Source: Deltaproteobacteria bacterium TL4 (GTDB lineage: Bacteria > SAR324 > NAC60-12). Taken from it: 10,178 nucleotides of DNA. The notes beneath the pieces were generated by a model. The model worked only from the letters and a program-made list of their open reading frames with translations, was not told the origin of the DNA and ran no database searches. The position numbers were made by a program, and so were the translations under genes. The stretch spans positions 1 to 10,178 of the forward strand of contig JBBCAX010000148.1 in NCBI GenBank assembly GCA_051382335.1. The letters run 5' to 3'. This document shows, piece after piece, positions 1 to 10,178 of this stretch; positions within the stretch are counted from its first letter, which is position 1; each line of letters begins with the position of its first letter.

Positions 1-105
1 TTATGAATGAATTAATGCAAGGTTATTATTTCCCGTTTTTCAGGCCAAACCTATCATTAATTCTAATACGACTTTATAAGTCTCTGATTTTATTCAGGAG
101 TAATA

Positions 106-453
106 TTGAGCAAATTGTTCAAAGTCGAGATCTATATCACTTCTGAAAATCATTCAAATTCAAAAAACTTGATCATCAAGTTATAAGACTTAGACCAAAA
201 CTTGGTCATCAAGTATAAAGACGAATTCGATGAGCGCGCGAAAAAAGATCTCCAGTTTATGGGAACTCAGTCCGCGTTCATGCAGGATTTGGTGAAAAAT
301 GGACTTTCTTATTCTCAAATAGATACTGGACAAATTGGCTTTGAAGAGTTAAACCTTAATAACATCCTTGAACAATCGTTGTTTAATCCTCGCATTATGA
401 TTGAAGAAACGGGGATAGAAGAAATTGATGTTGTCTTTCTGGCAACTCGATAG
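106..453 (+). pseudogene. Hypothetical protein, apparently interrupted by an in-frame TAA at 184-186 (ORF track calls only 202..453)
   Basis: AGGAG at 96-100 lies 5 nt before TTG at 106, in the same frame as ORF 202..453. Translation is (M)SKLFKVEIYITSENHSNSKNLIIKL*DLDQNLVIKYKDEF... No family recognised. Confidence 0.4.
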
Positions 454-454
454 G

Positions 455-558
455 TATAGTGTTCAAGGAAAGTTTTGTCCTGGGAACGAGGGCGTCCCGC
501 CCTCCGATGAGGGCAAGATGCCCTCATTCCCGGGACAAAACTTTTCTGGACAGCTATA
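455..558. mobile_element. TA-flanked MITE-like palindromic element with CTGGGA(A/G)CG double-hairpin core
   Basis: Imperfect terminal IR TATAGTGTTCAAGGAAAGTTTTGTCC / GGACAAAACTTTTCTGGACAGCTATA. Inner hairpins GAGGGCGTCCCGCCCTC and GAGGGCAAGATGCCCTC. Related copies at 6013-6113, 6114-6212 and ~7895-7999. Confidence 0.75.
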
Positions 559-591
559 ATAAGCGAAAGATGAAATAAACAGAGGGTCCGA

Positions 592-1122
592 ATGAATCGA
601 TTTAATGAATTAAAAGATGCCTATAACACGTACTTGGAAAACACCAAGAACTATCATATCGAATGTGCTCGATTGCTAGATAAATTTCGATATCAACTGC
701 TGGCCTACCTGGAGTGTGATCAAGACGCGTTGATGTTTCGTTCCATTGATAATGGCAACGAAAAATTCATCAAACTGGGCCCGCAGGCCCACCCGATCAT
801 GCAATTCGGCGGTGAAGATGGATACTGGCACATCGCGATGGTTTTGGAACTTCCTCAACAGGATGACCCCAAACAGAAAGGCAAGGTATGGTTTCAAATC
901 CTGATCAAAAAACCGACGTTGAAGGCCAGGAATTTTTTGATTCGTATCAATCTTAAACCTCCTGTTGAAGCAAAAATTCCTGATAAAATGAATGAAGAAA
1001 AATTGAATGAACTGTGTGAATTCGTGTTTGTACAAGCAAAGGAGTTTTACGAAACGGCTTTTCAAAGTTTATTAGCTAAAAGTATTACCTCAAAAACGAT
1101 AGGTTTTCATATCTCAGAATAA
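592..1122 (+). CDS. Hypothetical protein (176 aa) with C-terminal IGF motif
   Basis: Long ORF, ATG preceded by AGAGGG, natural globular composition, ends KTIGFHISE. Confidence 0.8.
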   Translation: MNRFNELKDAYNTYLENTKNYHIECARLLDKFRYQLLAYLECDQDALMFRSIDNGNEKFIKLGPQAHPIMQFGGEDGYWHIAMVLELPQQDDPKQKGKVWFQILIKKPTLKARNFLIRINLKPPVEAKIPDKMNEEKLNELCEFVFVQAKEFYETAFQSLLAKSITSKTIGFHISE

Positions 1123-1185
1123 TTTTTTTTTCACATTAGATCTCATCACCCTAAGCTGGTAGAGCCAGAACCAAAAAAAAAAATT

Positions 1186-1245
1186 GCCACAGAGACACAG
1201 AGGCTCAGAGAAAAATTTTTAAAAATCCGCTGTGTCTTCTGTGGC
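1186..1245. repeat. Palindromic repeat with CACAGAG subunits (CCACAGAG/CCACGAAA class)
   Basis: GCCACAGAGACACAGAGGCTCAGAG ... CTGTGTCTTCTGTGGC, flanked by A-run and T-run. Same design as the core at 8577-8687. May also act as a terminator. Confidence 0.65.
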
Positions 1246-1312
1246 TAAATATTTTTTTTGCATTTCTGAGCAGAATTTAACTTCTAAGGTACTATGAAAG
1301 AAAGGAAGCCTC

Positions 1313-1567
1313 ATGAAAAAGCTAATTTTACTCGCAATTGCCGCCATTATTGGAATAGCTGGATTATGGTTATTTAAGCCAGAGGAGCGCTCAGATATTA
1401 AAAAAACACTCGACAAAGGTCAAAAAATGTTAGAGAAGACAAAAGACTTAACCGAAGATTCAATGGATAAAGTTCGTGACGTAGTCGATCAGGTTAAAGA
1501 TAAGGCGGATGATGTCAAAGACACGATGGGTGATCTCAAAGACAAAGTAAAAAAACTCTCAGAATAA
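1313..1567 (+). CDS. Small membrane-anchored protein, YtxH/LEA-like (84 aa)
   Basis: N-terminal MKK plus hydrophobic helix, then K/D-rich amphipathic repeats (DKVRDVVDQVKDKADDVKD). AAAGGA upstream. Confidence 0.8.
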   Translation: MKKLILLAIAAIIGIAGLWLFKPEERSDIKKTLDKGQKMLEKTKDLTEDSMDKVRDVVDQVKDKADDVKDTMGDLKDKVKKLSE

Positions 1568-1575
1568 AGGAGACT

Positions 1576-2556
1576 ATGGAGGTTTCAACCCCCTCAGCAG
1601 AACTGACCGATATGTTAACCGAGGTTTTTCATATCGGCGTAGGTTATGCGACCTCAGCCCTATCAGAGATGCTGGATCAACTCATTGAGATGGAAATCCC
1701 CCAACTCTATTTTTTCACACCTGATAGTTTCGAAAAATTCGCGCAAGGCCTTAAAGGGCGTTATGTCTGTGTCGTTCAGCGTATCCTTGGAGATATTAGT
1801 GGATTAGGAAGTTTATCTCTGCCTTTGGTCGAAGGGAAGACACTGGTGGATCAACTGCTGGAAGCGAATCTTCCGAAACAAGAGTTTGGTGCTGTAGAAA
1901 CAGAGGCTATTCAAGAAGTGGGGAATATCATCATTCATGCGGTGGGTTCTGCTTTTGATAATGTTATTGATTTTCATGTTCAATATGAAGCCCCTGAAGT
2001 CCTGTTTACTGAATACCCCCTTCCCTACCACCAACTTAAAGGCACTGACCATAAGTTTTTTATTTTTGTCAACGCCAACCTCCGTGCGCAAACCAGCAAT
2101 ATTGAGGGCTTACTCAATATGATGTTTGCCTATAATGATATGGAAGTGCTGGAAAAACTGCTTAGGAAAACACAGGCCTTAACTCACAAGTTCGGAGAAC
2201 TGTTGGTCAGAGCGCATTACATCACAACGACGCAGTTACAAGAAGCGCTTGACCTTCAAAAGAATGCGGATAGATTCATCGGGGAACTTTTGGTGGAGCA
2301 AAATTATATTACGCCGAAACTTCGTGACACCGTCTTGGAGAGTGATAGTTATCGTCTGTTTGCTGTCAAATTTGGGGAGGCGTTATTGAAAGAGAGTTAT
2401 GTTACCGAAGAACAACTGGCCAGAGTCTTGGAAACTCAAAGACTCTCCAGGAGTATGATTGGTGACATTTTAATTGCGTTAGGGCACCTGAAAGAAGAGA
2501 ACAAAAATCAGGTTTTGAAGGAACAAAATAAAATTTTAAAAAACGCGAAGAGTTAA
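1576..2556 (+). CDS. cheC: CheC-family chemotaxis phosphatase fused to tandem C-terminal MshEN-like motifs
   Basis: DMLTEVFHIGVGYATSALSEML and EAIQEVGNII are the two CheC repeats. C-terminus has four (K/R)xGxxLxxxxx(I/V/L)xxxxLxxxLxxQ-like motifs. AAGGAG RBS at 1567-1572. Confidence 0.85.
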   Translation: MEVSTPSAELTDMLTEVFHIGVGYATSALSEMLDQLIEMEIPQLYFFTPDSFEKFAQGLKGRYVCVVQRILGDISGLGSLSLPLVEGKTLVDQLLEANLPKQEFGAVETEAIQEVGNIIIHAVGSAFDNVIDFHVQYEAPEVLFTEYPLPYHQLKGTDHKFFIFVNANLRAQTSNIEGLLNMMFAYNDMEVLEKLLRKTQALTHKFGELLVRAHYITTTQLQEALDLQKNADRFIGELLVEQNYITPKLRDTVLESDSYRLFAVKFGEALLKESYVTEEQLARVLETQRLSRSMIGDILIALGHLKEENKNQVLKEQNKILKNAKS

Positions 2557-2620
2557 GTAACGTTACTGCGTTTTAAAATCAGGATTCCGCTGACTGCCTT
2601 ACAACCGCTGGAACCGTTAC
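2557..2620. repeat. Short imperfect inverted repeat (GTAACG ends) between convergent genes; MITE remnant or terminator
   Basis: GTAACGTTACTGCG at 2557 versus CGCTGGAACCGTTAC ending at 2620. No target duplication seen. Confidence 0.4.
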
Positions 2621-2653
2621 CCCCTACATGGAAAGCTCAAATTTTGGACGAAA

Positions 2654-3127
2654 TTAGGCAGTTTTTAATTCCTCTGCCTCAGCAAAATCACTCAAAACCA
2701 ACACCTTCGCTCCTGTATCAGAAAGATAGATCGCCTGCTCCGCATAGGCTTTTTCGCGTGTCTCACGCAGTAGTTTCGTCGAATGGATTGCGGTGATATG
2801 GCCCGCAGTGATGTGTTGGTCTCCTACACTTTCACGAAGGAGCGCCACCCCTAAATTGTTGATTGCTTCACAACGGTCAAGAAGCGTGAGAGCCTCAAGG
2901 TTCACACGATGAGCCCCTGCTGTATTGGTTCGTAAGATGGCGGCACCACTTTGAAGATAAGCCTGGTGAAAACTTTGGACTTTTTCGGGATGCGAGAGAT
3001 TTGCCAGAAATCCTGGAGCGTCCAAAGGCTGGCCCGAGTTGGAGAGCAGAAAGGCGACGGAACCATCACCTAAAAGAGGGGCTTGTTTTTCTAACACCTT
3101 GAGTAAAGAAAACTGAGGACGCAACAT
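2654..3127 (-). pseudogene. Homocysteine S-methyltransferase (MetH N-terminal/YitJ-like) family protein, C-terminally truncated (157 aa)
   Basis: Motifs LLGDG, NLSHPEKVQSFHQAYLQSGAAILRTNT, EAINNLGVALLRE and YAEQAIYL. Probable start is ATG 3127, just after the PilZ stop. Ends at EELKTA*, about half the family length, with no Zn-binding GGCC motif. Confidence 0.75.
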
Positions 3128-3131
3128 GCCC

Positions 3132-3515
3132 TTATAACATTTCCATGGTTTCGACTTCTTCCAGAATGGTCGATCGTTGTTTTTCCGTAAGTTCAAGAAA
3201 CCGCAACCCCGTATCCCACACGTCATACTCCTCATCAGAGAGGGGCTTCCGCCACATGACAATGCCTTTAATTTTCAGGGCTTCCTGGTCAATGAACTCA
3301 AAGACATCATCTCTTTGAAAAAATATTTCCAAGGTAATTGTTGCTTTTAAGGGAAGCTTGACTCCGACCTCAATATTAATTCCGCTCAGAGACATATCCC
3401 GGGTGTGCCCCGCAAGGTGAGGTAAATCTTCCCGAATATAAATCTGAATGGGCGTGTTCAATTTCCAGCGAGTATCTTCATCTTGTTCTTGAAATCGAGA
3501 TGCACTAATATCCAT
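3132..3515 (-). CDS. PilZ domain protein (127 aa)
   Basis: TRDMSLSGI (DxSxxG), IKGIVMW and TGLRFLEL motifs. RBS GAGGAAAGG upstream. RxxxR motif is degenerate. Confidence 0.9.
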   Translation of the reverse strand: MDISASRFQEQDEDTRWKLNTPIQIYIREDLPHLAGHTRDMSLSGINIEVGVKLPLKATITLEIFFQRDDVFEFIDQEALKIKGIVMWRKPLSDEEYDVWDTGLRFLELTEKQRSTILEEVETMEML

Positions 3516-3748
3516 AACCTTTCCTCTTTTTGATCAGATACCAAGTAATTTTTAATGACGGTTCTCTCTGAAAATCAGCGGGGGCCCTACCAAGAGGATT
3601 CTCAGCGCCCGCTTCCTATCAGCGAAAGGCCCTTTTGCATTCTCAAAGATGCAACATTCAATCCGCAGAAAGTTTCATGGTTTGTATTCTAGCGAACAAT
3701 GAATAATAATAAAGACTAAATTTAATAAGGTACAGGCCTTTTTTTTTA

Positions 3749-3775
3749 GTTCCCAAGCTGGAACTTGGGAACGAG
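3749..3775. repeat. CTCGTTCCCA-type REP-like hairpin
   Basis: GTTCCCAAG-CTGGAA-CTTGGGAAC-GAG. Near-identical copy at 8096-8123 and degenerate copy at ~7867-7894. Downstream of the HD-GYP gene, so possibly a terminator. Confidence 0.7.
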
Positions 3776-3811
3776 TCGGAAAAGTCCGCACGAAGTGCGC
3801 TAATTTAAAAA

Positions 3812-5815
3812 TTACATGGGACGAGTCACCAATTCAAAGAGCTTTGCCTCAATGAAGATATCCAGCAACTGTCGATCAATATGATTATCTTTTGCCTCAT
3901 ATTCCAGAATTTTTAACGCGCGATCCACGGGCATCGCACGTTTGTAAGGACGGTCAGAGGCCGCCAACGCATCATAAATATCGGAAATGGTCATCATTTT
4001 GGATTGTACGGGAATCTGTTTGGCATTCAAGCCTAAGGGATATCCGCTTCCGTCTAATTTTTCATGGTGAGCATGGGCAATATCAGGAACTTCCGATAAA
4101 GCTTTTGTCCATGGAATCATTGACAGAAATTTATAAGTATGAGTCACATGGGATTCAATTTCACGACGGTCTTGAGAATTTAAAGAGCCTTTCGGAACCG
4201 ACAAAGAATCCAATTCTTCTTCGGTAATCAACGGAATTTTGACGTGTGAAGGATGTAAAAACTCATATTTGGCAATTTCCCGTAACCGATCAAACCCACC
4301 TTGAGACAGAACCGTAGGTTCGTTACAGCGAACAATAAATTTCAAATAATCATCAAAGGCCTCCAGTTGTTCCTGTAATTCCTTTGAGGATACTTGCCTA
4401 TAAGCAAGAAACTCCTCCCTTGATTTTTCCAGAAAATAATCGATCTGACCTTTATATGTTTTTAATTCAAGCGATTGGCGCATTAACCGGAACCGGTCCA
4501 TCAGCACCTGTTCTTGTTCAGGATACAATTTTTTCGATTTTAGCAACACTTTTTCCTGAACTCCGATCTTGCCAAAATCATGCAGAAGCGAGGCATAGCG
4601 AATTTCATGCAATTGATCCTGGGTAAAAAACAAATCTTTAAAGGTTCCATTCGGGATCCGGTTGATGGTCTCCGCCAAGGCGACAGTCAGCGTTGCCACC
4701 CGACTCGAATGTCCGGAAGTGGTAGGGTCTCGGGATTCAATCGCTTTGACACTGGCGTTAATGAACCCATCGAAAAGAATCTGTATTGACTCCAGGAGTC
4801 TCGCGTTTTGGAGGGCGACTGCCGCTTGAGAGGCAATGGACTCGACGGCCCTGCTATGTTTTTCCGTAAAGTATCCCACTTGACCTAAAATTTCTTCGGG
4901 CGTCCCTAACTTCTCCGTTTTTTTATTTTTAAAGTTTATCAACTGAATGACACCAATGATCACATCCTCATGGTTCACCATCGGGACGGTTAACATGGAT
5001 TTTGTACGATATTTGATGCTTTTATCAAATTCTGCACCCGCCCAGCTATACTCCTTGTCTTCATCAATGTAATAGGCGTCACCAATAATTAAAGGCTTAC
5101 GGGTAAGGGCAACATAACCGTAAATGGACTGTTTTGAGATTTCCAAGGCAAAAGAACGAAAAGGGACATTCCTGGATTCGTTCTGCGCTACTTTAAAACG
5201 GAAATGTTTATTGGCAAAATAATCGTCAGGATTTTCTGGTACCCCCGGAGTAGGCTCAATCAAATAGAGACTTCCCGCATCGGCATGAACCAGATCCATC
5301 GCTTTGATCACAATCAAATGCAGCAGTTTATCCAAATCTTTTTCTACAGAAAGCGCAACCCCAATTTCATTCAACCGATTCAATTCATAATCTTGTTCTT
5401 CAACTTCAGCTTTTAATTTTTTGGTGTAGATTTTATTCTGGAGACTTTGAATCGCTTGCTCAAAGGTGAAATGCCACTGTTGTTGAGAAGGGTTGGGAGG
5501 AATGCGGTTTATGATGAATTGAGGATGCGGATGTTTAGAGAAGGGATGGCTTCCTTTCTCTATCAAAATCACACCGATAACGCCATCTCCAATCACGGGG
5601 AGTTCCCATTGTAGATAATCCTCTTCATCAATGATAATCAAAGAAGGTAATTCCGCGGGAAACAGCTCAATTTCATTAATATTTTGATAATAATTGACGA
5701 TTATCTCCACAGCAGCGGATGCTGGTGTTTTACTGAACTGCTGTGCCCTGAAAAAGTGAGGAATCACTAAACGTAGTTGCTGCATTGCGGGTGATTTGTT
5801 TAAGGTTCTATTCAT
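3812..5815 (-). CDS. GAF + HD-GYP domain phosphohydrolase (probable c-di-GMP phosphodiesterase)
   Basis: GAF (ADAGSLYL, YRTKSMLTVPM, IIGVIQLIN), then AIESRDPTTSGHSSRV, LLHDFGKIG, HHEKLDGSGYPLGL and SDIYDALAASDRPYK. Start uncertain: TTG 5827, ATG 5815 or ATG 5785. Confidence 0.93.
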   Translation of the reverse strand: MNRTLNKSPAMQQLRLVIPHFFRAQQFSKTPASAAVEIIVNYYQNINEIELFPAELPSLIIIDEEDYLQWELPVIGDGVIGVILIEKGSHPFSKHPHPQFIINRIPPNPSQQQWHFTFEQAIQSLQNKIYTKKLKAEVEEQDYELNRLNEIGVALSVEKDLDKLLHLIVIKAMDLVHADAGSLYLIEPTPGVPENPDDYFANKHFRFKVAQNESRNVPFRSFALEISKQSIYGYVALTRKPLIIGDAYYIDEDKEYSWAGAEFDKSIKYRTKSMLTVPMVNHEDVIIGVIQLINFKNKKTEKLGTPEEILGQVGYFTEKHSRAVESIASQAAVALQNARLLESIQILFDGFINASVKAIESRDPTTSGHSSRVATLTVALAETINRIPNGTFKDLFFTQDQLHEIRYASLLHDFGKIGVQEKVLLKSKKLYPEQEQVLMDRFRLMRQSLELKTYKGQIDYFLEKSREEFLAYRQVSSKELQEQLEAFDDYLKFIVRCNEPTVLSQGGFDRLREIAKYEFLHPSHVKIPLITEEELDSLSVPKGSLNSQDRREIESHVTHTYKFLSMIPWTKALSEVPDIAHAHHEKLDGSGYPLGLNAKQIPVQSKMMTISDIYDALAASDRPYKRAMPVDRALKILEYEAKDNHIDRQLLDIFIEAKLFELVTRPM

Positions 5816-6012
5816 TCTCGTGATCAAAATCTCAAATCATTCACAAAATGACTCATGCTAAATTGTCTAACAATTTTAAACAACTTTGTAAACCGACAAA
5901 ACCAAAAAACGTTAATAATTATGCTGTTTCCTTTAATTTGGGGAAGAGGCGAGCAAGGCTCCCCTTCATCCACGGTTAAGGTAAAACTTTTCCACCTGTG
6001 CAGGTAGATATC

Positions 6013-6113
6013 TAGACTTTCAGATAAGTCTTTCCTGGGAGCGCGGGTATCCTGCCCGCAAAAGCAGGCGGGACGCCTGCGCTCCCAGCCCAAAATACTT
6101 TTCTGAAACACTA
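6013..6113. mobile_element. TA-flanked MITE-like element with GGAG-type REP doublet core
   Basis: Ends TAGACTTTCAGATAAGT / ACTTTTCTGAAACACTA. Core CTGGGAGCGCGGGTATCCTGCCCGC-AAAA-GCAGGCGGGACGCCTGCGCTCCCAG. Confidence 0.75.
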
Positions 6114-6212
6114 TAGATGTCCAGAAAAGTTCTGTCTCGGGGAGGGCGTATCGCCCTCCAGTGAGGGCAAGATACCCTCGTTCCCAGGAAAAAACTTATC
6201 GGGAATACTATA
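6114..6212. mobile_element. Second TA-flanked MITE-like element abutting the previous one
   Basis: Ends TAGATGTCCAGAAAAGTT / AACTTATCGGGAATACTATA. Core GAGGGCGTATCGCCCTC and GAGGGCAAGATACCCTCGTTCCCAG, similar to 455-558. Shares the CTATAG junction with the previous element. Confidence 0.75.
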
Positions 6213-6214
6213 TT

Positions 6215-6448
6215 AAGTGAGTTCGGGATAAGCACAAAGCTCTGAAGGCTTGACCAGAACAATTGTAGCTCCGATCTTTTTGAAGGATCATATATCATTC
6301 TGAGGAGAATAACAACGAAGACTCTGGCTTTTCCACCGAAAAAGATTCTTCGTCTATGGCTCAGAATGACAATGACAGAAGTTTTAAACAACCTCCAAGC
6401 TATAAAACAAGAGGGTTTGGAAGGTATTTCCGTATCCAGAACTCACGT
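6215..6448. mobile_element. MITE with ACGTGAGTTC-type (IS982-like) termini and 6-7 bp target duplication
   Basis: Left end AAGTGAGTTCGGGATAAG. Right end reverse complement ACGTGAGTTCTGGATACG. TATATT at 6209-6214 and 6449-6454. IS982 assignment is from memory of TIR style. Confidence 0.65.
6295..6370. repeat. GTCATTCTGAG-type palindromic repeat
   Basis: TCATTCTGAG (6295-6304) / CTCAGAATGA (6360-6369), with inner ACGAAGACTCT / AGATTCTTCGT pair. Confidence 0.7.
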
Positions 6449-6462
6449 TATATTAGGTGTTA

Positions 6463-6620
6463 GCGTTTAGGTCTTAGCCGGTGATTATCTGCTTTCAGCG
6501 CAAAAGTTAAGAGCCTTGTCATCCATAAAGTGTTTTGTTGAGTTTTTCACAAAAAACATGCGTTCGTAAACGTAAAAGGGTAGGAAATCACATCAGTGCC
6601 TCCGGCTAAAAGCTAAGAGC
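6463..6620. repeat. Imperfect 19-bp inverted repeat pair, possible decayed MITE
   Basis: GCGTTTAGGTCTTAGCCGG (6463-6481) versus reverse complement of 6602-6620, GCTCTTAGCTTTTAGCCGG (15/19). No target duplication. Confidence 0.4.
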
Positions 6621-6693
6621 AACCTACCTGCACAGCTCGAAACTCAGAGATTTTGTCATTTAATAAACGCTGGATTTTAGCGGGTTTGTAGAA

Positions 6694-6940
6694 AGGGTGC
6701 CGCTTAAGCGAAGCGAGCGCACCACTCACTCAAGGTAGGGTGCCGCTTAAGCGAAGCGAGCGCACCACTCACTCAAGGTAGGGTGCCGCTTAAGCGAAGC
6801 GAGCGCACCACTCACTCAAGGTAGGGTGCCGCTTAAGCGAAGCGAGCGCACCACTCACTCAAGGTAGGGTGCCGCTTAAGCGAAGCGAGCGCACCACTCA
6901 CTCAAGGTAGGGTGCCGCTTAAGCGAAGCGAGCGCGCCAC
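6694..6940 (+). repeat. Tandem array of a 43-bp GTAG-type REP unit, 5 full copies plus 32 bp
   Basis: Unit AGGGTGCCGCTTAAGCGAAGCGAGCGCACCACTCACTCAAGGT starts at 6694, 6737, 6780, 6823, 6866 and 6909. Linkers identical. Confidence 0.95.
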
Positions 6941-6984
6941 AAAGAGAAAACACGGCAGAAAGTCTCACGACCAGGACAGATCCA

Positions 6985-7740
6985 TCAGAAGGTTTTGGGC
7001 GTAAAGTTGGCGGGCGTTTCAAGAGAAAAGACTTCATCATGGATGGAGGCCAGATATAGACCCGATTGCAGCACGTCCTCTCTCACGGAAGACTCGGTAT
7101 CCACATAGACAACCATTCCCCGGATTGTTTTGTCGGAAAACTCCGGAAAAAACATCCGGAAGTTTTTCAGAATCTCCAGCGTTTGGTCCAAATCCCGTTG
7201 TTCCAGACGACTTTTGATTTCAATCACATACAACTCATTCACCGTCCCATTCGTATAGGCCACCGCGTCCACTTCCATATTCTTTCCCTCTTTTCTTTTG
7301 CGGAGACGGGTCAGAAAGGTATCCATCCCAAAGCGTTCTGTCATGATTTTCGAGATGGAGGGAAACGCCATTCCTTCGGTGAAGGAACCAAACTTGTTAT
7401 TCAAGCCTCCGATATTTTTTGACAATTCTTTGACAAGACGGTCCGTTTTAGCGAATTTTTCATTGAGCTGTCGGTCGGTTTCTTTGAGCTGTCGGTCGGT
7501 TTCCGCTGTTTTTTCCTTCAGCTCACGGCTGGTTTCTTTGAGCTGTCGGTCGGTTTCCGCTGTTTTTTCCTTCAGCTCACGGTCAGTTTCTTTGAGTTGT
7601 CGGTCGGTTTCCGCTGTTTTTTCCTTCATCTCACGGCTGGTTTCCTTGAGTTGTTGGTCAGTTTCTTTGAGCTGTCGGTCGGTTTCTTTTTGGGCGATTG
7701 CCAAGCTGGCAACCAGTTCTTTGAGTTCTTGATCGGTCAT
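6985..7740 (-). CDS. Coiled-coil repeat protein with C-terminal PD-(D/E)XK nuclease-like domain (DUF3782-like)
   Basis: KETDRQL repeats, IGGLNNKFGSFTEGMAFPS, MEVDAVA...VIEIKSRL, and GLYLASIHDEVF tail typical of this family. Confidence 0.88.
   Translation of the reverse strand: MTDQELKELVASLAIAQKETDRQLKETDQQLKETSREMKEKTAETDRQLKETDRELKEKTAETDRQLKETSRELKEKTAETDRQLKETDRQLNEKFAKTDRLVKELSKNIGGLNNKFGSFTEGMAFPSISKIMTERFGMDTFLTRLRKRKEGKNMEVDAVAYTNGTVNELYVIEIKSRLEQRDLDQTLEILKNFRMFFPEFSDKTIRGMVVYVDTESSVREDVLQSGLYLASIHDEVFSLETPANFTPKTF
7466..7689 (-). repeat. Intragenic coding repeats (21-bp and 54-bp periods)
   Basis: Three 54-bp units encoding EKTAETDRQLKETxRxL(K/N), plus 21-bp KETDRQL units. Confidence 0.85.
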
Positions 7741-7894
7741 AAGCCCTTTTCAGACAAGCGTTTTTTCAAGCGGGTGTTTTATTCCATTCTGACAAGAAAC
7801 TGGACGAAGAGCAAGCGGAATTTCAAAGCAGGGCATGGTTCAAATCAGGGTGACATCTTTTCTACTTCGTTCCCCTTCAAAGCATCGGAACGAG

Positions 7895-7999
7895 TATCGA
7901 GGTCCAAATAAATTTCTGCTGGGAGCGCAGGCGTCCCGCCTGCTTTTGCGGGCAAGATGCCTGCATTCCCAGGAAAGAACTTTTCTGGAGATCGCTACA
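7895..7999. mobile_element. Degenerate MITE-like element with GGAG-type REP doublet core
   Basis: Core CTGGGAGCGCAGGCGTCCCGCCTGC-TTTT-GCGGGCAAGATGCCTGCATTCCCAG (7919-7972), an inverted near-copy of 6035-6088. Right end AACTTTTCTGGAG resembles 455-558. Boundaries approximate. Confidence 0.65.
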
Positions 8000-8095
8000 A
8001 TCCGTTCTGTTACCTGAAAATGGACATTTTTGAACCATGCCCAAAGCAGACGCGGCTGGAGCCGCAGAGGAAAGGTTACAAGGCAAAGAGCAAAG

Positions 8096-8123
8096 CGTTC
8101 CCAAACTGGAGCTTGGGAACGAG
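8096..8123. repeat. CTCGTTCCCA-type REP-like hairpin
   Basis: CGTTCCCAAACTGGAGCTTGGGAACGAG, matching 3749-3775. Confidence 0.7.
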
Positions 8124-8149
8124 TTGAAACTTAAGGTAGGGTGCCGCTT

Positions 8150-8257
8150 TTGTAAGAAAGTGGTAGAAGGGGACTACGTGCCCCTCATTTTGCCGGGCAT
8201 GTAATCCCGGCCTACCAATTACTTTCATGCTTCGTTGTGAGACTTGTCTCATGGGGG
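8150..8257. mobile_element. 108-bp structured insert splitting a GTAG REP at its centre
   Basis: Left flank GTAGGGTGCCGCTT (8136-8149) and right flank TTAAGCGAAGCGAGCGCGCCAC (8258-8279) rejoin to the REP unit with TT duplicated. Confidence 0.7.
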
Positions 8258-8293
8258 TTAAGCGAAGCGAGCGCGCCACTTAAGGTAGGGTAA

Positions 8294-8386
8294 AAGTAGG
8301 GTGCCGCTTAAGCGAAGCGAGCGCACCAGAAAGTCACCGTCCCCTTATTTGTGGTGCGCTCGCTTCGCTTAAGCGGCACCCTACTT
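8294..8386. repeat. REP doublet (REPIN-like): perfect 35-bp inverted repeat with 23-bp spacer
   Basis: AAGTAGGGTGCCGCTTAAGCGAAGCGAGCGCACCA (8294-8328) and its exact reverse complement (8352-8386). Confidence 0.92.
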
Positions 8387-8550
8387 ATGCTTATCATCTA
8401 TTCTTGAAGAGTCACCTGGATGAGTTAATTGAAAATCTCTTCGATTTTTGTTGCGGTTATTATACGTTCCAACAAGAGTCCAATTTCTTCTAAACGACAC
8501 TGATTGAGTCGACTTTGATATAAATTATACGCTTGATCTCCAAACTTTTT

Positions 8551-8711
8551 CGAGCTGTGCAGGTGGTTTGAAAATTAACCACGAAAAACACGAAAAACAC
8601 GAAAGAAATGATTTTTTAATAAATGAATTCCTCCGTGAAACCCTATTTTGCAGGTTTTCTTTCGTGTTTTTAGTGTTTTTCGTGGTTTAAAAAAGGTACC
8701 TGCACAGCTCG
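8551..8711. mobile_element. MITE with perfect 14-bp TIR CGAGCTGTGCAGGT carrying an AACCACGAAA-type palindrome
   Basis: TIRs at 8551-8564 and 8698-8711. Inner IR 8577-8608 / 8656-8687 (31/32) built of 9-bp CACGAAAAA units. Another copy of the TIR at 6626-6639. No TSD. Confidence 0.85.
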
Positions 8712-8850
8712 AAAGATTTCAACAGTTGAACCGGTTCATGATGGACCAGCGCATACAGATTCACTTGCTGTTGATCCAGTTGATGCTTTTTACGATAATT
8801 GGACGCATGACCATATAATTCTTCTAAAGACACACCGATAAACGACTCCC

Positions 8851-8997
8851 GGCTTCAGGTCTAAAATGGGACAAGCGTAGGGTGTGTTAGCGAAGAATGA
8901 GCGTAACGCACCAAACTGATGTCATGTTTTCTGGTGCGTTACGCCTTGCGGCTAACGACACCCTACAATATGACTGTCCCGGCTTAGACCGGAAGCC
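8851..8997. mobile_element. 147-bp MITE, 23-bp TIR, 8-bp TSD, carrying a GTAG REP doublet
   Basis: TSD CGACTCCC at 8843-8850 and 8998-9005. TIRs GGCTTCAGGTCTAAAATGGGACA / GGCTTCCGGTCTAAGCCGGGACA. REPs at 8877-8913 and 8932-8966. Confidence 0.92.
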
Positions 8998-9147
8998 CGA
9001 CTCCCGGTGCGATTTAAACGAAATCAGATTATGGTCCTTCAACGGTTCAAAGGGGTGAAGGTATTCAGCGGGAAGAGTGTCCTGAGGGGAAGAGGAAGTC
9101 TTACGAACCACCGTCAAATCGATCAACTGCTTTTTGAACGATAAGTC

Positions 9148-9270
9148 GGGGTTGCCTCTAAGTTCGGCCATTTTGATGGTAGCCCTGGGTTTCGTCCCAG
9201 GGGATACTGCGCACATTGTTCCTCGGGGCGAAACCCGAGGCTACCCCTGGCCGAAGTTAGACCCAACCCC
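9148..9270. mobile_element. 123-bp MITE, 23-bp TIR, 8-bp TSD, carrying a different GTAG REP doublet
   Basis: TSD GATAAGTC at 9140-9147 and 9271-9278. TIRs GGGGTTGCCTCTAAGTTCGGCCA / GGGGTTGGGTCTAACTTCGGCCA. REPs at 9179-9202 and 9221-9244. Confidence 0.92.
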
Positions 9271-9444
9271 GATAAGTCAACCTCAACTTCTGTTTCATAG
9301 CCAAACCGCTCAAACATTGGTTGAAGTATCAAGCCCATCAAACGATGCCAATCTATTTTCTTGGTCAATTGAACTCCTGATCATGCTGCTGTTTGATACA
9401 CTATTTCTTGCCAGTTTCGCCTGACGCACTGGGTGCCCTTGTTG

Positions 9445-9696
9445 TCACAATTCGTTCGTATTTACCTTCTCAGAGTCTAAATATAGGGTATCCGGACAAA
9501 TATCCTGTTCGTGAGGCCACATTATGGTACCATCCCATGCTTTTACTTGTTTAAAATAGTTTTCGTCTTTCAATTCATTAAAAACACCAAAATCAAGTAG
9601 GCACGAACAGTCGTAAATTCCCTTTTCACCATTTGAAAAAATAAGTTCTAACTTATAATCAGCGATTGGTGTCACTACAGTCACTCTTGGATTCAT
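9445..9696 (-). CDS. DUF2442 domain protein (putative antitoxin, 83 aa)
   Basis: V..V.P..DYKL.L.FSNGE, GVFNELKDENYFKQV and GTIMWPHEQDICPDTLY pattern. Starts 2 bp downstream of the DUF4160 gene. Confidence 0.88.
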   Translation of the reverse strand: MNPRVTVVTPIADYKLELIFSNGEKGIYDCSCLLDFGVFNELKDENYFKQVKAWDGTIMWPHEQDICPDTLYLDSEKVNTNEL

Positions 9697-9698
9697 GG

Positions 9699-9968
9699 CT
9701 ACCTCAAAGGTTCAATTTTATAGGGCTGTTGTCCTGAAACAGCCAGGTCCCAATCGGCTACTAACTCATCTCTATGGATTTCAATCCATGCGTGAAGAAG
9801 TTTCATTTTTGGATTAGGGATATTTCCTTCCAGAATATCTCCTTCTGGAATTGAAAGGACTACTTCGTACTCTCGATATTTAGCATGAATGTGGGGAACG
9901 TTGTGCTGTTTATTGTCCTTAAAATACAAGTACACGATGATCCCATAAAACATTGAAATTGATGGCAT
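9699..9968 (-). CDS. DUF4160 domain protein (putative toxin, 89 aa)
   Basis: MPSISMFYGIIVYLYF...HNVPHIHAKY...WIEIHRDELVADW...KIEPLR. Start placed at ATG 9968, with GAGG RBS upstream, rather than 9995. Confidence 0.9.
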   Translation of the reverse strand: MPSISMFYGIIVYLYFKDNKQHNVPHIHAKYREYEVVLSIPEGDILEGNIPNPKMKLLHAWIEIHRDELVADWDLAVSGQQPYKIEPLR

Positions 9969-10178
9969 GATGACCTCATTTTTGTTTGGATACAACTTGT
10001 TACATTTTTTAACTATTCAAGGCTATAGTCATCGTTTCGCCAATGTCCCTTCGACTTGTATCTTGTTTTAATAACAAGGAATTAGTATTTTTGTTTAAGG
10101 AACCCAAGCGTTTTGGAGGAAAATAGATCGATTCGACTTAGTGATTCAATCACGTAGCGAAGCCTAGATCGTTTTCCT

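What the first reader, a model, noticed from the sequence alone, without database searches (positions are those of the whole stretch)
8425..9368. One gene hit by three different MITEs, with the frame restored by removing element plus one TSD
Seen: deleting 9140-9270 (131 bp) and 8843-8997 (155 bp) gives an uninterrupted MTKKIDWHRLMGLILQPMFERFGYETEVEVDLS|FKKQLIDLTVVRK...HNLISFKSHRES|FIGVSLEELYGHASNYRKK...VQLLKS (123 aa), with no other stop or frameshift. The ORF track misses this gene. Inference: the insertions are recent and MITE activity is intense. A more speculative alternative is precise DNA- or RNA-level excision acting as a switch, since each element folds to bring its TSDs together.
Basis: partly seen in the sequence, partly recalled or inferred. 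Interest (0 to 1): 0.72.

Follow-up and report, generated by a model that had tools for sequence, protein, structure and literature searches.

The report
Dead gene copy, three mini-transposon hits
A spare copy of a multi-copy, likely nuclease gene carries three tiny jumping elements and has lost over half its length at the third one, so it is most likely ordinary transposon damage rather than an on/off switch.

Summary
Observation largely real; switch idea fails. E1 (9148-9270) and E2 (8851-8997) are genuine MITEs with 23-bp inverted ends and perfect 8-bp target duplications. Removing each plus one duplication gives a frame about 96% identical to an intact 347-aa paralogue in the same genome (C133). 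E3 (8551-8711) is not a clean insertion: its flanks are two different target sites and 544 nt of the gene are missing between them. Removing all three leaves 162 of 347 aa. E1 and (more weakly) E2 share ends with DUF6399 insertion sequences whose protein models as a DDE transposase; E3 shares ends with an ISKra4/ISLre2-like element in this genome. These families avoid coding DNA (2 of 47 versus 336 of 500 random sites), the opposite of what precise excision predicts. The host gene is Rpn-like (nuclease-type fold, internal ribosome site, variable four-residue repeats), with pieces on 14 contigs and one complete copy; the same sites are hit in other copies. No reads were listed. The scan already reported REP-carrying MITEs in this genome and the DUF6399 link in other genomes. 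Verdict: a recent pseudogene; interest low.

The parts
9271..9368 (-). Gene piece 1, about codons 1-33 (TTG start; includes one copy of the E1 duplication)
   Evidence: 94% aa identity to C133 residues 1-33; start codon and upstream comparison
9148..9270 (.). E1: 123-bp MITE, 23-bp imperfect inverted ends GGGG...CCCC, inner REP-like GTAG...CTAC doublet at 9179-9244; ends of DUF6399-type insertion sequences
   Evidence: the REP label is by resemblance (recalled motif)
9140..9147 (.). E1 target duplication GATAAGTC (second copy 9271-9278)
8998..9139 (-). Gene piece 2, about codons 34-80
   Evidence: 94% aa identity to C133
8851..8997 (.). E2: 147-bp MITE, 23-24-bp inverted ends GGCT...AGCC, inner REP-like doublet at 8877-8966; one end type seen before a DUF6399 ORF in a metagenome contig
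   Evidence: same element at the same site in paralogue C156
8843..8850 (.). E2 target duplication CGACTCCC (second copy 8998-9005)
8712..8842 (-). Gene piece 3, about codons 81-124, ending in E3 target site 1 (8712-8719)
   Evidence: 98% aa identity to C133; junction
8551..8711 (.). E3: 161-bp MITE with 14-bp inverted ends C...G and an inner AT-rich palindrome (8577-8687); ends of an ISKra4/ISLre2-like element; sits at a 544-nt deletion junction with no duplication
8425..8550 (-). Gene piece 4: last 41 codons and stop (DUF4351-like tail), starting with E3 target site 2 (8543-8550)
   Evidence: 93% aa identity to C133 residues 307-347; PF14261 E 8e-5 on the intact paralogue, under the cut-off

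Best explanation
This is a broken spare copy of a multi-copy gene, likely an Rpn-like nuclease, interrupted by two miniature transposons and missing 544 bases at a third, and it was likely killed recently by ordinary transposition rather than being switched by excision. Shown: element ends, 8-bp duplications for E1 and E2, family copy numbers, the intact paralogue, the missing segment, the shared ends with full-length elements. Inferred: DUF6399 proteins act in trans as the transposases of E1 and E2; an ISKra4/ISLre2-like (prokaryotic Mutator) transposase moved E3. Also inferred: the deletion arose by an adjacent deletion from one E3 end, or by recombination between two E3 copies that had inserted at two preferred sites; once the first hit made the copy useless, later hits were neutral and stayed. 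The order of the three events is not known.
For: Intact 347-aa paralogue C133; family DNA on 14 contigs with only that copy complete and uninterrupted. Missing C133 nt 375-918; 162 aa remain after removing everything. Both E3 flanks fit the family target preference AAAnnTTT: site 2 ranks 4 of 1037 8-mers in the intact gene and the window's site 1 scores higher still, as expected when a deletion ends at a transposase target (PMC9330008, passages). A 1.9-kb element on C258 has E3 ends around a broken transposase; the less broken C209 piece hits ISKra4 (E 3e-15) and ISLre2 (E 2e-13), both under cut-off. E1-type ends bound 1847-bp elements at 8 loci of a Desulfamplus genome (5 of 8 with 8-bp duplication; ORF 570 aa in 7 of 8) and a 1849-bp DUF6399 element, and flank DUF6399 fragments on six contigs of this genome. 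A DUF6399 model (pLDDT 85) best matches Hermes (E 3e-4) and ISCth4 transposases. Only 2 of 47 non-nested, duplication-flanked elements reopen 50 aa or more on both sides versus 336 of 500 random sites (P 3e-18). pN/pS 0.08.
Against: No complete transposase gene for any of the three families was found assembled in this genome. The E2-DUF6399 link rests on one end in 1 of 6 metagenome hits, and no E2-ended DUF6399 was found here. 17 of 27 paired E3 elements lack matching flanks, so rearrangement or mis-assembly at E3 is common and the deletion may be an assembly collapse. The triple is still somewhat unlikely under the non-ORF null (P 0.043). The depletion test uses a crude open-frame measure that neighbouring insertions can bias downward. 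The host's nuclease fold match is middling (Z 6.8-6.9).
Confidence: 0.85

Rival explanations
1. The deletion is an assembly artefact: the locus really holds two E3 copies in the same orientation with the 544-nt middle between them, and the assembler collapsed them. The gene would then carry four insertions and still be dead.
For: 445-contig assembly whose contigs often end inside these elements. The shortest contig kept is 1008 bp, so an orphan middle piece of about 0.5-0.9 kb would have been dropped. 17 of 27 E3 pairs have unmatched flanks.
Against: No contig holds the middle segment flanked by E3. The unmatched flanks are also what adjacent deletion gives. Other copies of the family are truncated at many other points.
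Confidence: 0.12
2. Precise DNA- or RNA-level excision of the hairpin elements switches the gene on, giving either a full protein or a 162-aa short form.
For: Each element folds so that its ends meet. E1 and E2 have perfect duplications. Removing E3 plus 8 nt happens to keep the frame. The E2 site and the E3 site are re-used in other copies.
Against: 185 codons are missing, including the last strands of the modelled nuclease-type domain, invariant R151, L165, F166, S167, T210 and the repeat tract. An in-frame junction has a 1 in 3 prior. Three removals by two unrelated transposase types would be needed. The families avoid genes. The only intragenic cases I could recognise among the 7 of 47 candidates are this gene and one Rpn-like gene with intact paralogues (read by eye). 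No intron model matches. Folding is a consequence of inverted ends.
Confidence: 0.02
3. The same-site hits in other copies are not independent insertions but were spread between paralogues by recombination or gene conversion, and some contigs may be strain variants in the bin.
For: E2 in C156 has the same orientation and differs by one base in length. C156 and C294 share downstream flank with the window. Contamination estimate 2.61%.
Against: The window and C156 differ at 21 of 366 sites, C156 sides with C133/C323 on both sides of E2, and their upstream DNA differs. C294 carries a different, transposase-bearing element at the E3 site on a tail 1 of 126 nt from C133 and 8 of 126 from the window.
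Confidence: 0.3

Closest known systems
Bacterial MITEs that inactivate genes and pile up in pseudogenes (review PMC10969869, passages; Thiomargarita hupL and YhgA-like genes, PMC4853749, passages)
   Same: Short non-coding elements with inverted ends and target duplications, mostly intergenic, clustered and nested, disrupting dispensable genes; the Thiomargarita paper also reports a MITE inside a YhgA/Rpn-type gene.
   Different: Different end sequences; here autonomous partners can be named for the ends, and the cores are REP-like doublets.
Prokaryotic Mutator-like elements, ISKra4 and ISLre2 families (PMC3942029, passages)
   Same: Terminal C, 8-bp duplication, transposase similarity for the element that shares E3's ends.
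   Different: Conserved end is about 14 bp (paper: 18-39 bp); HMM scores are far under cut-off; target is an AT-rich palindrome rather than a promoter position; E3 itself encodes nothing.
DUF6399 (PF19936) insertion sequences
   Same: 23-bp GG...CC ends and 8-bp duplication shared with E1 (strong) and E2 (one contig); protein models as a DDE transposase with invariant D160, D214/D234 and E485 (catalytic roles inferred).
   Different: Pfam lists it as unknown function; the term is in 0 papers of the searched library; ISfinder could not be searched. The scan noted this link in at least 9 genomes.
Rpn/YhgA toxin-antitoxin genes-within-genes (PMC10400941, abstract and passages)
   Same: N-terminal restriction-endonuclease-like fold, internal GGAG six bases before a conserved Met, four-residue repeats whose number varies (6-15), DUF4351-like tail, many copies.
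   Different: Not recognised by the Rpn HMMs (TIGR01784 in 1 of 28 members, E 5.5e-4); repeats start about 26 residues after the internal Met (paper: 8-20); activity untested.
MITE and IS erosion of redundant DGR loci in Thiohalocapsa (PMC10907252, passages)
   Same: Redundant copies degraded by MITE-like sequences matching remote IS ends; paralogues C133, C156 and C323 follow DGR-like DNA.
   Different: The window's copy has no DGR upstream; the gene hit is a downstream nuclease-like gene, not a core DGR part.

Membership tests
MITE (E1, E2) | Terminal inverted repeats | tested here: met
   23-24-bp imperfect ends
MITE (E1, E2) | Target-site duplication and empty site | tested here: met
   Perfect 8-bp duplications; 26 of 39 E1 and 19 of 27 E2 paired elements have one at 0-1 mismatch; empty sites in paralogues
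MITE (E1, E2) | Short, multicopy, no transposase | tested here: met
   123 and 147 bp
MITE (E1) | Autonomous element with the same ends | tested here: met
   DUF6399 elements in other genomes and fragments in G000
MITE (E2) | Autonomous element with the same ends | tested here: inconclusive
   One end before a DUF6399 ORF in 1 of 6 metagenome hits; none found in G000
MITE (E3) | Target-site duplication at this locus | tested here: not met
   Flanks AACTTTTT and AAAGATTT come from two sites; 10 of 27 family pairs elsewhere do have 8-bp duplications
MITE (E3) | Inverted ends, multicopy, autonomous partner | tested here: met
ISKra4/ISLre2 (partner of E3) | Transposase HMM over cut-off | tested here: inconclusive
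   Partial protein: 56 bits versus 205, 51 versus 200; no Pfam hit on C258 pieces
ISKra4/ISLre2 (partner of E3) | Terminal C and 8-9-bp duplication | tested here: met
   definition from PMC3942029
DDE transposase (DUF6399 protein) | RNase H-like fold with acidic triad | tested here: inconclusive
   Foldseek: Hermes E 3e-4, ISCth4 E 5e-3, TM about 0.25-0.3, high rmsd; invariant acidic residues; activity not testable
Rpn/YhgA (host gene) | TIGR01784 / PF04754 / PF12784 match | tested here: not met
   None on C133; TIGR01784 in 1 of 28 relatives, weak; neither Pfam in 28
Rpn/YhgA (host gene) | PD-(D/E)XK-type N-terminal fold | tested here: inconclusive
   Model residues 7-165 match McrBC, NucS-type, Can2 and AF1548 chains at Z 6.2-6.9, rmsd 3.3-3.8, 105-118 aligned; invariant E29, D40, K76, E80
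Rpn/YhgA (host gene) | Internal ribosome site and start for a small C-terminal protein | tested here: inconclusive
   GGAG 6 nt before M208, which is 90% or more conserved; translation not testable; deleted in the window copy
Rpn/YhgA (host gene) | Variable four-residue repeats | tested here: met
   15, 14, 11, 6, 13, 12 units in six paralogues
Rpn/YhgA (host gene) | Toxic DNase blocked by the small protein | not testable with these tools
   Needs expression
Self-splicing intron / IStron | Ribozyme core | tested here: not met
   20 Rfam matches up to E 1 in 8200-9450, all hairpin miRNA models under their gathering scores
Excision-controlled gene | Removal restores a complete gene | tested here: not met
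   162 of 347 aa
Excision-controlled gene | Empty-site reads at this locus | not testable with these tools
   No run was listed

The most novel reading that the evidence does not exclude
This Rpn-like family is a selected sink for miniature transposons: elements of an insertion-sequence family not named in the searched papers (DUF6399) and of a Mutator-like family land repeatedly on the same bases in separate copies, and such hits are kept because they silence surplus copies of a self-toxic nuclease, which would make MITEs a way of pruning toxin-antitoxin copy number.
Probability: 0.12. Interest if true: 0.5.

Novelty: new member of a known kind. Interest (0 to 1): 0.24.

Why it matters
As it stands it is a tidy example of MITE damage to a redundant gene, and a caution that an open frame after removing hairpin elements does not show a switch: here the open frame hides a 185-codon loss. 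Its useful by-products are named partners for three MITE families, including further support that DUF6399 is a transposase, and an Rpn-like family that current HMMs miss. A true excision switch would have been a new form of bacterial gene control, but the evidence is against it.

Tried and rejected
Sequencing runs for 7700-10178: none was listed, so no reads were laid; this is no evidence either way.

Looked for partners among ISL3, IS1595 and IS256 families in G000: one ISL3 fragment and one IS1595 fragment without these ends next to them as read by eye, and no IS256 match. PF06782 found one unrelated ISKra4 fragment. PF01797 gave 12 matches, 11 over cut-off; I did not link any to the inner REP-like doublets.

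Unpaired E1 and E2 ends at 8 sites led to no transposase. The first E2 pattern found nothing in metagenomes. A looser one found 6 stretches, and 1 of 44 family genomes.

PDB sequence search with the host alignment: nothing significant. Foldseek on the host model: no match at E 0.001 or better.

Considered that MITE hits convert toxin genes into orphan antitoxin genes. C156 and C183 keep the internal start and tail, but the window, C69, C250 and C339 do not, so there is no pattern.

A first clustering count included off-by-one duplicates and was redone; only the second is used.

Paper searches: DUF6399, 0 papers; MITE + precise excision + bacteria + phase variation + insertion sequence, 1 unrelated paper, listing only. 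Supplements were not read; the element tables of PMC3942029 may list the E3 partner.

Full report
Observation. The window is contig C148 of a 6.6-Mb, 445-contig genome. The 122-aa part aligns end to end at 95.9% and 95.1% with uninterrupted paralogues on C323 and C133, so the reading is real. The start is TTG, not the ATG of the paralogues, and the upstream DNA differs. All three elements fold as long hairpins (z -6.7, -8.7, -11.1), which is what inverted ends give.

Anatomy. Family comparison fixes the ends. E1 is 9148-9270 (123 bp) and E2 is 8851-8997 (147 bp), each with 23-24-bp inverted ends and a perfect 8-bp duplication. Each encloses a GTAG...CTAC doublet that resembles REP pairs (label from memory; earlier notes on this genome say the same). 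E3 is 8551-8711 (161 bp). After removing duplicates there are 39 E1-type, 27 E2-type and 27 E3-type paired elements, of which 26, 19 and 10 have a duplication at 0-1 mismatch.

The third element is different. The intact C133 gene is 347 codons. The window matches it up to nt 374 and again from nt 919; the 544 nt between are absent and E3 stands in their place, flanked by two different 8-mers. E3 ends prefer AAAnnTTT targets. In a matrix built from 99 flanks outside this gene family, the 3' site ranks 4 of 1037 8-mers of the intact gene and the window's 5' site scores higher (7.96 versus 6.57). That is the pattern of an adjacent deletion, or of recombination between two copies; the review PMC9330008 (passages) describes deletions that start at an element end and stop at a target site. 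Removing E1, E2 and E3 plus 8 nt leaves an open frame, because the two sites are 552 nt apart, but it is 162 aa. It lacks the last strands of the modelled domain, five invariant residues and the repeat tract. An assembly collapse of two E3 copies cannot be excluded, since contigs under 1 kb were dropped.

Who moves them. The E1 end pattern occurs in 41 loci of other genomes. It bounds 1847-bp elements at 8 loci of a Desulfamplus genome, 5 of 8 with an 8-bp duplication, and a 1849-bp element whose ORF is DUF6399 (E 5e-42). In G000, related ends (5-6 mismatches of 23 to the window's ends) flank DUF6399 fragments on six contigs. The E2 end precedes a DUF6399 ORF in 1 of 6 metagenome hits; no E2-ended partner was found in G000. 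A model of the DUF6399 protein (pLDDT 85) best matches Hermes and ISCth4 transposases, with modest scores. DUF6399 is in 0 papers of the searched library, but the scan's notes report this link in at least 9 genomes; I had found it before looking. E3 ends bound a 1.9-kb element on C258 whose transposase is itself broken by two insertions. A cleaner piece on C209 hits ISKra4 and ISLre2 models under cut-off, and terminal C with 8-bp repeats fits PMC3942029 (passages).

The host gene. Relatives of 300-350 aa exist in other genomes. The model's residues 7-165 resemble restriction-endonuclease-type folds at middling Z (6.2-6.9), with invariant E29, D40, K76, E80. There is a GGAG six bases before conserved M208, 6-15 four-residue repeats across six paralogues and a weak DUF4351 match. 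This is the layout of Rpn toxin-antitoxin genes (PMC10400941, abstract and passages), but the Rpn HMMs do not recognise the family, so I call it Rpn-like and not a member. Family DNA lies on 14 contigs; only C133 is complete and uninterrupted. C156 has E2 at the same site on a different haplotype (21 of 366 differences). C236 and C294 have E3-type ends at the same 3' site, C294 with a transposase-bearing element, and C250 has E3 near nt 175. Independent insertion and gene conversion are not separated.

Switch or damage. If these elements were removed precisely, genes would tolerate them. Instead, 2 of 47 non-nested, duplication-flanked elements reopen 50 aa or more on both sides, against 336 of 500 random positions; looser thresholds give 7 of 47 versus 388 and 3 of 47 versus 391. 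Eight nested elements were dropped before this count. Reading the seven by eye, only this gene (twice) and one Rpn-like gene with intact paralogues looked like real coding insertions. Rfam shows no intron. The triple is the only one among 85 elements: P 0.008 under uniform placement, 0.043 in non-ORF DNA, consistent with pile-up in neutral DNA as described in PMC10969869 (passages), and with MITEs in a YhgA-type gene in PMC4853749 (passages). The copy still shows purifying selection (4 non-synonymous, 14 synonymous changes; pN/pS 0.08) and E1 is 1-3 nt from 7 of 15 sister copies, so the damage is recent. No sequencing run was listed, so excision was not tested in reads.

Verdict. The best reading (0.85) is a recently killed redundant copy of an Rpn-like gene with two clean MITE insertions and one element-bounded deletion. 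The excision switch is unlikely (0.02). Novelty: new member of a known kind. Interest 0.24.

Noticed in passing
G000:C133:36652-37752; C156:1572-2354; C323:745-960: The intact paralogue and C156 lie directly after a reverse-transcriptase ORF and an Asn-rich template-repeat-like stretch, as in diversity-generating retroelements (label from recalled motifs); C323 shares the nearer part of that upstream DNA. RT matches occur on 13 contigs.
   Followed up: partly
window 9445-9995: DhiT-like (DUF4160; NF048015 96.5 bits, cut-off 100) and DUF2442 pair directly upstream of the broken gene, same strand.
   Followed up: partly
window 6694-6940 and 8294-8386: Six tandem 43-bp REP-like units and an inverted doublet of the same family; the doublet gives 120 matches covering 80% or more in the genome.
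   Followed up: no
window 5992-6639: A second pair of E3-type ends encloses about 650 bp containing several other repeat families, with flanks AAAACTTT and AAACTCAG: a possible composite element.
   Followed up: no
G000:C4, C46, C87, C176, C207, C270, C271, C324: An E2-type 151-bp element is nested at one fixed site inside E3 elements, making 301-310-bp composites that have spread as a unit.
   Followed up: partly
window 10021-10043; G000:C291, C33, C96, C110: A further DUF6399 subfamily with ends beginning GGC(C/T)ATAG; one such end lies in the window.
   Followed up: no
window 6985-7740: 251-aa ORF with 7- and 11-residue coiled-coil repeats and a weak DUF3782 match; C294 holds a 272-aa paralogue next to another copy of the gene tail.
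   Followed up: no
L040, L041, L070, L043, L079: MITEs with the E1 ends in other organisms enclose unrelated palindromic cores; nearly the same 132-bp element occurs in an archaeal and a Bacteroidales assembly.
   Followed up: no
G000:C258:627-2530: The transposase of the E3 partner is interrupted by two other repeat elements, one of them in frame and of the family seen at window 445-560.
   Followed up: partly

Follow-up and report, generated by a model that had tools for sequence, protein, structure and literature searches.

REP doublets and other palindromes enclosed in mini-transposons with insertion sequence ends in the genome of Deltaproteobacteria bacterium TL4

Most REP doublets and other palindromes of this genome reside in gene-less mini-transposons (MITEs) that carry the ends of many unrelated insertion sequences (IS). 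Since the doublets lie within these shells and were inserted together with them, they have likely spread by means of borrowed ordinary transposases and not by enzymes of their own; on sequence grounds, shell and cargo are likely to be moved in trans by the transposase of the matching IS. The hitch-hiking of REP hairpins in MITE shells proposed in a sequence-only reading of this DNA is upheld by the table of shell and cargo combinations, target duplications (TSDs), empty sites, and IS and cargo partners. The link between two mobility systems claimed in the same reading proved too narrow, as there are also non-RAYT cargos and one carrier without TIRs.

The window is the whole of contig C148 (10,178 bp) of a 6.59-Mb assembly of 445 contigs. 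Because many of the contigs terminate in repeats, most full-length IS copies are missing and the counts of paired elements are lower bounds. A genome scan for TIR pairs with a duplication, in which the interior was ignored, distinguished 18 shell families, and two further ones (S8 and S13) were seeded from the window. A profile search with these 20 families identified 442 paired elements, which were clustered into subfamilies. No Rfam match was found within the window.

Shelled and free palindromes of the window

Two MITEs (no strand is assigned to any of the elements and doublets described here) interrupt a hypothetical ORF of a multi-copy family, located on the minus strand at 8712-9368 and cut off at the 8551 element. 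The one at 8851-8997 is composed of shell S1, with 23-bp TIRs (8851-8873 and 8975-8997), and a GTAG...CTAC doublet, R1 (8877-8966; fold z -7.8), and is flanked by the 8-bp TSD CGACTCCC (8843-8850 and 8998-9005). The other, at 9148-9270, has shell S2 (23-bp TIRs at 9148-9170 and 9248-9270; 8-bp TSD GATAAGTC at 9140-9147 and 9271-9278) and a different GTAG doublet, R4 (9179-9244; fold z -4.7). Each cargo consists of two tagged REP arms in inverted orientation. Paralogues of the host ORF that are shorter by the insert and exactly 8 bp represent empty sites, three for the 9148 element and four for the 8851 element (one further paralogue holds the latter insert), which indicates that in both cases shell and cargo arrived as one unit. 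Exact TSDs flank 28 of 43 S1 pairs and 28 of 44 S2 pairs. The earlier description of TIRs around two different GTAG doublets was therefore correct. Paired copies, none with a transposase gene, number nine for the 8851 type, 25 for the 9148 type and 11 for the 8551 type.

Some variants of the 9148 element (C1:22528, C21:17126 and others) contain the same cargo, while one of their TIRs is identical to a now-abundant resident IS end, suggesting that shells are updated by recombination. A length of exactly 123 bp, as at 9148-9270, is shared by five subfamilies in five different shells, and one more is 122 bp long. Upstream of the interrupted ORF there is a DUF4160-DUF2442 gene pair (9445-9995), likely of the toxin-antitoxin type.

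The element at 8551-8711 combines shell S8 (14-bp TIRs) with R13, a CACGAAAAA palindrome without the GTAG tag (arms at 8577-8608 and 8656-8687; fold z -7.0). The TIRs and the enclosed palindrome reported earlier were found again. Comparison with paralogues gave no TSD here, as the left flank of this copy is unlike theirs; within the S8 family, exact 8-bp TSDs occur in eight of 28 pairs.

A second S8 shell, with a TATTAG-type palindrome R15 (about 6451-6620), spans positions 5992-6639 and encloses three nested MITEs; this outer layer had been overlooked. Two of the inner elements, arranged in tandem (6013-6113 and 6114-6210), consist of shell S10 and an R8 doublet. The third is an S13 shell with R12 as cargo (TCATTCTGAG...CTCAGAATGAC); a palindrome in a TIR shell had been correctly recognized there, and its left boundary is better placed at 6216 than at 6215, since the interval 6216-6448 has a 7-bp TSD (TATATTA). 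A second copy of this element is also flanked by a 7-bp TSD.

The TA-flanked family of the sequence-only reading proved to be real: its members have IS630 ends and a TA duplication. Two details were revised: the inner doublets begin with GGGAAC or GGGAGC, and the first copy (S10 with R8) lies at 457-556. The main subfamily of this type comprises 86 paired copies. The member noted at 7895 is indeed an S10-type R8 unit (about 7895-7997), nested within a previously missed 210-bp S7 shell (7832-8041) that has an 8-bp TSD, CAAAGCAG, and seven empty paralogous sites.

One carrier of a GTAG doublet (R6; 8150-8257, 108 bp) has no TIRs; its insertion site is a TT core within an R3 REP arm. Among its 22 full copies 17 are located within the S1 right TIR, and there is one triple tandem. 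Its behaviour presumably resembles that of IS110-type or other site-specific elements. The pattern was present in one of 88 genomes (only this one) and in no viral contigs, and no partner was found.

Several palindromes of the window lie in no detected shell, i.e. an R3 GTAG doublet (8294-8386), a CCACAGAG-type doublet (1180-1250) and an R16 arm (3749-3781). R3 arms also form a six-fold tandem array of 43-bp units (6694-6940), which adjoins a multi-copy 251-aa ORF (6985-7740) whose N-terminal part is a repetitive coiled coil; cassettes similar to this one are present 10-19 times. At the contig ends there are the cut end of a palindrome-free 196-bp S20 MITE (1-130) and an S3 end with a broken R10 arm behind it (10021-10045).

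Shell and cargo combinations in the genome

Motif-based assignment of cargos yielded 44 raw shell-cargo calls, of which seven were removed: five false ones produced by two 8-nt motifs, and two whole MITEs nested in another shell. The remaining 37 combinations involve 15 shells and 20 palindrome types, and 23 of them include a multi-copy subfamily. Eleven shells hold two to six different cargos each (six in the case of S1), and ten cargos are shared by two to five shells each. The tabulation suggested earlier thus revealed a many-to-many relationship, and multi-copy units with TSDs and empty sites were found.

The 17 motif families comprise 623 doublets, with 313 placed in a paired shell, 140 beside one shell end, 156 free and 14 at contig edges. 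As these motif families had been chosen from shelled copies, the count was repeated with the tag alone. Of 412 GTAG/GGAG doublets so defined (a block-shuffled genome contains 59 in total), 199 are in shells, 89 beside one end, 120 free and four at edges. The shells make up 1.06% of the genome, so that cargo lies in them more often than expected by chance, a comparison proposed in the sequence-only reading. Chance nesting does not describe these data, nor are the units single-copy or simple deletion derivatives of one IS. The types differ in this respect: R3, R6 and R16 are mostly or often free, and R4, R5, R9, R10, R13 and R15 have zero to two free doublets each. Unique sequence on both sides was found for 50 of the 120 free tag-defined doublets (50 of 412 overall), compared with the 59 doublets expected by chance; we consequently rejected a REPIN consisting of the doublet only as the unit of spread.

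Interiors folding at z<=-3 were found in 34 of 47 MITE subfamilies, as against ten of 150 masked intergenic control segments. With five more recognized by motif, 39 subfamilies contain a palindrome and eight do not. Some of the palindrome-free ones amplify well (13, 12 and 23 copies), so cargo is no requirement, and neither copy number (p=0.84) nor length (p=0.26) differs with cargo. An effect of cargo on copy number was rejected on this basis; the earlier idea that hairpins are selected as cargo finds no support here. In 12 of 14 subfamilies, the REP arms show less variation than the linkers and spacers do (p=0.013), which fits selection and arm-to-arm correction (with no need for selection) equally well.

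The cargo often begins 2-15 bp from both TIRs. Three palindrome-free shells (44, 59 and 70 bp) each occur once and have no matching TSD; the longest of them, of 70 bp, is a deletion form of a filled element of 200 bp. Three pure deletions derived from IS ends (241, 187 and 164 bp) are single copies as well. Nesting within another shell was observed for 28 of 437 elements. MITE lengths gave no signal of helical phasing at 10.4-10.6 bp (p about 0.2); the lowest periodicity p value among ten periods tried was 0.046, at 11.5 bp. Linkers as leftovers of older shells were dismissed as a general rule, as two of 42 with p<=0.05 correspond to chance level; suggestive single cases are S5/S12 with R8 and one Methylotuvimicrobium pair. 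When loci with identical spacer and linkers but no shell were sought as donors, the best free matches were mostly decayed shelled copies, or doublets of 74-90% similarity.

Partner genes and occurrence in other genomes

The autonomous IS with shell-matching TIRs that had been anticipated were found, and they share only their ends with the MITEs. The partners belong to IS4 (S6), IS66 (S5 and S18), ISAzo13 (S12) and IS630 (S10); that of S20 is IS701-like, and those of S8 and S16 show weak ISKra4/ISLre2 matches. The 1904-bp IS with S8 ends (L032, C258:628-2531) contains two MITEs, one of type S11 and one of type S10, the latter reading through in the transposase frame. A paired MITE with a REP was present in three of the 13 IS loci inspected. 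No IS partner was found in the assembly for S4, S7, S9, S11, S13 and S14. IS1595 and IS256 were discarded as partners of the GG-ended shells, having one and zero matches, respectively, neither tied to those ends.

Shells S1, S2 and S3 have related DUF6399 proteins of 530-570 aa as partners. The candidate transposase is a 548-aa ORF of a 1751-bp element, with DUF6399 among its Atlas neighbours and further Transposase_mut/ISL3 matches. The S3 ORF matches PF19936, while none of the S1-S3 DUF6399 ORFs has an NCBIfam transposase match. S2 is represented by 18+13 resident IS-like ends and a DUF6399-related ORF. The assembly contains only an IS remnant of S1, although full IS occur in other genomes; IS with 8851-type ends were noted at loci L080 and L209. 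The Atlas neighbours, together with what we take to be a D..D..D(2)H..E motif, suggest that the DUF6399 proteins are Mutator-like DDE enzymes. They lie between TIRs with 8-bp duplications (L080:175-1818, L208:446-2170, L029, L030 and L046), and DUF6399 appears to be an IS transposase family that has no name as yet.

For most MITE ends the similarity to IS-like ends is limited to about 12-38 bp, so that the MITEs did not arise from resident IS by plain deletion; type I MITEs were rejected for the same reason, the interior having no IS homology beyond this length. Longer matches (50-83 bp) at seven ends were judged to be partial MITE copies, except for one (S17, 63 bp). By eye, the S1 and S2 linkers resemble IS subterminal sequence.

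Several cargo types are also found next to genes. Resident RAYT genes are flanked by R2, R3 and R9 arms, and by R4-like and R8-like ones, and GxxExxY genes by CACGAA-type and R13-like arms. Eight RAYT-like matches were recorded, with NF047646 as the best match or with REP flanks. These two gene classes were thus found with cargo-type flanking palindromes, as the earlier reading expected; a GIY-YIG partner, also expected, was not, the sole GIY-YIG match in this genome being a 658-aa frame and not a small Ssn gene. Since a RAYT gene with R1 flanks was not found either, several cargos are orphans here. We take R10 and R12 to resemble Ssn-related repeats. A four-helix-bundle gene was rejected as the partner of R15, its single resident copy being flanked by other repeats, and DUF559, considered for R17, gave two weak matches. 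RAYT domains are also present in frame inside two long ORFs of 1207 and 628 aa (L005 and L012; C336 and C345), with R8-like arms inside the frame; the 628-aa ORF has a weak DNA methyltransferase match.

In other genomes, the S1 end was detected in Methylococcales, Desulfobacterales, cyanobacteria and others, at 110 or more loci. Among the 80 loci examined, 24 were paired and 56 unpaired. Thirteen of the paired loci are short elements with an inner inverted repeat, one is a full IS, and ten have no inverted repeat by the pairing test; these ten comprise three empty shells of 62-71 bp, four palindrome-free MITEs of 124-125 bp (all in Desulfobacterales genomes) and three elements palindromic by eye. 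The 71-bp empty shell, from Methylotuvimicrobium, has a perfect TSD and can be a later deletion of a filled form between two direct repeats. In this set of 80 loci, S1 MITEs are often 124-125 bp long, with or without a palindrome, and their cargos mostly differ from those of the present genome. Within the phylum, S2 ends were found in three of 87 other genomes, one of which has R17-type cargo and another R5, and S8 MITEs with a related CACGAA core in one of the 87. The 9148 unit was not found in 40 relatives, where two weak core-only matches were recorded.

Origin of the shelled units and their relation to known elements

The excess of palindromes lies in independent origins of MITEs, pointing to a structure-based bias at their birth. 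Because cargo has no effect on copy number and palindrome-free families reach 12-23 copies, the bias acts at birth or first mobility, and because unrelated palindrome classes behave alike, we favour a filter on DNA structure (with a probability of roughly 0.5) over birth by the palindrome's own nuclease, neutrality, host benefit and an origin from eroded MITEs. IS end synapsis would be subject to a length limit; no relevant paper on such limits was found in the open literature. By its established chemistry, a DDE transposase joins the outer tips and cannot make the joint between the inner side of a TIR and the cargo, so this joint has to come from deletion, a template switch or a hairpin nuclease. 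We infer that a doublet, or a small element carrying one, would land inside an IS, and deletions would then trim the IS to its ends plus a few bases around the doublet. Nested states that may represent precursors are common here, namely the REP-bearing MITEs within IS loci and the elements lying in another shell, and the IS-like linkers of S1 and S2 also favour this route. Shells below about 80 bp would not spread, and among derivatives of 100-230 bp those with a long self-complementary core would most often become movable units, as the folded core probably lets two very close ends meet. Such a filter would depend on DNA structure at the time a unit becomes established; it would leave the later copy rate unaffected and work independently of the nuclease that originally served the palindrome (RAYT, Ssn-like or GxxExxY).

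The palindrome's own nuclease (RAYT, Ssn-like GIY-YIG or GxxExxY) might instead cut single-stranded DNA next to the hairpin and join the doublet, together with a few adjacent bases, into or between IS ends, which would make the bias mutational and not selective. TnpA-REP cleaves 5' or 3' of REPs at a variable distance and performs strand transfer (PMC8266576), and this variable distance fits linkers that are short and of variable length; the cleavage site of Ssn is close to its hairpin (PMC11893778), eight RAYT-like matches are resident, and the excess is in origins, not copies. We nevertheless regard this route as rather unlikely, since several unrelated enzymes would have to give one outcome, Ssn-type cargos are shelled in a genome whose only GIY-YIG match is the 658-aa frame, and no common junction base was seen by eye in the S1 linkers. 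Were the units a neutral by-product, with the commonest small mobile DNA entering safe landing sites and deletions leaving doublets between IS ends with no filter, frequent nesting and copy numbers independent of cargo would be expected, and both are observed. Pure IS-deletion derivatives should then dominate, yet 39 of 47 subfamilies contain a palindrome, the three pure IS-end deletions are single-copy, and the cargo is often within 2-15 bp of both TIRs, so that we consider neutrality improbable.

A filter at the level of the host is quite doubtful. In this reading the doublet would cheapen insertions, either as a hairpin in RNA with a terminating or stabilising effect or as a site of protein binding, and REP-bearing MITEs would persist for this reason. 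Such roles of REPs have been reported (PMC3184786), the arms are conserved, and by a crude ORF mask both flanks are non-coding in 232 of 334 REP-bearing versus 27 of 57 REP-free copies. However, nesting in other repeats inflates the non-coding count, the copies in the window disrupt an ORF, and the predicted increase in copies per family is not seen. The reverse direction, with REPs as eroded MITE cores, as proposed for Coxiella QMITE2, appears very improbable. Erosion does release doublets, as indicated by the 140 of 623 that keep one shell end and by several "free" ones with decayed shell flanks. On the other hand, the same cargo is found in up to five unrelated shells, and cargo palindromes flank RAYT and GxxExxY genes with no shell at all, which argues that the palindromes do not derive from one MITE. 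As an origin this reading is largely refuted, and it stands only as a route to free copies.

A structural filter, which we prefer, would apply to elements that are a real, systematic variant of known parts. A MITE holding a minisatellite has reportedly been described in one paper. QMITE2 of Coxiella burnetii, a MITE of 150-190 bp, has TIRs and direct repeats of 7-11 bp and includes a GTAG REP; its shorter copies consist of the REP alone, which was interpreted as a truncated MITE (PMC5896051). In the available description QMITE2 is one family of one genus with no partner IS named, whereas in the present genome 15 shells and 20 cargos form many-to-many combinations, and both IS and RAYT partners are resident. 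The novelty as a general system assumed in the sequence-only reading is therefore tempered by this single printed precedent; no general description was found. Open PubMed Central and bioRxiv papers gave no many-to-many description, and ISfinder/TnPedia or subscription journals may mention composites. Type II prokaryotic MITEs are, like the units described here, short and non-coding, with TIRs and TSDs, and have only the ends in common with IS; in its accessible part, the review of these elements gives no source for their interiors (PMC10969869), while here a foreign palindrome doublet fills 39 of 47 subfamilies. How REPs spread has been called poorly understood (PMC8266576). The present genome offers one concrete answer to both questions, with most tagged doublets copied in IS-end shells, and the same objects can be recorded in REP counts, in studies of REP-RAYT co-evolution and in MITE catalogues alike. 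As a tentative possibility, long palindromic doublets may be a universal hinge by which IS-end pairs of 100-200 bp become transposable. In repeat-rich bacteria, REP, Ssn-type and GxxExxY-type repeats would then be copied mainly by DDE transposases from many families, and many "orphan" REP expansions, as well as many interiors of type II MITEs, may have arisen in this way.

The cores resemble REPINs and REPtrons with RAYT in being inverted pairs of GTAG- or GGAG-tagged arms (PMC3116915, PMC8266576, PMC3733652), and several match REPs flanking resident RAYT genes. Unlike in REPINs, what replicates extends beyond the doublet and generates target duplications, and the cores include non-RAYT palindromes. 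R11 fits by eye the published pattern of Ssn-related motifs of GIY-YIG nucleases; in contrast to that system, no small GIY-YIG gene is present here, and the words "miniature" and "transposable" are absent from the main text of the paper (PMC11893778). IS1397, IS621 and IS1111 insert into REPs (PMC3184786, PMC5896051), and the TIR-less element at 8150-8257, located in a REP arm, is like these cases. The shelled units have the opposite arrangement, with the REP doublet inside IS ends and copied along with them. A TIRtron, i.e. a Y1 transposase between long TIRs (PMC3733652), was rejected, as the shell ends flank DDE-type ORFs (putatively so for S1-S3); the RAYT genes of this genome are flanked by REPs.
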